Of a DNA stretch of 64,000 nt, positions 1-64,000 are shown one piece after another. Every line of letters begins with the position of its first letter. Position 1 is the stretch's first letter. Under the pieces are notes generated by a model. The model saw only the letters and a list, made by a program, of their open reading frames with translations, was not told the DNA's origin and made no database searches. The DNA lies in the NCBI GenBank assembly GCA_945878665.1, contig CAMDUN010000008.1, positions 12 through 64,011 of the forward strand. Direction: 5' to 3'. The position numbers were made by a program, and so were the translations under genes. The DNA is from an uncultured Clostridia bacterium (GTDB lineage: Bacteria; Bacillota; Clostridia; Oscillospirales; Oscillospiraceae).

Positions 1-1
1 C

Positions 2-700
2 GGCATCATCGGCTACGACAACGCCGCCATGACCGTCATCCCCGTGGGCACGGGCAATGATTTCCTGAAGAACTTTGGCGATGATGCTGAAAAATTCCGG
101 GACGCGGAGAACCTTTGGGACGGCCCGCAGTTCCCCATGGATGCCATCAATGTCAATGGCCGCGTGGCGCTGACCATCGCCTGCTCCGGCATCGATGCCC
201 GTGTGGCCGCCGACGTACATAAATACAGCGAAAGCCCGCTTTTGGACGGAAAAGGCAGCTATATCTACTCTTTAGCGGTAAATTTCCTGTTTAAAGGTAT
301 CGGTTCTCACTGGACGGTGACGCTGGACGGCGTGCCGGTAAAGGGCGACTGGTCGCTGGTGGCGGTGTGCAACGGACGGTATTACGGCGGCGGCTTCATG
401 CCTGTGGCCGAAGCCCGGATGGACGACGGCGTGCTGAACACCCTGGTGGTAAAGGCCGTGAACCGCCGCACATTCTTACGGTTCGTCGGCCCGTATTCTA
501 AGGGAGAGTACGCCAAGTTCCCCGAATATGCCCACTGTTCTACGCCTAAAACTATCCGCATTCAGTCCGACAAGGCGGACATCGTCACCTGTCTGGACGG
601 CGAGTGCGTCACCAACAGCGACGTGACCATCAAGCTCCACGACAAGAAGCTGAATTTCTTCGGCCCGGTGGGCTGCTCCTGCAACCGCACCGCCCGATAA
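2..700 (+). CDS. Diacylglycerol kinase family (YegS/BmrU-like) lipid kinase, 5'-truncated by window edge
   Basis: Motifs IPVGTGNDF, NGRYYGGG and LDGE. The frame is open from position 2. Confidence 0.85.
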   Translation, partial: GIIGYDNAAMTVIPVGTGNDFLKNFGDDAEKFRDAENLWDGPQFPMDAINVNGRVALTIACSGIDARVAADVHKYSESPLLDGKGSYIYSLAVNFLFKGIGSHWTVTLDGVPVKGDWSLVAVCNGRYYGGGFMPVAEARMDDGVLNTLVVKAVNRRTFLRFVGPYSKGEYAKFPEYAHCSTPKTIRIQSDKADIVTCLDGECVTNSDVTIKLHDKKLNFFGPVGCSCNRTAR

Positions 701-711
701 GCCCGCACCCC

Positions 712-739
712 AGCGCCTGCCCCACGGCAGGCGCTTTTT
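712..739 (+). terminator. Intrinsic terminator
   Basis: AGCGCCTGCC-ccac-GGCAGGCGCT followed by a T-tract. Confidence 0.8.
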
Positions 740-799
740 CACGCCCGTCGGGCTGGCTTGAACAAATTGTGAACTTTTGATTTTTTTGCCTTTTCCCCC

Positions 800-827
800 T
801 TGCAAATCTGCAATAGTGTGGTATGAT
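800..827 (+). promoter_or_regulatory. SigA-type promoter of groESL
   Basis: TTGCAA ... TGG-TATGAT directly upstream of CIRCE. Confidence 0.65.
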
Positions 828-835
828 AAACAGCG

Positions 836-862
836 TTAGCACTCAGAGACTTTGAGTGCTAA
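836..862 (+). promoter_or_regulatory. CIRCE element (HrcA operator)
   Basis: Exact TTAGCACTC-N9-GAGTGCTAA upstream of groES. Confidence 0.97.
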
Positions 863-886
863 CGCTGAACTGGTTTTTAATATTGA

Positions 887-2846
<1,960 letters not shown>

Positions 2847-2862
2847 GCGACGGAAACCGATG

Positions 2863-2895
2863 AGGGGATGCGGCGCAGGCCGCATCCCCTTTTTT
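2863..2895 (+). terminator. groEL terminator
   Basis: 12-bp stem AGGGGATGCGGC/GCCGCATCCCCT plus T-tract. Confidence 0.85.
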
Positions 2896-2918
2896 CTCCC
2901 GGTTTTGCAAAAAACCTG

Positions 2919-2948
2919 TTGACAAAAGGCGTTATTATATGGTATAGT
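2919..2948 (+). promoter_or_regulatory. SigA promoter of tRNA cluster 1
   Basis: TTGACA-18-TATAGT with TG extension. Confidence 0.75.
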
Positions 2949-2973
2949 AACTCGTGCCTGTCGAGGATGACAT

Positions 2974-3050
2974 GGCGGCGTAGCTCAGTTGGCTAGAGCA
3001 TGCGGTTCATACCCGCAGTGTCACCGGTTCAAATCCAGTCGCCGCTACCA
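2974..3050 (+). tRNA. tRNA-Met (CAT), elongator type
   Basis: Cloverleaf, anticodon arm TGCGG-ttCATac-CCGCA, encoded CCA. Confidence 0.93.
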
Positions 3051-3102
3051 CATCGGAGAGATGCGAAAGCATCTCTCCGATACACCCTCGAAAAGGGCAT
3101 AC

Positions 3103-3177
3103 GGCCCGTTGGTCAAGTGGTTAAGACACGGCCCTTTCACGGCTGTAACATGGGTTCGAGTCCCGTACGGGTCACCA
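3103..3177 (+). tRNA. tRNA-Glu (TTC)
   Basis: Cloverleaf, anticodon loop ctTTCac, GGTTCGAGTCC T-arm, CCA. Confidence 0.95.
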
Positions 3178-3209
3178 CGTCGGCAGCCCGTCAGGGCCGC
3201 CGACAATAT

Positions 3210-3286
3210 GGAGGCTTAGCTCAGCTGGTTAGAGCGCCTGCTTCACACGCAGGAGGTCACTGGTTCGAGTCCAGCAGTCTCCACCA
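3210..3286 (+). tRNA. tRNA-Val (CAC)
   Basis: Cloverleaf, CCTGC-ttCACac-GCAGG, CCA. Confidence 0.95.
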
Positions 3287-3322
3287 AAAAGTTCCTGATT
3301 TCGTAAGAAATCAGGAACTTTT
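3287..3322 (+). terminator. Hairpin after tRNA-Val
   Basis: AAAAGTTCCTGATTTC-gtaa-GAAATCAGGAACTTTT, a perfect 16-bp stem. Confidence 0.8.
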
Positions 3323-3405
3323 TCTGTTTATGATCTCAAAAGTGACGCGGCATTTCGGCGTTTTTCGCTTGACCCAAACCGTGACCCAAAAGGCGAAATG
3401 ATGGG

Positions 3406-3483
3406 AGAGGAGTATGTACGGGTTGCTGGGATGCTTCTTGTGCTCAGCGATTAGCAGGTCAACGCCCTCCTGCGGGATGTTTG
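3406..3483 (-). pseudogene. Short remnant of a tyrosine integrase
   Basis: Minus-strand peptide IPQEGVDLLIAEHKKHPSNPY resembles a segment I recall from clostridial tRNA-associated integrases. Catalytic motifs are absent. It lies next to tRNA-Val and TGACCCAAA repeats. Confidence 0.5.
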
Positions 3484-3591
3484 CCGTGGGCGGGATGTCG
3501 TAACGGAATTGTAACCCTTTTTTTGATTTTCTGCTGTATAATGGTATCTCCGGCGGAGGTACGCCGGCAGAAACGTAAAAAGGAGGGGGAC

Positions 3592-5244
3592 ATGATGAAC
3601 GAAGAAAACGGGATGTCCTCTGTGCAGACAACGGTCGGCAGGCGCATCGCCCAGGAGGAGCAGACGGATCGCCCCGCCGGGAAAAAGACGGGGCTGATCA
3701 TCGGCATCGTGGCCGGTGCGCTGGTGCTGGGCTACGCGGCGCTGTGCGTGGTGGCGCAGACGGTGTACGGCCACAGGGCGTTCCCCAACACCACGGTGCT
3801 GGGACTGGACGTGTCCGGCATGAGCGCCCAGCAGGCGGAACAGCTGTGGCAGGAAAAGGGGGCGGCGGTGCTGGAAAACACCGTCATCGACCTGACGCGG
3901 CAGAGCTATATTTTGGGTGAGGTGACGCTGGCGGAGCTGGGCGCGGAGGTGAAACCCCTGTACGTCAGCCGGGCCGCCGGGTGTGATTCGGCGGGCGGCG
4001 GCGTGTTGGACGTGGCGCGGAGCGGCTGGGACTATCTTCACAGTCTGATAGGCGGCGTGTCCGCCGTGCCGCAGATAGATGTAAGCGGGGAAAAGCTGGA
4101 GAGCGCCTGCGAGACACTGGCCGACACGGTGGACTGCACCGTGGTGGACGGCGGCTACCGGCTGGAGGACGGCCAGGGGCTGTATATCACCAAGCCGCAA
4201 AACGGCGAACGGCTGGACAGCACCGCGCTGAAAACGGCGCTGGAGCAGCATCTGGAGAGACGCGACCTGTCGGCCATCGAGTGTACGTACAAGGAGCAGG
4301 CCGCCGCGCCGCTGGACTTGCAGGCCATCCACGATGAGCTGGAGGGGCAGGTGGTCAGCGCCGTGTGCGACAAGGCCACCGGCAAGCCCACCCAGTCCCA
4401 CGTGGGCGTGGCATTCGACGTGGGGAAGGTACAGGCCCAGCTGGACAGCGCCGCGCCGGGGACGGAGTTCCTGGCGGAGGCGGAGGTGGCGTTCCCCTCC
4501 GTGACCACGGAGGAGCTGGAGACGGCCATGTTCCGGGACGTGCTGGGGACAAGCACCACCAAGTGCGCCGGGCCGTGGGGGCGGCATCAGAACATCCGGC
4601 TGGCGGCCAGGGCCATCAACGGCAGGATCTATAACCCCGGCGAAGCCTTTTGGTACAACGCCACCGTGGGTGAGCGGACGGAGGAACGGGGCTACCAGCC
4701 CGCCGCGGCCTACTCCGGCGGCAAGACCGTCACGTCCATCGGCGGCGGCATCTGCCAGGTGTCGTCCACGCTGTATTACGCGGCGCTGCTGGGCGATCTG
4801 GAGATCGTGCTGCGGTACGCCCACATGTTCGACCCGGGCTACATGCCCGTTACCGGCTGCGATGCCACGGTAAGCTGGGGCGGGCCGGACTTTGCCTTCC
4901 GCAACGACACGGACTATCCCATCAAGATCGTCACCAGCTACAACGATGACACCAACGAGCTGACGGTGACAATCATGGGCACGAAGGTCAACGACAACTA
5001 CGTGGAGATGACCAACGCCTTTTTGTCCTACTCCGGCTATGAGACGGTGTATCAGGAGGATGTCAGCGTTGCGCCCGGCGAGAGTGTGACGGAGCAGAGC
5101 GGCCACAACGGCTACGCGGTGCAGACGTACCGCAACGTGTATGCCGGGGACGGGACGCTGCTGCACAGCACCAAGGAGGCGTACAGCGATTACGACCGCA
5201 GTGACAAGATCGTGCTGGTCGCGCCGGGGGAGCTGCCGGGATAA
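3592..5244 (+). CDS. VanW family membrane-anchored cell-wall protein
   Basis: N-terminal TM segment and VanW motifs GGGICQVSSTLY and DATVSWG. AAGGAGG RBS before the ATG at 3592. Confidence 0.85.
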   Translation: MMNEENGMSSVQTTVGRRIAQEEQTDRPAGKKTGLIIGIVAGALVLGYAALCVVAQTVYGHRAFPNTTVLGLDVSGMSAQQAEQLWQEKGAAVLENTVIDLTRQSYILGEVTLAELGAEVKPLYVSRAAGCDSAGGGVLDVARSGWDYLHSLIGGVSAVPQIDVSGEKLESACETLADTVDCTVVDGGYRLEDGQGLYITKPQNGERLDSTALKTALEQHLERRDLSAIECTYKEQAAAPLDLQAIHDELEGQVVSAVCDKATGKPTQSHVGVAFDVGKVQAQLDSAAPGTEFLAEAEVAFPSVTTEELETAMFRDVLGTSTTKCAGPWGRHQNIRLAARAINGRIYNPGEAFWYNATVGERTEERGYQPAAAYSGGKTVTSIGGGICQVSSTLYYAALLGDLEIVLRYAHMFDPGYMPVTGCDATVSWGGPDFAFRNDTDYPIKIVTSYNDDTNELTVTIMGTKVNDNYVEMTNAFLSYSGYETVYQEDVSVAPGESVTEQSGHNGYAVQTYRNVYAGDGTLLHSTKEAYSDYDRSDKIVLVAPGELPG

Positions 5245-5315
5245 GTACATAGGAAAGAAGGAAGCAGGGCCGTAGGCCCTGCTTCCTTTTATGTGGGGAT
5301 GATGCCGCGGCATAC

Positions 5316-5527
5316 GGGGCGATGTACCCCAAGGGTACTTGTTCCGCTTCGCTCCACTGCGTGGGCATCGCCCCCTACGGAGGGGAGCAAGGGGTGCGTT
5401 CATACAACGTCTCTCCCTCCGGCGCTTCGCGCCACCTCAGCTACGCTTCGCCGCACAACCCAGTGTGCACCCCAAGGGTACTTGCTTCGCGGCGAGCACT
5501 GGGCCGCCTTTACACAAGGGAGGCTTT
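5316..5527. repeat. Mosaic cluster of REP-like palindromic repeats
   Basis: CCCCAAGGGTACTTG occurs twice. The unit recurs inverted at about 31.4 kb and 55.3 kb. Confidence 0.75.
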
Positions 5528-5538
5528 GGGGTGCGAGA

Positions 5539-6492
5539 TCAGCGGCTCAGGAAGCTGTACCAGCCCTCGCTGGTGCGCTGCTCCAGCACGTCCCAGCCGT
5601 CGGACTTCAGCTTTTGCAGTACCTCCTCCGCCCGGTCGTCGATGATGCCGGAGCAGAGGAACAGGCCGCCGGGCTTCAAAAAGTCCCGGACGCTGCCGCT
5701 GAGGCCCATGATAACATCAGCCACGATGTTGGCCACCACCATGTCATAGCCGCCGCCCATCTCGCTGCGGAGCTGGGCATCGTGGAGCACATCTCCCCAG
5801 CGGACGGTATAGGTGTCGTGGGTGATGTTGTTCAGGGCGGCGTTTTCATAGGCCACGTCCACGCACTTTTCATCGATGTCGCAGGCGAAGGCGCGGGCCG
5901 CGCCCAGCCGCAGCGCGGCGATAGACAGGATGCCGCTGCCGCAGCCCAGGTCCAAAACCCTTTCACCGCCGTGGATGTGGGTGTCCAGCGCTTGCAGGCA
6001 CAGCCGGGTGGTGGCGTGACTGCCTGTGCCGAAGGTCAGGCCGGGGTTCAGCCGCAGCGTCACCCGCTCCGGGCCATCGGCCTGCTCCCACTCCGGGACA
6101 ACCAGCAGGCGTTCACCGATCTCCATGGGCTTGTAGAACTGCTTCCAGTTGTTCTCCCAGTCCGCGTCGGCCACATCGTCCATGGTCAGCAGCAGCGGGC
6201 CGTACTCCGGGTGGGCCTTTTTCAGGTCGGACATGGCCATACGCACGGCGGCGATGACGGGCAGCGCGGCCTCGCCGCGCTCCAGGTAGAACGTGACGCG
6301 GCTGACGCCGCGCTTTTCCGCCAGCAGTTCCTCGTCCACGTAGTCCCAGTACTGGCGGTTGTTCTCCAGGAAGTCCTGAAAGTCCGCCTCATCGTCGATC
6401 ATCCATCCCGTGACACCCTGCTGCTCCAGCAGCTCGCACACCGGGTCAAGACCGGCGTGGGAGGTGTCGATCTTCATTTCCAGCCATTCCAT
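5539..6492 (-). CDS. prmA: Ribosomal protein L11 methyltransferase
   Basis: WENNWKQF, FGTGSHATT, LDLGCGSGIL and VANIVADVI motifs. Confidence 0.95.
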   Translation of the reverse strand: MEWLEMKIDTSHAGLDPVCELLEQQGVTGWMIDDEADFQDFLENNRQYWDYVDEELLAEKRGVSRVTFYLERGEAALPVIAAVRMAMSDLKKAHPEYGPLLLTMDDVADADWENNWKQFYKPMEIGERLLVVPEWEQADGPERVTLRLNPGLTFGTGSHATTRLCLQALDTHIHGGERVLDLGCGSGILSIAALRLGAARAFACDIDEKCVDVAYENAALNNITHDTYTVRWGDVLHDAQLRSEMGGGYDMVVANIVADVIMGLSGSVRDFLKPGGLFLCSGIIDDRAEEVLQKLKSDGWDVLEQRTSEGWYSFLSR

Positions 6493-6521
6493 GGCGTGCC
6501 CTCCGTTTTGTCAGTTTGGGG

Positions 6522-7394
6522 TCAGCGCTTCGTGCCGAAGAAGAACAGACCCATGGTGTTCGGGCCGGTGTGGCTGCCGATGACCGGGCCGATGTAGTTG
6601 ATATAGACCTCCTTGACACCGTAGCGGGCCTTCAGCTCCTCTGCCACGGCACGAGCCTCCACCTCACAGTCGGCGTGGCAGATGAACATGGTCTGCTCAC
6701 TGGGCTCGATACCCAGCTCCGCCACCTTGTCGATGAGGGCCTGGAGGCTGGCCTTGCGGCCACGGGCCTTGCTCATGGGGACGAGCTTGCCCTCGTCGGA
6801 GGTGTGCATCACCGGCTTGATGGACAGCATCGTGCCCAGGAAGGCGGTGGTGGCGCTGACGCGGCCACCCATCTTCAGGTAGTTCAGGTCGTCCACGGTG
6901 AACCAGTGGTCGATGTGCAGCTTGTTGTCCTCCACCCACTGCACCAACTCCTCGGCGGTGAGACCCCGGCGCTTTTGCTGCACCGCCAGGTACAGCAGCA
7001 GGCCCTGACCCAGGGAGGCGGACAGGGAGTCCACCACGTAGATGTTGGCATCGGGGAACTCCTGGCGCATATCGTTGGCGGCGATGGACGCGCTCTGGTA
7101 GGTAGTGGACAGGGCGCTGGAGAAGCTGATGCAGACGATGTCTTTGCCGCTCTCCAGCACGGGGCGCATGGCATCCTGGAACTGGCCCACGTTGGCGGCG
7201 GAGGTGGTGGCCAGCTTACCGGATCGGATCTTGGTGTAGAAATCCTCAAAGCTGATAGCGCTGCCGTCCAGCAGGTTGGGGTAGTCCTGACCGTCGATGT
7301 GGACCGTCAGGGGAACGACCGTCAGCTCCAGCTCACGGGCCATGTGGTCCGTCAGGTCACAGCAGCTGTCGGTCATGATAATGTAATCACGCAT
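6522..7394 (-). CDS. DegV family fatty-acid-binding protein
   Basis: TDSCCDL, SSALSTTY, GGRVS and SHTGP motifs. Confidence 0.92.
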   Translation of the reverse strand: MRDYIIMTDSCCDLTDHMARELELTVVPLTVHIDGQDYPNLLDGSAISFEDFYTKIRSGKLATTSAANVGQFQDAMRPVLESGKDIVCISFSSALSTTYQSASIAANDMRQEFPDANIYVVDSLSASLGQGLLLYLAVQQKRRGLTAEELVQWVEDNKLHIDHWFTVDDLNYLKMGGRVSATTAFLGTMLSIKPVMHTSDEGKLVPMSKARGRKASLQALIDKVAELGIEPSEQTMFICHADCEVEARAVAEELKARYGVKEVYINYIGPVIGSHTGPNTMGLFFFGTKR

Positions 7395-7480
7395 GGGGTA
7401 AAGCCTCCTTTGGAGCGATATGGCCTATCATATCACGGAATAGGGGAAATGTAAATAATATAACATATTAGATGAAGGAA

Positions 7481-8848
7481 TTATTTGCCCACGCAGAAGC
7501 GGGAGAAGATGGTGTCCACCAGGTCGTCCCGGATGTGCCTGCCGTTCAGCTCGCCCAGGGCCTCCAGCGCCGCCTCGCAGTCCGTCAGCACCACGTCGGG
7601 GGTCATGCCGATACGCAGGGCGCTGCGGGCCTCGCCCACGGCGCTGAGCGCCCGGGACACGGCATCCGCCTGGCGGGCGTTGGTCAGCAGCGCGCCCTGG
7701 GCGGGCGTGCCGGCAGGAAAGAGGGCGGCGATGGCGTCGGTGAGGGTGTCCAGCCCCAGGTGCTCCGTGGCGGAGACGGAGAGGACGTTATCAAAGCGGT
7801 CTGCCAGCGCACCGATGTCCAGCCGCCGGGGCAGGTCGCATTTGTTCACCGCCACCAGCAGGTGGGGGACTTGCCGGGCCACGGCGATGGCCTCCTCGTC
7901 CTCCGCCGTCAGGGGGGCGGAGCCGTCCAGCACCAAAATGGCCAGGGACGCCTGCCTGGCGGCGGCACGGCTGCGCTCCACGCCCAGGGCCTCCACGGTG
8001 TCGCCGCCGTCACGGATGCCGGCGGTGTCCGTCAGGCGCAGCAGCACGCCGCCCACCGTGACCTTCTCCTCCACCGTGTCGCGGGTCGTGCCGGCGATGT
8101 CGGTGACGATGGCCCGGTCGTAGCCCAGCAGGGCGTTGAGCAGAGAGGATTTGCCGGCGTTTGGCTTGCCCAGCAGCACCGTGGGCACGCCCCATTTCAT
8201 CAGCCGGCCACGGGAGAACCCGGCCAGCAGGCCGTCCAGCTCCTGCTGGGCGGTGCGGAGGGTGTCCAGCATCTCCTCACGCTGGAGGTCCTCGATGTCC
8301 TCGTCGGGGTAGTCCACCACGGCGTAGAACCGGGCGGCCATGTCCGTGAGGCCGTCGTAAATGCGGGCGATGGTGCGGCTCAATGCGCCGGAGAGCTGGC
8401 AGGCGGCGTTGTGGGCCTGCTCCGCCGTCTCGGCATCGATGAGGTCCACCACGGCCTCGGCCTGCATCAGATCCAGCTGGCCGCTGAGGAAGGCGCGGCG
8501 GGTAAACTCGCCGCCTGCGGCCTGGCGGCATCCGGCGGCGAACAGGGCGCGAAGGCCGGCATCCAGCACCACCGGGCTGCCGTGACAGTGCAGCTCGGCG
8601 CAGTCCTCGCCGGTGTAGCTGTGAGGGGCGGGGAAGGTGACGCACAGCACGTGGTCGATGACGCGGCCCGCATCGTCCATCAGGTCGCCCAGCACCATGG
8701 AGCGGGGGCGCTGGGCGGCGGCAGGCTTGCCGTTTTGGGCGCGGAACACCGCGTCCAGCGCGGAGAAGGTCTCCGGGCCGGAGAGGCGGAGGATGCCGAT
8801 GGCGCTGGGGGCATGGCCGGTGGCGATGGCGGCAATGGTGTCGGGCAT
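7481..8848 (-). CDS. mnmE: tRNA modification GTPase MnmE
   Basis: GKPNAGKSS, GTTRD, DTAGIR and C-terminal FCVGK. Start set at the ATG following AAGGAGG. Confidence 0.96.
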   Translation of the reverse strand: MPDTIAAIATGHAPSAIGILRLSGPETFSALDAVFRAQNGKPAAAQRPRSMVLGDLMDDAGRVIDHVLCVTFPAPHSYTGEDCAELHCHGSPVVLDAGLRALFAAGCRQAAGGEFTRRAFLSGQLDLMQAEAVVDLIDAETAEQAHNAACQLSGALSRTIARIYDGLTDMAARFYAVVDYPDEDIEDLQREEMLDTLRTAQQELDGLLAGFSRGRLMKWGVPTVLLGKPNAGKSSLLNALLGYDRAIVTDIAGTTRDTVEEKVTVGGVLLRLTDTAGIRDGGDTVEALGVERSRAAARQASLAILVLDGSAPLTAEDEEAIAVARQVPHLLVAVNKCDLPRRLDIGALADRFDNVLSVSATEHLGLDTLTDAIAALFPAGTPAQGALLTNARQADAVSRALSAVGEARSALRIGMTPDVVLTDCEAALEALGELNGRHIRDDLVDTIFSRFCVGK

Positions 8849-8951
8849 AGGGGTGGCCTCCTTGGTGGTTTTTCGATAGTATAGCACAGGGAAAGGGAAA
8901 AAGGAAGAGGAGGGCCATCGGCCCTCCTTTTTTGTTCTGTTGGGAAACGCC

Positions 8952-11102
8952 TTACTTGATGACCTCGCCGGCGGCCTGCTTGGCGGCGATCTCCTTCATG
9001 GCGTCCTTGTGGCTCAGGTTCACGCGGCCCTTTTCGTCGATCTCCGTGACCTTGACCCACATCATGTCGCCGATCTTGCAGGCATCCTCCACCTTCTCGA
9101 TGCGGTGGTCCGCCAGCTTGGAGATGTGCACCAGGCCGTCCTTGCCGGGGGCAAGCTCCACGAACGCGCCGAAGGTCATGAGACGCACGACGCGGCCATA
9201 GTACAGCTGGCCCACCTCGGGGACGAACACGATGTCGTCGATGCACTTCTTGGCAATGGCGCAGCTCTCGGCATCGGGAGAGGCGATGTGGATCGTGCCG
9301 TCGTCGTCGATGTCGATCTTCGCGCCGGACTCGGCCACGATCTTCTGAATGACGCTGCCGCCCTTGCCGATGACATCGCGGATCTTATCCGGGTCGATGT
9401 GCATGGTCAGCATCTTGGGGGCGTACTGGCTCACCTCGGGCCGCGGCTCGGCGATGCAGGGCAGCATGATCTGATCCAGGATCTGGCAGCGGGCATCGTA
9501 GGTGATGTCCAGCGCGTTCTGAATGATCTCCATGGTCAGGCCGTCGTTCTTCAGGTCCATCTGAATGGCGGTGATGCCCTTCTTCGTACCGGCCACCTTG
9601 AAGTCCATCTCGCCGTGGAAGTCCTCCACGCCCTGAATGTCGATGAAGGTGGTGAAGCTGCCGTCATCGTCCTGGATCAGGCCGCAGGAGATGCCGGCCA
9701 CAGGGGCTTTGATGGGCACACCGGCGTCCATGAGGGCCAGGGTGCTGCCGCAGATAGAGCCCTGGGAGGTAGAGCCGTTGGAGGACACCACCTCGGACAC
9801 CACGCGGATGGCGTAGGGGAACTCCTCCACGGGAGGAATGACGGGCAGCAGGGCACGCTCGGCCAGCGCGCCGTGGCCGATCTCGCGGCGTCCGGGGCTG
9901 CGGGCGGGCTTGGCCTCGCCCACGGAGTAGCCGGGGAAGTTGTAGTGGTGCATATAGCGCTTCTCGGTCTCTTCCCAAATGGTGTCCAGCTTCTGATTGG
10001 CGGACAGGGTGTCCAGCGTGCAGACGGACAGCACCTGGGTCTGACCGCGGGTGAACAGGCCGCTGCCGTGAACGCGGGGCAGCACGCCCACCTCGGCATC
10101 CAGGGGACGGATCTCGTTCTTCTGACGGCCATCCACGCGATGACCCTCCAGCAGCCACTTCTTGACGATCATCTTCTGGAACTTGTAGGTGATCTCCTCC
10201 AGGTACTGATCCATGTTGGGGTACTCTTCCAGGTACTTGTCGTGCCACTTCTCGATCATGGCGTTCCAGCGCTGCTCGCGGACGTTCTTGTCATCAGTGT
10301 CCATGGCGGCCTTGGCCTCGTCCATGAAGTCGGCGGTGATCTTGTTGAACAGCTCGTAGTTGAAGTCGGCGTGAGGATAGTCGAACTTGGGCTTGCCGAT
10401 CTCGGCCACCATCTGATTGATGAGGGCGATCTGCTTCTGGTTCTCCTCGTGGGCCTTCTTGATGGCCTCGAACATGATGGCGTTGGGCACTTCGTTAGCG
10501 CCGGCCTCGATCATGACCACCTTCTTGCCGGTGGAGACCACGGTCACGTCCAGGTCGGAGACCTTACGCTGCTCGGCATCGGGGTTGAAGACCAGCTTGC
10601 CGTCCACCAGGCCCACCTTCAGCGCGGCCACAGGGCCGTTCCAGGGGATGTCGGAGATGGCCAGGGCGGCGGAAGTGCCGATGAGCGCGGCGATCTCGGG
10701 GGAGCAGTTGTGATCCACAGCCATGACGGTACACATGACGGATACGTCGTTGCGGAAGTCATAGGGGAACAGGGGGCGGATGGGGCGGTCGATGACGCGG
10801 GAGGTCAGGATGCCCTTCTCGCCGGGGCGGCCCTCGCGGCGGTTGAAGCTGCCGGGGATGCGGCCCACGGAGTACATCTTCTCCTCAAAGTCCACGCTGA
10901 GGGGGAAGAAGTCGATGCCGTCACGGGGACGGGGAGCGGCGGTGACACAGCACAGTACGCGGGTGTCGCCATAGCCCACCATGACGGCGGCGTTGGCCAG
11001 CTCGGCCAGCTTGCCCACCTCCAGCGTGAGGGGACGGCCCGCCAGGTCCATGGTGTACTTGTGGTAGTGGGGGAACTGACGCTTGGTGATGATGGTTGAC
11101 AT
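8952..11102 (-). CDS. pnp: Polyribonucleotide nucleotidyltransferase
   Basis: Two RNase PH domains (SNGSTS, GEMDFKVAG) plus KH and S1 domains. Confidence 0.98.
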   Translation of the reverse strand: MSTIITKRQFPHYHKYTMDLAGRPLTLEVGKLAELANAAVMVGYGDTRVLCCVTAAPRPRDGIDFFPLSVDFEEKMYSVGRIPGSFNRREGRPGEKGILTSRVIDRPIRPLFPYDFRNDVSVMCTVMAVDHNCSPEIAALIGTSAALAISDIPWNGPVAALKVGLVDGKLVFNPDAEQRKVSDLDVTVVSTGKKVVMIEAGANEVPNAIMFEAIKKAHEENQKQIALINQMVAEIGKPKFDYPHADFNYELFNKITADFMDEAKAAMDTDDKNVREQRWNAMIEKWHDKYLEEYPNMDQYLEEITYKFQKMIVKKWLLEGHRVDGRQKNEIRPLDAEVGVLPRVHGSGLFTRGQTQVLSVCTLDTLSANQKLDTIWEETEKRYMHHYNFPGYSVGEAKPARSPGRREIGHGALAERALLPVIPPVEEFPYAIRVVSEVVSSNGSTSQGSICGSTLALMDAGVPIKAPVAGISCGLIQDDDGSFTTFIDIQGVEDFHGEMDFKVAGTKKGITAIQMDLKNDGLTMEIIQNALDITYDARCQILDQIMLPCIAEPRPEVSQYAPKMLTMHIDPDKIRDVIGKGGSVIQKIVAESGAKIDIDDDGTIHIASPDAESCAIAKKCIDDIVFVPEVGQLYYGRVVRLMTFGAFVELAPGKDGLVHISKLADHRIEKVEDACKIGDMMWVKVTEIDEKGRVNLSHKDAMKEIAAKQAAGEVIK

Positions 11103-11150
11103 GATAACGTTTCTCCTTTTCGTTAAGATGCGTGTGCCGGGTCATCACCA

Positions 11151-11206
11151 TTTAGCACTTGAAAACGGAGAAAACGAAGGGGTTTTCGCCATTTTCAACT
11201 GCTAAA
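11151..11206 (-). promoter_or_regulatory. Long hairpin in the pnp 5' leader
   Basis: 15-bp arms TTTAGCACTTGAAAA and TTTTCAACTGCTAAA (14/15 complementary) with inner pairing. Confidence 0.55.
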
Positions 11207-11277
11207 GGCGTGGGCAGACCCGGAACACAAAAATGTGAAAGAGGGGTGGTGCGAACGCACACCACCCCTGTTTTCCC

Positions 11278-11544
11278 TTACTTACGCAGACCCAGCTTGG
11301 CGATGAGGGCACGATAACGCTCGATGTCCTTCTTGGCCAGGTAGTCCAGCAGACGACGGCGCTTACCGATCATCATCTGCATACCGCGGCGGCTGTGGAA
11401 GTCATGAGGATGCACCTTCAGGTGAGCGGTCAGCTGGTTGATGCGCTCGGTGAGGATGGCGACCTGGACTTCGGGAGAGCCGGTGTCGGTCTCGTGGGTA
11501 CGGTTGGCCTCGATGATAGAGGTCTTCTGATCTTTCAGCATCAT
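11278..11544 (-). CDS. rpsO: 30S ribosomal protein S15
   Basis: [20 protein letters not shown] and LGLRK motifs. Confidence 0.97.
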
Positions 11545-11682
11545 GGTTGTGTTTCCACCTTTCTTGAAATACGCCCGCAGCCTGAGCAGAGGGAGAGATG
11601 GAACGCTCCGCACGCTAAGGCAGGGGTCATGCACGCATAGCGCGTACTTTGTGATGATACCACACTATTCGCGGGTTGTAAA
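11545..11682 (-). promoter_or_regulatory. rpsO promoter and probable S15 autoregulatory leader
   Basis: TTTACA-17-TATCAT at 11682-11654, then a structured leader of about 100 nt. Leader identity is inferred from position only. Confidence 0.55.
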
Positions 11683-11711
11683 GTGGTATTTTGCCCGGAA
11701 CGACAGGAATT

Positions 11712-11903
11712 TCACGCTTTTACCTCGATGGCGGCCACGGGGCAGCTATCCGCCGCCTCCTGAACACCGATCTTGTGTGCGTCGGGAATGGGATCGACCA
11801 GCACACGGGCCGGTTCACCGGCATCCAGGGCGAACACCTCCGGGCACAATCCGGCGCACAGACCGCACTGGATACACGCTTTTTGCAGAACAATGGCTTG
11901 CAT
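11712..11903 (-). CDS. Monocluster ferredoxin
   Basis: CIQCGLCAGLCP...CPVAAI, 63 aa, GGAGG RBS before the ATG at 11903. Confidence 0.9.
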   Translation of the reverse strand: MQAIVLQKACIQCGLCAGLCPEVFALDAGEPARVLVDPIPDAHKIGVQEAADSCPVAAIEVKA

Positions 11904-11974
11904 GGTGAATACCTCCAAAAAATCAGGATGGAGATATTTTCCCCGGCAGGGCGCGGGGTTATACGCGGGGGATG

Positions 11975-13006
11975 TCAATCCTGGGCCAGCCGGCGGGCGA
12001 AGGACAGGGCCTGGGCCTCGATGCCGGGGAGCTTGATGAGACTGCCCCGCTCGTTGGCCGTCTCCAGCAGGCAGAAGTGGGGCGGCAGGAAGAAGGATTT
12101 GTTCATGTTCAGGGCGGAGATGAGCTGGCGGGCCAGCAGGTCGCCGCCGGAGTAGCCGGACACCACCAGGCCGAACAGCCGCTTGTCGTACATCCGGGTC
12201 TGACGGAACAGGGCCGTCAGGCGGTTGATGCAGGCCGTCAGGTTGGCGGCCAGCGCGTCGTTGTAGTTGGCGCACAGCATGACCAGCGCGTCGCACCGGC
12301 GGATGGCGGGGTAGACCTCGTCCACCATCGGACCGCCGTAGAAGCAGCCGCCCTGCTCGCCGAAGTGGAGACAGGCGGTGTAGCTGCACCCGTTGCAGTC
12401 GGCCATCGTGCCGTTTCGCAGGCAGATCTCCTGCACCTCCATGTCCGCCGGCAGGCCGGCCTTGACCAGTTCCCACAGGGCCAGGGTGTTGGACGTGGCC
12501 CGCTGGGAGGCGTGGAGGGCCAGCACCCGGCGGATGGGCGCGGGCTTGTGCCAGTCCGTCAGGCGGCCCAGCAGCTCCGAGATGGCGGCGCGGAAGGCGG
12601 TCTCCTCGTCCACGCCGCCCACCAGCGCCTGGGTGCGGAAGTTCCGCAGAGAGCCGGTGGCCTCCACCAGCGGGCGGCCCAGGAAGGCGCAGCCCGCCTG
12701 GTTGGCGGCGAACACCATGTCGCGGGCCACGTCCTTGGTGTAGAACTCGCCCACGCCGGTGACGACGCAGCCCGCCACACAGCCGCGAAGCAGCGTTTCG
12801 CTGCGGCGCAGGCGGGAGAGCATACGGTAATACGACTGGTTGCAGCCGCCCTCGTCCAGCGCCACGGCAAAGAGCAAGCGGCGGTTTTGCAGGCCGTCCA
12901 GGCTTTCGTCCGGGTCGAGGATGACGCTGCCGGGAGGCAGCAGGGGCGACAGCAGGGCGCGGAGGGCGGGGCTGTATTCATTTTCAGGGAGCAGTACGGT
13001 GAGCAT
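11975..13006 (-). CDS. Two-domain flavodoxin-fold / iron-sulfur flavoprotein-like protein
   Basis: Two flavodoxin-like halves. The C-terminal half has DCNGCSYTAC...GC and NYNDAL...INRL, resembling NADPH-dependent FMN reductase/Isf proteins. Confidence 0.7.
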   Translation of the reverse strand: MLTVLLPENEYSPALRALLSPLLPPGSVILDPDESLDGLQNRRLLFAVALDEGGCNQSYYRMLSRLRRSETLLRGCVAGCVVTGVGEFYTKDVARDMVFAANQAGCAFLGRPLVEATGSLRNFRTQALVGGVDEETAFRAAISELLGRLTDWHKPAPIRRVLALHASQRATSNTLALWELVKAGLPADMEVQEICLRNGTMADCNGCSYTACLHFGEQGGCFYGGPMVDEVYPAIRRCDALVMLCANYNDALAANLTACINRLTALFRQTRMYDKRLFGLVVSGYSGGDLLARQLISALNMNKSFFLPPHFCLLETANERGSLIKLPGIEAQALSFARRLAQD

Positions 13007-13025
13007 AATGGGCCTCCTTGTTGGT

Positions 13026-13982
13026 TCACTCGATGGCGTCCAGCTTGGCGCGGGTCTCCGCCAGGCGCTTCTCCAGCGCCTCCGGCAGGGGGACGTTCTC
13101 CGTTTCCGCGCCGGTGTCGGTCAGGCGGCTGCGGCGGCCCATGAACACCCGGCCATCGTACAGCGAGGCGTAGTGCCACCGGCGGCGCAGCAGGGCCAGC
13201 AGCGTCAGCGCGCCGGAGCTGAGGGCCGGGGCGACGTAGGGCTTGAAGCCCAGCTTACGCATCTCCAGGTTGGCGTGGGCCACCTTCTCCGTCAGCTCAC
13301 GGGACAGGGCATCGTCGTAATGGGTCAGGGAGTTGGCCAGCACCAGATCCTCGCCGTGCGGGCCGAAGGCGCGGCCCTCCGTGAGATACGAGGCGAAGCG
13401 GGGGTCGCGGCGGGCGAAGTACAGGGCGCGGGCGTGCATGACGCCCAGGCCGAAACCCCGTATCTGTTCCGGGGACAGGCCCTGCCCGTCATAATCGCCG
13501 CGCTGGTTTTTGTTGCTCTCCCGAAGCGCCCAGCGGCACAGGGGGTCTACCGGGTCGCTGACCACCACGAACAGGCCGCGGTACTGCTTCTCCCGGGCCA
13601 TGCGGGCGTAATGCCCCACCAGCTCCCGGTTCAGGCCGTACTGGGCCATGCGTACATCCCCCTGCACCACGGAGGTGTCGGGGATCATGCGGGAGGCGCA
13701 GAACAGGAACACGTCGCCGTCAAAGAGCTGCTCCGGGGCGATGATGTCTACCTCCGGCAGCGGCTCGGTCTCCGGCGGGGCGATCTGATCCAGCTCGAAC
13801 TCCCAGCGTGCGGCCACGTTGTCCCGCACGTCGCAGATGCCGATGGACGAGATCACGTCGCCGCCCAGCAGGCGCAATCCCATAAGCAGGGTGCTGCCCA
13901 CGTCGCCCAGGGCCAGCAGCGTGACGCGGGCCTTGTCCGGCAGGCGGGGCAGGGACAGGGGCGCGGTATTGAAAATTTCCAT
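13026..13982 (-). CDS. Atypical LDH/MDH-superfamily dehydrogenase
   Basis: ALGDVG Rossmann start, DPVD and GPHG motifs. AAGGAG RBS before the ATG at 13982. Confidence 0.75.
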   Translation of the reverse strand: MEIFNTAPLSLPRLPDKARVTLLALGDVGSTLLMGLRLLGGDVISSIGICDVRDNVAARWEFELDQIAPPETEPLPEVDIIAPEQLFDGDVFLFCASRMIPDTSVVQGDVRMAQYGLNRELVGHYARMAREKQYRGLFVVVSDPVDPLCRWALRESNKNQRGDYDGQGLSPEQIRGFGLGVMHARALYFARRDPRFASYLTEGRAFGPHGEDLVLANSLTHYDDALSRELTEKVAHANLEMRKLGFKPYVAPALSSGALTLLALLRRRWHYASLYDGRVFMGRRSRLTDTGAETENVPLPEALEKRLAETRAKLDAIE

Positions 13983-13996
13983 GGTATGTCTCCTTT

Positions 13997-16900
13997 TCAG
14001 TCGGCGGGGCGCATCCGCTTGAGGATCTCGATGTCGCCCTCCAAGCAGGCGCTGGCGGCGCGGCTGATGTCGTAGGTACAGCCGCCCTTGTCGGGGCACA
14101 GGGGCAGGATCACCGCCTCGCCCAGCCGGTTCAGCGTCAGGTTGCGGGCGTAGAGAGCGCGGAACTCCGTCTCCAGCGCCAGCAGGATGTCCCGTGCGTT
14201 TTCCAGGCAGCACAGGCTCAGCTCCCACGCCGTTTTCTGATCCATGCCGGTGAACTCCGGCGCGGCGTAGGGCAGTATGCGGTTCACCGCCGGCTGCAAG
14301 CCGCCGGGCAGGCCCTCGCTGCGGCGGACGGTGTCGCCGCCGATGAAGGGATACAGCGTGGACTCCACGAACCTGAGACGCAGGTTGGGCAGGTAGTAGA
14401 TGGCGTCCGCCTCGTAGCCCAGCTGCTCCATCAAATCGCGGCCCATGCCGGTGAGGTAGCCCACCAGCACCATGTCCACGGGGGTGTTGGTCTCCGCCAG
14501 CAGGGGAGCGATGCGCCGGATGCGCTTGCCGTCGTGGAGCATATCGTCCACCAGGATCACGGGCCGGTCGAAGGCGTGGATGGTGCGTACCTGGTCGGGC
14601 AGCGGGGAATAGTCCGGGTACGCCTCGATGGAGCAGCGGCTCAGGTCCGGCTCGTAGACCTTGTCGGTACGCAGCGTCTTGGTGACGGTGTTGGGCACGA
14701 CTACGCCCCGGAGGATCTTGCCGTAGGGCACGCAGATGTCCGGGCCGAGGACGCGGGGCGTTACCGGCTCGGCGGGCACGCCGTTGCGGGCGGTGATGTG
14801 CTGGAGCAGCCGGTGGTAGATGACCCCTGCCGACAGACTCAGCACCAGCGAACCGGGCTGAAGCCGGGTCAGGGCCGCCTGTAAGCGCCGGTGGGCGCTG
14901 CCGATGGCGGCCAGCACACGGGGGGAGGTGCTGAAGGGCTCTTTGATGGCGGTGTCCACGTTGCGGCTGAGGACGATGGGGCAGCGCATATCCACCGCCA
15001 TCGTGTCGCTGCCCTCGGAAATGGGCAGGAAGCCCTGCAAGAGCAGGGTCTGGCGGCCATAGCCGGAGGCCGCGCCCTCCAGGGGGCAGTACAGGCCGTA
15101 GGTGTACTCACGGCTCAGGGCCAGGGTCAGCACCTCCGTCACCAGCAGCTGGCACAGGTCGCTCTGCCGTTCGCCGCGAGGGACGAACAGCCCGCTGATG
15201 AGCAGCGCCCGGCCACCGGCGCTCTGCCGCACCAGCGCCGACAGGGCTGGATCGCCCAGCCGGGCGAACAGGTGCTGGCTGTCCAGACAGCGGTAGGACG
15301 CAGCGCCCAGCACCGCGCCGTTCGCGTCCCGGCAGACCATCACATCGTCGCCGCAGCGCTGCAAAAGCTCCGTCAGGCTCTCCGCCGTGGCGCGGGGCAG
15401 CATGGTACGCAGGAAGGCGGCGGTCTCCCGGATGTCAGTGGGGACGAAGGACAGGTCCTCCGTCCGCAGCACGGGCTTGTCCTGGGGCTCGCGGAGGTAC
15501 AGGCCCTGGCGGTAGATGAACTCCTGCACCGTGGGGTCGATGAGGTTGGACACGTCGCGGTTGGCATCCACCGCCTCGCGAATGCGGGTGGAGCTGATCT
15601 CCTCCAGCTGGGGCGGCAGCGTCAGCTCCACCACATGCCCGGTGATGCAGGAATAGTCGGCCTGCACCGCGTCCGGCTCGGTGCGGCGGAAGATGACGTG
15701 GTCGAAGGTGTGGATGGAATCCGCCTGGGGCGGCTTTTGGTAGGACGAGGCGTGGACCACCACGTCGCTGCCCACCACGATGGACACGCTGCGCCCTGGG
15801 AACGCCTGGCGCAGCTGGCGCAGGTTCTCCGGGTTGGCGATGTTCACCGGGAAGTCCTCCGGGAAGATGTGAACGTGGAACTCGTCCGCCACGGACATGG
15901 ATACGATGCGGCGGCGGACGCGGTAGGGCTGAGTGCGCTTGGACCAGGAAAATTCGTCGATGGCCAGCAGCACCTCGAAGCCCAGGTCTCGGATGGCCCG
16001 GACGATGCCCTTGTGGGACAGGGTGAAGGGGTCAAACGTGCCGGGGAAGAAGGCCACGGGCCGGGGCGGGCCGAAGTCGAACCCGCCGTGGAACAGCCGC
16101 TCCTCGGTGAGGAAGCGGTACAGCTTGCCCAGCATGAACGCCCGGTAGTAGAACGTCAGCTCCCGGTCGGGGGTCTCGTAGTGGGCGGCCAGCAGCTTCC
16201 GATCCGTCAGCAGAAAGGCGCGGCGCTTCTCGTGGCGGCTCAGCTCGTCCGAGCCGAACACGTGGCGGCCCAGCACGAACATAGTCTCCTGGCGGGTGGG
16301 GTCGTCGATGCCGCACAGGCCGTGCATCAGCATACCCAGCAGCCGCTCACGGCGGCGGCGGTAGGCCTCGTCCGTCTCCGGGAAACGGGTGCGGTAGACA
16401 TCGTACTCCTCGTAGATCACGCCCACCGTGTCCAGCACGGAGGCGGTGACGCGGCTGTCGGAGGAGCTGAGGTTCACATGGAGGTCGTCCAGCACCTCAT
16501 TCAGCTCCGCCGGAGGCAGCCACAGGGCGAAGCGGCCCAGGTAGTCGGGGATATATTTGGTGAACTCCTGCTGGCCCAGCTCCAGCCCCCGGCACAGCTC
16601 CACCGCCACCTCGTTGCGCTGGTCGGCGGTGAGCCGGGGCGCAAGCTCCAGCAGGGCGCTGCCGGCGCTGTGGCGCACCGTCACCCGGTCGCTGACCTTG
16701 ATGAGGTTGGACAGGTGGGTGGCGATGTGCAGAGCGGGGCTTTTGCCGCTGCGGGCAAAGTCGGTGAGCAGGCGCAGGTTGGCCTGCTTGGTGATCCAGG
16801 GGGTGGCGGTCTTCAGGTTGTCCAGGAATATCTCGGACACCACGTCATCCGGCAGCAGCAGCGGCGCGCCGCCGGACAGCAGGTCGTCGCGCAGCCAGCG

Positions 16901-18742
16901 CAGCGTGGCGCTGTCGGTGCAGTCCACGGCGGCGATGGCCTCCAGCGGGCCGGGCAGCGACGGGTACAGCCGGTGCAGGCGGTCCAGCAGCAGCACGGCG
17001 GCCAGCCGCACCGTCAGGTCGCCCCGGCGGCACATGGACACGGCGAAGGTACACAGCTCACGGGCGTGGGCGGGGGTCAGGGCGCTGTCCGGCAGGGCGG
17101 CGGCGGTGTCGAGAAGCTGAAAGGCTACGGTGTCCTCCGTGTCCTCCGGGCGGCGGTAGTAGGCAAAGACCGGGGCGAGGAAGCGCTCCTCCCGCCCGGG
17201 GGCGTGGTTCAGCAGGGAAATGACGGCGAATTTCAGGGCGTAGCTGATCCAGCGCCGGTGCTGGGGCATCAGCTTGTGGTCGGGGTAGAGCATCTTGTCC
17301 AGATACAGCTTCCACTGCTCCACATCGGTGGCAGAGCGGGGGTCGGGACGGCTGTCCGCGGGGCGTTCCTTGGCGTAGCCCGCGTGGAAGCCGGCGATGA
17401 TCTCGCCCAGCAGCGCCGCCGCCTGGCGGCGGATGTCGCCCTCGCGGTGCATCAGCAGCTCATAGAGGAACGTCAGCGTCTGCACCTTTTGAGGGATGTG
17501 GAGATAGAGAGAGTAGCTTTCGAATACGCTGAGGTAGGCGCGCAGACGCCGCCAGTTCGTCTCGCCGCGGGCCAGCTCCAGAAGCCGGGCGAAGCTTCGC
17601 TGGCCGGTGAGGCGGGCCATCAGCTCCATGTTGTGCGCCACGCAGCGCATGGTCAGGGCGTGGAGCGCCTCGTCATCGGTCATCAGCGCGGCGTGCTTCT
17701 CCGGCAGGGGGGCGGTGTCGCCGCCTTGCAGCGTCACGTCCACGCCCCGGTCGATCATGTAGCGCTCGAAGTCCTGCAAGCGGGCGTAAACACGGGTGTA
17801 GCGCTGCTTTTTCATGCCGTCCACGTCGTCCAGCTTGGACAGGATCACCTGGAACGCCTCGTCCAGGGACGAAATGCGGCTGATCTCCCGGCCCTGACCG
17901 TCGTGGATCTGCTTCACGCGGAAGTCGGCGTAGATCAGCAGCAGCGCCTCCACGGACAGGTAGTCCGGCTCCAGATCCCACACGGAGTGGTTGGCGGCGA
18001 TGTGGCCGATGTCGGTCATGCGGCGGCGTCTGAACCACAGGTCGGTGTAGTAATAGTGCAGATAGGGCACGCGCTCGCCGGGCCTACATCCGAATTTTCC
18101 GATGTCGTGACCGGCGGCAGCGCCGGACACCAGCGCCAGATCCACCGCCGTGCCGCTGCGGCGCAGGGCACGGGCCGCCGTCAATGCCACGTGGTGTACC
18201 CCGGCGATGTGCTCCAGCGTGCGGAAGGGCGTTACCTCCAGCCCCAGGCGCATCAGCTCGTAGACGTACTCCCGCTTCCACTGGCGCAGAAATTTGGCGT
18301 AGGACGGGGCGCAGGCGCTGTCCGCCAGCTCCGCCTCCGTGAGGAAATCAAAGGTGTAGGCCGGGTCGTGGGGCAGCAGCTCGCCCTCGGCGGCGAACAG
18401 CACCTGCAAGACCGACAGAAAGAACACCGCGCCGGGGGCGCAGGGCTCGTCCTGCTCCCGCTCCGGGTACAAAAGCCGCCGGGCGAAGTCGTAGCTGTAC
18501 GCCAGCCAGCCCTCCTCCGGCCCGACCGGGCACAGGATGTCCAGCTCCGGGCGGCACAGGGCCAGCACATCGGCGCAGCGCAGCCGCGTGCCGTTGAACA
18601 GCGGCGCGAACCGCTGCATATAGCTGTCCCCCTCAGGCCGGGCCAGCAGCTGCTCCCGCCCCGCCAGCCAGTCGGCGGCGCTGCGGTCGGCCAACCGGCG
18701 GCGCAGGGCCAGGTCCATCTGCCGGATACGCTTCTTGTTCAT
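13997..18742 (-). CDS. 1581-aa multidomain protein: HD(HDIG) + HEAT-like + NadD-like nucleotidyltransferase + GNAT-like + PRTase-like
   Basis: H..HDIG..H..H..D; GTFDPFTLSH/GSD/ISSTRIR; VILVDDMLHDG. GGAGG RBS and typical host codon bias. Confidence 0.8.
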   Translation of the reverse strand: MNKKRIRQMDLALRRRLADRSAADWLAGREQLLARPEGDSYMQRFAPLFNGTRLRCADVLALCRPELDILCPVGPEEGWLAYSYDFARRLLYPEREQDEPCAPGAVFFLSVLQVLFAAEGELLPHDPAYTFDFLTEAELADSACAPSYAKFLRQWKREYVYELMRLGLEVTPFRTLEHIAGVHHVALTAARALRRSGTAVDLALVSGAAAGHDIGKFGCRPGERVPYLHYYYTDLWFRRRRMTDIGHIAANHSVWDLEPDYLSVEALLLIYADFRVKQIHDGQGREISRISSLDEAFQVILSKLDDVDGMKKQRYTRVYARLQDFERYMIDRGVDVTLQGGDTAPLPEKHAALMTDDEALHALTMRCVAHNMELMARLTGQRSFARLLELARGETNWRRLRAYLSVFESYSLYLHIPQKVQTLTFLYELLMHREGDIRRQAAALLGEIIAGFHAGYAKERPADSRPDPRSATDVEQWKLYLDKMLYPDHKLMPQHRRWISYALKFAVISLLNHAPGREERFLAPVFAYYRRPEDTEDTVAFQLLDTAAALPDSALTPAHARELCTFAVSMCRRGDLTVRLAAVLLLDRLHRLYPSLPGPLEAIAAVDCTDSATLRWLRDDLLSGGAPLLLPDDVVSEIFLDNLKTATPWITKQANLRLLTDFARSGKSPALHIATHLSNLIKVSDRVTVRHSAGSALLELAPRLTADQRNEVAVELCRGLELGQQEFTKYIPDYLGRFALWLPPAELNEVLDDLHVNLSSSDSRVTASVLDTVGVIYEEYDVYRTRFPETDEAYRRRRERLLGMLMHGLCGIDDPTRQETMFVLGRHVFGSDELSRHEKRRAFLLTDRKLLAAHYETPDRELTFYYRAFMLGKLYRFLTEERLFHGGFDFGPPRPVAFFPGTFDPFTLSHKGIVRAIRDLGFEVLLAIDEFSWSKRTQPYRVRRRIVSMSVADEFHVHIFPEDFPVNIANPENLRQLRQAFPGRSVSIVVGSDVVVHASSYQKPPQADSIHTFDHVIFRRTEPDAVQADYSCITGHVVELTLPPQLEEISSTRIREAVDANRDVSNLIDPTVQEFIYRQGLYLREPQDKPVLRTEDLSFVPTDIRETAAFLRTMLPRATAESLTELLQRCGDDVMVCRDANGAVLGAASYRCLDSQHLFARLGDPALSALVRQSAGGRALLISGLFVPRGERQSDLCQLLVTEVLTLALSREYTYGLYCPLEGAASGYGRQTLLLQGFLPISEGSDTMAVDMRCPIVLSRNVDTAIKEPFSTSPRVLAAIGSAHRRLQAALTRLQPGSLVLSLSAGVIYHRLLQHITARNGVPAEPVTPRVLGPDICVPYGKILRGVVVPNTVTKTLRTDKVYEPDLSRCSIEAYPDYSPLPDQVRTIHAFDRPVILVDDMLHDGKRIRRIAPLLAETNTPVDMVLVGYLTGMGRDLMEQLGYEADAIYYLPNLRLRFVESTLYPFIGGDTVRRSEGLPGGLQPAVNRILPYAAPEFTGMDQKTAWELSLCCLENARDILLALETEFRALYARNLTLNRLGEAVILPLCPDKGGCTYDISRAASACLEGDIEILKRMRPAD

Positions 18743-18812
18743 GGCGCATACCTCCGTTTTCGGGTAGCCGGGACGGCGCTGCCCGGCGAGTCGATAGTTG
18801 ATACTTTATAAT

Positions 18813-18842
18813 ATAATAAATCCCAAGGCGCGGCGCTGTCAA
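18813..18842 (-). promoter_or_regulatory. SigA promoter of the giant-protein operon
   Basis: TTGACA-18-TATTAT on the minus strand. Confidence 0.6.
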
Positions 18843-19095
18843 TATTCTGCGCCGCTTTCCCGGGTCGTTGTCACCATTTTGTCACCGCTTTGTCTCCCAT
18901 TTTTAGACAGTCCTTAAGCTGGTGTTCATAATTTGTTCACGAATAGAGGGCGCTTGTCATGCTATGATAGGGGAGAGACGGCGATTTTTGGCAGGGGCGG
19001 AACATTTCCCGCCGCCGCGCCGTCTATATAGGCAAGTACATGACCGCGCCCGCCCCGTGGCGGGCGGCGAAAAAATGGCAAAAAGGAGAAACGAA

Positions 19096-20418
19096 ATGAA
19101 GAAAGCTGCGTTTTTGCTGGCCCTGGTGATGCTCCTGGGTCTACTGCCCGGCTGCGGCCAGGCGGAGGGCGAGGCCTCCGTTCAATCCGTGTCCATGATC
19201 TGCGGACTGGGCTCGGTGGGCCTGGCCGACCGCTTCGGCGGCATTGTCAGCCCCCTGGGCGAGACGAAGATCAAAAAGGATGACTCCCTCACCGTGGACA
19301 CCATCAAGGTAAAGGTGGGCGACACGGTGGCGGTGGGTGATGTGCTGTTCACCTACGACCTGAGCGAATTGCAGCGCAATTTGGAGAAGGCGCAGCTGGA
19401 GTTGGAGCAGCAGCAGAACCAGCTGGAGAACAAGGAGAGCGAAAAGAAGGATTTGGAGGAGCAGCGGGATCAGACCGGCGATGACGCCGCCCGCCGGGAG
19501 TATACCCTTCAGATCCGAGAGGCCAATCTGGACATCCTGACCTACAAGGCCAACATTTCCTCCAAGAAGAAGGACATCGAGAAGGTGCAGAACAACCTGA
19601 AGAACGCCTCCGTCAAGTCCGAGGTAGCCGGCGAGGTGCAGGCCATCAACGAAAACGGCGGCAGCGACAACAACGGCAACCCCCTGCCCTTCATGACCAT
19701 CGTGGAGACCAGCGGCTTCCGGGTAAAGGGCTACGTCAACGAGAACAACGCCGCCGCCCTGCGGGAGGGCACGGAGGTCATCATCCGCTCCCGCGTCAGC
19801 GATCAGACGTGGAAGGGCAGCGTGGACACCGTGGACTGGAACAACCCGGTGCAGCAGCAGAGCTACTATGACAGCGACACCAGCCTGTCCAGCAAGTACC
19901 CGTTCTACGTGACGCTGGACGAGGGCGATGGGCTGCTGCTGGGCCAGCACGTCTACATCGAGCCGGACTACGGCCAGGAGGACGAGCAGGACGCCAGTGC
20001 CATCAATCTGCCGTCCTACTTCATCAGCGACCCGGACGGCAGCCCCTGGGTGTGGGCGCAGAATAGCAAGGGCAAGCTGGAAAAGCGTGACCTGAAGCTG
20101 GGCGAGTACAACGCAGATACGGATACATATCCCGTGCTGGAGGGCCTGACGGCGGAGGACTACATCGCTTACCCCGACGAGAGCCTAAAGGCCGGCATGG
20201 CCTGCGTGACCTATGACGACGCCACCTTTGATCCCGGCACGAACGGCGGCACAAACGGCGGCATGGACGGCGGCATGATCGACGGCTCGGCGGACGTCCC
20301 TACGGATGAGGGCACTTCCTCTGCTATCGGCGGTGAGACGGAGGGCACGACGAACGTGGAGTATGGCGGTATGGCGGAGTCCACCGCGCCGGTGATTACC
20401 CCGCCGATGGAGGGCTGA
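19096..20418 (+). CDS. HlyD/RND-type periplasmic adaptor subunit
   Basis: Signal/lipobox-like N-terminus, VKVGDTV lipoyl-like motif, coiled coil. AAGGAG RBS. Confidence 0.8.
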   Translation: MKKAAFLLALVMLLGLLPGCGQAEGEASVQSVSMICGLGSVGLADRFGGIVSPLGETKIKKDDSLTVDTIKVKVGDTVAVGDVLFTYDLSELQRNLEKAQLELEQQQNQLENKESEKKDLEEQRDQTGDDAARREYTLQIREANLDILTYKANISSKKKDIEKVQNNLKNASVKSEVAGEVQAINENGGSDNNGNPLPFMTIVETSGFRVKGYVNENNAAALREGTEVIIRSRVSDQTWKGSVDTVDWNNPVQQQSYYDSDTSLSSKYPFYVTLDEGDGLLLGQHVYIEPDYGQEDEQDASAINLPSYFISDPDGSPWVWAQNSKGKLEKRDLKLGEYNADTDTYPVLEGLTAEDYIAYPDESLKAGMACVTYDDATFDPGTNGGTNGGMDGGMIDGSADVPTDEGTSSAIGGETEGTTNVEYGGMAESTAPVITPPMEG

Positions 20419-20420
20419 CT

Positions 20421-21101
20421 ATGATCCTTGAAATGCGTGACATCTGCAAGGACTACCCCATGGGCAAGGGCGTGGCACACATTCTGAAGAACGTGAACCT
20501 TGACGTGGGGGAGGGCGAGTACCTTGCCATCATGGGCCCTTCCGGCAGCGGAAAGACCACACTGATGAACCTGATCGGGTGCTTGGACGTGCCCACCAGC
20601 GGCAGCTATCTGCTGGGCGGGCGGGACATCACCCAGTGTACCAACAAGCAGCTGGCGGAGGTGCGGAACAAGGAGCTGGGCTTCGTGTTCCAGTCCTTCA
20701 ACCTGCTGCCCAAGCTGACGGCGCTGGACAACGTGGCGCTGCCGCTGCTGTACGGCGGCGTGAAGAAGGCGGAGCGGCTGGAGCGCGCCCGTGCGGCGCT
20801 GGAGACGGTGGGTCTCAGCGACCGAGTGGATCACCGGCCCGACCAGCTGTCCGGCGGCCAGTGCCAGCGCGTGGCCATCGCCCGTGCCATCGTGGGCGAG
20901 CCGAAGCTGCTGCTGGCGGATGAGCCTACCGGCGCGTTGGACAGCGCCAGCGGCGCACAGGTCATGGAGCTGTTCCAGCAGCTTCACGACAGGGGCTCGA
21001 CCATCATCATGATCACCCACGACCGCAGCATCGCCCACCACGCCCATACCATCAAGACCATCCGCGACGGCGTACTGTCGGGAGGTGACGAGAGTGAATA
21101 A
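20421..21101 (+). CDS. ABC transporter ATP-binding protein (MacB/YknY-like)
   Basis: GPSGSGKT, LSGGQCQR and LADEPTG motifs. Confidence 0.93.
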   Translation: MILEMRDICKDYPMGKGVAHILKNVNLDVGEGEYLAIMGPSGSGKTTLMNLIGCLDVPTSGSYLLGGRDITQCTNKQLAEVRNKELGFVFQSFNLLPKLTALDNVALPLLYGGVKKAERLERARAALETVGLSDRVDHRPDQLSGGQCQRVAIARAIVGEPKLLLADEPTGALDSASGAQVMELFQQLHDRGSTIIMITHDRSIAHHAHTIKTIRDGVLSGGDESE

Positions 21102-22758
21102 GAAGCTGAAAAAGATCATCATCACCGCCGCCATCGCGGTGGCCGCCTGCGGCGCGGTGTGGGGCGGACTGACCATCGCCCGCAACGCCCAGCGGGGCGA
21201 CGTGAACGTGTACTCCGTCAGCGATTTCGCCATGACCAACTACTGGGGCGACACATCCAGTACCAACGGCATGGTCACAACGGATAAGCTGCAGAAGATC
21301 TACGTATCCTCCACCCAAACGGTGAGCAAGGTCTACGTCACCGAGGGACAGACGGTGAAAAAGGGCGCGAAGCTGTTGAGCTACGACTCCTCCCTGTCCC
21401 AGGCGGAGGTGGAGCGGGCGCAGATCCAGTACGAGCGCCAGTCCGGCAATCTGGAGGACGCCAAGACGGAGTTCAAGCTCCTGCAAAAGGCCAAAAACAA
21501 GGAGGCGCTGCAGCTGGAGCTGAACAAGCTACAGACCCAGCTGGACGCGGAGAAGAAGAAATACGACCAAGATCCCAGCCATCCCTACGACGGTGATAAC
21601 CCGGTGACGGAGGCGCTGCTGGGCACGAAAACGGTGGAGAACAGCTCCGGCGGCAAGGAAACGGTGTACTACTACGCCTGGCCCAGCAAATCCACGCTGT
21701 CGGGTGAGCATCTGCTCACCGACTTCGGCGGACGTTTGCGGGCTACGGAGAGCACCAGCCCGCTGGTGACGAATATCGTCCTGGTGCAGCGCACTGATGA
21801 TAAGATCGGCGGCAGCATCCAGGCCAACTGGGGCGTCAAGGTGACGGATACCTACACGAAGACCGGCGAGACCACCTACAAGGTCACGGTGGACGTGCAG
21901 CTGGTGACGAACCTGCCGGACTACGAAGACCCCGGCCACACCTACAACAGCGAGACCATTCAGAAGCTGGAGCAGCAGGTGGCCCGCGCCCAGGAGCTGA
22001 TGGACAGCTCCATGACCCGGCAGGAGCTGGATGTGGCCATCGGCACGAAGTACAAGGAGATCGGCCAGCTGGAGACCAGCCTGAAGGTCGCCAAGCTGGA
22101 TCTGGAGAAGAAAAAGAGCGAACTGGGCGACGGCAACGTCTACGCCGAGTTCGACGGCACGGTGAAGGCCGTGCGGGACGCCACGGAGGCCTTTAACAGC
22201 GGCGAGGCCGTGGTGGAGCTGTCCGGCGGCGGCGGATATTACGTCACCGGCACGCTCAGCGAGATGGATCTTGGCAGCGTTCAGGTGGGCGACACGGTGC
22301 AGATCAGCAGCTGGCGCACCGGCGTGAACTGCGAGGGCGAGATCGTGTCCATCGACGACTACCCCGCGCAGAACGGCAGCAACTCGGGCGACGGCAACAG
22401 CAACGTGTCCTACTACCCGTTCAAGGTGTTCGTCAGCGAGGACGCCAATCTCCAGCCCAACGACTACGTGGAGATGCAGTATCAGAAAACGGCGGAGGCC
22501 GACAGCGCCGACAGCCTGTATCTGGAGAGCTTCTTCCTCCGCTCCGAGAACGGCAAGAGCTACGTTATGGTACGGGGCGAAAACGACAAACTGGAGAAGC
22601 GCTGGGTGCAGACGGGCCGCGACCTGTGGGGCAGCTACACGCAGATACGGGGCGGCCTGACGCTGGAGGACTACGTGGCCTTCCCCTATGGCCGCGACGT
22701 GGTGGAGGGTGCTCACACCCAGGAGGCCACCGCGGATCAGCTGTATAACGGAATGTAA
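21094..22758 (+). CDS. Second adaptor (membrane fusion-like) subunit
   Basis: N-terminal TM segment, VTEGQTVKKG, coiled coils. GGAGGTG RBS before the GTG at 21094. Confidence 0.75.
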   Translation: MNKKLKKIIITAAIAVAACGAVWGGLTIARNAQRGDVNVYSVSDFAMTNYWGDTSSTNGMVTTDKLQKIYVSSTQTVSKVYVTEGQTVKKGAKLLSYDSSLSQAEVERAQIQYERQSGNLEDAKTEFKLLQKAKNKEALQLELNKLQTQLDAEKKKYDQDPSHPYDGDNPVTEALLGTKTVENSSGGKETVYYYAWPSKSTLSGEHLLTDFGGRLRATESTSPLVTNIVLVQRTDDKIGGSIQANWGVKVTDTYTKTGETTYKVTVDVQLVTNLPDYEDPGHTYNSETIQKLEQQVARAQELMDSSMTRQELDVAIGTKYKEIGQLETSLKVAKLDLEKKKSELGDGNVYAEFDGTVKAVRDATEAFNSGEAVVELSGGGGYYVTGTLSEMDLGSVQVGDTVQISSWRTGVNCEGEIVSIDDYPAQNGSNSGDGNSNVSYYPFKVFVSEDANLQPNDYVEMQYQKTAEADSADSLYLESFFLRSENGKSYVMVRGENDKLEKRWVQTGRDLWGSYTQIRGGLTLEDYVAFPYGRDVVEGAHTQEATADQLYNGM

Positions 22759-22770
22759 GGAGGCGGGACA

Positions 22771-24018
22771 ATGGGTGAAAATATAAATCTCGCCTTTCAG
22801 GGCGTATGGAGTCACAAGCTCCGCTCCTTCCTGACCATGCTGGGCATTATCATCGGCATCGCCGCCATCATCACCATCGTGTCCACCATTCAGGGCACGA
22901 ACGAACAGATCAAGCAGAACCTCATCGGCGCGGGCAATAACGTGGTGCGGGTGCAGCTCATGCAGGACAACTACACCGCCGACCTGGGCTACTCCGCCCT
23001 GCCTGACGGCATTCAGCCCATCACCCGCGAGATGCGATCGGAGATGGAGAAGCTGGACTGCGTGGAGACCGTGTCCCTGTATAACCAGCGCCAGTGGAGC
23101 GACGGCGTGTACGTGGGCAACACCGCGTTCAGCGGTTCGCTGTACGGCGTGGACGAGAACTATCTGTCCGCCGTGGACTATGTGGTCAACTATGGCCGCG
23201 CCTTCACCGCCGGCGATTACGAGAACCGCCGCTGCGTGGCGCTGATAGATGCCAAGACCGCCCAGTCCCTGTTCAAGGGCCGCAACCCCATCGGCGGCAC
23301 GGTGGAGATACAGAGTATGCCCTACACGGTGGTGGGCGTGGTGTCCGCCCGCTCCACCTCCGAGCCGGTCATCAACAGCTATCAGGACTATTGGATGTAC
23401 TCCGGCAACACCTCCGGCACGATGTTCATCCCCGACGTGACCTGGCCGGTGGCCTATCGCTATGACGAGCCCCAGTCCGTAGCCATCCGCGCCACGTCCA
23501 CCAACGACATGACCAAGGCCGGCGACAACGTGGCCAAGTACCTGAACGAGAACGTGATCTCCACGGATACCTTCAAGTACCAGTCCGTTGACCTGCTCCA
23601 GCAGGCCAGCGATTTGCAAAGCCTGTCCGAGGCCACCAACAAGCAGCTCATCTGGATCGCCGCCATCTCCCTGGTGGTGGGCGGCATCGGCGTCATGAAC
23701 ATCATGCTGGTGTCCGTCACGGAGCGCACCCGCGAGATCGGCCTGAAGATCGCCATCGGCGCGCAGCAGAGCCGCATCCTGTGGCAGTTCCTGACGGAGG
23801 CCGCCGTGCTGACCAGCATGGGCGGTATCCTGGGCGTGGCCACAGGCATCGGCCTGGCGGAGATGCTGTCCCACATCATGGGCACGCCGGTGGCCATCAG
23901 CGTCCCGGCCTGCGTCATCGCCGTGGCCTTCTCCATGGTCATCGGCGTGGTGTTCGGCCTTGTCCCGGCCATGAAGGCCTCCAAGCTGAACCCCATCGAG
24001 GCGTTGCGGAGAGAATAA
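22771..24018 (+). CDS. ABC transporter permease (MacB/FtsX type)
   Basis: RSFLTMLGIIIG, GGIGVMNIMLVSVTERTREIG and PIEALR motifs. Confidence 0.93.
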   Translation: MGENINLAFQGVWSHKLRSFLTMLGIIIGIAAIITIVSTIQGTNEQIKQNLIGAGNNVVRVQLMQDNYTADLGYSALPDGIQPITREMRSEMEKLDCVETVSLYNQRQWSDGVYVGNTAFSGSLYGVDENYLSAVDYVVNYGRAFTAGDYENRRCVALIDAKTAQSLFKGRNPIGGTVEIQSMPYTVVGVVSARSTSEPVINSYQDYWMYSGNTSGTMFIPDVTWPVAYRYDEPQSVAIRATSTNDMTKAGDNVAKYLNENVISTDTFKYQSVDLLQQASDLQSLSEATNKQLIWIAAISLVVGGIGVMNIMLVSVTERTREIGLKIAIGAQQSRILWQFLTEAAVLTSMGGILGVATGIGLAEMLSHIMGTPVAISVPACVIAVAFSMVIGVVFGLVPAMKASKLNPIEALRRE

Positions 24019-24026
24019 GCGTATGC

Positions 24027-24063
24027 AAAAAGGAAGACCTGCCGCGGGCAGGTCTTCCTTTTT
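24027..24063. terminator. Bidirectional terminator
   Basis: AAAAAGGAAGACCTGCC-gcg-GGCAGGTCTTCCTTTTT between convergent genes. Confidence 0.85.
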
Positions 24064-24074
24064 GCGTGAGACAC

Positions 24075-24716
24075 TTATGTAAGCTCCTGATACAGCTCGG
24101 CGAAGTTGCTGGTCTCCACGGTGAACAGATAATTCGTCACCGTGCGATCTGCCTTCTCGATATAGAATGCCACGTTGGTATCGGGTTGGCTGAACGCCTC
24201 TATGACCGTGTCATAGTACGCATCATCGACGTATACCCTGTCACCGCCGCAGTACATCGTGCCGCTCATGGAATACTCTGTACCGTCCGCAAGACGCATA
24301 GTGATGTTGTAGGCATCATCATACCGCGAGGAGCTGTTCTTCACCCGATTGTCGCCGCCATACTCATAGAGAGCGAAGCTCAAATCATCGGCATCTACGA
24401 CCGCCAAGACGTTCAGCAACGAATTTTGGGTGGCGCTATTGCTGAATGTGCCAACGAAGGGACCTGTTCTGTTGGCGATAAATTTGTCCTCCGTCGGTTG
24501 TTGAAAATTGTCCACATAGTAGTCGATGACCCAGCGCCCCAGCTTGACGGGCTCTTCGTCTTCAGGTTCGTTGGCCTCGGCGGGGTCAGCGGCCTCTTGT
24601 TGCTGCGCGGCATCATCCACGGCATCGGCGTTTGTCTTGTCGTCTGAAGTGCCGCCGCAGGCACTCAAACCGAGGATCATGACAAGGGTAAGAAGAAAAC
24701 AGACTAATTTTTTCAT
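24075..24716 (-). CDS. Hypothetical lipoprotein
   Basis: Lipobox LGLSAC, acidic linker, AAGGAAG RBS. Visibly lower GC than its neighbours. Confidence 0.75.
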   Translation of the reverse strand: MKKLVCFLLTLVMILGLSACGGTSDDKTNADAVDDAAQQQEAADPAEANEPEDEEPVKLGRWVIDYYVDNFQQPTEDKFIANRTGPFVGTFSNSATQNSLLNVLAVVDADDLSFALYEYGGDNRVKNSSSRYDDAYNITMRLADGTEYSMSGTMYCGGDRVYVDDAYYDTVIEAFSQPDTNVAFYIEKADRTVTNYLFTVETSNFAELYQELT

Positions 24717-24848
24717 CAGAGCATCTTCCTTTCTTTGTGTTACCGACATTGTAACAAGCAAAATGACTTGTGTCAATAGCGTAACGATTGTTTCACAAGG
24801 TTTATGTTGCGGAACTACGCCTCTAAGATATTGACAGAGGTGATGAAA

Positions 24849-25076
24849 GTGCGAAAGGAATACAAGTGCCTGTATGAAAAATTCGGTCTGAACGTTGTTT
24901 TTTACCGTAAGAGGAAAAAGCTCACGCAGCTCCAGCTTGCCGAATTGGTGGACATCGACCGCAGCCACATCAGCGCCATCGAGTTGGGAAATGTGGGCGT
25001 ATCTTTTGACGTGATCTTCAAGCTCTGCGAGGTGCTGGAGATAACGCCAAAGGAGCTGTTTGACTTCCGTGACTGA
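24849..25076 (+). CDS. XRE-family HTH regulator
   Basis: RKRKKLTQLQLAELVDIDRSHISAIELG. GAGGTG RBS before the GTG. Confidence 0.8.
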   Translation: MRKEYKCLYEKFGLNVVFYRKRKKLTQLQLAELVDIDRSHISAIELGNVGVSFDVIFKLCEVLEITPKELFDFRD

Positions 25077-25154
25077 GGGATAAAGGCAATATGATAACAG
25101 AGCCTTGGGCGAGGTAGACCTCCGCCCAAGGCTCTGTTTCTGCGTCCGTTTTCC

Positions 25155-26108
25155 TTATTCGTCCTCGCCCTGGGCGGGCTGGAATACCCGCTGGGCCATG
25201 TCGTTCAGCAGCGCCTCCGATGCGCTGCTGTCCACCGTCAGGCTGTACGCCAGCCCCGGCGCGACATCCTTCCAGATGATGCAGCCCGTGCCGCCCTCAT
25301 CCCAGCACAGCCGGGCGGCGCACCAGCGCACCTGTCCCTCCGCCGTCTTACCGCCGCCGGTGTACCCGGAGATGTCCGGGATGTGCTCCGTCACGTCCAT
25401 CGTGGGCATCATGCGGTAACGCCACGTCTGCCCGTTTTCGCTGAACGCCACCTCCGTCACCGTCTCGCCGTCCAGCTCGAACAGGTCGTAGCCCAGCACC
25501 GCCGCGCCCTCCGGCGCGGTGGGCACGGTGTAGGCCTGGGCGCTCATCATGGAGAAGGCCACCGCCAGCGTGCCGCCGTTGTCATCGGCGGCGCAGTACC
25601 ACTGGATGCCGGCGCTCTCGCTGTACCAGCCCACCGCACCGTCGTCGTAGACCAGCAGCGTCAGGCCGCCCAGCTGCCAGCTGGCGGAGGGCAGCGAGCC
25701 GTCCGGCGCGGGCAGGGGGGAGGCGGTGTAGACCGCGCCATAGCTGTAATCTGCGCCGTCCAGCTCCACGGTGCAGGACGCGGCGGACACCGCGCCGTCC
25801 TCATCCTGCCGCAGGTCGTAGCCCGCCACCAGCGAGGCGTTCTCCGGCAGCGCCAGCGTGGCGCTCAGGGGCTCTGCCGCCGGCACGGCGAAGGCGATAG
25901 GCGGCTCTGCGCCGGTGTCCATAGCGTCCTCAGCCGCTGTGCTGCCGTGCCACGGCTGCCACAGCGCCAACGTCAGCGCCGCCGCGCACAGGCACGCCGC
26001 CAGCGTGCCCCAGCGCCTTGCGGCGGCATGGGGCAGGGGACGCTGGACTTCTTCCAGGTATTTGTCGTCGATGGCGTCCATCCAACGCTTGAACCGTTCC
26101 TCGTTCAC
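25155..26108 (-). CDS. Probable anti-sigma factor / membrane protein
   Basis: MDAIDDKYLEE N-terminus and one TM segment. Overlaps the ECF sigma stop codon. Confidence 0.65.
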   Translation of the reverse strand: MNEERFKRWMDAIDDKYLEEVQRPLPHAAARRWGTLAACLCAAALTLALWQPWHGSTAAEDAMDTGAEPPIAFAVPAAEPLSATLALPENASLVAGYDLRQDEDGAVSAASCTVELDGADYSYGAVYTASPLPAPDGSLPSASWQLGGLTLLVYDDGAVGWYSESAGIQWYCAADDNGGTLAVAFSMMSAQAYTVPTAPEGAAVLGYDLFELDGETVTEVAFSENGQTWRYRMMPTMDVTEHIPDISGYTGGGKTAEGQVRWCAARLCWDEGGTGCIIWKDVAPGLAYSLTVDSSASEALLNDMAQRVFQPAQGEDE

Positions 26109-26659
26109 AGCATCCCCTCCTGTTCCAAAGTTTTCCGAAGCCGCTGCCGGGTGCGGAACAGGGAGGACTTGACCTTTTCCTCTCCCGCGCCGCAGCGCTC
26201 CGCGATCTCCCGTATGCTCTCGCCGTACCAGTACCGCCGGACGAAGAACGCCCGGCTCTGCCGGGTCAGCGTCCCCAAAAAGCCGTTCAGCACCCGCCCG
26301 AAGTCCTGTCGCTCCACGGCGGCCTGAGCCTCGTCCGGGCCGGACAGGCAGCCCTCCAGCTCGTCAAAGGCCAGCGTCAGGTCGCTGCGCCGCTGGGCCG
26401 CCCTGTTGTAATCGCACTTATCCAGCGCCAGCCGCCGGGTGACGGTGGCGATATACGCCGCCAGCGACCGTGGCCGCTCCGGCGGAATGGCGTTCCACAG
26501 CCGCAGCCACACATCGCTGACGCACTCCTCCGCGTCCCGGCTGTCGGGCAGGATGTGCCCTGCCGCGGCCAGACAGCGCTTGCCGTACTTCTGCTGCACG
26601 GCGTCGAGGGCCGCCGGATCGCGGCGGAAAAAGCTCTCTATGATCTGGGCGTCGTCCAT
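26105..26659 (-). CDS. ECF sigma-70 family factor
   Basis: DAEECVSDVWLRLW in region 2 and VKSSLFRTR in region 4. Confidence 0.9.
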   Translation of the reverse strand: MDDAQIIESFFRRDPAALDAVQQKYGKRCLAAAGHILPDSRDAEECVSDVWLRLWNAIPPERPRSLAAYIATVTRRLALDKCDYNRAAQRRSDLTLAFDELEGCLSGPDEAQAAVERQDFGRVLNGFLGTLTRQSRAFFVRRYWYGESIREIAERCGAGEEKVKSSLFRTRQRLRKTLEQEGML

Positions 26660-26734
26660 GGAAGCGTCCCCTTTCTCTGTGTCTCAGGTCTGCCCATCAT
26701 ACCACAGAGAAAGGGGAAAATCTACCTACGCTCT

Positions 26735-27226
26735 TTAGAATTTTGCCAAAAATGCGTCCGGCACGGTGCAGCCCTCCGGCAGCACCTCCAGCACCACATA
26801 GTTGCCGTTGACGGTGACGGTGGAACTGTTCTTCCACATGGCGGCCTCGTCGGGGTACGTGGTGTCGTTGGCCATGCTGTCCACCCGGGCCTGGAAGCTC
26901 TGCCGCACGATCTCCGCGTCGGCGGCGCTCTCCGCCTCCACCATGGACACCTCGCAGGACGTGGCGGTGGGGGAGATGAAGAACACGCCCTGCTTCAGCT
27001 TGGCGTTCTCCAGGCCGGGATAGTAGCTGTTCAGCAGCTCCACGGCGGTCTCCTCCAGCAGCACCGGCGCGTTGTCGCCCAGCTCGTCCTGTACCTGCTT
27101 GATGCCCGCCTCGTACTCCGCCCGCAGGTCTACGGACTGGATGTCGGAGGACTCCTTCTCCTTGCCGCAGGCGGCCAATCCCAACGCCAGCACCAGCGCC
27201 AGGCACAATGTAAACAGTTTTTTCAT
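26735..27226 (-). CDS. Lipoprotein (DUF4358-like)
   Basis: Lipobox LGLAAC and C-terminal VTVNGNYVVL. Confidence 0.65.
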   Translation of the reverse strand: MKKLFTLCLALVLALGLAACGKEKESSDIQSVDLRAEYEAGIKQVQDELGDNAPVLLEETAVELLNSYYPGLENAKLKQGVFFISPTATSCEVSMVEAESAADAEIVRQSFQARVDSMANDTTYPDEAAMWKNSSTVTVNGNYVVLEVLPEGCTVPDAFLAKF

Positions 27227-27306
27227 CGTGATCGCTCCTTTCAGGCGGCAAAACGCCGCTCCTGCCTATACTGACGGCGGGAAGCGGCGCTTCGTTGCGT
27301 ATTCCG

Positions 27307-28227
27307 TTATCGCTCGTGAGGCTGGGGCGCGTTCCACCCCTCCGGGAAGTTTTGCAGCACCCATCGCCGCACGTGGTCGATGAACACCTGCGTGGAGTGG
27401 GACAGCGCGTTTTTGTCCTTGACGCAGATGCCGATGTCCCGGTGGAACACCTTGGGCAGCGTGCTGGCCGCCAGCGGATAGGCGCAGTGATACAGCATCA
27501 GCTCCTCCATAATGCTGATGCCCAGCCCGCCGGACACCATGGCCAGGATGGTCTGATCCTGCTGCACGGTGTACTGCACCTGCGGCTGGATGCCGTAGTG
27601 GTCGAAAATGGCCTGTATCTCGTAGTCGTCCCCCTCGTCCAGCAATATCATGGGATACCGGGCCAGCGCCTCCGGCGGGAAGGGCTGCCGCCCCGCCATG
27701 GGATGATCGCAGGGCAGGATGACCTTCCACTGATCCCGCTGCAAAAGCCAGCAGTCCAGATACTTCTCCGCCGGGGTGGGCAGGGAGATGAACCCGCAGT
27801 CCGCCTTGCCCTGGAGCACCCAGTCGGAGATCTCGTTGTTGAAGTTGGAGGGCAGCAGCTCGAACTCGATGCGGGGATACTGCGCCTGAAACGTTTTCAG
27901 TATCCCCGGCAGCCACTTTTCCGACACGCTGGTGAACGTGGCCACCCGCACAAGGCCCGTCTCCAGTCCCCGCAGGTCCGCCGCGTGCTGCTCCAGCCTG
28001 TGCTGCATGGCGCACATCTCCTCGAAATACGGCATCAGCGCCCGCCCGTCCGCCGTAGGCGTCACGCCGCCGTGACTGCGTACCAGCAGCGTCACACCCA
28101 GCTCCTCCTCCAAAGAGGAGATGGCGTGGCTCACGCCGGACTGGGTGAAATTCATCTCCCGGGCCGCCGCCGTAAAGCTGCCCTTCTCCACTGTTTTCAG
28201 GAATATCTGATACTTGGTCACGCTCAT
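27307..28227 (-). CDS. LysR family regulator
   Basis: SFTAAA..NFTQSGVSHAI HTH plus a substrate-binding domain. Confidence 0.93.
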   Translation of the reverse strand: MSVTKYQIFLKTVEKGSFTAAAREMNFTQSGVSHAISSLEEELGVTLLVRSHGGVTPTADGRALMPYFEEMCAMQHRLEQHAADLRGLETGLVRVATFTSVSEKWLPGILKTFQAQYPRIEFELLPSNFNNEISDWVLQGKADCGFISLPTPAEKYLDCWLLQRDQWKVILPCDHPMAGRQPFPPEALARYPMILLDEGDDYEIQAIFDHYGIQPQVQYTVQQDQTILAMVSGGLGISIMEELMLYHCAYPLAASTLPKVFHRDIGICVKDKNALSHSTQVFIDHVRRWVLQNFPEGWNAPQPHER

Positions 28228-28290
28228 GATGCCGCCTCCCTCTCTTTACAGGTATTCTACCACCCCACCCCGGCAACTGCAAACTTTTTT

Positions 28291-28345
28291 TCATCAAGTT
28301 GATGAAAATGATGCGTTTTACATTTGAGGCGCGCCGTGATACACT
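28291..28345 (+). promoter_or_regulatory. LysR box and promoter of small ORF
   Basis: Palindrome TCATCAAgTTGATGA, then TTTACA-17-TACACT with TG extension. Confidence 0.65.
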
Positions 28346-28386
28346 GTAACCAAGTTAAGGAACTGCCAAGAAAGGAGGCGCTGAAA

Positions 28387-28467
28387 ATGACACTGAACCT
28401 GATCCTGGCCGGTTTGGCCGCGCTGCTGGTGGTGGTGGGTGTTGTCAGCCGTGTGACTGACAAGTAA
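28387..28467 (+). CDS. 26-aa single-pass membrane peptide (not in ORF track)
   Basis: AAAGGAGG RBS, its own promoter, and the hydrophobic sequence MTLNLILAGLAALLVVVGVVSRVTDK. Confidence 0.65.
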   Translation: MTLNLILAGLAALLVVVGVVSRVTDK

Positions 28468-28628
28468 GCACCCCGCATCCTCTCAACGATCTCACAAATT
28501 GGAGTTTTCCCTTGATTCCCCCCTTTTCTCCCCTATGGGGACGCGCCGTCCATTCCCCCGGGCGGCGCGTCCTTGCGTTTTCCGGCAAAATGTGCTATCA
28601 TACATCCCGCTTGCACAGGAGGTGTCCC

Positions 28629-29558
28629 ATGAAACAAGAAAAAATCCATATCCTCAGCCTGCTGGCGGCCCTGGTCGCCTCCGTCATCTTCGGCATGAGC
28701 TTCATGTTCTCCAAGCTGGCGCTGGCCGTGGCCCAGCCCTCGGTGCTGCTGGCCTTCCGCTTTACGCTGGCCGTGGCGGCCATGACGCTGGTCATCGCCG
28801 TCAACGCCCTGGTGGGCAAGCTTCGGGGCAGGAAGCTCTTTGCCTTCGACTTGTGCCACAAGCCTGTGGGCAAGCTGGTGCTGCTGGGCCTTGTGCAGCC
28901 GGTGGCCTATTTCATCTTCGAGAATTACGGCATCCTCTACACGTCCTCCGCCGTGGCCGGCACGATCATCGCCGCCGTGCCCGTGTGCTGCATCCTCATG
29001 GACGTGCTGGTGCTCCACGAGCGCGTCACGGTGCGGCAGGTGCTGTGCGCCCTGGGCGCGGTGGGCGGCGTGGCGCTGATCTCCGTGGGCGGCGCGGTGA
29101 TGATCTCCGCCCTGGGCTTGCTGTTTCTGCTGCTGACCATGCTCAGCGACACGGTGTACTACGGCGTCAGCCATAGCGCCGCCAAGAAGTTTACCCCCTT
29201 CGAGATGACCTACGTCATGTTCCTGGTGGGCATGGTGGTGTTCGTCCCGGTGGCGCTGCTCCAGGCCGGCGGCCTGACCAGCCCCCTCATCCTCCAGCCC
29301 GCCCAAAACGGCGATTTTTGGCTGGCGGTGGTGTATTTGGGCATCCTGTCCTCCGGCGTGGCCTACGGCCTGCTGAACTTTGCCAACAGCCATCTCACCG
29401 TCACCGAGGCGTCCCTGTTCTCCAACGTGACCACCGTGGTGTCGGTGCTGGCCGGCGTGGTGCTGCTGAAGGAGACCTTCTCCCTTTGGCAGGCGCTGGG
29501 CGTGGTGCTGATCCTGGTCTGTGTGTTCGTGGCCAACGTCTCCGGGAAGAAAGAATAA
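28629..29558 (+). CDS. DMT/EamA family transporter
   Basis: About 10 TM segments in two EamA repeats. AGGAGG RBS. Confidence 0.88.
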   Translation: MKQEKIHILSLLAALVASVIFGMSFMFSKLALAVAQPSVLLAFRFTLAVAAMTLVIAVNALVGKLRGRKLFAFDLCHKPVGKLVLLGLVQPVAYFIFENYGILYTSSAVAGTIIAAVPVCCILMDVLVLHERVTVRQVLCALGAVGGVALISVGGAVMISALGLLFLLLTMLSDTVYYGVSHSAAKKFTPFEMTYVMFLVGMVVFVPVALLQAGGLTSPLILQPAQNGDFWLAVVYLGILSSGVAYGLLNFANSHLTVTEASLFSNVTTVVSVLAGVVLLKETFSLWQALGVVLILVCVFVANVSGKKE

Positions 29559-29585
29559 AAAAAGAAGCGGCGCAGCCGCTTCTTT

Positions 29586-29806
29586 CAGCGTGTCGATAAA
29601 CCTCCTCTATACGACAAGCAGTTCATGTACGCAGGGGGAGCTCGAGGGGGCAAAGCCCGCCTCGAATAAGATCAAATGTCGCGCAAAGCCTTGCCTTGCA
29701 AGGCGTGCGTGGAGCGAAGCGACTATTTTCGTGCCGCAAGGCGGCACAAAAATAACGACATTATTTCAGGCTGTCGAAAAAAGCCGGAGGCTTTTTCGAC
29801 AGCCTG
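29586..29806. mobile_element. MITE copy 1 (IS1182-like ends) with duplicated target hairpin
   Basis: Ends CAGCGTGTCGATAAA and TTTTTCGACAGCCTG. Flanked by a 22-bp direct repeat of the terminator hairpin. Confidence 0.75.
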
Positions 29807-29835
29807 AGGAAGCGGCGCAGCCGCTTCTTTTTTTA

Positions 29836-30717
29836 TTATCCCAAATGCCGTTTGAAGTTGCCTACCACCCGGACGCCCTCCTGCACCACGAAGAATGCGT
29901 TGGGGTCGATGTCCCGGATGACCTGCTCCAGCGTGTCGATCTCGTACTTGGACAGGCACACGCACAGCACCTGCACGTCGTCGCCGGTGTACGCGCCCTT
30001 GGCCAGCCAGTACGTCACGCCCCGGTCCAGCTGCTGCATGATGTACTGCGGCAGCGCCGGGTCCTTGGACTTGGTAAAGATCATCAGCTGTACCGACACG
30101 TTCTGCCGGTGCAGCCTGTCCAAAAACAGGTTGCTCAGCACGTTGTAGATGGCGGAGTAGATGGCGGTGGTAGCGTCGAACAGCAGGAAGCACAGCAGGT
30201 ACAGGCACACGTTGAAGGAGATGCAGAACCGCCCCACGGTGAACTTGTTGTTCTTCTTGCTGAGATACAGCCCCAAAATGTCCAGCCCGCCGGTGGAGCA
30301 GCCGCAGGTCAGCACCAGTCCGGCGGAGAAGCCCACCAGAATGCCGCCTATCATGCAGCTTGTCAGCGGGTCGGGGATGATGGGCACGGCGGGGGACGGG
30401 ATCAGTGCCAAAAACACGGAGTTGGACACGGTGCAGACCGCCGCCCTCAGGCAGAACGTCCGCCCCAGCGCCCGGAACGCCAGCAGGAACAGCGGGATGT
30501 TCACAAAGAAATACAGCACGCCCGCCAGGTCGAACCCGGTCTCCACGCCCAGCTTGGAGGCCAGCAGCGTTCGGATGACCTGGCACAGGCCATACGCGCC
30601 GCCGGCGTACAGCCCCTGGGGCACGATAAACACGTTGATGGCCACGCTCATCAGCAGCGAACCCAGCAGTCCGCCCACCAGCCGCAGCCCCTTGTCATGC
30701 ATCAGCTTCGTATACAA
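29836..30717 (-). CDS. YitT family membrane protein
   Basis: STGGLDI and RGVTY..AKGAYTG motifs. Likely TTG start after GGAG, with promoter TTGACA-17-GATAAT at 30786-30758. Confidence 0.85.
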   Translation of the reverse strand: MYTKLMHDKGLRLVGGLLGSLLMSVAINVFIVPQGLYAGGAYGLCQVIRTLLASKLGVETGFDLAGVLYFFVNIPLFLLAFRALGRTFCLRAAVCTVSNSVFLALIPSPAVPIIPDPLTSCMIGGILVGFSAGLVLTCGCSTGGLDILGLYLSKKNNKFTVGRFCISFNVCLYLLCFLLFDATTAIYSAIYNVLSNLFLDRLHRQNVSVQLMIFTKSKDPALPQYIMQQLDRGVTYWLAKGAYTGDDVQVLCVCLSKYEIDTLEQVIRDIDPNAFFVVQEGVRVVGNFKRHLG

Positions 30718-30801
30718 GCGCTTTCGCTCCTCTCTTGTGCGTTGTCCTTGTACCGGCATTATCTCCGCCGGGATGCCGATTGTCAAGGCTTTTTTCATCA
30801 T

Positions 30802-31089
30802 TCACAGGCTGTACTCCAAAAAGTGCCGCAGCCGCTCCTGCCCCCGGCGCAGACACCGGGACACCGTGGACTTGTTGATGCCCAGCATCGCCCCGATCTC
30901 CGTCATGGGACGATTCTCGAAGAAGTACAGCGCCATGATCTCCTGCTGCCGCGGCGTCAGCTCCCGCTTCATAGCCCGCCGCAGGTTGCGCTTCAGCCGC
31001 TCCCGCCGCTGGCTGTTGTCCCCCGCCGTCTCCCGAAGCCACCGCTCCAGCCCGGCCCGGTCCATGATGTCATAGGCTGTACTCGCCAT
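30802..31089 (-). CDS. Sigma-70 region 4-type HTH protein
   Basis: LTPRQQEIMALYF..MTEIGAMLGINKSTVSRCL. No sigma region 2. Confidence 0.75.
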   Translation of the reverse strand: MASTAYDIMDRAGLERWLRETAGDNSQRRERLKRNLRRAMKRELTPRQQEIMALYFFENRPMTEIGAMLGINKSTVSRCLRRGQERLRHFLEYSL

Positions 31090-31303
31090 AGCGCCAAAAA
31101 TCTGGGTCGTAGTAGTGGGCTGTCAGATGCGACAGCTTCCTGCACTGGGTCAGCATGGGCCGCAGCGTCTCAATGCGCCGCCGCAGCCGCACCGCCGTCT
31201 CCGCGTCCTCCTCCTGCCGCAGCGCCAGCCGCAGCTCCGCCAGCCGCCCGGAGATCAGCCCCGCGCTGGCCTCGTATTCCATGGATAGCTCTGCAAGTGT
31301 CAT
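31070..31303 (-). CDS. Hypothetical helical protein
   Basis: 77 aa, GAGGGGG RBS, overlaps the start of the downstream gene. Confidence 0.6.
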   Translation of the reverse strand: MTLAELSMEYEASAGLISGRLAELRLALRQEEDAETAVRLRRRIETLRPMLTQCRKLSHLTAHYYDPDFWRYGEYSL

Positions 31304-31384
31304 GCTCTTTTCCCCCTCTTTTGTGTCCGTTGTGTTTGTGTTGTCTGCTGTTGTCTGTGATCGCACCCCTTGCCTCCCGCTGTG

Positions 31385-31545
31385 ACGGAGGGAGAGACAT
31401 CACACGAACGCACCCTCGTTGCTCGTCCGTAGGGGGCGATGCCCACGCAGCGAAGCAAGTACCCTTGGGGTGCATCGCCCCGCACACCGCGCCAGCGGTG
31501 TCATTCCGAGCCAGTGACCAACGTCACTGGCGTGGGAATCCGTTC
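31385..31545. repeat. REP-like repeat mosaic
   Basis: GTAG-type unit matching the 5.3 kb and 55.3 kb copies, followed by half of a GTCATT-type element. Confidence 0.7.
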
Positions 31546-31641
31546 CCCGCGCCCGCAGGCGCGGAACGCCCCACTGCTCCCAAACGTCAAATTGCATAAC
31601 TTTAAAGCGATAAATTTTTCCGCTATCGTTGAACTTTTTTG

Positions 31642-31670
31642 TTGACATTCCGGGAAACCTCTGTTATAAT
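31642..31670 (+). promoter_or_regulatory. Consensus SigA promoter of tRNA cluster 2
   Basis: TTGACA-17-TATAAT with TG extension. Confidence 0.9.
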
Positions 31671-31688
31671 ACGGTTCGCTGGTGAGAT

Positions 31689-31764
31689 GCTGGTGTAGCT
31701 CAGCTGGTAGAGCAGCTGATTTGTAATCAGCAGGTCGGGGGTTCGAATCCGTCCACCAGCTCCA
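31689..31764 (+). tRNA. tRNA-Thr (TGT)
   Basis: GCTGA-ttTGTaa-TCAGC, cloverleaf, CCA. Confidence 0.95.
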
Positions 31765-31782
31765 ATCGAATATGCTTTATAT

Positions 31783-31867
31783 GGGGGATTTCCCGAGTGG
31801 CCAAAGGGGACAGACTGTAAATCTGCTGGCAACGCCTTCGGTGGTTCGAATCCACCATCCCCCACCA
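31783..31867 (+). tRNA. tRNA-Tyr (GTA)
   Basis: CAGActGTAaaTCTG, long variable arm, CCA. Confidence 0.95.
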
Positions 31868-32070
31868 AAAATACCGATTGCCCGTCAGGGTGGTCGGTAT
31901 TTTTATTGGTGGGGAGGTGGAGTCGAAGTTTATGCCCCGAAGGGGTAAATCCACCATCCCCCACCAAAAATACCGATTGTCCGTCAGGGCGGTCGGTATT
32001 TTTATTGGTAGGGATGTGGAGTCGAAGTTTATGCCCCGAAGGGGTAAATCCACCATCCCCCACCAAAAAC
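31849..32070 (+). repeat. 99-bp tandem repeat containing the tRNA-Tyr 3' end
   Basis: AATCCACCATCCCCCACCAAAAA at 31849, 31948 and 32047. Confidence 0.9.
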
Positions 32071-32163
32071 CGTCCTGCGTAAGCAAGACGGTTTTTATTG
32101 CACTTTCCCGCTTTTTCCGATATAATAGCGGTATCCCGTCCGCGCATCAAAAGGAGGATACAC

Positions 32164-33201
32164 ATGAAACGTATTTCCTGCTTGGTTCTTACCCTGCTGC
32201 TGGCCCTGCTGTGCGCCTGCGGCCAAACCGACACCCTGCCCGCTGACGATCCCCCGTCGACAGACCCCGTCGCCAGCCTTGACGACATCCCCCAGGTCTG
32301 CCGCCTGTACTACACCTATGCCGGCTGGTCGCCCATCGCCCCCACCGACAGCAAGCTCCCCCTGGCCGCCTCCGCGTCCCGGGGCGCGCCAGACTACATC
32401 CCTGTCTGGCACGAGGGTGTGTATTCCCAGCTGGCCGCCAACGGCGGCGAGGGCCTCTATATGACCGACCTCACCGGCGGCAAGGCCATCAAGACCAGCG
32501 ACTATAGCCGCTTCTGCTGGAACGATGAGCTGTACCACTGCGTCCATGTGCAGGCCGAGGACAGCTTTATCCCCGGCTTTTGCAGCATCGAGGGCGGCGT
32601 TCTGTGGCTGGATCTGTCCGGCGACTGCTGGGCGGACAACGGCACCGGCGGCGAGATCGGCCTGTTTGGCGGCTTTGACACCGTGGTCATCACCGGCAGC
32701 GGCACGCTGACCCTGTCCCAGAGCATCGAGGTCGGCGCGGGCCAGGCCGCCCTCCCCGCCCTGATCATTGACGGCGTGGATGTCACCTGCCCCGCCGTGG
32801 TGCTCACGGCCAACACCGACCCGGAGAACACCGCCAACCTCATCGTATGCTCCGGCTCACTGACCACCGACCTCCTTACCGTCAGCGGCGATGCCTGCGT
32901 CACGGGTGGTACGCTGACGGTCAGCCAGCTCATGGACTGCACCAACCTGGTGTGCCGCGGCGGCACCATCACCATCACCGAGGGCTGGGGCTTCAGCGGC
33001 GATGGCCATCAGGCCGTGACCCCCACCGTCCTCCTCACTGGGGGCACACTGGACGCCAACGTCTGGATGCCTGAGACCATCGAGTACCAGCTTTGGGAGG
33101 GCACGATCACCGTTCCCGGCATCCGCTACTGGCCCGGTATGCACCAGTTGAGTGATAATGTGACCATCATCGACCCTCTGGACGAAAGCCAGTCCGGCTG
33201 A
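32164..33201 (+). CDS. Lipoprotein with beta-rich repeated C-terminal region
   Basis: Lipobox LLCAC and repeated GxLT/GTxT motifs. AAGGAGG RBS. Confidence 0.7.
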   Translation: MKRISCLVLTLLLALLCACGQTDTLPADDPPSTDPVASLDDIPQVCRLYYTYAGWSPIAPTDSKLPLAASASRGAPDYIPVWHEGVYSQLAANGGEGLYMTDLTGGKAIKTSDYSRFCWNDELYHCVHVQAEDSFIPGFCSIEGGVLWLDLSGDCWADNGTGGEIGLFGGFDTVVITGSGTLTLSQSIEVGAGQAALPALIIDGVDVTCPAVVLTANTDPENTANLIVCSGSLTTDLLTVSGDACVTGGTLTVSQLMDCTNLVCRGGTITITEGWGFSGDGHQAVTPTVLLTGGTLDANVWMPETIEYQLWEGTITVPGIRYWPGMHQLSDNVTIIDPLDESQSG

Positions 33202-33271
33202 CCGCATTCTCCGCACCTCCTGTCTTTCCCGCCGCGCCCAAAGGGGCGCGGCTTTTTCTCACCTCGAATAC

Positions 33272-33383
33272 CAAGTTTCTTGTGAACGACCTCAATATAT
33301 CACAAGAAACTTGAGATGTCAAGACTAAAATCACAAGTTTCTTGTTAAACTACATTGACAAAGCCAAACTTTCGGGTTACTAT
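33272..33383. promoter_or_regulatory. Divergent promoters with three CAAG-N3-CTTG operators
   Basis: Leftward TTGACA-17-TATATT (33322-33294) and rightward TTGACA-17-TACTAT (33355-33383). Operators at about 33272, 33303 and 33334. Confidence 0.75.
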
Positions 33384-33429
33384 ATAGAAAAACGTGTCGA
33401 AACCTGTCGCAAACGTAGGAGGTGTGCTT

Positions 33430-34185
33430 ATGTCCTTTGGTGAGCAGATGCGCCGCCGGCGCGAGGAGCTGGGCCTGAGCCGGAGCGAGCTGGCCCAGCG
33501 GCTGGGCGTGTCAGTGTCCGCCGTGGGCAACTACGAGACCGGCGTCAGCGCCCCCAGGGAGGAGGTGCTTCTCCGCCTGTTCAACGCCCTGGAGGTAGAC
33601 CCCAATTACCTCTACCGGGGCAGCTACCTCCACCGCCCCGACTCCGGCAGTGACGAGGAGCGCCGCCTGCTGGCCAAGTACCGCGCCCTGCCCCTGGCGG
33701 GCCGCCAAACGGTCCACACCCTGTTAGACGCCCTCACCGTCATGACAGACCAGGTGCGTCAGACCGCCCCTGCCGCCGAGCCCCGCACCATCCCCCTCTA
33801 CACCTCCCCCGCCGCCGCGGGCTTCGCCGCCCCGGTGTTCGGCGAGGACTACGAGCTGCTCACCGTCACCGGCGACGTTCCCCCCGGCGCGGAGCTGGCC
33901 GTCCGCATCCAGGGCGACTCCATGTCGCCCCTCATCGCCGACGGTTCGGTGGTCTACGTCAACCACGACCCGCTGCAAAACGGCGATGTGGGCATCTTCT
34001 GCGTGGACGGCGATATGCTGTGCAAGCAGTATTGCCGCGACCCCTTCGGCATGGTCTACCTTTTTTCCCTGAACCGCCGCCGTGCCGACATGGACGTGGT
34101 GTTCCACCGTGGCAGCGGACGCAGCCTCACCTGCTTTGGCCGCGTCATGGTCCACAGTCAACCCCTCCCGGAGGGCCATATATAG
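33430..34185 (+). CDS. XRE-HTH + S24 peptidase (CI/LexA-like) repressor
   Basis: N-terminal HTH, AAAG cleavage-site-like motif, GDSM serine and CKQ lysine. Confidence 0.88.
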   Translation: MSFGEQMRRRREELGLSRSELAQRLGVSVSAVGNYETGVSAPREEVLLRLFNALEVDPNYLYRGSYLHRPDSGSDEERRLLAKYRALPLAGRQTVHTLLDALTVMTDQVRQTAPAAEPRTIPLYTSPAAAGFAAPVFGEDYELLTVTGDVPPGAELAVRIQGDSMSPLIADGSVVYVNHDPLQNGDVGIFCVDGDMLCKQYCRDPFGMVYLFSLNRRRADMDVVFHRGSGRSLTCFGRVMVHSQPLPEGHI

Positions 34186-34222
34186 CAAAACAGGCGGTGC
34201 GCTTCAAGCGTACCGCCTGCTG

Positions 34223-34681
34223 TTATTCTTCCGTTTCCGGCGTCAGCCGGTATGTGTACCATTCCTCGCCCGTTTTCTCAAAGCCGACGGCCAGGAACAT
34301 CCGCTGGCTCTGCCGGTTAAAATCATAGATGTTGGCCGTCACCTGGGTCATGCCCTTTTCCGCTGCCAACCGCAGCAGCTCTAAAACGCAGCGCCGCCCG
34401 ATGTGCCGGTTTTGGTACTCCTTGCAGACCACGATGGCAATCTCTCCGTTGTCGCGCAGCGACACGTCCCCCACCAGCACGCCCCGGTATTCGATGTAGT
34501 AGCACTCGCCGTGGGTGCTCAGGTAGTCGTACATCTGGTGCAGCAGCGTCAGGTCATAGGGCGTGTCCCGGTCATCCACCTGCTTGCACACGTCCAGATC
34601 CTGATACCACGGCAGCGACGCGCCGTCGTTTCGGTAATAGGGGATCAGCCGTATGTCGCTGTCAATGCGCCGCTCCACCAT
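34223..34681 (-). CDS. GNAT family acetyltransferase
   Basis: EYQNRHIGRR motif A and N..SQRMF..VGF motif B. Confidence 0.85.
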   Translation of the reverse strand: MVERRIDSDIRLIPYYRNDGASLPWYQDLDVCKQVDDRDTPYDLTLLHQMYDYLSTHGECYYIEYRGVLVGDVSLRDNGEIAIVVCKEYQNRHIGRRCVLELLRLAAEKGMTQVTANIYDFNRQSQRMFLAVGFEKTGEEWYTYRLTPETEE

Positions 34682-34759
34682 TTCAAAAGTCCTCCGCGCT
34701 GCAAAGTCACGCCCTGATGGTTTGCATTTGTCAAGCCGCCGGGTGTATTTTTTGTACCC

Positions 34760-35176
34760 TTACGCGGTGAAGGGCTTGCTCTTGGGGTTGACGATGTCGC
34801 GCCAGTCCAGGTCGCCCCGGTCCAGGCCCAGCACCAGCATCTCGGCGGTGGCCAGGTTGCTGGCGAAGGGGACGTTGTTCTGGTCGCACAGGCGGGAGAT
34901 ATAGGTTATATCCACATCGGGGTGCTTCTGACTGGGGTCGCCGAAGCACAGCACCATGTCTATCTCGTTATAGGCGATGCGGGCCGCGATCTGCTGGCCG
35001 CCGCCGTGGTCGAAGGACAGGAAGCGGTGGATGGTCAGGCCGGTGGCATCGGCGATCTGCTGGCCGGTGCGGGCGGTGGCGCATAGGGTGTGCTTGGCCA
35101 AAATTCCGCAGTAGGCGGTGCAGAACTGTACCATCAGCTCCTTGCGGTTGTCGTGTGCCATCAGTGCAATATTCAT
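34760..35176 (-). CDS. mgsA: Methylglyoxal synthase-like protein with degenerate active site
   Basis: IALMAHD..K, QQI, DP and NLATAE motifs, but the canonical GGDQQ reads GGGQQ. Confidence 0.75.
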   Translation of the reverse strand: MNIALMAHDNRKELMVQFCTAYCGILAKHTLCATARTGQQIADATGLTIHRFLSFDHGGGQQIAARIAYNEIDMVLCFGDPSQKHPDVDITYISRLCDQNNVPFASNLATAEMLVLGLDRGDLDWRDIVNPKSKPFTA

Positions 35177-35220
35177 AGAATTGCTCCTTTCTCTTTGTAA
35201 GAGTGGTTTGCGCGGAGAGT

Positions 35221-35964
35221 TTATATCTTCATCAGGGGCGCTTTTTGGCCCATGATGCGCTTGGCGATGTTTTCGTAGGCGCGGGCGGCGTAGTAGTTGT
35301 GCTCCCGGAGCACCAGCCCGCGGTTCAGGCAGTAGGGGACGTCCTCGTCCTCCGGCACGACGCCCAGAAGCGGCAGGCCGGCGGCGTCGATGGCGTCGTC
35401 GATGGTGGTGTGGAGCTGGCGCAGCACCTTTTTGGACACGCGGCCCACCACCAGGTGTACCGTGCCGCCGGGGAAGGCGGACAGCTCCATGGCGGTGCGC
35501 TGGGCATCCCGCATGGCGGACACGTCCGTGGTGGTGATGACCACCACCTGATCGGCCATGCAGGCCGCCATCTGGAAGCCCTGACCCAGCCCCGCAGGGG
35601 CGTCGATGAGACACCAGTCGTAACCGGCGCGGATGTCGGCGGCCAGCTGCTTCACGGCGGAGACAGACAGCTCCAGCGGACGGTCGGCCACCGGCGCGGT
35701 GAGCAGGGAGAGGGTGGGGTATTTTTCGTGGGCCACGGCGGCCTGGGACAGGGTGCAGCGGCCCGCCAGCACGTCGGAGAAGTCCATCAGCGCACGGTCG
35801 CTGAGGCCCAGCGCCAGGTCCAGGTTGCGAAGCGTCACGTCACAGTCCATGCACAGCACACGCTGGCCCATGGCGGCCAGCGCCAGGGCGGTGTTGGCGG
35901 TGAAGGTGGTTTTTCCGGTGCCTCCCTTGCCGGACACCACGGCGATGATCTTGCCCATGGGCAC
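35221..35964 (-). CDS. minD: MinD-like septum site-determining ATPase
   Basis: SGKGGTGKT, LRNLDLALG and DAPAG motifs. Confidence 0.85.
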   Translation of the reverse strand: MPMGKIIAVVSGKGGTGKTTFTANTALALAAMGQRVLCMDCDVTLRNLDLALGLSDRALMDFSDVLAGRCTLSQAAVAHEKYPTLSLLTAPVADRPLELSVSAVKQLAADIRAGYDWCLIDAPAGLGQGFQMAACMADQVVVITTTDVSAMRDAQRTAMELSAFPGGTVHLVVGRVSKKVLRQLHTTIDDAIDAAGLPLLGVVPEDEDVPYCLNRGLVLREHNYYAARAYENIAKRIMGQKAPLMKI

Positions 35965-35969
35965 TCCTT

Positions 35970-36668
35970 TCAGCGCAGCGGCGCTTTCTTGATGCGGGCG
36001 AAGCTGCGGGGGAACTGGCGGGGCGTGGCCCGCACCTTTTCGATGATGACGGCGCGGTGGCGCACATCGGTCTGCGGCACGGTGTAGTCCCGCACGGCGG
36101 CGATCTCGCCGCCCAGCTGGGCCACAGCGCTGCGGGCCTCCGCGATCTCCTGGTCGGAGGAGGTGGACTTCATGGCGATGAACCGCCCGCCCACCTTGAC
36201 CAGCGGCAGCGTCAGCTCACACAGCACGTTCAGCTGGGCCACGGCACGGGACACGGCCACATCGTACCGCTCCCGGTGCTGCGCGGCGAAGTCCTCCGCC
36301 CGGGCGTGGACGCAGGTGACGTGGGGCAGGCCCATGTCATCGCAGACCTCTTGCAAAAAGTCGATGCGCTTGCCCAGGCTGTCCAGCAGAGTGAACCGGG
36401 CATCCGGCGTCAGCAGTGCCAGCACCATGCCCGGCAATCCCGCGCCTGTGCCCACGTCGATGACGGTCTTGCCCGCGAGAGGGGAGAGGGGCAGCAGGGC
36501 GGCGCAGTCCAGCAGGTGCAGCGTGGCCACCTGGTCGGGCTGGGTGATGGCCGTCAGGTTCATGACCTTGTTCTTTTCCAGCAGCGCGTCAGCGTAGCGC
36601 TCCAGCACCGCCGCAGCGGCGGTGTCCAGCCCCAGCTCGGTCAGGCCGGCGGTGAGGATGTCGGTCAT
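35970..36668 (-). CDS. rsmG: 16S rRNA m7G527 methyltransferase
   Basis: [16 protein letters not shown] and SRAVA motifs. Confidence 0.95.
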
Positions 36669-37105
36669 TTCTGCTGTTCCTTCAGCAGGTCGCGGATCTC
36701 GGTGAGCAGCTCCTCGGAGGTGGGGGCTTCCGGCTCTTCCGGCGCGGGAGCTTCCTCCTCTTTCTTCTTCGTCAGCTTATGGAACTGGTTGATGGCCTTG
36801 ACCATGAGGAAGATGACGAAGGCCACCAGGATGAAGTCGATGACGGTGCTGAGGAACGTGCCCAGGCCCAGCGTCACCGGCTCTTTTACCACGGTGTCGC
36901 CGTCCATGACGGCGGCCTTCAGCGTCAGGTTCAGCCGGCCCAGGTCCACGCCGCCGATGAGCAGGCCGATGAGGGGCATGAACACGTCGTTCACCAGGGA
37001 CGTGGTGATCTTGCCGAAGGCAGAGCCGATGATGACACCGATGGCCATGTCCATCACGTTGCCCCGCATGGCAAATTCTCTGAACTCATTCAGAAACTTT
37101 TTCAT
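36665..37105 (-). CDS. mscL: Large-conductance mechanosensitive channel
   Basis: [21 protein letters not shown] and LLTEIRDLL motifs. Confidence 0.96.
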
Positions 37106-37160
37106 GGGCGAAAGCTCCTATACAAAGAGTATATTATCTAGTAAATATTACGATGCGCTA

Positions 37161-38465
37161 TCAGTGCAGGGGGACGAGCCGCTCCTTGCCGCCCATGTAG
37201 GGCTGGAGCGCCTTGGGCACGAGCACCGAGCCGTCGGCCTGCAGGTTGTTCTCCAGCAGGGCGATGAGCATACGGGGCGGCGCGACCACGGTGTTGTTCA
37301 GGGTGTGGGGCAGGTACATCTTGCCGTCCTCGCCCTTGACGCGGATCTTCAGGCGGCGGGCCTGGGCATCGCCCAGGTTGGAGCAGGAGCAGACCTCGAA
37401 ATACTTCTGCTGGCGGGGAGACCAGGCCTCGATGTCGCAGGACTTGCACTTCAGATCCGCCAGGTCGCCGGAGCAGCATTCCAACTGCCGCACGGGGATG
37501 TCCAGGGAGCGGAACAGCTCCACGGAGTAGCGCCACATCTTCTCATACCAGTCCTTGGACTCCTCCGGCTTGCAGACCACGATCATCTCCTGCTTCTCGA
37601 ACTGGTGGATGCGGTACACGCCCCGCTCCTCGATGCCGTGAGCGCCCTTCTCCTTGCGGAAGCAGGGGGAGTAGGAGGTCAGGGTCTGAGGCAGCTTGCT
37701 CTCCGGGATGATCTGATCGATGAACTTGCCGATCATGGAGTGCTCGGACGTGCCGATGAGGTACAGATCCTCGCCCTCGATCTTATACATCATGGCATCC
37801 ATGTCCGTTTGGCTCATGACGCCCTCCACCACGTTGCCGTGGATCATGAACGGGGGTATGCAGTAGGTGAAGCCCTTGTCGATCATAAAGTCCCGGCCAT
37901 AGGCGGTGACGGCGGAGTGCAGCCGGGCGATGTCGCCCATGAGGTAATAGAACCCCTGGCCGCTGACGCGGGCGGCGGCATCCATGTCCACGCCGTCAAA
38001 GCGCTCCATGATCTCCGTGTGGTAGGGGATAGGGAAGTCGGGCGTTTTCGGCTCGCCGAAGCGCTCCACCTCCACGTTGTGGCTGTCGTCCGGGCCGATG
38101 GGCACGGAGGGGTCGATCATCTGGGGGATGACCAGCATGATGCGGTGCAGGTCGGCGGCCAGCTTCTCCTCTATCTGCTCCAGCTGGGCCAAACGGTCGG
38201 CGTTGGCCTTGACCTGGGCCTTGGCCTCCTCGGCCTCGGCCAGCTTGGACGGGTCTTTCTTGGCCTGACCCATGAGCATACCCACCTTTTTGGACAGCTG
38301 GTTACGCAGGGCGCGGAGGTCGCTGGCCTCCTGCATGGCGGCGCGGCGCTGGGCGTCGATGGCCACGGCCTCGTCCACTAGGGGCAGCTTGGCGTTCTGG
38401 AACTTCTTGCGGATGTTCTCCTTGACGGCTTCGGTGTTCTCCCGAAGGAATTTCATATCAAGCAT
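37161..38465 (-). CDS. serS: Serine--tRNA ligase
   Basis: MLDMKF start, GTSEH, FRKE and HQFEKQE, HTLNNT motifs. Confidence 0.96.
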   Translation of the reverse strand: MLDMKFLRENTEAVKENIRKKFQNAKLPLVDEAVAIDAQRRAAMQEASDLRALRNQLSKKVGMLMGQAKKDPSKLAEAEEAKAQVKANADRLAQLEQIEEKLAADLHRIMLVIPQMIDPSVPIGPDDSHNVEVERFGEPKTPDFPIPYHTEIMERFDGVDMDAAARVSGQGFYYLMGDIARLHSAVTAYGRDFMIDKGFTYCIPPFMIHGNVVEGVMSQTDMDAMMYKIEGEDLYLIGTSEHSMIGKFIDQIIPESKLPQTLTSYSPCFRKEKGAHGIEERGVYRIHQFEKQEMIVVCKPEESKDWYEKMWRYSVELFRSLDIPVRQLECCSGDLADLKCKSCDIEAWSPRQQKYFEVCSCSNLGDAQARRLKIRVKGEDGKMYLPHTLNNTVVAPPRMLIALLENNLQADGSVLVPKALQPYMGGKERLVPLH

Positions 38466-38492
38466 GGTGTCATACCTCGTTATCGTAATCAA

Positions 38493-38508
38493 TGTTTCAC
38501 GTGAAACA
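38493..38508. other. parS site
   Basis: TGTTTCACGTGAAACA, just downstream of parB. Confidence 0.92.
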
Positions 38509-38513
38509 GCGGT

Positions 38514-39374
38514 TTATTTTTTCAGCTTTTCCAGCGCTTCCAGCAGGGCGTTCAGATCGTCCACGCCGTAATACTCCAGCTCCACCCGGCCTTTTTTCTT
38601 GCCGTTGACGATGCGGCAGGGACGGCCCAGCTTGCCGGACAGCTCCCGGGCGGCCTCCTCAACATAATTGACGGAAAGAGGGTCGGTGGCGGGCCGCTCT
38701 TTTTTCTCGGCAGTGAGCTTCTTGACCAGCAGCTCCGTCTGACGGACGGACAGGCCGTCCTTCACCACCGTCTCGGCGGCGGACTGCTGCATTTTGGCGC
38801 TCAGCGGCAGCAGCGTACGGGCGTGGCCGGCGGACAGCCGTCCGTCCTCCACCATGGCGCGGACAGGGGGCGTAAGCCCCAGCAACCGCAGGGCGTTGGC
38901 CACGGTGGGGCGGGACTTGCCCACCCGCTGGGCGGCCTCCTCCTGGGTCATGTTGTACTGCTCCGTCAGCACGCGGTAGCCCTCGGCCTCCTCGATGGGG
39001 TTCAGGTCCTCCCGCTGGAGGTTCTCGATCATGGCCAGCTCCATGGCCTTGCGGTCGTCGGCCTCGATGACGATGGCGGGGACTTCCGTCAGCCCGGCCA
39101 TGCGGGCGGCGCGCCAGCGCCGCTCACCGGCGATGATCTGATAGTAGCCGGACTGGAGCTTGCGGACGGTCAGGGGCTGGATGATGCCGTGCTGGCGGAT
39201 GGATTCGGACAGGTCGGCCAGCGCATCGGGGTCGAAGGTCTTGCGGGGCTGGGTGGAGCAGCTCTCCACCTGACTGATGGGCAGCAGCAGGGAGGAGCGC
39301 TCATCGGCGGAGAGCACATTGTCGCCCAGCAGCGCGCCCAGGCCCTTGCCCAGGCCCTTCATCTGATTTGCCAT
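38514..39374 (-). CDS. parB: Chromosome partitioning protein ParB/Spo0J
   Basis: GLGKGLGALL, QPRK, GERRWRA and ENLQREDL motifs. Confidence 0.95.
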   Translation of the reverse strand: MANQMKGLGKGLGALLGDNVLSADERSSLLLPISQVESCSTQPRKTFDPDALADLSESIRQHGIIQPLTVRKLQSGYYQIIAGERRWRAARMAGLTEVPAIVIEADDRKAMELAMIENLQREDLNPIEEAEGYRVLTEQYNMTQEEAAQRVGKSRPTVANALRLLGLTPPVRAMVEDGRLSAGHARTLLPLSAKMQQSAAETVVKDGLSVRQTELLVKKLTAEKKERPATDPLSVNYVEEAARELSGKLGRPCRIVNGKKKGRVELEYYGVDDLNALLEALEKLKK

Positions 39375-39388
39375 AGGACGTTCTCCTT

Positions 39389-40144
39389 TCAGCGGTTCTT
39401 TTGCAGGAACTCCGCGGCCAGCGCCGTATAGGCATCCGCGCCGCGGCAGCTGCGGTCATAGGCGGTGATGGGCTTGCCGTGGCTGGGCGCTTCGCTGAGA
39501 CGGACGTTCCGGGGGATGACGGTGGCGTACACCTTGCCGCCGAAAAAGCGCTTCAGCTCCTGGGCCACCTGGATGTTCAGGTTGGTGCGCCCGTCGAACA
39601 TGGTCAGCAGCACGCCCTCGATGTCCAGGCCGGGGTTCAGGCTGCGGCGCACCAGGCGGACGGTGCTCATCAGGTCGCTGACGCCCTCCAGGGCGTAATA
39701 CTCGCCCTGCACCGGCACGAGCAGCGTGTTGGCGGCGCACAGGGCGTTCAGCGTCAGCAGCTCCAGGGACGGCGGGCAGTCAATGAAGATGAAGTCGTAG
39801 TTGTCCGCCACCTGCCGCAGCGCGGCCTTCAGCAGGAACTGACGGTCCGGCAGGCTGGCCAGCTCCACGCCCGCGCCCGCCAGCGCTTTGCTGCTGGGCA
39901 GCACGTCGCCATAGGGGGTGGTGACGATGAGCTGGGCGGTGTCCACGCCGTTGATGAGGGCGTCGTACACGCCGTTGCTGGTGGTCTTGTCCACGCCCAT
40001 GCCGCTGGTGGCGTTGGCCTGAGGGTCAAAGTCGCACAGCAGCACCCGCTTGCCGGCGGCCCTGACGGCGGCGGCCAGGTTCACGCAGGTGGTGGTCTTG
40101 CCCACGCCGCCCTTTTGGTTTACGATCGCGATAATTTTTGCCAC
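39389..40144 (-). CDS. parA: ParA/Soj ATPase
   Basis: NQKGGVGKTT, DPQANAT and IPRNVRLSEAPSHG motifs. Confidence 0.95.
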   Translation of the reverse strand: MAKIIAIVNQKGGVGKTTTCVNLAAAVRAAGKRVLLCDFDPQANATSGMGVDKTTSNGVYDALINGVDTAQLIVTTPYGDVLPSSKALAGAGVELASLPDRQFLLKAALRQVADNYDFIFIDCPPSLELLTLNALCAANTLLVPVQGEYYALEGVSDLMSTVRLVRRSLNPGLDIEGVLLTMFDGRTNLNIQVAQELKRFFGGKVYATVIPRNVRLSEAPSHGKPITAYDRSCRGADAYTALAAEFLQKNR

Positions 40145-40245
40145 GGCAGTTCACCTTTCTGTCTCTTTCTACATTCCAGTAGTATATACCACGTGTGCGG
40201 CAGGTTTCAAGGTTTTTTCGCTGAGTTTAACAAAAAAGTAAGGAA

Positions 40246-40291
40246 TGTTTCACGTGAAACGCAAAAAAGGAGCTGTGTTTCACGTGAAACA
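40246..40291. other. Two parS sites
   Basis: TGTTTCACGTGAAACG (40246-40261) and TGTTTCACGTGAAACA (40276-40291). Confidence 0.9.
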
Positions 40292-40299
40292 CAGCTCCT

Positions 40300-40481
40300 C
40301 GGCTTGTCGATAAACATTCTCCATACGATAAGCAGTTCATCTACGCAGGGGGAGCTCGAGGGGGCAGAGCCCGCCTCGAATCGGATCAAATGTCGCGCAA
40401 AGCCTTGCCTTGCAAGGCGGCACGAAAATAACGGCATTATTTCAGGCTGCCGAAAAAGCCGGGGGCTTTTTCGGCAGCCTG
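40300..40481. mobile_element. MITE copy 2, flanked by a 32-bp duplication containing parS
   Basis: Homologous to 29586-29806. AGGAGCTGTGTTTCACGTGAAACACAGCTCCT occurs at 40268-40299 and 40482-40513. Confidence 0.8.
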
Positions 40482-40489
40482 AGGAGCTG

Positions 40490-40505
40490 TGTTTCACGTG
40501 AAACA
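40490..40505. other. parS site (duplicated copy)
   Basis: TGTTTCACGTGAAACA inside the target-site duplication. Confidence 0.9.
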
Positions 40506-40517
40506 CAGCTCCTTGCG

Positions 40518-42359
40518 TCAAATCAACATCAACCCGTCCAGCGGCGGCAGCGACACCCGGAGCTGACCGCCGGCCACCAGGAACTGCTGGCCGGTGAGGG
40601 CGTCCGCGGCGATGGACGCGCCCCAGGGCAGTGTCAGCGTCAGTGTCTCGTCCCCGGCGTTCAGGGCAATGAGCGTGGTCTCGCCCTCGTGCTCACGGGC
40701 GATGACCAGGCCGCCGCCCTGGGCGTAGACGTAGGCGAGACTGCCCTCTTGCAGCGACAGGCGCTGCGTTCGCAGGCGGCCCAGCGTGCGGAAAAAATCC
40801 AGCAGCGCGGCATCCTCGCGTCCCCAGGGGAACGTGCCCCGGTTCAGCGGGTCTTCAAAGCCCTGCATTCCGGCCTCGTCGCCGTAGAACAATGTGGGCG
40901 AGCCGGGGAAGCCGTACAGCAGCATCCCAGCCAGCCGCAGCCTGGCCTTTCCACGGGCCAGCTGGGCGGGGGAGAGGGCGTAGGCCGCCCGTTCCTCCTT
41001 GGCGGCAGGCACGTGGTCCGCGCCCAGCAGCGTCAGGATACGGGGCGTGTCGTGGGTGCCCAGGAAGTTCATCGCGCCGTAAAACGCGGCGGGAGGATAG
41101 TGGGCGCGGAGCGTCTCCATGCTGTCGCGGAAGTCGGCGGCATCGCCGCCGCCTAGCCAGCGCAGCAGCGCCGTGCGGAGGGGATAGTTCATCAGGCCGT
41201 GGGTCTCCCGGCCCAGCAGATACCGGCGGCGCTGGGAGTAGGCGATCTTGTTGCTGCCGTCCTCCCACACCTCGCCCAGCAGGTAAGCGTCGGGTTTTTC
41301 ACTCTCCATGGCCCGGCGGATACCGGCGATGAAATCGTCGGGCAGCTCGTCCGCCACGTCCAGCCGCCAGCCGTCCGCGCCGCAGCGAAGCCAGCGGCGC
41401 ACCACGCTGTCCTCGCCCTCGAAGATGAAGCGGCGGTAGTCGGGCTGCTGCTCGTTGACGGCGGGCAGCGTCTTTACGCCCCACCAGGCGTCGTAGTCCG
41501 TGGGCCAGGGGTGGAAGCTGTACCAGCCGTAATAGGGTGAGCTTTGACTCTGGGCCGCGCCCAGCTCAGGGTAGAAGCCGTCCGCGTTGAAGTACCGGCT
41601 TCTCGACCCGGTGTGGTTGAACACGCCGTCCAGCAGCACACGCATACCACGCTTGTGGGCCTCCCGGCACAGGGTACGAAAGTCCTCCTCATCGCCCAGC
41701 AGCGGGTCGATGGCCCGGTAGTCGGCGGTGTCGTAGCGGTGGTTGCTGGCGGCCTCGAAAATGGGGTTGAGGTACAGCGTGGTCACGGACAATCTTTGCA
41801 GATAGTCCAGCTTCGCCGTGATGCCCGCCAGCGAGCCGCCAAAAAAGTCGCGGTTGGTGATCTGCCCGTTCTCGTCGGGGCGGAACACCGGCTGGTCGTC
41901 CCAGCTTTCGTGCAGCCAGCGATGGCCCACCATGCCGGACACGTCCGGCAGGCCGGTGCGGTGGAAGCGGTCGGGGAAGATCTGATACGTCACGCCCCGT
42001 CCGAACCAGTCCGGCGTAGCGGTGTCCTCGTACACCGTCAGCTGCCAGCGCGCCGCGCCGTCCCTGTCGGGCCGCAGGCCGTTCTTGCCCAGGTAGGACA
42101 CCGTGCCGTCCCAGCGGGTCAGCCGGAACACGTACCAGCACAGCTCGCCCTCGCCGGGGACGGTGTACGTGCCGGCGAAGCCGCCCTCCGCCGGTGGCAG
42201 GGGGCACACGTCCTCCGCGGCGGCGAACTCCCGGTATACCAGCAGCTCACAGCCGCAGAACGCATCGTCAGAAAGCGCGAAACGCACCTCAGTGCCGCAT
42301 TTGGCAGCACCGAAGGGCGTTTTACAGCGTGTATCGCGGGGATCGAAATAGGTTTCCAT
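40518..42359 (-). CDS. GH13 neopullulanase/amylopullulanase-type glycosidase
   Basis: YQIFPDRF, LDGVFNH, GWRLDVADE, GEVWE and THD motifs. Confidence 0.92.
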   Translation of the reverse strand: METYFDPRDTRCKTPFGAAKCGTEVRFALSDDAFCGCELLVYREFAAAEDVCPLPPAEGGFAGTYTVPGEGELCWYVFRLTRWDGTVSYLGKNGLRPDRDGAARWQLTVYEDTATPDWFGRGVTYQIFPDRFHRTGLPDVSGMVGHRWLHESWDDQPVFRPDENGQITNRDFFGGSLAGITAKLDYLQRLSVTTLYLNPIFEAASNHRYDTADYRAIDPLLGDEEDFRTLCREAHKRGMRVLLDGVFNHTGSRSRYFNADGFYPELGAAQSQSSPYYGWYSFHPWPTDYDAWWGVKTLPAVNEQQPDYRRFIFEGEDSVVRRWLRCGADGWRLDVADELPDDFIAGIRRAMESEKPDAYLLGEVWEDGSNKIAYSQRRRYLLGRETHGLMNYPLRTALLRWLGGGDAADFRDSMETLRAHYPPAAFYGAMNFLGTHDTPRILTLLGADHVPAAKEERAAYALSPAQLARGKARLRLAGMLLYGFPGSPTLFYGDEAGMQGFEDPLNRGTFPWGREDAALLDFFRTLGRLRTQRLSLQEGSLAYVYAQGGGLVIAREHEGETTLIALNAGDETLTLTLPWGASIAADALTGQQFLVAGGQLRVSLPPLDGLMLI

Positions 42360-42370
42360 AGCGTACCTCG

Positions 42371-44401
42371 TTATTGCAGCAGAGTGTTTTCTCCCGCGGT
42401 GCTGCTGTTGCTGCCCCGGGAGAACCAGGCGTTGATGATGTCCACGGCGGCGTTGGCCAGCAGACTGCCGCTGCCGCCCTTCTCCACCACGATGGCCACG
42501 GCGATCTCCGGGTCTTCATAGGGGGCGTAGGCCACGAACACGCCGTTGGCGATGTCCGTGCCCACCTGAGCCGAGCCGGTCTTTGCGCCGGCCTCCACCA
42601 CGCAGCGGGAGAAGGCGGAGGTCAGAGAGTCGTGGGTCAGGTCGTGCATACCCTTCGTCACCGCTGCCATGGTGCTGTCGGAGATGTTCATGTCGTTTAG
42701 CGGTTTTTCATCATAAGCGTAAATTAGACGCGAATTGTCGTATGATTTTACGGTTTTCAGCAGGTGGGCGGCGTAGTGCTCACCGCCGGACACCAGCGTA
42801 GCCACGTAGTTGGCCAGCTGAAGGGGGGTAAAGGCGTTGTAGGACTGGCCGATGGCGGCGGTGATGGTCTGACCGTCCGTCCACTCCCGGTCGTGGGCCT
42901 CCGCCCACTCCGGGGAGGCCAGCACGCCGCTGACATCGCCGATCTCGATGCCGGTGGACTGACCCAGGCCGAACTGGGTGGCGTAGTCGTCCAGCCGGGC
43001 GATGCCGGTAAGGCGGCCCACCTCGTAATAGAAGTAGTTGCAGGAGTCCACGATGGCCTGGCTGACGTTGATGCGCCCGTGGGTCATGCGGGCCTGCCGC
43101 CAGATCCAGCACGCGGGCTGGGGATCTTTGTAATAGGTATACACGCCCCGATCCTCGATGATGGTGGTAGGGGTGATGACGCCGCTCTCCAGCGCCGCCA
43201 CGGAGGTACACAGCTTGAAGGTCGAGCCGGGGGCGTAGATGCCCTGGGTGGCCCGGTTGAACATGGGCAGCCGGTCGTCCTCCGCCAGCGTCTCATAGTC
43301 CCGGTTGAACGTCTCCAGGTCATAGGTGGGGTAGCTGGCCATGGCCAGTACCTCGCCGTTGCCCACGCCCATCACCACCGCCGCGCCGCCGCGCTGGTAG
43401 CTGTCCTTGTCCATCATGCCCTGGATGGTGCTGGCCAGCGTCTGCTCCGCCACGGCCTGTAGATCAATGTCCAGCGTCAGGGCCACCGTGCCGCCGGGCT
43501 GGGGCTCGCGGGTATACAGCTCGCCGGTGAGCTTGCCGTTTTCGTCGGTGGTCACCAGCCGCCTGCCGTCCTCGCCGTGGAGGTACTCCTCAAACGCCTT
43601 CTCCACGCCGTCCTTGCCCACCAGGTCGTTCATGGCGTAGCCCTTGTCGGCATAGCCCACGTAGCCGGTGCTCTCGTCGCTGCTCCATTCCTCCTGCCAT
43701 ATCGGGCCGATGGTGCCCAGAATATGGCTGGCCAGCTTGGAGTTATATACGCGGGCGGAGGCGGTCTTGATGGTCACGCCGTCGAAATGCCCGTCGGTGA
43801 TCTGACTGATGATCTCCGCCGACACGTCCTCGGCGAAGGTATAGCTGCTGCGGCTGTCCAGCTCGTAGCGCACGCCGGCGATGTCGCGGGCCTGGGCCAC
43901 GGTGCAGCCGCTGTCGATGTGGTACAGCTCACGCAGGGCCTCCAGCAGCTCTGCGGCGTTGGCGTTCTCCGGCAGCTTCCGTTTTTCCAGGTAGGATTTG
44001 AAGCTCCTGGAGCGGGCGGCGGTGGTCAGCTGGGGCGCAGACCCGGCGGTCATGGGCAGGGAGTCGCTCCACGCGGTGTCCGTCTCCCGGCACAGGTCGA
44101 TAAGCCGGAGAATGGCCGCGTTCAGCGCATCCTCGTCCTTTTTGAAGCCGCTGCGGTCGAACACCAGCGTATAGGCCAGCCGGTTGGACACCAGCACCTT
44201 GCCGTTGCGGTCGGTGACGATGCCGCGGGAGGCCGTCACCGTCTCGCTGGAGGCGTTGCTGGCGATGGACTTGGCCCGGTTCTCGCTGCCATGCGCCACC
44301 TGCGCGTCATACAGCACGGCGGCGAACAGCAGCAGAAACGCGGCGAAAAAGCCCAGCAGCAGCTGGACGCGCCGTTTTGTGGGATGGGGGTTCTGTATCA
44401 T
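42371..44401 (-). CDS. mrdA: Class B penicillin-binding protein (PBP2)
   Basis: STFK, SCN and KTG catalytic motifs, downstream of mreCD. Confidence 0.88.
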   Translation of the reverse strand: MIQNPHPTKRRVQLLLGFFAAFLLLFAAVLYDAQVAHGSENRAKSIASNASSETVTASRGIVTDRNGKVLVSNRLAYTLVFDRSGFKKDEDALNAAILRLIDLCRETDTAWSDSLPMTAGSAPQLTTAARSRSFKSYLEKRKLPENANAAELLEALRELYHIDSGCTVAQARDIAGVRYELDSRSSYTFAEDVSAEIISQITDGHFDGVTIKTASARVYNSKLASHILGTIGPIWQEEWSSDESTGYVGYADKGYAMNDLVGKDGVEKAFEEYLHGEDGRRLVTTDENGKLTGELYTREPQPGGTVALTLDIDLQAVAEQTLASTIQGMMDKDSYQRGGAAVVMGVGNGEVLAMASYPTYDLETFNRDYETLAEDDRLPMFNRATQGIYAPGSTFKLCTSVAALESGVITPTTIIEDRGVYTYYKDPQPACWIWRQARMTHGRINVSQAIVDSCNYFYYEVGRLTGIARLDDYATQFGLGQSTGIEIGDVSGVLASPEWAEAHDREWTDGQTITAAIGQSYNAFTPLQLANYVATLVSGGEHYAAHLLKTVKSYDNSRLIYAYDEKPLNDMNISDSTMAAVTKGMHDLTHDSLTSAFSRCVVEAGAKTGSAQVGTDIANGVFVAYAPYEDPEIAVAIVVEKGGSGSLLANAAVDIINAWFSRGSNSSTAGENTLLQ

Positions 44402-44423
44402 AGGGGTCTCCTCTCGCTGTGGG

Positions 44424-44933
44424 TCAATCCCGCTGGGTCAGCAGACATATTCTGCGGAACGGATAGTGGACCAGCACCGTCAGGGGCAGGGACAGCGCGG
44501 CCTCCTTGCCCGCCAGCACCGCCGCCGCTGTTACGTCCACGGACTGACTGCCCGCCAGCACCGCCAGGTGCAGCACGCCGCACACCACCAGCGCCGACGC
44601 GGCGGCAGCCAGGGAGCACACCAGTCCCGCCGCCACCACCCGGCCCGACAGAAGCCAGGCCAGTCCGCCGCTGACGAGGAACGCCAGCGCGTAAAAGCAG
44701 GGCAGCCCTGCCACCGGCGTCAGCAGGTCGCACGCCAGCCCGAAGAACACGGAGAACAGCAGCGCCCCCTCGTCCCGCTCCAGCGTCACCGGGATGACGG
44801 CGATAGCCGGCAGCAGAAAGGGGTGTACGCCCCATACCTGTACCCGTACCAAAAGCAGGCTCTGCACCAGCACCAGCGCCAGGGCGCACAGGCTATACAA
44901 TATCCACTTCTGCACCACAGCACGGCGGGTCAT
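44424..44933 (-). CDS. mreD: Rod shape protein MreD-like
   Basis: Highly hydrophobic 169 aa between mreC and the PBP gene. Confidence 0.7.
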   Translation of the reverse strand: MTRRAVVQKWILYSLCALALVLVQSLLLVRVQVWGVHPFLLPAIAVIPVTLERDEGALLFSVFFGLACDLLTPVAGLPCFYALAFLVSGGLAWLLSGRVVAAGLVCSLAAAASALVVCGVLHLAVLAGSQSVDVTAAAVLAGKEAALSLPLTVLVHYPFRRICLLTQRD

Positions 44934-44948
44934 AGGCAAGCTCCTTCG

Positions 44949-45788
44949 TTATTCGATGACATCAAAGTCCGTGATGATATACAGGTCGCGCAGGTCACTC
45001 AGGTCGCAGCGCGGCGTGAGCACCGCGTAGCGGGCCAGGCCGCCGTCGTCGGTGCGTACCTCGTCCACCGTGCCGATGACCAGCCCGGCGGGGTAATAGC
45101 CGCCCAGGCCGGACGTGACCACCAGGTCGCCCTTGATGAGGTTGGCGGAGTCGGACAGGTATTGCAGCTTCAGCTTCCCCTCGCTCATCAGCGCCAGGTC
45201 GCCGCCGGCCACCGCCGTCTCCTCCGTGCGGAACACCATCGCGCCGAACTGGGCCTCCGTGTCCGCCAGGGTGGCCATGCAGCACCAGTTCAGGCCCACG
45301 TCCGTCACCACGCCGGCCAGGTTGCCGGTGCTGTCCACGGCGCAGTCGCCCACGGCCACGCCGTGCTGACTACCCCGGTTCAGCACCACCGTGCTGGCCC
45401 AGTTGGACACGTCACGCTGGGTCACGCGGGCGGCCTCGAATTGCAGGTCGGTGCGTTGCTGGCGCAGACCCAGCAGCCGGCGCAGCTCCTTATTCTCGTC
45501 GGCGGCGTTCTGGGCCTTCCGCAGCTCGTCCTCCAGCTCCGCCACCCGGCGGTTCAGTTCCGCGTTCTTCTCCTGGAGCTGCTCCACGCTTTCAAAGCGG
45601 TCGCCCAGGTCGGTGAACCACCCGGCCACCGCCGCGCCCGCCGCACGGAACGGCGACGCCACCACGCCCAGGGCGTTGTGCAGAAACCCCGTCCCCGAGC
45701 CCAACGCCGACACCACGCACAGCGCCACCGCGATGGTGGCCGCCGCCGCCAGCAGCCATATTCCCGTTTTCGTAAAAAATCGCTTCAT
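44949..45788 (-). CDS. mreC: Rod shape protein MreC
   Basis: TM segment plus coiled coil, and GDLVVTSGLGGYYPAGLVIG. Confidence 0.92.
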   Translation of the reverse strand: MKRFFTKTGIWLLAAAATIAVALCVVSALGSGTGFLHNALGVVASPFRAAGAAVAGWFTDLGDRFESVEQLQEKNAELNRRVAELEDELRKAQNAADENKELRRLLGLRQQRTDLQFEAARVTQRDVSNWASTVVLNRGSQHGVAVGDCAVDSTGNLAGVVTDVGLNWCCMATLADTEAQFGAMVFRTEETAVAGGDLALMSEGKLKLQYLSDSANLIKGDLVVTSGLGGYYPAGLVIGTVDEVRTDDGGLARYAVLTPRCDLSDLRDLYIITDFDVIE

Positions 45789-45800
45789 AGTGCCCTCAAA

Positions 45801-46373
45801 TCATCCCAACAGCTTTACGCCGAACTCCGCCAGCATCCGACTCAGCAGCAGCACCGGCAGGCCCATCACATTGAAGAAATCCCCGTTGATGCGCTCCACC
45901 AGCAGCGCCCCCTGGCCCTGCACGCCGTAAGCTCCGGCCTTGTCCATGGGCTCGCCCCCGGCGATATACGCCCGCAGCTCTGATTCCGAGGCAGGGCGGA
46001 AATACACCTCTGTCCGTTGGGCACGGGTCAGCATTCTGCTGCCCTGCCGTACCGTCACGCCGGTACACACCGCGTGATGGTGGCCCTGCAGGGCCGTCAG
46101 CATGGCCAGCGCCTCCGCCTCGTCGGCGGGCTTGCCCAGCTTTTTATCGTCCAGAAACACCATGGTGTCGGCGGTGATGACGATCTCGTCCTCCGCCGCC
46201 TCCACTGCCTGGGATTTCTCCCGGGAGATGTAGCACACCGTCTCCTCCGGCGTAAGCCCGGCGGGGAAGTACTCCTCCACCTCCGGCACGCGGACGTCAA
46301 ACTCCGCCACGCCGATGCGGCGCAGCAGCTCCTGCCGCCGGGGCGACCCGGAGGCCAACACGATCTTCGCCAT
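45801..46373 (-). CDS. maf: Maf nucleotide pyrophosphatase
   Basis: LASGSPRR, ADT and DKAGAYG motifs. An alternative GTG start lies at 46382. Confidence 0.93.
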   Translation of the reverse strand: MAKIVLASGSPRRQELLRRIGVAEFDVRVPEVEEYFPAGLTPEETVCYISREKSQAVEAAEDEIVITADTMVFLDDKKLGKPADEAEALAMLTALQGHHHAVCTGVTVRQGSRMLTRAQRTEVYFRPASESELRAYIAGGEPMDKAGAYGVQGQGALLVERINGDFFNVMGLPVLLLSRMLAEFGVKLLG

Positions 46374-46378
46374 GCCCG

Positions 46379-46828
46379 TCACCGCCCTGTCGAGCCGAAG
46401 CCGCCTGCGCCCCGGTCGGTGTCATCCAGCTCCGACACCTGCACCACCGTGGGCTGCACCACCGGCGTGACCATCAGCTGGGCGATGCGGTCGCCGGGCC
46501 GCACGGTGTATTCGCTTTGTCCCAGGTTCACCAGCCCCACGCCGATCTCGCCCCGGTAGTCGCTGTCGATAACGCCCACGCCGTTGCTCAGGCACACGCC
46601 CTGCTTGATGCCCAACCCGCTGCGGGCGAACACCAGCGCCACATAGTCCGCCGACGGCAGCGCGATAGCGATGCCCGTGGGGATCAGCCGCCGCTCTCCG
46701 GCTTGCAGCGTCACCGCCTCGTCCAGACAGGCGCACAGATCCATGCACGCCGCCCCGGCGGTGGCGAATTTCGGCAGGGGTATCTCCGTCCCTATCTTGG
46801 GGGACAGGGCCTTGATCTTCAGCTCCAT
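46379..46828 (-). CDS. dut: dUTP diphosphatase
   Basis: ARSGL, GVIDSDYRGE and RGAGGFGSTG motifs. Confidence 0.96.
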   Translation of the reverse strand: MELKIKALSPKIGTEIPLPKFATAGAACMDLCACLDEAVTLQAGERRLIPTGIAIALPSADYVALVFARSGLGIKQGVCLSNGVGVIDSDYRGEIGVGLVNLGQSEYTVRPGDRIAQLMVTPVVQPTVVQVSELDDTDRGAGGFGSTGR

Positions 46829-46936
46829 AGTAACACCTTTTTCTCCCAAAATTGAATACTAATTGTAAATTATTGCGATTGTTATACCGTTTGTTTTCGG
46901 AAGTTGCCCTCGTGCGCGCAAAAGCACCGCTATCTC

Positions 46937-47038
46937 TGTCATTGCGAGGAGAGCAAAGCCCGACGCGGCGATCCGTTCTCTTTTTTCGGGGATGCGGATT
47001 TCCACGCCAGTGACATCGGTCACTGGCCCGGAATGACA
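46937..47038. repeat. GTCATT...AATGAC paired palindromic element
   Basis: TGTCATTGCGAG...CGGAATGACA. Homologues at 55.05, 59.98 and 61.99 kb. Confidence 0.8.
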
Positions 47039-47057
47039 GAGAGCAGCAGGCCGGTTT

Positions 47058-49139
47058 TCACTCCACGCCCCGGTAGAACAGCCCTCGCGTCACATCCGCG
47101 TCCGCCGTCACCGCGCCGGTGCGGTGGGCGCGCAGCACGGCGGCGCACTCCTCCGGCGACTCCGTGGTGAACCGCAGCCGCCCGTAGGCCAGCCCGCAGC
47201 GGAACACCTCCGGCTTATCCGCCAGCACCAGCGTCTTGCCGTTTTCGATCTCGCACCGGCAGCCGTAGCCGCACAGCACCGGGAACTGCGCTCCCGTGCG
47301 GTCTGTCAGCACGCTGCCGCCGCCGTGGGCGCAGCCCACTGCGTTCTTCGTCATGCAGTTCTCCGTCACCATCAGCGGCAGCCGCCCGTAGATAACGGCC
47401 TCGCAGGGGACGTACTTCGCCAAATCCCGCACCTGCTGCCACCGCAGCTCAAAGCTCACCGCCGCAGAGGTCAGCCCCTGCTCCTGCCAGAAGCGCAGCG
47501 CCCGGCTGTTGTAGATATTCAGCCCGTAGTCGCCCCGCAGCGTTTTGCCCAGCCCCCGGACGATGGGCAGGTGGCCCAGGTTGCCGATGGTCACGGAGGA
47601 CACCTCGCCGTGCCGGGCGAGAATATCCCGGAGCACGGCCTCGTCCGCCGTGCGGAACACACGGGGCAGCACGGCGCAAAGCTCCGCCTGTCCCGCGTAG
47701 GGGGACAGCTCCATGGTATCCAGCAGCTCCGCCGGAATATACACGATGGCCGGTTTTTCCGCCAGTAATTCCGCCGTCAGCTGGTCGGCCCGTGCGATGG
47801 AGCAGGTGAATTGCAGCTCCGCCGCGCCCGCCGGCGCGTCCGGCAGAGGGGAGGGCGCGCACACCCGGCGCTCCGGCTTGTCCGTCCGCCGCGCTGCCAG
47901 CTCGTCCAGCAGCTCCCGCCGCAGGCCGTTCACCGCGCTGGCGGACACCATCAGCCCCTCGTCCAGCTCTATTTCAATGCTCTCTGCCGCGAACACCGTG
48001 CCGCCGGTCTTGGCCAGCCGCTGCCGCAGCTCCTCCTCCGTCACGGCGCGGTTTCGCGCCTCCTCCGGCATATCGCCCGTGGCCATGCCTATGGTGACGC
48101 CGCCCGGGATGGCGCAGGCGCCGCTCAGACGCACCGGCTCGCCCCGGCGCACCGTCATACGGAGGTTCACCGGGATCTTTCGGTTCTCTTTTCCGTTTTC
48201 GTATACCGCCCGGGCCTGGGCAAACAGCTCCTTCGGCTCAGGGACGTTCTCCGGCCTCGTGCCGAACATGGCCCGCCCCTTGCGGCCCAGCCAGTAGCCG
48301 TCGGTAAAGCCGCTGCGGGAGAATGCCTGCTCCAGCGCGGCGCTCTCCGCCGCCGTGGGGCGGCGCTTCTCGTCCAGCAGCCGGCGGTAGATGCCCGTCA
48401 CCACCGCCACGTATTCGGGCCGCTTCATCCGGCCCTCGATCTTCAGGCACGCTACGCCCATGCGCTCCATGTCCTGCAAATAGGCGGACAGGTTGGCGTC
48501 CTTCAGACTCAGGGGATAGTCCCCGCCGCAGGGCGCGTTCACGCCGTAGGGCAGCCGGCAGGGCTGGGCGCACGCGCCCCGGTTGCCGCTGCGCTGTCCC
48601 AGCACGGCGCTCATCTCGCACTGGCCGGAGTAGCACATACACAGCGCCCCGTGGCCGAATATCTCGATCTCCGCGCCGCACCCGGCGCAGATCTCCGCCA
48701 CCTCGTCCCGGCTCAGCTCACGGGCCAGCACCACCCGCTCCATGCCCAGCTTCTCCGCCTCCCGCGCACCGCCCAGGGTGAACAGGCTCATCTGCGTGCT
48801 GGCGTGGATGGGCAGGTCGGGCACGGTCTCCCGCGCCAGCGTCAGCAGCCCCCAGTCCTGCACCAGCACCGCGTCCACGCCCATGGCGCTGGCCTTTCGC
48901 AGCGTGTCCGCCGCCTTGTCCAGCTCCCGGTCGGTGAGCAGAGTGTTCAGCGTCAGGAACACCCTGACGCCCCGCAAATGGCAATAGTCCACCGCCGACG
49001 CAAATTCCTCGTCGGTGAAGTTCTTGGCGCTGCGCCGTGCGTTGAACGCGCCAAAGCCCATATATACCGCGTCCGCGCCGCTCTGCACGGCGGCGATCAG
49101 CGCTTCATAGCCCCCCGCGGGGGCGAGCAGCTCCATCAT
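47058..49139 (-). CDS. U32 peptidase family protein (RlhA-like RNA hydroxylation factor)
   Basis: MELLAPAG, HASTQ, CMCYSGQC, CAQPCR and KIEGRMK, with a long C-terminal extension. Confidence 0.88.
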   Translation of the reverse strand: MMELLAPAGGYEALIAAVQSGADAVYMGFGAFNARRSAKNFTDEEFASAVDYCHLRGVRVFLTLNTLLTDRELDKAADTLRKASAMGVDAVLVQDWGLLTLARETVPDLPIHASTQMSLFTLGGAREAEKLGMERVVLARELSRDEVAEICAGCGAEIEIFGHGALCMCYSGQCEMSAVLGQRSGNRGACAQPCRLPYGVNAPCGGDYPLSLKDANLSAYLQDMERMGVACLKIEGRMKRPEYVAVVTGIYRRLLDEKRRPTAAESAALEQAFSRSGFTDGYWLGRKGRAMFGTRPENVPEPKELFAQARAVYENGKENRKIPVNLRMTVRRGEPVRLSGACAIPGGVTIGMATGDMPEEARNRAVTEEELRQRLAKTGGTVFAAESIEIELDEGLMVSASAVNGLRRELLDELAARRTDKPERRVCAPSPLPDAPAGAAELQFTCSIARADQLTAELLAEKPAIVYIPAELLDTMELSPYAGQAELCAVLPRVFRTADEAVLRDILARHGEVSSVTIGNLGHLPIVRGLGKTLRGDYGLNIYNSRALRFWQEQGLTSAAVSFELRWQQVRDLAKYVPCEAVIYGRLPLMVTENCMTKNAVGCAHGGGSVLTDRTGAQFPVLCGYGCRCEIENGKTLVLADKPEVFRCGLAYGRLRFTTESPEECAAVLRAHRTGAVTADADVTRGLFYRGVE

Positions 49140-49459
49140 CCGCGGCGGTTCTGATTCTGCTGATTTTGCAGCTTGCGCCGCAGCTCGGCGGCCTCGCTCT
49201 TGGCCTGGCTGGCCTCGTCCAGATACGTCTTCAGCTGCCGCCGCAGGTTCTCCGAGCCGTCCTGCGCCTTGCAAAGCTGGTCGGCCAGGTTCACCGCCGC
49301 CAGCACCGCCGCGTTGTCCCGGCTCATGTGGGCGCTGTCCATCAGTTCGCGCATCTCCTTGTCCACCAGCGCCCCCACCTTTTCCATGTAGGCGGCGTCC
49401 TCCTCCGCGATCAGGGTGTACTCCGTCCCGCAGATGGTCATGGTCACTCGGTTCGCCAT
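49136..49459 (-). CDS. zapA: Cell division protein ZapA
   Basis: RVTMTICGTEYTL, AVLAAVNLAD and a coiled coil. Confidence 0.9.
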   Translation of the reverse strand: MANRVTMTICGTEYTLIAEEDAAYMEKVGALVDKEMRELMDSAHMSRDNAAVLAAVNLADQLCKAQDGSENLRRQLKTYLDEASQAKSEAAELRRKLQNQQNQNRRG

Positions 49460-49636
49460 ACGTAAGGCCCTCCTTTATGTCTTCGGTATATAGATACCTA
49501 TTCATTGTCCATTATAGCACAATTTTCCCCGCTGAAAAGGCTATTTTGCCGAAAGTCGGAAATTTGTAAAAACGCCGCTTTACGAACGGTGGCTTTTCAT
49601 GTAGAATAGGGTCAAATGACGAGAGGGGGCGCGGCC

Positions 49637-50554
49637 ATGGCCGGCTATATCCTGCGGGGCGGACAACAGAATATCTCCCTGCCCGCCGAGGCGCTGGACA
49701 AGCTGCTGCAAAGCGGTCAGGGCGACGCGGCGCTGCTGTATCTGGCGCTCCAGCGCTTTGGCCGGGGCGTTACGCCGGAGGAGCTGGAAAAGGCGCTGCC
49801 CATCAGCCGATTGCGTATCGACGCGGCGGAGCAGGTGCTCCAGCAGCTGGGCCTGCTGCCCCGTCCCGCCGCCGCTGCCGTTCCCGCCCCGGCGGAGGAG
49901 CGGCCCGTCTACTCCGCGGACGACATCTCCGCCCTCTTGCAGGACAACGAGGGCTTCCGCCTTCTGCTGCCCCAGGTGGAGCAGCAGCTGGGCAAAAAGC
50001 TCCGCACCGCCGACCTGCAAATCCTGGCCGGGCTGTATGACGACCTGGGCCTGCCCGCCGATGTGGTCTACCTGCTGGTGTGCCACTGTGTGGAGCGGGC
50101 CAAGCGCCGCTGGGGCGAGGGCCGCCGTCCCACCCTGCGGCAGATCGAGAAGGAGGGCTACTACTGGGCGCAGCTGGGGATCTACGACCAGACCACCGCC
50201 GCCGCGTACCTGAAGAAGTGGGCGCAGCGGGAGGAAAAGTCCGCCGCCTATATGCAGGCCCTCCACCTGCCCCAGCGGCAGATGGTGGAGGCGGAGCGCC
50301 GCTACATCGCCGACTGGATGGATCAGGGCTTCCCGCCGGAGACAGTGGCCCTGGCCTATGAGCGGACGGTGTTTTATAAGAAGGATCTGAACTGGCGCTA
50401 TCTCAACGGCATCCTCCGCCGCTGGCACGAAAACGGCTGGCACACGCCCCAGCAGGTGCAGCGGGGCGAGGAGAAGAAACCGCCGTCCCAGCCGCCCAAG
50501 CCCGCCTCCGGCGGGGAGAAGGACGCCTGGATGCGGCGCTATATCAAGAGGTGA
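49637..50554 (+). CDS. DnaD domain replication protein
   Basis: Two DnaD-like repeats, with YLNGILRRW in the second. Confidence 0.82.
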   Translation: MAGYILRGGQQNISLPAEALDKLLQSGQGDAALLYLALQRFGRGVTPEELEKALPISRLRIDAAEQVLQQLGLLPRPAAAAVPAPAEERPVYSADDISALLQDNEGFRLLLPQVEQQLGKKLRTADLQILAGLYDDLGLPADVVYLLVCHCVERAKRRWGEGRRPTLRQIEKEGYYWAQLGIYDQTTAAAYLKKWAQREEKSAAYMQALHLPQRQMVEAERRYIADWMDQGFPPETVALAYERTVFYKKDLNWRYLNGILRRWHENGWHTPQQVQRGEEKKPPSQPPKPASGGEKDAWMRRYIKR

Positions 50555-50560
50555 GACGGT

Positions 50561-51550
50561 ATGGCATACGACGGCAGCATCATGCAGCGGGCGCTGGCCC
50601 GCTATGACCAGGATAAGCAGCGCCGCGCCGATGAGCTGGAGCAGCGGCGGCGCATGGCCTTCACCCGCCAGCCTCGGCTGGCGGAGATCGAACGGGAGCT
50701 GCGGGGGACGATGGGCCGCATCGTCACCTCCGCCCTGCAAAAGGGCACAGACCCGCTGCCCGCCATCCGGGTGCTGCGGGACGAGAATCTGGAGCTGCAA
50801 AGGGAGCGGGCCGAGCTGCTGACGGCCATGGGCGAGCCCATCGACTATCTGGACGACAAGCCCGCCTGCCCGCTGTGCGGCGACACCGGCTACCGCAAGG
50901 GGCAGGTGTGCGACTGCCTGAAAAAGTATTACGCCCGTGAGCAGCTCCATGAGCTGTCCCGTCTGCTGCCCCTGGGTGAGGCGACGTTCGACAGCTTCCG
51001 CTTCGACTATTACGATGACGCGGTGTGGCCGGATTACGGCACGTCCCCCCGCGCCAACATGGAGCGGAACTTCGATGTCTGCCGGGACTACGCCCAGCAG
51101 TTCTCCAAGGGCAGCGGCAATCTGCTGCTGTCCGGCGGCACGGGGCTGGGCAAGACGTTCCTCTCCGCCTGCATCGCCCGGGTGGTCAGCGATGGCGGCT
51201 ATTCCGTGGTGTACGACACGGCGGGCCGCATCTTCTCCCGGTTCGAGGAGGCCAAGTTCCGGGGCGACGCCGAGGGCGACGCCGACGCCAAGCGCTGCCA
51301 GCGCTGCGACCTGCTCATCGTGGACGACCTGGGCACGGAGATGACCACGTCCTTCGTGCAGAGCGCGCTGTACCAGCTGGTGAACGGACGGCTGATGGAG
51401 GGGAAGGCCACCATCATCAGCACCAACCTTGCGCCGGAGGAGCTGGGCACGCGGTACGGCGGGGCGGTGCTGTCCCGGCTGGAGGGCGAGTACGAGATAT
51501 TGCCCTTCTTCGGCGAGGACATCCGACGGCTGAAGCGGCAAATGATGTGA
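50561..51550 (+). CDS. DnaC/DnaI-type AAA+ helicase loader
   Basis: CPLC..GY....CDC zinc motif, GGTGLGKT, VDDLGTE and STNL motifs. Confidence 0.85.
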   Translation: MAYDGSIMQRALARYDQDKQRRADELEQRRRMAFTRQPRLAEIERELRGTMGRIVTSALQKGTDPLPAIRVLRDENLELQRERAELLTAMGEPIDYLDDKPACPLCGDTGYRKGQVCDCLKKYYAREQLHELSRLLPLGEATFDSFRFDYYDDAVWPDYGTSPRANMERNFDVCRDYAQQFSKGSGNLLLSGGTGLGKTFLSACIARVVSDGGYSVVYDTAGRIFSRFEEAKFRGDAEGDADAKRCQRCDLLIVDDLGTEMTTSFVQSALYQLVNGRLMEGKATIISTNLAPEELGTRYGGAVLSRLEGEYEILPFFGEDIRRLKRQMM

Positions 51551-51706
51551 ACAAGAAAGGAAAAGGACGCCTGCGGGCGTCCTTTTTGCGCCGTAAAATA
51601 CGCAAATAAGCATGATTTCCCGACAAATTGCGCGGGCTTTCGCGGCTTCTGTGGTGTAGAATAGCGGAAAACACCGAGCAAAACGTGAAGTGAGGGGGAC
51701 AAAAGC

Positions 51707-52534
51707 GTGAAACGGGAGCAAAAATCGGAATTTCTGTCCAGCCGGGTGCGGTACATACCCATCAACACCATCCGGCCCAACCCGCAGCAGCCCCGCCGCC
51801 GGTTTGACGAGGCGGGATTGCGGGAGCTGGCGGACAGCATCGCCGCCTACGGCATTTTGCAGCCGCTGACGGTGCGGGACAAGGGCGGCGTGTATGAGCT
51901 GGTGGCCGGGGAGCGGCGGCTTCGCGCCGCCCGCATCGCCGGACTGCGGCAGGTGCCCTGCCTGGTGGCCCAGGTGGGGGAGGAGGACGCGGCGCTGCTG
52001 GCGCTGATCGAGAATTTGCAGCGCCGGGATCTGGACTTCATGGAGGAGGCCGCCGCCATCGCGTCGCTGATCCGGCGGTACGACCTGAGCCAGCAGCAGG
52101 CGGCGGAAAAGCTGGGGCGCTCCCAGTCCGCCGTGGCCAACAAGCTGCGGCTTCTGCGGCTGGAGAAGCCGGTGACGGCGGCGCTGCACCGCTACGGCCT
52201 GACGGAGCGCCACGCCCGGGCGCTGCTGCGGCTGAGCGACGGGGAGGAGCGCCTGCGGGCGGCGGAGCACATCGGCAAGCAGGAGCTGAACGTGGCCCAG
52301 GCGGAGGCGTATATCGACCGCCTGGTGGCGGCGAAGCAGGCCCAGCCGCCCCGGCGGCGGCCCACGTACATCATCAAGGATGTGCGGCTGTTCCTCAACA
52401 GCGTAGAGCGCGGCATCCGGCTGATGCGCGGCGCGGGCGTGGGGGCGCAGGTGGCCCGCCAGGACACGGACAGCGAGATCTGCCTGACGGTGCGGATACC
52501 GAAAAAAGCCGGCCAGGGTGCGGCGGGGCGATGA
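51707..52534 (+). CDS. ParB paralogue (Noc-like)
   Basis: NPQQPRR, GERRLRA, ENLQR and SAVANKLRLL motifs. Confidence 0.82.
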   Translation: MKREQKSEFLSSRVRYIPINTIRPNPQQPRRRFDEAGLRELADSIAAYGILQPLTVRDKGGVYELVAGERRLRAARIAGLRQVPCLVAQVGEEDAALLALIENLQRRDLDFMEEAAAIASLIRRYDLSQQQAAEKLGRSQSAVANKLRLLRLEKPVTAALHRYGLTERHARALLRLSDGEERLRAAEHIGKQELNVAQAEAYIDRLVAAKQAQPPRRRPTYIIKDVRLFLNSVERGIRLMRGAGVGAQVARQDTDSEICLTVRIPKKAGQGAAGR

Positions 52535-52724
52535 GGTCATTTAGGTTGTTTGGTACATTTGGCATAACAAAAGCGGTCTGTTTCGCGGAAATGGGCCGTT
52601 TTTTCGTATAAATAGCGCACATTTTTCGCAAGTTGTGGTTGCAATACGGCGGCAAATGTGGTACGGTAATAGCACAAACAAAATACGCCCTCCGGGGGGG
52701 CGCGAAAACACAGGAGGTACGTCC

Positions 52725-53198
52725 ATGAAGTATCCTAAGACCGGCAGCGAAGTCTACGTGAGCCTGAACCTGTCCAACACCATGCTCACCGGCATCGGCA
52801 AGGGCACGATCACCCGCGAGGAGGTCTCCGCCAGCTATCTGAAGCGGCTGTTCGCCGAGCACGGCGTTATCGTCTCCGCCAAGCCGGAGCAGCGCCGCCT
52901 GCTGGAGATCGTCAACGAGCGCTACGACCTGGAGCTGGAGATCCCTGAGACGCTGAAGCTGTTCCAGCTGACGGAGGAGCACCGCCGTCTGGTGGTTATC
53001 AGCGTAACCGGCCTGCGCCGCAAGAACGGTTCGCTGCTGCCGGAGTACACCGAGGAGGAGTTCAGCGAGGCCACGTTCAACTTCGTGAAGTATTATGTGC
53101 AGGGTGTGCACTACGATGCGCTGGTGGAGGAGAACAAGAAGCTGAAGTTCGAGCTGGAGCAGGAGCTGGAGTGGCATCACCGCACCGACAACAACTGA
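52725..53198 (+). CDS. Uncharacterised 157-aa protein, possibly DUF1874-like fold
   Basis: AGGAGG RBS, strong codon bias, C-terminal coiled coil. The fold call is by eye only. Confidence 0.7.
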   Translation: MKYPKTGSEVYVSLNLSNTMLTGIGKGTITREEVSASYLKRLFAEHGVIVSAKPEQRRLLEIVNERYDLELEIPETLKLFQLTEEHRRLVVISVTGLRRKNGSLLPEYTEEEFSEATFNFVKYYVQGVHYDALVEENKKLKFELEQELEWHHRTDNN

Positions 53199-53310
53199 GA
53201 TACTTAAAAAGCAAGCACCCCGAAAAGGGCTGACATCATCAGACAGATAACAGGAACAGCAGCATGGACTGCTGTTCCTGTTCTTGTATCATTTGATTTT
53301 ATTATTTGAA

Positions 53311-53356
53311 GGCCCTCTCCGTCACCTGCGGTGACAGCTCTCCCGGAGGGAGAGCC
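53311..53356. repeat. Palindromic REP-like unit
   Basis: GGCCCTCTCC-GTCACCTGCGGTGAC-AGCTCTCCCGGAGGGAGAGCC nested hairpins. Confidence 0.55.
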
Positions 53357-53452
53357 AAGGCCATAGTATGTTGGCACGAGAAATGGAGCGTATCGGTACA
53401 GATACGCTCCATTAACTGTTTTGCGACCGCCCATCAAACGAGGTGCTTGCTT

Positions 53453-53701
53453 TTATGCGCCCTTGTACTTGCGGCGGGTGGCCAGGCCGCCCCGGATGTG
53501 GCGCTGGGACTTGTTCTCGTCCAGGATGGCCTTTGCCTGCGTGTAAAGCGTGCGGTCGCACAGCGGCAGACGCTCCGACAGGTCCTTGTGTACCGTGGAT
53601 TTGCTCAGGCCGAAGTGCTTGGCGGCGGCGCGAACCGTCGCTTTGTTCTCTATGACGTAAAGAGCCAGGTCTTTGGCCCGGTTTTCCAGATCGTCTTTGA
53701 T
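53453..53701 (-). CDS. spoIIID: Sporulation regulator SpoIIID, apparent ATC start (not in ORF track)
   Basis: KATVRAAAKHFGLSKSTVHKDLSERL and RHIRGGLAT motifs. No in-frame ATG/GTG/TTG before the upstream stop. Confidence 0.9.
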   Translation of the reverse strand: MKDDLENRAKDLALYVIENKATVRAAAKHFGLSKSTVHKDLSERLPLCDRTLYTQAKAILDENKSQRHIRGGLATRRKYKGA

Positions 53702-53731
53702 AACACACCACTCCCATGCTGTTACTGGCCT

Positions 53732-53761
53732 ATTTATATGGCCGGGGCAGGGGAATTATGA
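53732..53761 (-). promoter_or_regulatory. SigE-like promoter of spoIIID
   Basis: ATA-16 bp-CATATAAAT on the minus strand. spoIIID is SigE-dependent in Bacillus subtilis. Confidence 0.5.
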
Positions 53762-53776
53762 CGGGTGTGCGGAGGT

Positions 53777-54673
53777 TCAGAACAGGGTGATGCCGTCCAC
53801 GAGGGTCAGATGCCGGTGCAGGTCGTCCAGCAGCTGATGGGCCGAGGCGGTCAGGCCGCGCCCCTTGGGGGTGATGAGGTAGAAGGTGCGCTCCGCCGGA
53901 GGGTGGGCCAGGCGCAGCACCCGGACGTGGGAAAACAGGCGCAGGTACAGCTCCGCCGCGCCGGCGGGGATGATGCTCCAGCGCCTGCCGCAGGCGGGCA
54001 GCGTCTCCGCCAGCTGGGGCGTGTCGGTGTAGAGCAGGGGGCGGGCGTTGACACCGAACCAGTAGTCGTGCCACTGGGAGATCTCCGGCTGGCCGTAGAT
54101 GAGGATCTCGTCCTCCGGGTGGAGGGCGGTGGCCTCCACCGGCTCGGCGAGGACGATATCCTCCGGCACGACCAGGAAGAAGGCTTCCCGGAACAGGGGC
54201 TGGATCTCGATTTGCAGGTCGTAGTGCAATCCGCCGTCCACAATGGCCATGTCCGCGTCGCCCCGGGCCACGGCGGACACCGCCTCGTAGGTTCGCATGG
54301 ACTCCACCCACAGGGACACCGGCAGCGCACGCTCCAAAAACCGCTGGTACACCGGCGGCAGGATGTACTGGTTGGCGGTGTAGGCGGCGATGACGTGGAG
54401 GAACTCCCGCTTCTCCCCGGCGGCGAAGGCCTGGGTCTCCGAGAGCAGGTTCTGCCACCGGCGGGCCAGGGGCAGAAAGTGCTGGCCCGCGTCGGTGAGG
54501 GTGATGCGGCGCTGGCCCTTGCCCCGGTGGAACAGCGGCGCGCCCACCTCGTTCTCCAGCGCCCGCAGGCGGGCGGACAGGGAGGGCTGGGTGATATACA
54601 GCGCGTCCGCCGCCGCGGTCATCGTGCCGTTGTCCAGTATGGCGAAGAAGGTCTCCATATCCTGATCGGTCAT
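53777..54673 (-). CDS. LysR family regulator
   Basis: TMTAAADALYITQPSLSARL HTH. Confidence 0.92.
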   Translation of the reverse strand: MTDQDMETFFAILDNGTMTAAADALYITQPSLSARLRALENEVGAPLFHRGKGQRRITLTDAGQHFLPLARRWQNLLSETQAFAAGEKREFLHVIAAYTANQYILPPVYQRFLERALPVSLWVESMRTYEAVSAVARGDADMAIVDGGLHYDLQIEIQPLFREAFFLVVPEDIVLAEPVEATALHPEDEILIYGQPEISQWHDYWFGVNARPLLYTDTPQLAETLPACGRRWSIIPAGAAELYLRLFSHVRVLRLAHPPAERTFYLITPKGRGLTASAHQLLDDLHRHLTLVDGITLF

Positions 54674-54688
54674 AGGCTCACCCCAAAT

Positions 54689-54755
54689 TATAGTTTTTGA
54701 CTATATATTAGCATAGTATAATTGATTTTACAAGCACAATCTTTTGTGCTATGAT
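54689..54755 (+). promoter_or_regulatory. LysR box and promoter of small ORF
   Basis: TATAG-N7-CTATA, then TTTACA-17-TATGAT whose spacer holds AGCACAA-N4-TTGTGCT. Confidence 0.65.
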
Positions 54756-54786
54756 GCAGACACAAACAAGAAAGGAGTTGTTCCCT

Positions 54787-54966
54787 ATGACAAACACGAA
54801 GAAGAGTACCGGATACCTGATCGCGGCCCTGGTGATCACGGCGATCATCGCCTATACCATGGTCAGCCTGCTGACGGGGAACATCACCCCGGTGGTGCGC
54901 GTCACGACCATGCTGTGCCCCGTGTGGTTCTTCGCCGATCTGGCGCTGTGGTGCACCATTTTGTAA
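54787..54966 (+). CDS. 59-aa small membrane protein
   Basis: GAAAGGAG RBS, two hydrophobic segments, terminator at 55004-55033. Confidence 0.7.
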   Translation: MTNTKKSTGYLIAALVITAIIAYTMVSLLTGNITPVVRVTTMLCPVWFFADLALWCTIL

Positions 54967-55035
54967 CAAAGATTTCTTTCTCCCTTTTTTCTCCCTTAAC
55001 AACAAAAGCCCCCGCCGTCAGGCGGGGGCTTTTGC

Positions 55036-55397
55036 CAGGCTGTCGAAAAAGCCCGTCATTGCGAGCCAGTCCGCAGACTGGCGTGGCAATCCGTTCTCAA
55101 AACACATGATTTTTGCGCTTTAGCATAGATTTGCAGCTAAAAGATTACGGATTCCCACGGGCGCGCTGCGCCCTCGGAATGACAGAGAAAAAACAGAACG
55201 GACGCTCGGTAGACGGATGTAGGGGCGGACGACTTTGGCCGCCCGGAATATATACGCACGCGCCGCCGGTAATTTCGTAGGGGGCGGATGCCCACGCAGT
55301 GGAGCGAAGCGGAACAAGTACCCTTGGGGTGCATCCTCCCGAGAGGACAATCCCTCCGTCGCCCTGCGGGAGACACCGCCTTTGCACAAGGGAGGCG
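55036..55397. repeat. Nested repeat cluster: MITE end, GTCATT element and GTAG-type REPs
   Basis: CAGGCTGTCGAAAAAG at 55036, GTCATT element at 55054-55184, GTAG units at 55219 and 55277. Confidence 0.75.
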
Positions 55398-55452
55398 TGA
55401 TGCCTTTCTCACAGAGGGAGGCGAGGAGTTTCCGCGGCTCTTACTCTTTGGT

Positions 55453-56823
55453 TCATTCGCGGCCCTCGGGGAGGGGAGCGATGGTGGTTTTATAGACGTG
55501 GCGGAAGAAGCACAGCGTCAGGGTCAGGGAGAACACCTCGGCGATGGGATAGCTCCACCAGACCAGGTCGCTGTTGCCCACGGACGCGCCGTAGCGGGCC
55601 AGGACGTAGGCGATGGGGATGAGGAACACCAGCTGGCGGACGATGGAGGTGATCATGGAGTACACCGACTTGCCCAGGGCCTGGAACGAGCTGCCCAGGG
55701 CGATGCACGCGCCGGCCATGCAGAAGCTGAGGGAGATGATACGCAGGGCGGGGATGCCCACGGAGAGCAGGGTTTCGCTGGCATCGAAGATCTTCAGCAG
55801 CGGGCCGGGGATGACCCAGAACAGCACCGTGCCAAGCACCATGATGCAGGAGGCGTACAGCGCGCCGCGCTTGATGGTCTCCACCATGCGGCGGCGGTTC
55901 TGCGCGCCGTAGTTATAGGCCACGATGGGGACGACGCCGTTGTTCAGGCCGAACACCGGCATGAAGATGAAGGAGTTCAGCTTGAAATACGCGCCGAAGG
56001 CGGTGGCCGCCGTCTCGTGGGCGGTGTGGTAGGTAATGAGGATCTTGTTCATGAGGAACGTCATGACAGAGCCGATGGCCACCATGATGACGCTGGGCAG
56101 GCCGATGGCGTAGATCTCGCCGATGAGGCGGAAATCGGGGCGGAAGCCCTTGACGGACAGGGTGATGTCGGTGTTCTTCTTATGGTTGAACCAAATGGCC
56201 AGGGTGCAGCCGCAGAGCTGGCCGATGACGGTGGCGATGGCCGCGCCGGCCACGCCCATGTTCAGCGCGAAGATGAAGATGGGGTCGAGAATGATATTGA
56301 TGATCGCGCCCAGGCCCTGGGTATACATACTGAGGAGGGAGCGGCCCGTGCCCTGGAGCAATCGCTCGTACATGATCTGGCAGAACAAACCTACCGAGCC
56401 GATGGTGACGATACGCAGGTAGCCGTTGCCCATTCGGATGATGTCCTCGATCTGGGTTTGGGAGCGGAAGAACAGGTCGGAGCAGGTCGCGCCCAGGATG
56501 GCGGAGAGGACGAAGCCCACCAGGGCCAGGAAAACGCCGTTGTTGGCCACCTTGTCGGCGCGCTGGCGGAGGCCCGCGCCCAGGGCGCGGCCCATGAGGG
56601 CGTTGACGCCCACGGCGGTGCCGGTGGCCAGGCCGATCATCAGGTTTTGGGCGGGGAAGGCCAGGGAGACGGCGGTGAGGGCCTGCTCGCTGACGCGGCT
56701 GACGAACACGCTGTCCACGATGTTGTAGAGGGCCTGCACCAGCATGGACGCGATGATGGGCAGGGACATATTCCAGATCAGCTTGGAGATGGGCATGACG
56801 CCCAGCTTGTTTTCGCTTTGCAT
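55453..56823 (-). CDS. MATE family efflux transporter
   Basis: YNIVDSVFV, NIILDPIF and GVAGAAIATV motifs, about 12 TM segments. Confidence 0.93.
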   Translation of the reverse strand: MQSENKLGVMPISKLIWNMSLPIIASMLVQALYNIVDSVFVSRVSEQALTAVSLAFPAQNLMIGLATGTAVGVNALMGRALGAGLRQRADKVANNGVFLALVGFVLSAILGATCSDLFFRSQTQIEDIIRMGNGYLRIVTIGSVGLFCQIMYERLLQGTGRSLLSMYTQGLGAIINIILDPIFIFALNMGVAGAAIATVIGQLCGCTLAIWFNHKKNTDITLSVKGFRPDFRLIGEIYAIGLPSVIMVAIGSVMTFLMNKILITYHTAHETAATAFGAYFKLNSFIFMPVFGLNNGVVPIVAYNYGAQNRRRMVETIKRGALYASCIMVLGTVLFWVIPGPLLKIFDASETLLSVGIPALRIISLSFCMAGACIALGSSFQALGKSVYSMITSIVRQLVFLIPIAYVLARYGASVGNSDLVWWSYPIAEVFSLTLTLCFFRHVYKTTIAPLPEGRE

Positions 56824-56966
56824 ATCGTGTTTCCTTTCGTGGTGACTTCATAACCAATCCAGTATAACACGGCCTGTGGAAAAAGAAAAGCCCCGGAGTG
56901 TGTGTTTTGCACACATTCCGGGGTGAAATTTTGGTAAAAAGGCGCAAAAATGTTTCGTCAGGCTAA

Positions 56967-58112
56967 CTATATCCCGGCGAAGAAGGCGCGGATGGCCTCC
57001 GCTGTGCAGGCGGCGCTGCCCTGGGCGAAGCCGTTTCGTCCGCCGCCCCGGCCCGAAAGCGATTGGTTCATGGCCTTGACCAGCGGGGAGACGTCCTCCG
57101 TGCTGATGAGGGCGTAGCGGTACGCGCCGTCTGTGCCGGAGAACACAGCGCAGCGGCCTCCGGCGCTTTTGGACACCGCGTCGCACAAGCGGCGGGCGCC
57201 GTCGCCCTCCAGCGGATCGGTGATGAGCAGCACGTCCCCTGCGCCAGCGTATTGGGCGGCGATGCGGGCGAAGGACTGCTCCTCCAGCCGGGCGGTTTTC
57301 TCCTTGAGGGCCGTCAGCTCCGACTGGAGGCGATTCACGGCGGGGGCGAGGTCGGTGGGCTTGACGGACAGGGCTTGCCCGGCGAGGCGAGACTGCTCCC
57401 AGCAGCGGGAGAGGTAATCGGACGCACGCTGGCCGCACAGCAGCTCCAGCCGCACGCCGCCGCGGAATTTCTGATAGCCGGTGAGCTTCACCGGCCCCAC
57501 CTGTCCGCTGCTCTGTACGTGTGTGCCGCAGCAGGCGCACAGATCCGCACCGGGGAACTCCGTCAGGCGCACCGAGCCGGTGAGAGCCTTCTTGCTGCGG
57601 TAGGGCAGGGCGGCCAGCTCCTCCGGGTCGGGATACCAGATATGTACCGGGTGATCCTCCCAAATATAGGCATTGGCCCGGCGCTCCACCTCCAGCGCCT
57701 GCTCCCAGGTGAAGTCGGCGTTGTAGTCGATGGTGACAACGTCCGCGCCCATGTGGAAGCCCACGTTGTCGCAGCGGAACGTGCTGCACAGCAGGCCGGA
57801 GAGGATATGCTCCCCGGAGTGCTGCTGCATGAAGTCGAAGCGCCGCGCCCAGTCGATATGGCCGCTGACCTCCGCGCCCACGGGCAGCTCGCGGTCGCAC
57901 AGGTGGGTGATGACGCCGTCATGCTCCTGCACGTCCAGCACGCGGGCCTCGCCCAGCGTGCCGTGGTCGGCGGGCTGGCCGCCGCCCTCGGGGTAGAAGG
58001 CGGTGCGGTCCAGGACGACGGCGAAGCCGTCTTTTACAGCCCCGCAGGACTCCACCGCGGCGGTGAAGTCCTGCATAAAGGCGTTTTCGTAATAGAGCTT
58101 GGTGGTGGCCAT
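56967..58112 (-). CDS. AlaX-type alanyl-tRNA editing protein with DHHA1 domain
   Basis: FYPEGGGQP, QHSGEH, CCGTH and GRGGG motifs. Confidence 0.88.
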   Translation of the reverse strand: MATTKLYYENAFMQDFTAAVESCGAVKDGFAVVLDRTAFYPEGGGQPADHGTLGEARVLDVQEHDGVITHLCDRELPVGAEVSGHIDWARRFDFMQQHSGEHILSGLLCSTFRCDNVGFHMGADVVTIDYNADFTWEQALEVERRANAYIWEDHPVHIWYPDPEELAALPYRSKKALTGSVRLTEFPGADLCACCGTHVQSSGQVGPVKLTGYQKFRGGVRLELLCGQRASDYLSRCWEQSRLAGQALSVKPTDLAPAVNRLQSELTALKEKTARLEEQSFARIAAQYAGAGDVLLITDPLEGDGARRLCDAVSKSAGGRCAVFSGTDGAYRYALISTEDVSPLVKAMNQSLSGRGGGRNGFAQGSAACTAEAIRAFFAGI

Positions 58113-59890
58113 CAGTCGTCCTTCTCCACTTCGCCCACGATGGCGATGTGCAGCTCGTCCAGCTGCTTCTGCTCCACGGTGGAGGGCGCGCCCATCATGA
58201 TGTCCTGGGCGTTCTTGTTCATGGGGAAGGGGATGATCTCGCGGATGGAGCTTTCGCCGGCCAGCAGCATGACCATGCGATCCACGCCCGGGGCGATGCC
58301 GGCGTGGGGCGGCGCACCGTAGCAGAAGGCGTTATACATGGCGGGGAACTTCTTCTTCACATCCTCCTCGCCCAGGCGCACCAGCTCGAAGGCCTTGATC
58401 ATGATCTCCGGGTCGTGGTTACGCACTGCGCCGGAGGAGAGCTCCACGCCGTTGCACACCAGGTCGTACTGATTGGCGTAGATGTCCAGCGGGTCGATCT
58501 CGCCCCGCTCGGCCTTCAGCAGCACGTCCATGCCGCCGTTGGGCATGGAGAACGGGTTGTGGCAGAACTCCAGCTCACCGCTTTCGTCGCCGATCTCGTA
58601 CATGGGGAAGTCCACGATCCAGCAGAACTCGTAGCGCTCCTTGTCGAAATGGTTCTCGCAGGCCGCGCCGAAGGTCTTGATGAGCACACCGGCGGACTTG
58701 GTGGCGTACTGGCCCGCCGCCGCCACCACCAGCGTGTTGGGCTTGAGGGTCAGCACCTTGGAAAGCGCGTCCTTCATGGGGGCGACGAACTTGGCGATGC
58801 CGCCGGCCAGCTCACCGTTCTCGTCCACCTTGAACCAGTAGGCCCTCGAGCCGGACTGCACCTCGCAGTCGGTGAGCAGCTTCTCCACCTGCTTGCGGGT
58901 CAGGGCGCAGTCGGTGATGTCGATCATCTTGACGGTCTGGCCCTTGAGAGCCTCGAACTCGCAGTCAGCGAACAGGTCGGTGACGTTCTTGCACGTCAGG
59001 TCGATACGCAGGTCGGGCTTGTCCGAGCCATACGTCTCCATGGCGGTGTTGTATGGGATGCGGCGGAAGGGCGCGGCGGAGGCCACGTTGTACGTGCCGA
59101 ACTTGGCAAAGATGGGGGGCAGCACGTCCTCCAGCACGGCGAAAACGTCGTCCTGGGTGGCGAAGGCCATCTCCATATCCAGCTGGTAGAACTCGCCGGG
59201 GGAGCGGTCGCCGCGGGCGTCCTCATCGCGGAAGCAGGGGGCGATCTGGAAATAGCGGTCGAAGCCGGAGGTCATGAGCAGCTGCTTGAACTGCTGGGGC
59301 GCTTGAGGCAGGGCGTAGAACTTGCCGGGGTGCTTGCGGGCGGGGACGAGGTAGTCACGCGCACCCTCGGGGGAGGAGGCCGTCAGAATGGGGGTGGTGA
59401 TCTCCAGGAAGCCGTGCTCGGTCATGGCGGCGCGGAGGGCGGCCACCACCTGGCAGCGCAGGATGATGTTCTGCTTCACCGCCGGGTTACGCAGGTCGAG
59501 GTAGCGGTACTTCAGGCGGGCCGTCTCGTCGGCCTCGCGGCTGCGGTTGATCTCGAAGGGCAGGGAGTTGTAGCGGCAGCGGCCCAGCACCTCGATCTTG
59601 CTGGGGACGACCTCCACATCGCCGGTGGCCTGCTTGGGGTTCTTGCTGGCGCGCTCACGCACCACGCCCTCCACGGAGATGGTGGACTCCTTGTTCAGGC
59701 CGTTAATAATGGTCATCATGTCCTCGGTCTCCACCACCACCTGGGTCGTGCCGTAGAAGTCACGCAGCACCACGAAGGCGAAGTTCTGACCCACGGTGCG
59801 GACGTTCTCCATCCAGCCCACGATCTTGACCTGCTGGCCCACGTGTTCCATACGCAGCTCGTTGCAGGTATGTGTACGCATCTGCATCAT
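58112..59890 (-). CDS. aspS: Aspartate--tRNA ligase
   Basis: RTHTCNEL, LPQAPQ, CFRDED and PPHAG motifs. Confidence 0.96.
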   Translation of the reverse strand: MMQMRTHTCNELRMEHVGQQVKIVGWMENVRTVGQNFAFVVLRDFYGTTQVVVETEDMMTIINGLNKESTISVEGVVRERASKNPKQATGDVEVVPSKIEVLGRCRYNSLPFEINRSREADETARLKYRYLDLRNPAVKQNIILRCQVVAALRAAMTEHGFLEITTPILTASSPEGARDYLVPARKHPGKFYALPQAPQQFKQLLMTSGFDRYFQIAPCFRDEDARGDRSPGEFYQLDMEMAFATQDDVFAVLEDVLPPIFAKFGTYNVASAAPFRRIPYNTAMETYGSDKPDLRIDLTCKNVTDLFADCEFEALKGQTVKMIDITDCALTRKQVEKLLTDCEVQSGSRAYWFKVDENGELAGGIAKFVAPMKDALSKVLTLKPNTLVVAAAGQYATKSAGVLIKTFGAACENHFDKERYEFCWIVDFPMYEIGDESGELEFCHNPFSMPNGGMDVLLKAERGEIDPLDIYANQYDLVCNGVELSSGAVRNHDPEIMIKAFELVRLGEEDVKKKFPAMYNAFCYGAPPHAGIAPGVDRMVMLLAGESSIREIIPFPMNKNAQDIMMGAPSTVEQKQLDELHIAIVGEVEKDD

Positions 59891-59981
59891 CGTTGTATCC
59901 TCCTAAAATGATTATGGATTGTATAATTTGGTTGGAATATTACGAATGGTTGTTGTGGTTACGGAATTTTATATAGAGAAT

Positions 59982-60085
59982 TGTCATTGCGAACCAGTGC
60001 TCACACGGGTGCGGCGATCCGTTCTCTTTAGGCGGGGGATACGGATTCCCACGGCAGTGACATCGGTCACTGCCTCGGAATGACA
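59982..60085. repeat. GTCATT...AATGAC element
   Basis: Near-identical inverted copy of 61988-62091. Confidence 0.8.
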
Positions 60086-60111
60086 GGGGAAGGGGCGGAA
60101 ATGTGTCCGCT

Positions 60112-61470
60112 TTACTTCTCCAAAATGACCGTGCCTTTATTCCGCTCCGCCAGGCCGGCCTGGATGCGGGCAAGCGTCTCGTCAAAGGGCAGGGTGGTCT
60201 GTTCGCCGGAGGTCATGTCCTTGCAGGCGATGACGCCGGCCTTGATCTCGTCCTCGCCCAGGAACAGGACGTAGGGCACGCCGGTCTTGTCGGCGTAGTT
60301 CATCTTGGCCTTGAACTTCTTCTGCTCTGTGTAGAGCTGGGTGCGGATGTCCGCGTCGCGCAGGCGGGTGGCCAGGGTGACGGCGGCGGACAGATCCTCG
60401 GTCATGGGCAGGATGAGCACGTCCGCCGGGGCGGTGGGCAGGTCGGGGTTCAGCATACCCTGCTCACCCAGCACGTAGAACAGGCGGGTCAGGCCGATGG
60501 AGATGCCCACGCCGGGGAGCTGCTTGTCGGTGTAGTAGGCGGCCAGGTTGTCGTACCGTCCGCCGGAGCAGACAGAGCCGATCTCCGGGTGATCCAGCAG
60601 GGTGGTCTCGTACACCGTGCCGGTGTAGTAGTCCAGACCACGGGCGATGGTCAGATCCACGGCGAAGTTCTCCGCCGGAACGCCGAAGGCACTGAGGTAT
60701 TTCACCACGGTCTTGAGCTGCTCCAGCCCCTCGTCAAACATCTCGTTCCGGCCCGTGTAGCCCTCCAGCGCGGAGAGCACCTGGTCGTTGCCGCCGGTGA
60801 TGGCGATGAACTTCAGAATTTCATCGGCGTTTTCGGCAGACACGCCCGCCTCGCCGATGAGCAGGTCGCGAACCTTGTCCGGGCCGATCTTGTCCAGCTT
60901 GTCCACGGTACGCATAATGTCGCCGGACTGCTCCGTCAGGCCCAGCATGGCGTAGAACCCGTTGAGGATCTTGCGGTTGTTCACCCGGATGCAGAAGCGC
61001 TTCAGACCCAGCCGGGTGAAGGCGCGGTAGATAATGGCGGGCATCTCCGCCTCGTTGGTGATGTCCAGCTTGCCGTCGCCGATAACGTCGATGTCGGCCT
61101 GATAGAACTCCCGGAAGCGCCCGCGCTGGGCGCGCTCGCCGCGGTAGACCTTGCCGATCTGATAGCGGCGGAAGGGGAAGGACAGGTCGTTGTAGTGCAG
61201 GGCCACGTATTTGGCCAGCGGTACGGTCAGGTCGAACCGCAGGGCCAGGTCAGCGTCGCCCTTGTTGAAGCGGTAGATCTGCTTTTCCGTCTCGCCGCCG
61301 CCCTTGGCCAGCAGCACCTCCGCCGCCTCGATGACCGGGGTGTCCAGCGGGGTGAAGCCGTAAAGGCTGTACGTGCGGCGCAGAATGTCCATCATGCGCT
61401 CCATCTGCTGCTGGGGACGGGGCAGCAGCTCCATAAAGCCCGACAGGGTGCGGGGTGTCATCTCAGCCAT
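60112..61470 (-). CDS. hisS: Histidine--tRNA ligase
   Basis: LRFDLT, RFREFYQ, RGLDYYTG and GGRYD motifs. Confidence 0.96.
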   Translation of the reverse strand: MAEMTPRTLSGFMELLPRPQQQMERMMDILRRTYSLYGFTPLDTPVIEAAEVLLAKGGGETEKQIYRFNKGDADLALRFDLTVPLAKYVALHYNDLSFPFRRYQIGKVYRGERAQRGRFREFYQADIDVIGDGKLDITNEAEMPAIIYRAFTRLGLKRFCIRVNNRKILNGFYAMLGLTEQSGDIMRTVDKLDKIGPDKVRDLLIGEAGVSAENADEILKFIAITGGNDQVLSALEGYTGRNEMFDEGLEQLKTVVKYLSAFGVPAENFAVDLTIARGLDYYTGTVYETTLLDHPEIGSVCSGGRYDNLAAYYTDKQLPGVGISIGLTRLFYVLGEQGMLNPDLPTAPADVLILPMTEDLSAAVTLATRLRDADIRTQLYTEQKKFKAKMNYADKTGVPYVLFLGEDEIKAGVIACKDMTSGEQTTLPFDETLARIQAGLAERNKGTVILEK

Positions 61471-61921
61471 TTTCCGTATCTCCTTTATCTTCGGTGTTTT
61501 CCTCGTGCTCCTCCAGCGCCGCCGCGCCGCTCTCCAGCGTGTGGGACGCGGTCTCACGGGCGGCCTGGGCGGCGGCCTCGTGCTTCAGCTCCCAGGCCAC
61601 GTCGCGGTAGATGGCGTCCAGCTCCGCTCCCTTCTTTTTGCCCAGCTTACCGATGAGGATGCCCAGCACTACGGACAGAGGCAGGCCCACGTACCACAGC
61701 CGGGTGGCCAGCACCAGGACGAAGCCCACCAGGATGCCGAGCCACGCGCCGATCTCGGTGTAGTTGTGGCCCACGACGTGGTACGCGCCCTTTTTCTCCC
61801 GGAGGGCGGCGATGTGCTTCAGCTGGGCCAGGCATACAATGATACGCAGCACGGCCAGCGCGGTGAGGGGGATGAATACGTCGTACAGGTGCTTGTTGAT
61901 GAAGTCAATGACAGTCTGCAT
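61463..61921 (-). CDS. Hypothetical membrane protein, first gene after the T-box
   Basis: Three hydrophobic segments, AAGGAG RBS, overlaps the hisS start. Confidence 0.7.
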   Translation of the reverse strand: MQTVIDFINKHLYDVFIPLTALAVLRIIVCLAQLKHIAALREKKGAYHVVGHNYTEIGAWLGILVGFVLVLATRLWYVGLPLSVVLGILIGKLGKKKGAELDAIYRDVAWELKHEAAAQAARETASHTLESGAAALEEHEENTEDKGDTENG

Positions 61922-61987
61922 GGTGATCTCCTTGTGGTACAGAATAAATCTCCCGATCCTGCGCCGCGTTCTCACGTGGATCAGCCC

Positions 61988-62091
61988 TGTCATTCCGAGC
62001 CAGTGACCGATGTCACCGGCGCGGGAATCCGTCTCCCCAAGGGAATGGGGAACGGATTGCCGCACCAGTGTGAGCACTGGTTCGCAATGAC
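61988..62091. repeat. GTCATT...AATGAC element
   Basis: Same family as the copies at 46937, 55054 and 59982. Confidence 0.8.
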
Positions 62092-62119
62092 GATGTGGGA
62101 ACGGCTTGCCGAATGGGAA

Positions 62120-62358
62120 GAATAAAAAAGCGCTCCCGTCCCGGCATTGGGACGAGAGCGGAAAACGCTTCGTGGTGCCACCCAAATTCGGCCCGATGAG
62201 GCCCTTTTTGCTCCTGGTACGGGGAGCGCGCCGTGGATGTTTCCATCCCCGCTCGTTCGCTGTCTTGACCGACTCCTTGCCGCGACGCGCTTTCAGCCCA
62301 AGGGCGCGTCTCTCTGCTGCGGCGGTGTGGCGGCTACTCCTGCGAGGTCAACACGGTT
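62120..62358 (-). ncRNA. T-box riboswitch, probable Asp (GAC) specifier
   Basis: AATTTGGGTGGCACCACG T-box, AG box and GCTGAAA loop, terminator with T-tract. Specifier loop CAA-GAC-A at 62264-62262. Confidence 0.85.
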
Positions 62359-62365
62359 ACACTTT

Positions 62366-62394
62366 ATTGTATGCGATTTGCCGCGGGTTGTCAA
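62366..62394 (-). promoter_or_regulatory. SigA promoter of the T-box/hisS-aspS operon
   Basis: TTGACA-17-TACAAT. Confidence 0.85.
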
Positions 62395-62422
62395 GCCGCC
62401 GGGTGTATTTTTTGTACCCTTA

Positions 62423-62699
62423 CACTGAAGGCATACTTTGTGTATATCGAAGCGCCGCAGCGACCTATCGGCGAAAAAGCCCCGCCGCCTTCGGCGGCGC
62501 GCTATTTTTCGTCAAGACGAGGCGCAACACTGAAGGCATACTTTGTGTATGTCGAAGCGCCGCAGCGACCTACCGGCGAAAAAGCCCCGCCGCCTTCGGC
62601 GGCGCGCTATTTTTCGTCAAGACGAGGCGCAGCACTGAAGGCATACTTTGTGTATGTCGAAGTGCTGCAACGACGTACCGGCGAAAAAGCCCGCCGCCT
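62423..62699. repeat. 105-bp tandem repeat, about 2.6 copies
   Basis: Units start CACTGAAGGCATACTTTGTGTAT at 62423, 62528 and 62633. Confidence 0.9.
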
Positions 62700-63567
62700 A
62701 CACGCCCTCGCCATCGAACGCCGGCGTATACGCCTCCTCCGCCGAGGTTCGCTCCTGCACGAACCCATCCGTGATGCCGCAGTTCCGCATATAGTCCGCC
62801 GCGGCCCGGTACTCCGCCGCCGTGACCCGCCGGGCCAGCCGCCCGGTCATGTTGGCTGTGGGCGTGTACTGACTCATCAGCGACACCAGCACGTCCCCCG
62901 GCGCGAACGTCTCCGCGATCCAGTCCAGCACCCGCCGGGTGTTGTCCAAGTACCCCGGCAGCACCAAGTGCCGGATGACCACACCCCGCGTCAAGAGCCC
63001 GTCCTCCAGCACGTAAGGCCCGACCTGCCGGAACATCTCCCGGATGGCCTCACAGGCCACGGGGAAATAGTCCGCCGCGCCGGACAGCTCTGCTGCCAGC
63101 GTCCCGTCCGCGTACTTCAGATCCGGCAGATACACGTCCACCAGCCCCTCCAGCGCCCGCAGCGTTTCCACCCGCTCGTACCCGCCGCAGTTATACACCA
63201 CCGGCACGGGCAGCCGGGGCGTCAGCGCCGGCAATATCCACGGCAGGAAATGAGTGGGCGTCACCAGCTCGATGTTGTGCGCCCCCTGTGCGATCAGCTC
63301 CTCGAAAATCTCCCGAAGCCGTGCCGTGGAGATGTCCTTCCCGAAGCCCCCGGCGGAGATGTCCCCGTTCTGGCAGTATACGCACCCCAGGGTGCAGCCG
63401 GAGAAAAACACCGTCCCCGCGCCGTTTTGCCCGGAGATAGGCGGTTCTTCCCAGTGGTGCAGCATGGCCCGCGCCACCCGCAGCCCTCCGGGCATACGGC
63501 AGAAGCCGCCGCCCGCCTCCGCCGTCCGTTCCGCCCCGCACCGGCGGGGACACAGCGTGCAGATCAT
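62698..63567 (-). CDS. Radical SAM protein (PflX-like)
   Basis: N-terminal CTLCPRRC, CTLGCVYC cluster motif, VVIRHLVLPG. Confidence 0.88.
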   Translation of the reverse strand: MICTLCPRRCGAERTAEAGGGFCRMPGGLRVARAMLHHWEEPPISGQNGAGTVFFSGCTLGCVYCQNGDISAGGFGKDISTARLREIFEELIAQGAHNIELVTPTHFLPWILPALTPRLPVPVVYNCGGYERVETLRALEGLVDVYLPDLKYADGTLAAELSGAADYFPVACEAIREMFRQVGPYVLEDGLLTRGVVIRHLVLPGYLDNTRRVLDWIAETFAPGDVLVSLMSQYTPTANMTGRLARRVTAAEYRAAADYMRNCGITDGFVQERTSAEEAYTPAFDGEGV

Positions 63568-64000
63568 GTTTTGTGGATGTCAAAGTCCGGCCCGAGATCG
63601 CCGGCCATCCAGTGGCGGCGGCACAGGCCGATGTACTTGTCATTCGCGCCCAGCACCACCTGCGCGCCCTCCTTCACCACCCGTCCGTTCTCGTCGAACC
63701 GGGCGTTGAACGCCGCCTTCTTGCCGCACCAGCAGATGGTCTTGACCTCCTCCAGCTTGTCCGCCAGCACCAGCAGATGATAGCTGCCGGGGAACAGGTC
63801 GCCCTTGAAGTCCGCCCGCAGCCCGTAGCAGATCACGGGGATGTTGCAGTCGTCCACCAGGTGTACCAGGTAGTACACCTCCTCCTTTGTCAGAAACTGC
63901 GCCTCGTCGATGATGATGCAGGCGTAGCGCTGCAATTCTTCATCCGTCATGGCCTGCATCTCGTCGAAATAGACGCAGGGGTGCTGCAAGCCGATGCGGG
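63564..64000 (-). CDS. tdk: Thymidine kinase, 5'-truncated by window edge
   Basis: RIGL, IDEAQFL, YGLRADF and zinc-binding CWC...C motifs. Confidence 0.93.
   Translation of the reverse strand, partial: RIGLQHPCVYFDEMQAMTDEELQRYACIIIDEAQFLTKEEVYYLVHLVDDCNIPVICYGLRADFKGDLFPGSYHLLVLADKLEEVKTICWCGKKAAFNARFDENGRVVKEGAQVVLGANDKYIGLCRRHWMAGDLGPDFDIHKT

Follow-up and report, generated by a model that had tools for sequence, protein, structure and literature searches.

What does a single bacterial protein do with an HD phosphohydrolase, a nucleotidyltransferase, a GNAT-like fold and a PRT-like fold strung along one helical chain? The question is raised by a large open reading frame in a window of 64,000 nucleotides (the whole stretch of DNA analysed) from an uncultured gut Clostridia bacterium of the Oscillospiraceae. 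Database names for its relatives are limited to "cytidyltransferase" or "nicotinate-nucleotide adenylyltransferase" (NadD), and literature searches found no characterised family member.

A conserved five-module protein

The frame at 13997-18742 on the minus strand is free of stop codons and translates to 1581 aa, with a start (MNKKRIRQM) that is kept in 39 orthologues. It is a genuine, single-copy gene for a five-module protein, predicted to be an enzyme. All five modules named in the initial annotation are present, and its motif positions were right (H212-D213 near 18109, GTFDPFTLSH near 16042, ISSTRIR near 15598 and VILVDDMLHDG near 14560). AF2 models cover residues 1088-1581 and the N-terminal part up to residue 520. 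The map is as follows.

13997..18742, minus strand, stop codon included: 1581-aa multidomain protein (P0001)
18293..18742, minus strand: N-terminal region, residues 1-150, all-helical in the AF2 model and poorly conserved (mean identity 19% across the family)
17738..18292, minus strand: predicted HDIG-type HD phosphohydrolase domain, residues 151-335, with H178, H212-D213, H229, H252 and D273
16073..17737, minus strand: alpha-helical repeat (HEAT-like) region, residues 336-890, with conserved motifs NLKxATxW (642-649), A-T-H676-L-x-N and YIPxYLG (730-736)
15479..16072, minus strand: NadD/NMNAT/PPAT-class nucleotidyltransferase (NTase), residues 891-1088, with FFPGTFDPFTLSH at 898-910 and ISSTRIR at 1049-1055
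14873..15478, minus strand: GNAT-fold domain without the conserved acetyl-CoA loop, residues 1089-1290
14243..14872, minus strand: divergent type I PRT-fold domain, residues 1291-1500, with PNTVTK (1350-1355), LVDD (1397-1400), YPFIGGD (1464-1470) and an N1487/P1491 loop
14000..14242, minus strand: C-terminal helical cap, residues 1501-1581, in the AF2 model

Conservation was compared over 81 diverse family representatives; the query of the representative search was residues 382-1581. Mean identity is 51% in the HD domain, 48% in the NTase and 43% in the PRT-like domain, where 18%, 14% and 13% of columns, respectively, are at least 90% conserved. The corresponding values are 31% and 5% for the helical region and 24% and 3% for the GNAT domain. 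The HD, NTase and PRT-like modules look catalytic or ligand-binding, while the helical-repeat platform of about 550 aa and the GNAT fold without an acetyl-CoA signature look structural. Profile and AlphaFold/Foldseek checks of the kind proposed in the initial annotation support the NadD, GNAT and PRT folds, and the HD, NTase and PRT motifs are kept among orthologues.

The HD domain

The set of HD metal ligands, initially described as intact, does not vary among 28 orthologues, and 74-75 of the 81 representatives retain it. The Pfam HD model (PF01966) matches 16 of the 28 members with a best E of 1.3e-5. On the 1581-aa protein itself it reaches 11.8 bits against a gathering score of 22, a score that the distant homologues L060 and L064 exceed (25.0 and 24.5 bits). 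Foldseek of the N-terminal AF2 model returned no match at E<=1e-3; the top structural matches of the domain are weak and fall to PgpH (probability 0.84-0.92, TM 0.36-0.39) and HD-GYP. These phosphodiesterases (4s1b, 4s1c, 4mcw) have in common with the domain an HDIG-type motif and ligands that would fit a site for two metals, and they are the highest-probability fold matches, yet with TM of 0.26-0.39 and E above 0.3. Unlike them, the HD domain has neither a GYP motif nor a membrane domain.

The nucleotidyltransferase domain

A NadD-like nucleotidyltransferase had been read from the motifs, and Pfam CTP_transf_like (PF01467) now recognises it above threshold (E 3e-6, 27.9 bits against a cutoff of 21). 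With that score, an (H/T/S)xGH-type motif and an ISSTxxR motif, the domain has the marks of a HIGH-superfamily NTase. It also matches NMNAT/NadD structures in profile and PDB searches, and the NadD-YqeK-type model PRK07152 at E 3.3e-6. The NadD model TIGR00482 gives E 2.3e-10 but only 40.8 bits against an equivalog cutoff of 112.45, and the remaining NadD models (PRK00071 and others) score 21-31 bits where cutoffs are 150-315.

The histidine of T907-L-S-H910 is kept in 72 of the 81 representatives and the arginine of I1049-S-S-T-x-I-R1055 in 75. TLSH had been read as a variant of the HxGH motif; it is not an oddity but a form of the family norm, which reads [S55/T24]-x-[G42/S34]-H across the representatives. 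This resembles the TxGH motif of PPAT. PPAT/CoaD and the VPA0413-type NadD-like proteins, among them the best single-sequence PDB match (3h05, E 2e-5), likewise have an FDPxTxGH-like first motif in which Thr or Ser replaces the first His. The family differs from both in its NMNAT/NadD-like C-terminal ISSTxIR and in a substrate-binding segment of its own, DEFSWSKxTQP, whose invariant DEFSWSK replaces the NaMN-binding PPxK region of NadD. Another point of comparison is CitC (citrate lyase ligase), which also carries a GNAT-like domain and a HIGH-type NTase domain of the same superfamily on one chain. In CitC the domain order is opposite and the enzyme acts on an acyl-carrier prosthetic group.

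The GNAT-like and PRT-like domains

The AF2 model of residues 1088-1581 has a pLDDT of 82.4. Its GNAT fold matches many GNATs in a Foldseek search of the PDB at E 9e-5 to 1e-3 and target-normalised TM of 0.5-0.58 (e.g., 2jlm, 4rs2 and 5trm). Pfam GNAT models match 3 of 28 members (E>=0.045), and acetyl-CoA motif A (Q/R-x-x-G-x-G/A) was not found: the loop at 1187-1197 reads VPRGERQSDLC and is variable and gapped across the family. The term "degenerate GNAT" was therefore apt.

The PRT-like loop noticed initially belongs to a PRT core fold with an acidic pair. Foldseek matches the model to XPRT (1y0b, E 5.9e-5, target-normalised TM 0.44) and also to APRT, UPRT and 1vch, and an independent search of a viral structure library (BFVD) again returns both the GNAT and the PRT fold. 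In the strand V-I-L-V-D1399-D1400 the Asp residues are kept in 78 and 73 of the 81 representatives, and of 24 variants checked that lack the HD domain or are shortened, 23 retain the acidic pair, the exception being P0262 with A-P. Like the type I PRTs (B. subtilis XPRT 1y0b/2fxv, APRT and UPRT), the domain combines the core fold with a hydrophobic strand ending in acidic residues. In contrast to them, the 5'-phosphate-binding (S/T)-G-x-(S/T) is absent after the acidic pair, where M-L-H-D-G-K-R (family consensus L-L-H-K-G-Y-R) places H-D/K-G-x-R instead, and the family has its own invariant PNTVTK, WxxESxLYPFIGGD and SxNxILPY. Pfam PF00156 stays below threshold, at 12.4 bits where 26.3 are needed, and its best E in 28 members is 0.0025. 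With its phosphate-binding residues replaced and its score below threshold, the domain could act in ligand sensing and not as a transferase.

The helical region

In the AF2 model, residues 340-520 form helical hairpins, with helix pairs over 356-512; this is part of the stretch first read as some 550 aa of HEAT/ARM-like helices. The HEAT identity itself is weak, with every score below threshold: Pfam HEAT gives E 0.0065 (17.1 bits against 23.5), profile matches to CAND2 and designed helical repeat proteins lie at E 0.004-0.008, and an internal-repeat hhalign reaches a probability of 84%. The region is at most tentatively HEAT-like. It contains strongly conserved motifs, including H676, which is one of only six invariant columns, and this argues against an inert linker. 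The initial suggestion that opposing activities are regulated through this scaffold is hypothetical.

An operon with two redox partners

The large gene opens an operon; genes for an LDH-like protein and an Isf-like FMN/Fe-S flavoprotein follow, and this genome adds one for a ferredoxin. The genes are predicted to be translationally coupled and to have one promoter in common. The LDH-like ATG lies 14 nt past the stop of the large gene and is preceded by an AAGGAG site.

18813..18842, minus strand: sigma-70-like promoter, TTGACA-18-TATTAT (11/12 matches), some 70 nt ahead of the start codon
18751..18755, minus strand: GGAGG ribosome-binding site, 8 nt before the ATG at 18742
13026..13982, minus strand: LDH/MDH-superfamily dehydrogenase-like partner, 318 aa
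11975..13006, minus strand: Isf-like flavoprotein partner, 343 aa, with FMN_red at 160-315, a CxxCxxxxC cysteine cluster and a 150-aa N-terminal domain
11712..11903, minus strand: single-cluster 4Fe-4S ferredoxin, 63 aa, at the end of the unit and confined to close relatives

Nearly all of 56 Oscillospiraceae loci whose contig reaches downstream contain the triad of genes for the large, LDH-like and Isf-like proteins. Six genomes from outside this family also carry it (38-47% identity), as do isolates of Fusibacter, Sedimentibacter, Acidaminobacter and Crassaminicella. Across seven distant loci compared, the triad genes are the only ones in common, with no further conserved neighbours. The LDH-like partner keeps the Rossmann motif and the Asp that ends strand 2, as in NAD-dependent enzymes. 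The locus adjoins rpsO-pnp stably, is inherited vertically across genera and has no flanking mobile-element genes. Rfam over 11000-19600 at E<=1 gave no riboswitch or RNA element upstream; a hairpin that lies between rpsO and pnp was the one match.

A modular family

The family comprises 321 clusters at 50% identity with E<=1e-30 and more than 7,000 sequences, and is patchy in Clostridia (12 of 134 genera in the bacterial family and 5 of 278 in the phylum sample). Judged by these relatives, its architecture is modular. Whole subfamilies have no HD domain, so a fixed coupling of synthesis to hydrolysis is not what defines the family. In all five contexts of HD-less forms, the large gene overlaps at its start with a gene for a PPDK_N ATP-grasp protein. 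This partner is not a hidden HD domain (probability 3%), no PDB relative of it was found by sequence, and no separate HD gene stands beside the HD-less forms among the loci compared. Several of these forms have also lost the catalytic His of the NTase (His to Asp) and the ISST motif, which indicates that NTase chemistry is not universal in the wider family. In another variant, the Crassaminicella paralogue P0325, an APH/choline/fructosamine-kinase-like gene lies directly upstream. The exchange of partners for phosphoryl-transfer enzymes fits an NTase that acts on a phosphorylated small molecule.

Relation to housekeeping NAD synthesis

The NadD-YqeK fusions and clusters of Firmicutes and mycoplasmas combine a NaMN adenylyltransferase with an HD diphosphatase/Ap4A hydrolase, and in the fusion the YqeK HD domain hydrolyses mis-made dinucleotides (PMC9426524). 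The 1581-aa protein likewise places a NadD-class NTase and an HD phosphohydrolase on one chain, and the idea of a hydrolase that cleans up or reverses NTase products carries over. Here the likeness ends: the domain order is reversed, 550 aa separate HD and NTase, three extra modules are present, the partner genes are different and the NTase is far below the NadD cutoffs. The genome also has a NadD of its own (G000:C4:77659-78249), which scores 141.5 bits, above the equivalog cutoff, and is fused to an HD domain. When the family profile is aligned to this NadD-YqeK protein with hhalign, the NadD half aligns (probability 85%, E 6e-6) and the YqeK half, of the COG1713 type, does not; the HD domain is accordingly not a YqeK.

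The initial comparison with an enlarged NadD-YqeK fusion is not upheld by this alignment or by the presence of a separate NadD-YqeK. Because the genome has both this canonical fusion and a PncB-like gene, the 1581-aa protein is separate from housekeeping NAD synthesis and is not a missing NAD enzyme of the genome. The sole NAD enzyme found lacking is NadC.

Proposed function

Starting from the observed folds, motif conservation, operon and architectural variants, we infer the catalytic steps and the substrate. The best explanation, to which we give a probability of about one half, is a scaffolded small-molecule nucleotide pathway in which the PRT-like domain and NTase build a nucleotide-linked product, the HD domain hydrolyses it and the partners carry out redox steps. 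The PRT-like domain would bind PRPP or another phosphoribosyl compound. The NTase would transfer a nucleotidyl moiety (AMP being the probable one) to a small molecule that carries a phosphate, yielding a dinucleotide-type or NDP-activated compound. The HD domain may hydrolyse or proofread this product or its by-products, the two redox partners may make, modify or use it, and the helical platform would hold the activities and partners together. A bolder form of this pathway is unlikely as it stands: the triad would both produce and use a private, previously undescribed dinucleotide-type redox cofactor or metabolite. In that form the PRT-like domain would join a base or other acceptor to PRPP, the NadD-like domain would adenylylate, HD would proofread or recycle, the divergent LDH-like protein would use the compound, the Isf-like flavoprotein would link it to ferredoxin and sister operons would feed the core from kinases.

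Other readings change the substrate or the role of the folds. In a Kennedy-type activation, the NTase would nucleotidylate a phosphorylated alcohol or hydroxy-acid whose hydroxyl comes from the LDH-like protein, and the compound would then pass to a later step. The PRT-like domain would act as a transferase or a binder, and the product would be a cofactor or envelope building block, not a dinucleotide. The cytidylyltransferases for glycerol-3-phosphate and choline-phosphate belong to the HIGH-family NTases of PF01467, the chemistry of LDH as well as that of PPDK revolves around pyruvate, lactate and PEP, and the variants bring in the kinase-like gene upstream of P0325 and the recurrent PPDK_N partner. 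However, the triad operon has no kinase, the PPDK_N domain is uninformative on substrate, the NTase looks inactive in several PPDK_N-linked forms, and ISSTxIR is closer to NadD/NMNAT than to the ISTT/ISTS of cytidylyltransferases. This activation is rather unlikely. There is only a slim chance that the protein is an enlarged NadD-YqeK after all, with NAD(P) or Ap4A levels controlled by the opposing actions of a paralogous NaMN/NMN adenylyltransferase and an Ap4A/NaAD-type hydrolase, and with the mononucleotide made by the PRT domain. The top family matches of the NTase are NadD models and NMNAT/NadD structures, the NadD-YqeK link is established (PMC9426524) and the LDH-like partner has the features of an NAD-dependent enzyme. 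Against this stand the equivalog scores, the loss of PPxK, the housekeeping genes already in place, an HD domain that does not align to YqeK and is missing from whole subfamilies, and a PRT domain of type I. The known nicotinate and nicotinamide PRTs are type II.

A role as sensor or regulator is improbable. Here the PRT-like and GNAT-like domains would be ligand-binding pseudo-enzymes that control a signalling-nucleotide HD/NTase pair, or the partner enzymes on the HEAT platform. PRT folds do act as regulators in PyrR and PurR and bind ppGpp (XPRT entry 6w1i is among the top fold matches), the GNAT domain has lost its motif, conserved motifs lie on the surface of the helical region and the best HD fold matches are cyclic-dinucleotide phosphodiesterases. 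These HD matches are weak, however, no DNA-binding or output domain is present, and no part is conserved as universally as the PRT-like domain, whose acidic pair and dense invariant residues are typical of an active site. Least probable by far is an anti-phage defence or NAD-depletion/restoration system. Patchily distributed nucleotide-modifying multidomain proteins are common in defence islands, a pattern that the distribution of this family recalls, but none of the three triad proteins has a PADLOC match, and the stable, vertically inherited position beside rpsO-pnp, with no mobile elements around it, also speaks against defence.

Significance

Three probable active sites on one conserved enzyme of about 1,600 aa, together with two redox partners of its own, point to undescribed nucleotide or cofactor metabolism. 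The results indicate that "NadD" describes one domain at most; reconstructed NAD pathways of these organisms may therefore be in error. The variant operons, with an ATP-grasp partner, a kinase partner or no HD domain, amount to natural experiments on the chemistry. Cultured hosts exist, with Vescimonas sanitatis MH37-1 (L002), Fusibacter ferrireducens, Sedimentibacter sp. MB31-C6 and Crassaminicella thermophila among them. More broadly, the family is carried by abundant Oscillospiraceae of the human gut, which are related to Vescimonas and Oscillibacter, and by Clostridia in culture that come from sediments and hot environments.

Gene and domain organization

The large gene is an uninterrupted ORF of 1581 codons (13997-18742 (-)), and the N-terminus of its product, MNKKRIRQM, is common to 39 full-length orthologues. 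The motifs quoted for the protein in the initial annotation were all found where that reading had placed them. The gene and its product (numbered by residue) carry the following features:

18842-18813 (-), promoter-like site, near-consensus TTGACA-18-TATTAT (sequence)
8 nt 5' of the ATG (-), ribosome-binding site GGAGG (sequence)
residues 151-335 (-), HD domain (metal-ligand residues, Pfam, AF2)
residues 336-890 (-), helical region (HEAT-like signals below threshold)
residues 891-1088 (-), nucleotidyltransferase, NTase (Pfam, NCBIfam, PDB sequence and profile matches)
residues 1088-1581 (-), C-terminal region, GNAT-like and PRT-like (AF2 and Foldseek)

Table. Conservation of each module: average identity to the window protein; share of columns >=90% conserved
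HD: 51%; 18%
NTase: 48%; 14%
PRT-like: 43%; 13%
C-terminal helical cap: 37%; 6%
Helical region: 31%; 5%
GNAT-like: 24%; 3%
N-terminal 150 aa: 19%; 2%

Nucleotidyltransferase and HD modules

The NTase is recognized by the Pfam model CTP_transf_like (E 3e-6; score 27.9 bits, gathering threshold 21). Its top NCBIfam match is the NadD model TIGR00482 (E 2.3e-10), which at 40.8 bits is far under the 112.45 cutoff, and sequence and profile searches of the PDB match it to VPA0413 (3h05), NadD, NMNAT and PPAT. Motifs of the NTase, HD and PRT-like modules were counted in 81 family representatives of 22-56% identity. The first NTase motif there reads F-D-P-F-[S55/T24]-x-[G42/S34]-H(72)-K, and I-S-S-T-x-I-R is kept. 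The TLSH of the window protein, described initially as a variant of the HxGH motif, thus falls within the normal range of the family pattern, which is close to the TxGH of PPAT.

In the HD domain, H178, H212-D213, H229, H252 and D273 are retained in 74-75 of the 81 representatives. The Pfam HD model detects the domain in 16 of 28 orthologues (E 1.3e-5 at best), and two distant homologues pass its gathering score. The AF2 model of residues 1-520 is all-helical (pLDDT 84.5); Foldseek gave no match to it at E<=1e-3, and the hits of highest probability were the HD domain of PgpH (0.84-0.92, TM 0.36-0.39) and an HD-GYP protein.

Helical and C-terminal modules

HEAT signals in residues 336-890 are consistent, yet all below threshold; hhalign aligns residues 336-470 with residues 471-610 (probability 84%, E 7.6e-6). 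H676, which sits in A-T-H-L-x-N (residues 673-682, window 16696-16725 (-)), belongs to the six columns without variation among the 81 aligned sequences, and this suggests a functional site within the helical region. Because H676 is invariant, and because A-T-H-L-x-N and YIPxYLG are also retained in most relatives without the HD domain (HD-less forms), the region appears to be more than a bland linker.

The AF2 model of residues 1088-1581 (pLDDT 82.4, pTM 0.85) matches type I PRTs in the PDB by Foldseek (XPRT 1y0b, E 5.9e-5; also APRT and UPRT), as well as many GNATs (E 9e-5 to 1e-3, TM 0.5-0.58), and both folds were found again among the predicted viral protein structures of BFVD. Sequence models pick up the PRT-like domain weakly (Pribosyltran matches 25 of the 28 members searched, the best at E 0.0025) and the GNAT-like domain hardly at all in the same 28; the acetyl-CoA loop of the GNAT-like domain is variable and gapped across the family. 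The PRT-like domain is dense in conserved motifs (PNTVTK, LVDD, G1405, R1407, WxxESxLYPFIGGD and SxNxILPY), with an acidic pair formed by D1399 (78/81) and D1400 (73/81). The invariant SxNxILPY segment (residues 1478-1496, window 14255-14311) is the lowest-confidence AF2 stretch (pLDDT <50). It is a conserved, apparently mobile loop and recalls the flexible catalytic loop of PRTs.

Partner genes

The gene for an LDH-like dehydrogenase begins 14 nt past the large-gene stop, preceded by an AAGGAG site, and is followed by genes for an Isf-like flavoprotein that has a CxxCxxxxC cluster (FMN_red, E 7e-18) and a 63-aa 4Fe-4S ferredoxin, then rpsO and pnp. Of the 56 Oscillospiraceae loci with contig sequence downstream of the large gene, nearly all have the triad of large protein, LDH-like protein and flavoprotein side by side. 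It is also present in six genomes of other families (38-47% identity) and in four cultured genera, and its genes are the only ones common to all seven distant loci compared.

Profile comparison with 1ldb (E 6e-7) makes the LDH-like protein a distant relative of LDH/MDH. It conserves GDVG and SDPVD, along with the substrate Arg and the His of GPHG. All LDH-like partners have Met where LDH has its His-activating Asp, and they keep the catalytic His and substrate Arg. The window's copy (13026-13982 (-)) is 318 aa long, against 400-430 aa in most relatives (e.g., at homologous locus L011:10763-11998), which carry an extra N-terminal domain of ~95 aa (MxxYxYxGY...RAVNxxHPRW), lost in the subclade of the window, loci L001, L031 and L033, and others.

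Family distribution and variant architectures

A word-indexed search gave 7310 proteins at E<=0.001 among 8000 candidates scored. An exhaustive search with residues 382-1581 gave 973 representatives at E<=0.001, of which 321 reach E<=1e-30; full-length proteins (1500-1750 aa) make up about 80 of these. Close relatives are Oscillospiraceae (UMGS1702 95%, CAG:341 90%, Vescimonas sanitatis 84%, with Oscillibacter and Pelethomonas). Distant members, named "cytidyltransferase" or "nicotinate-nicotinamide nucleotide adenylyltransferase" at source, occur in cultured Fusibacter, Sedimentibacter, Senegalia, Crassaminicella, Marinisporobacter, Acidaminobacter, Caminicella, Thermotalea and others. Occurrence is patchy, both in the window's family (13/151 genomes, 12/134 genera) and in a phylum sample (11/401 genomes, 5/278 genera). 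Literature searches found no paper on the large-protein family.

HD-less forms of 1100-1320 aa are real: they have many independent representatives, a Met start at the helical region and a normal C-terminus. In each of the five contexts examined, a protein of 850-895 aa with a PPDK_N ATP-grasp domain at its centre (E about 1e-40) is encoded directly upstream, its end overlapping the start of the HD-less gene or lying within 2 nt of it; no LDH-like or Isf-like gene occurs in these five. Many of these PPDK_N-linked forms have Asp for the HIGH-motif His and a degenerate ISSTxIR, and keep the PRT-like motifs. The PPDK_N partner (metagenome contigs L066-L072) has no PDB relative by sequence, and its N- and C-terminal parts are uncharacterised; it is unrelated to the HD region.

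A second HD-less type (1309-1316 aa, contigs L073 and L074) keeps the LDH-like and FMN_red partners. On both contigs, PGI, a 179-aa Pribosyltran protein and a DeoC-family aldolase precede the HD-less gene on the same strand. Crassaminicella thermophila CP042243 (L075, L076) encodes two full-length paralogues, one within the triad (LDH-like and FMN_red partners) and the other directly after an APH/fructosamine/choline-kinase-like kinase gene. Genes for an OB-fold and a small HD protein lie after the kinase-linked copy. What stays constant throughout the wider family is thus a core made of the helical region and the NTase, GNAT and PRT-like folds, with the PRT-like site varying least. The HD domain and partner enzymes are interchangeable.

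Proposed function

The interpretation that assumes least is a scaffolded small-molecule nucleotide pathway, all of whose catalytic steps we infer. The PRT-like domain would handle a phosphoribosyl compound, the NTase would nucleotidylate a phosphate-bearing intermediate, and the HD domain would hydrolyse the product or mis-made products, a role for which NadD-YqeK is a proofreading precedent (PMC9426524). Partner enzymes would add redox or phosphoryl chemistry.

The rivals follow in rough order. Kennedy-type activation of a non-nucleotide phospho-compound comes first, ahead of the initially proposed NAD/Ap4A homeostasis device with opposing synthesis and hydrolysis. The window's genome (2.13 Mb, 98.6% complete) has a canonical NadD elsewhere (G000:C4:77659-78249; L057 1387-2682; 141.5 bits, over cutoff), fused to a YqeK-type HD in one ORF of ~431 aa (CTP_transf_like 1e-21, HD 6e-14), the same arrangement as in mycoplasmas. 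It also encodes a PncB-like NAPRTase; NadC was sought in this genome and none was found. The family profile aligns to the NadD half of the fusion (probability 85%, E 6e-6) and gives no alignment to the YqeK half. A housekeeping role in NAD synthesis was ruled out for the large protein, a separate NadD-YqeK and PncB-like NAPRTase being present. A ligand-sensing regulator ranks third, and anti-phage defence is very unlikely because PADLOC gave no match.

Flanking regions

A divergent operon for an efflux system (18922-24018 (+); HlyD-like, ABC ATPase, HlyD-like, MacB/FtsX permease) lies beside the large gene, a position conserved in close relatives only. On the other side, rpsO has its own promoter-like site (11682-11654 (-)). 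The long hairpin between rpsO and pnp (11131-11229), which gave a weak plant microRNA precursor match on both strands (E 0.02, 0.11), is probably the rpsO terminator or a pnp leader hairpin.
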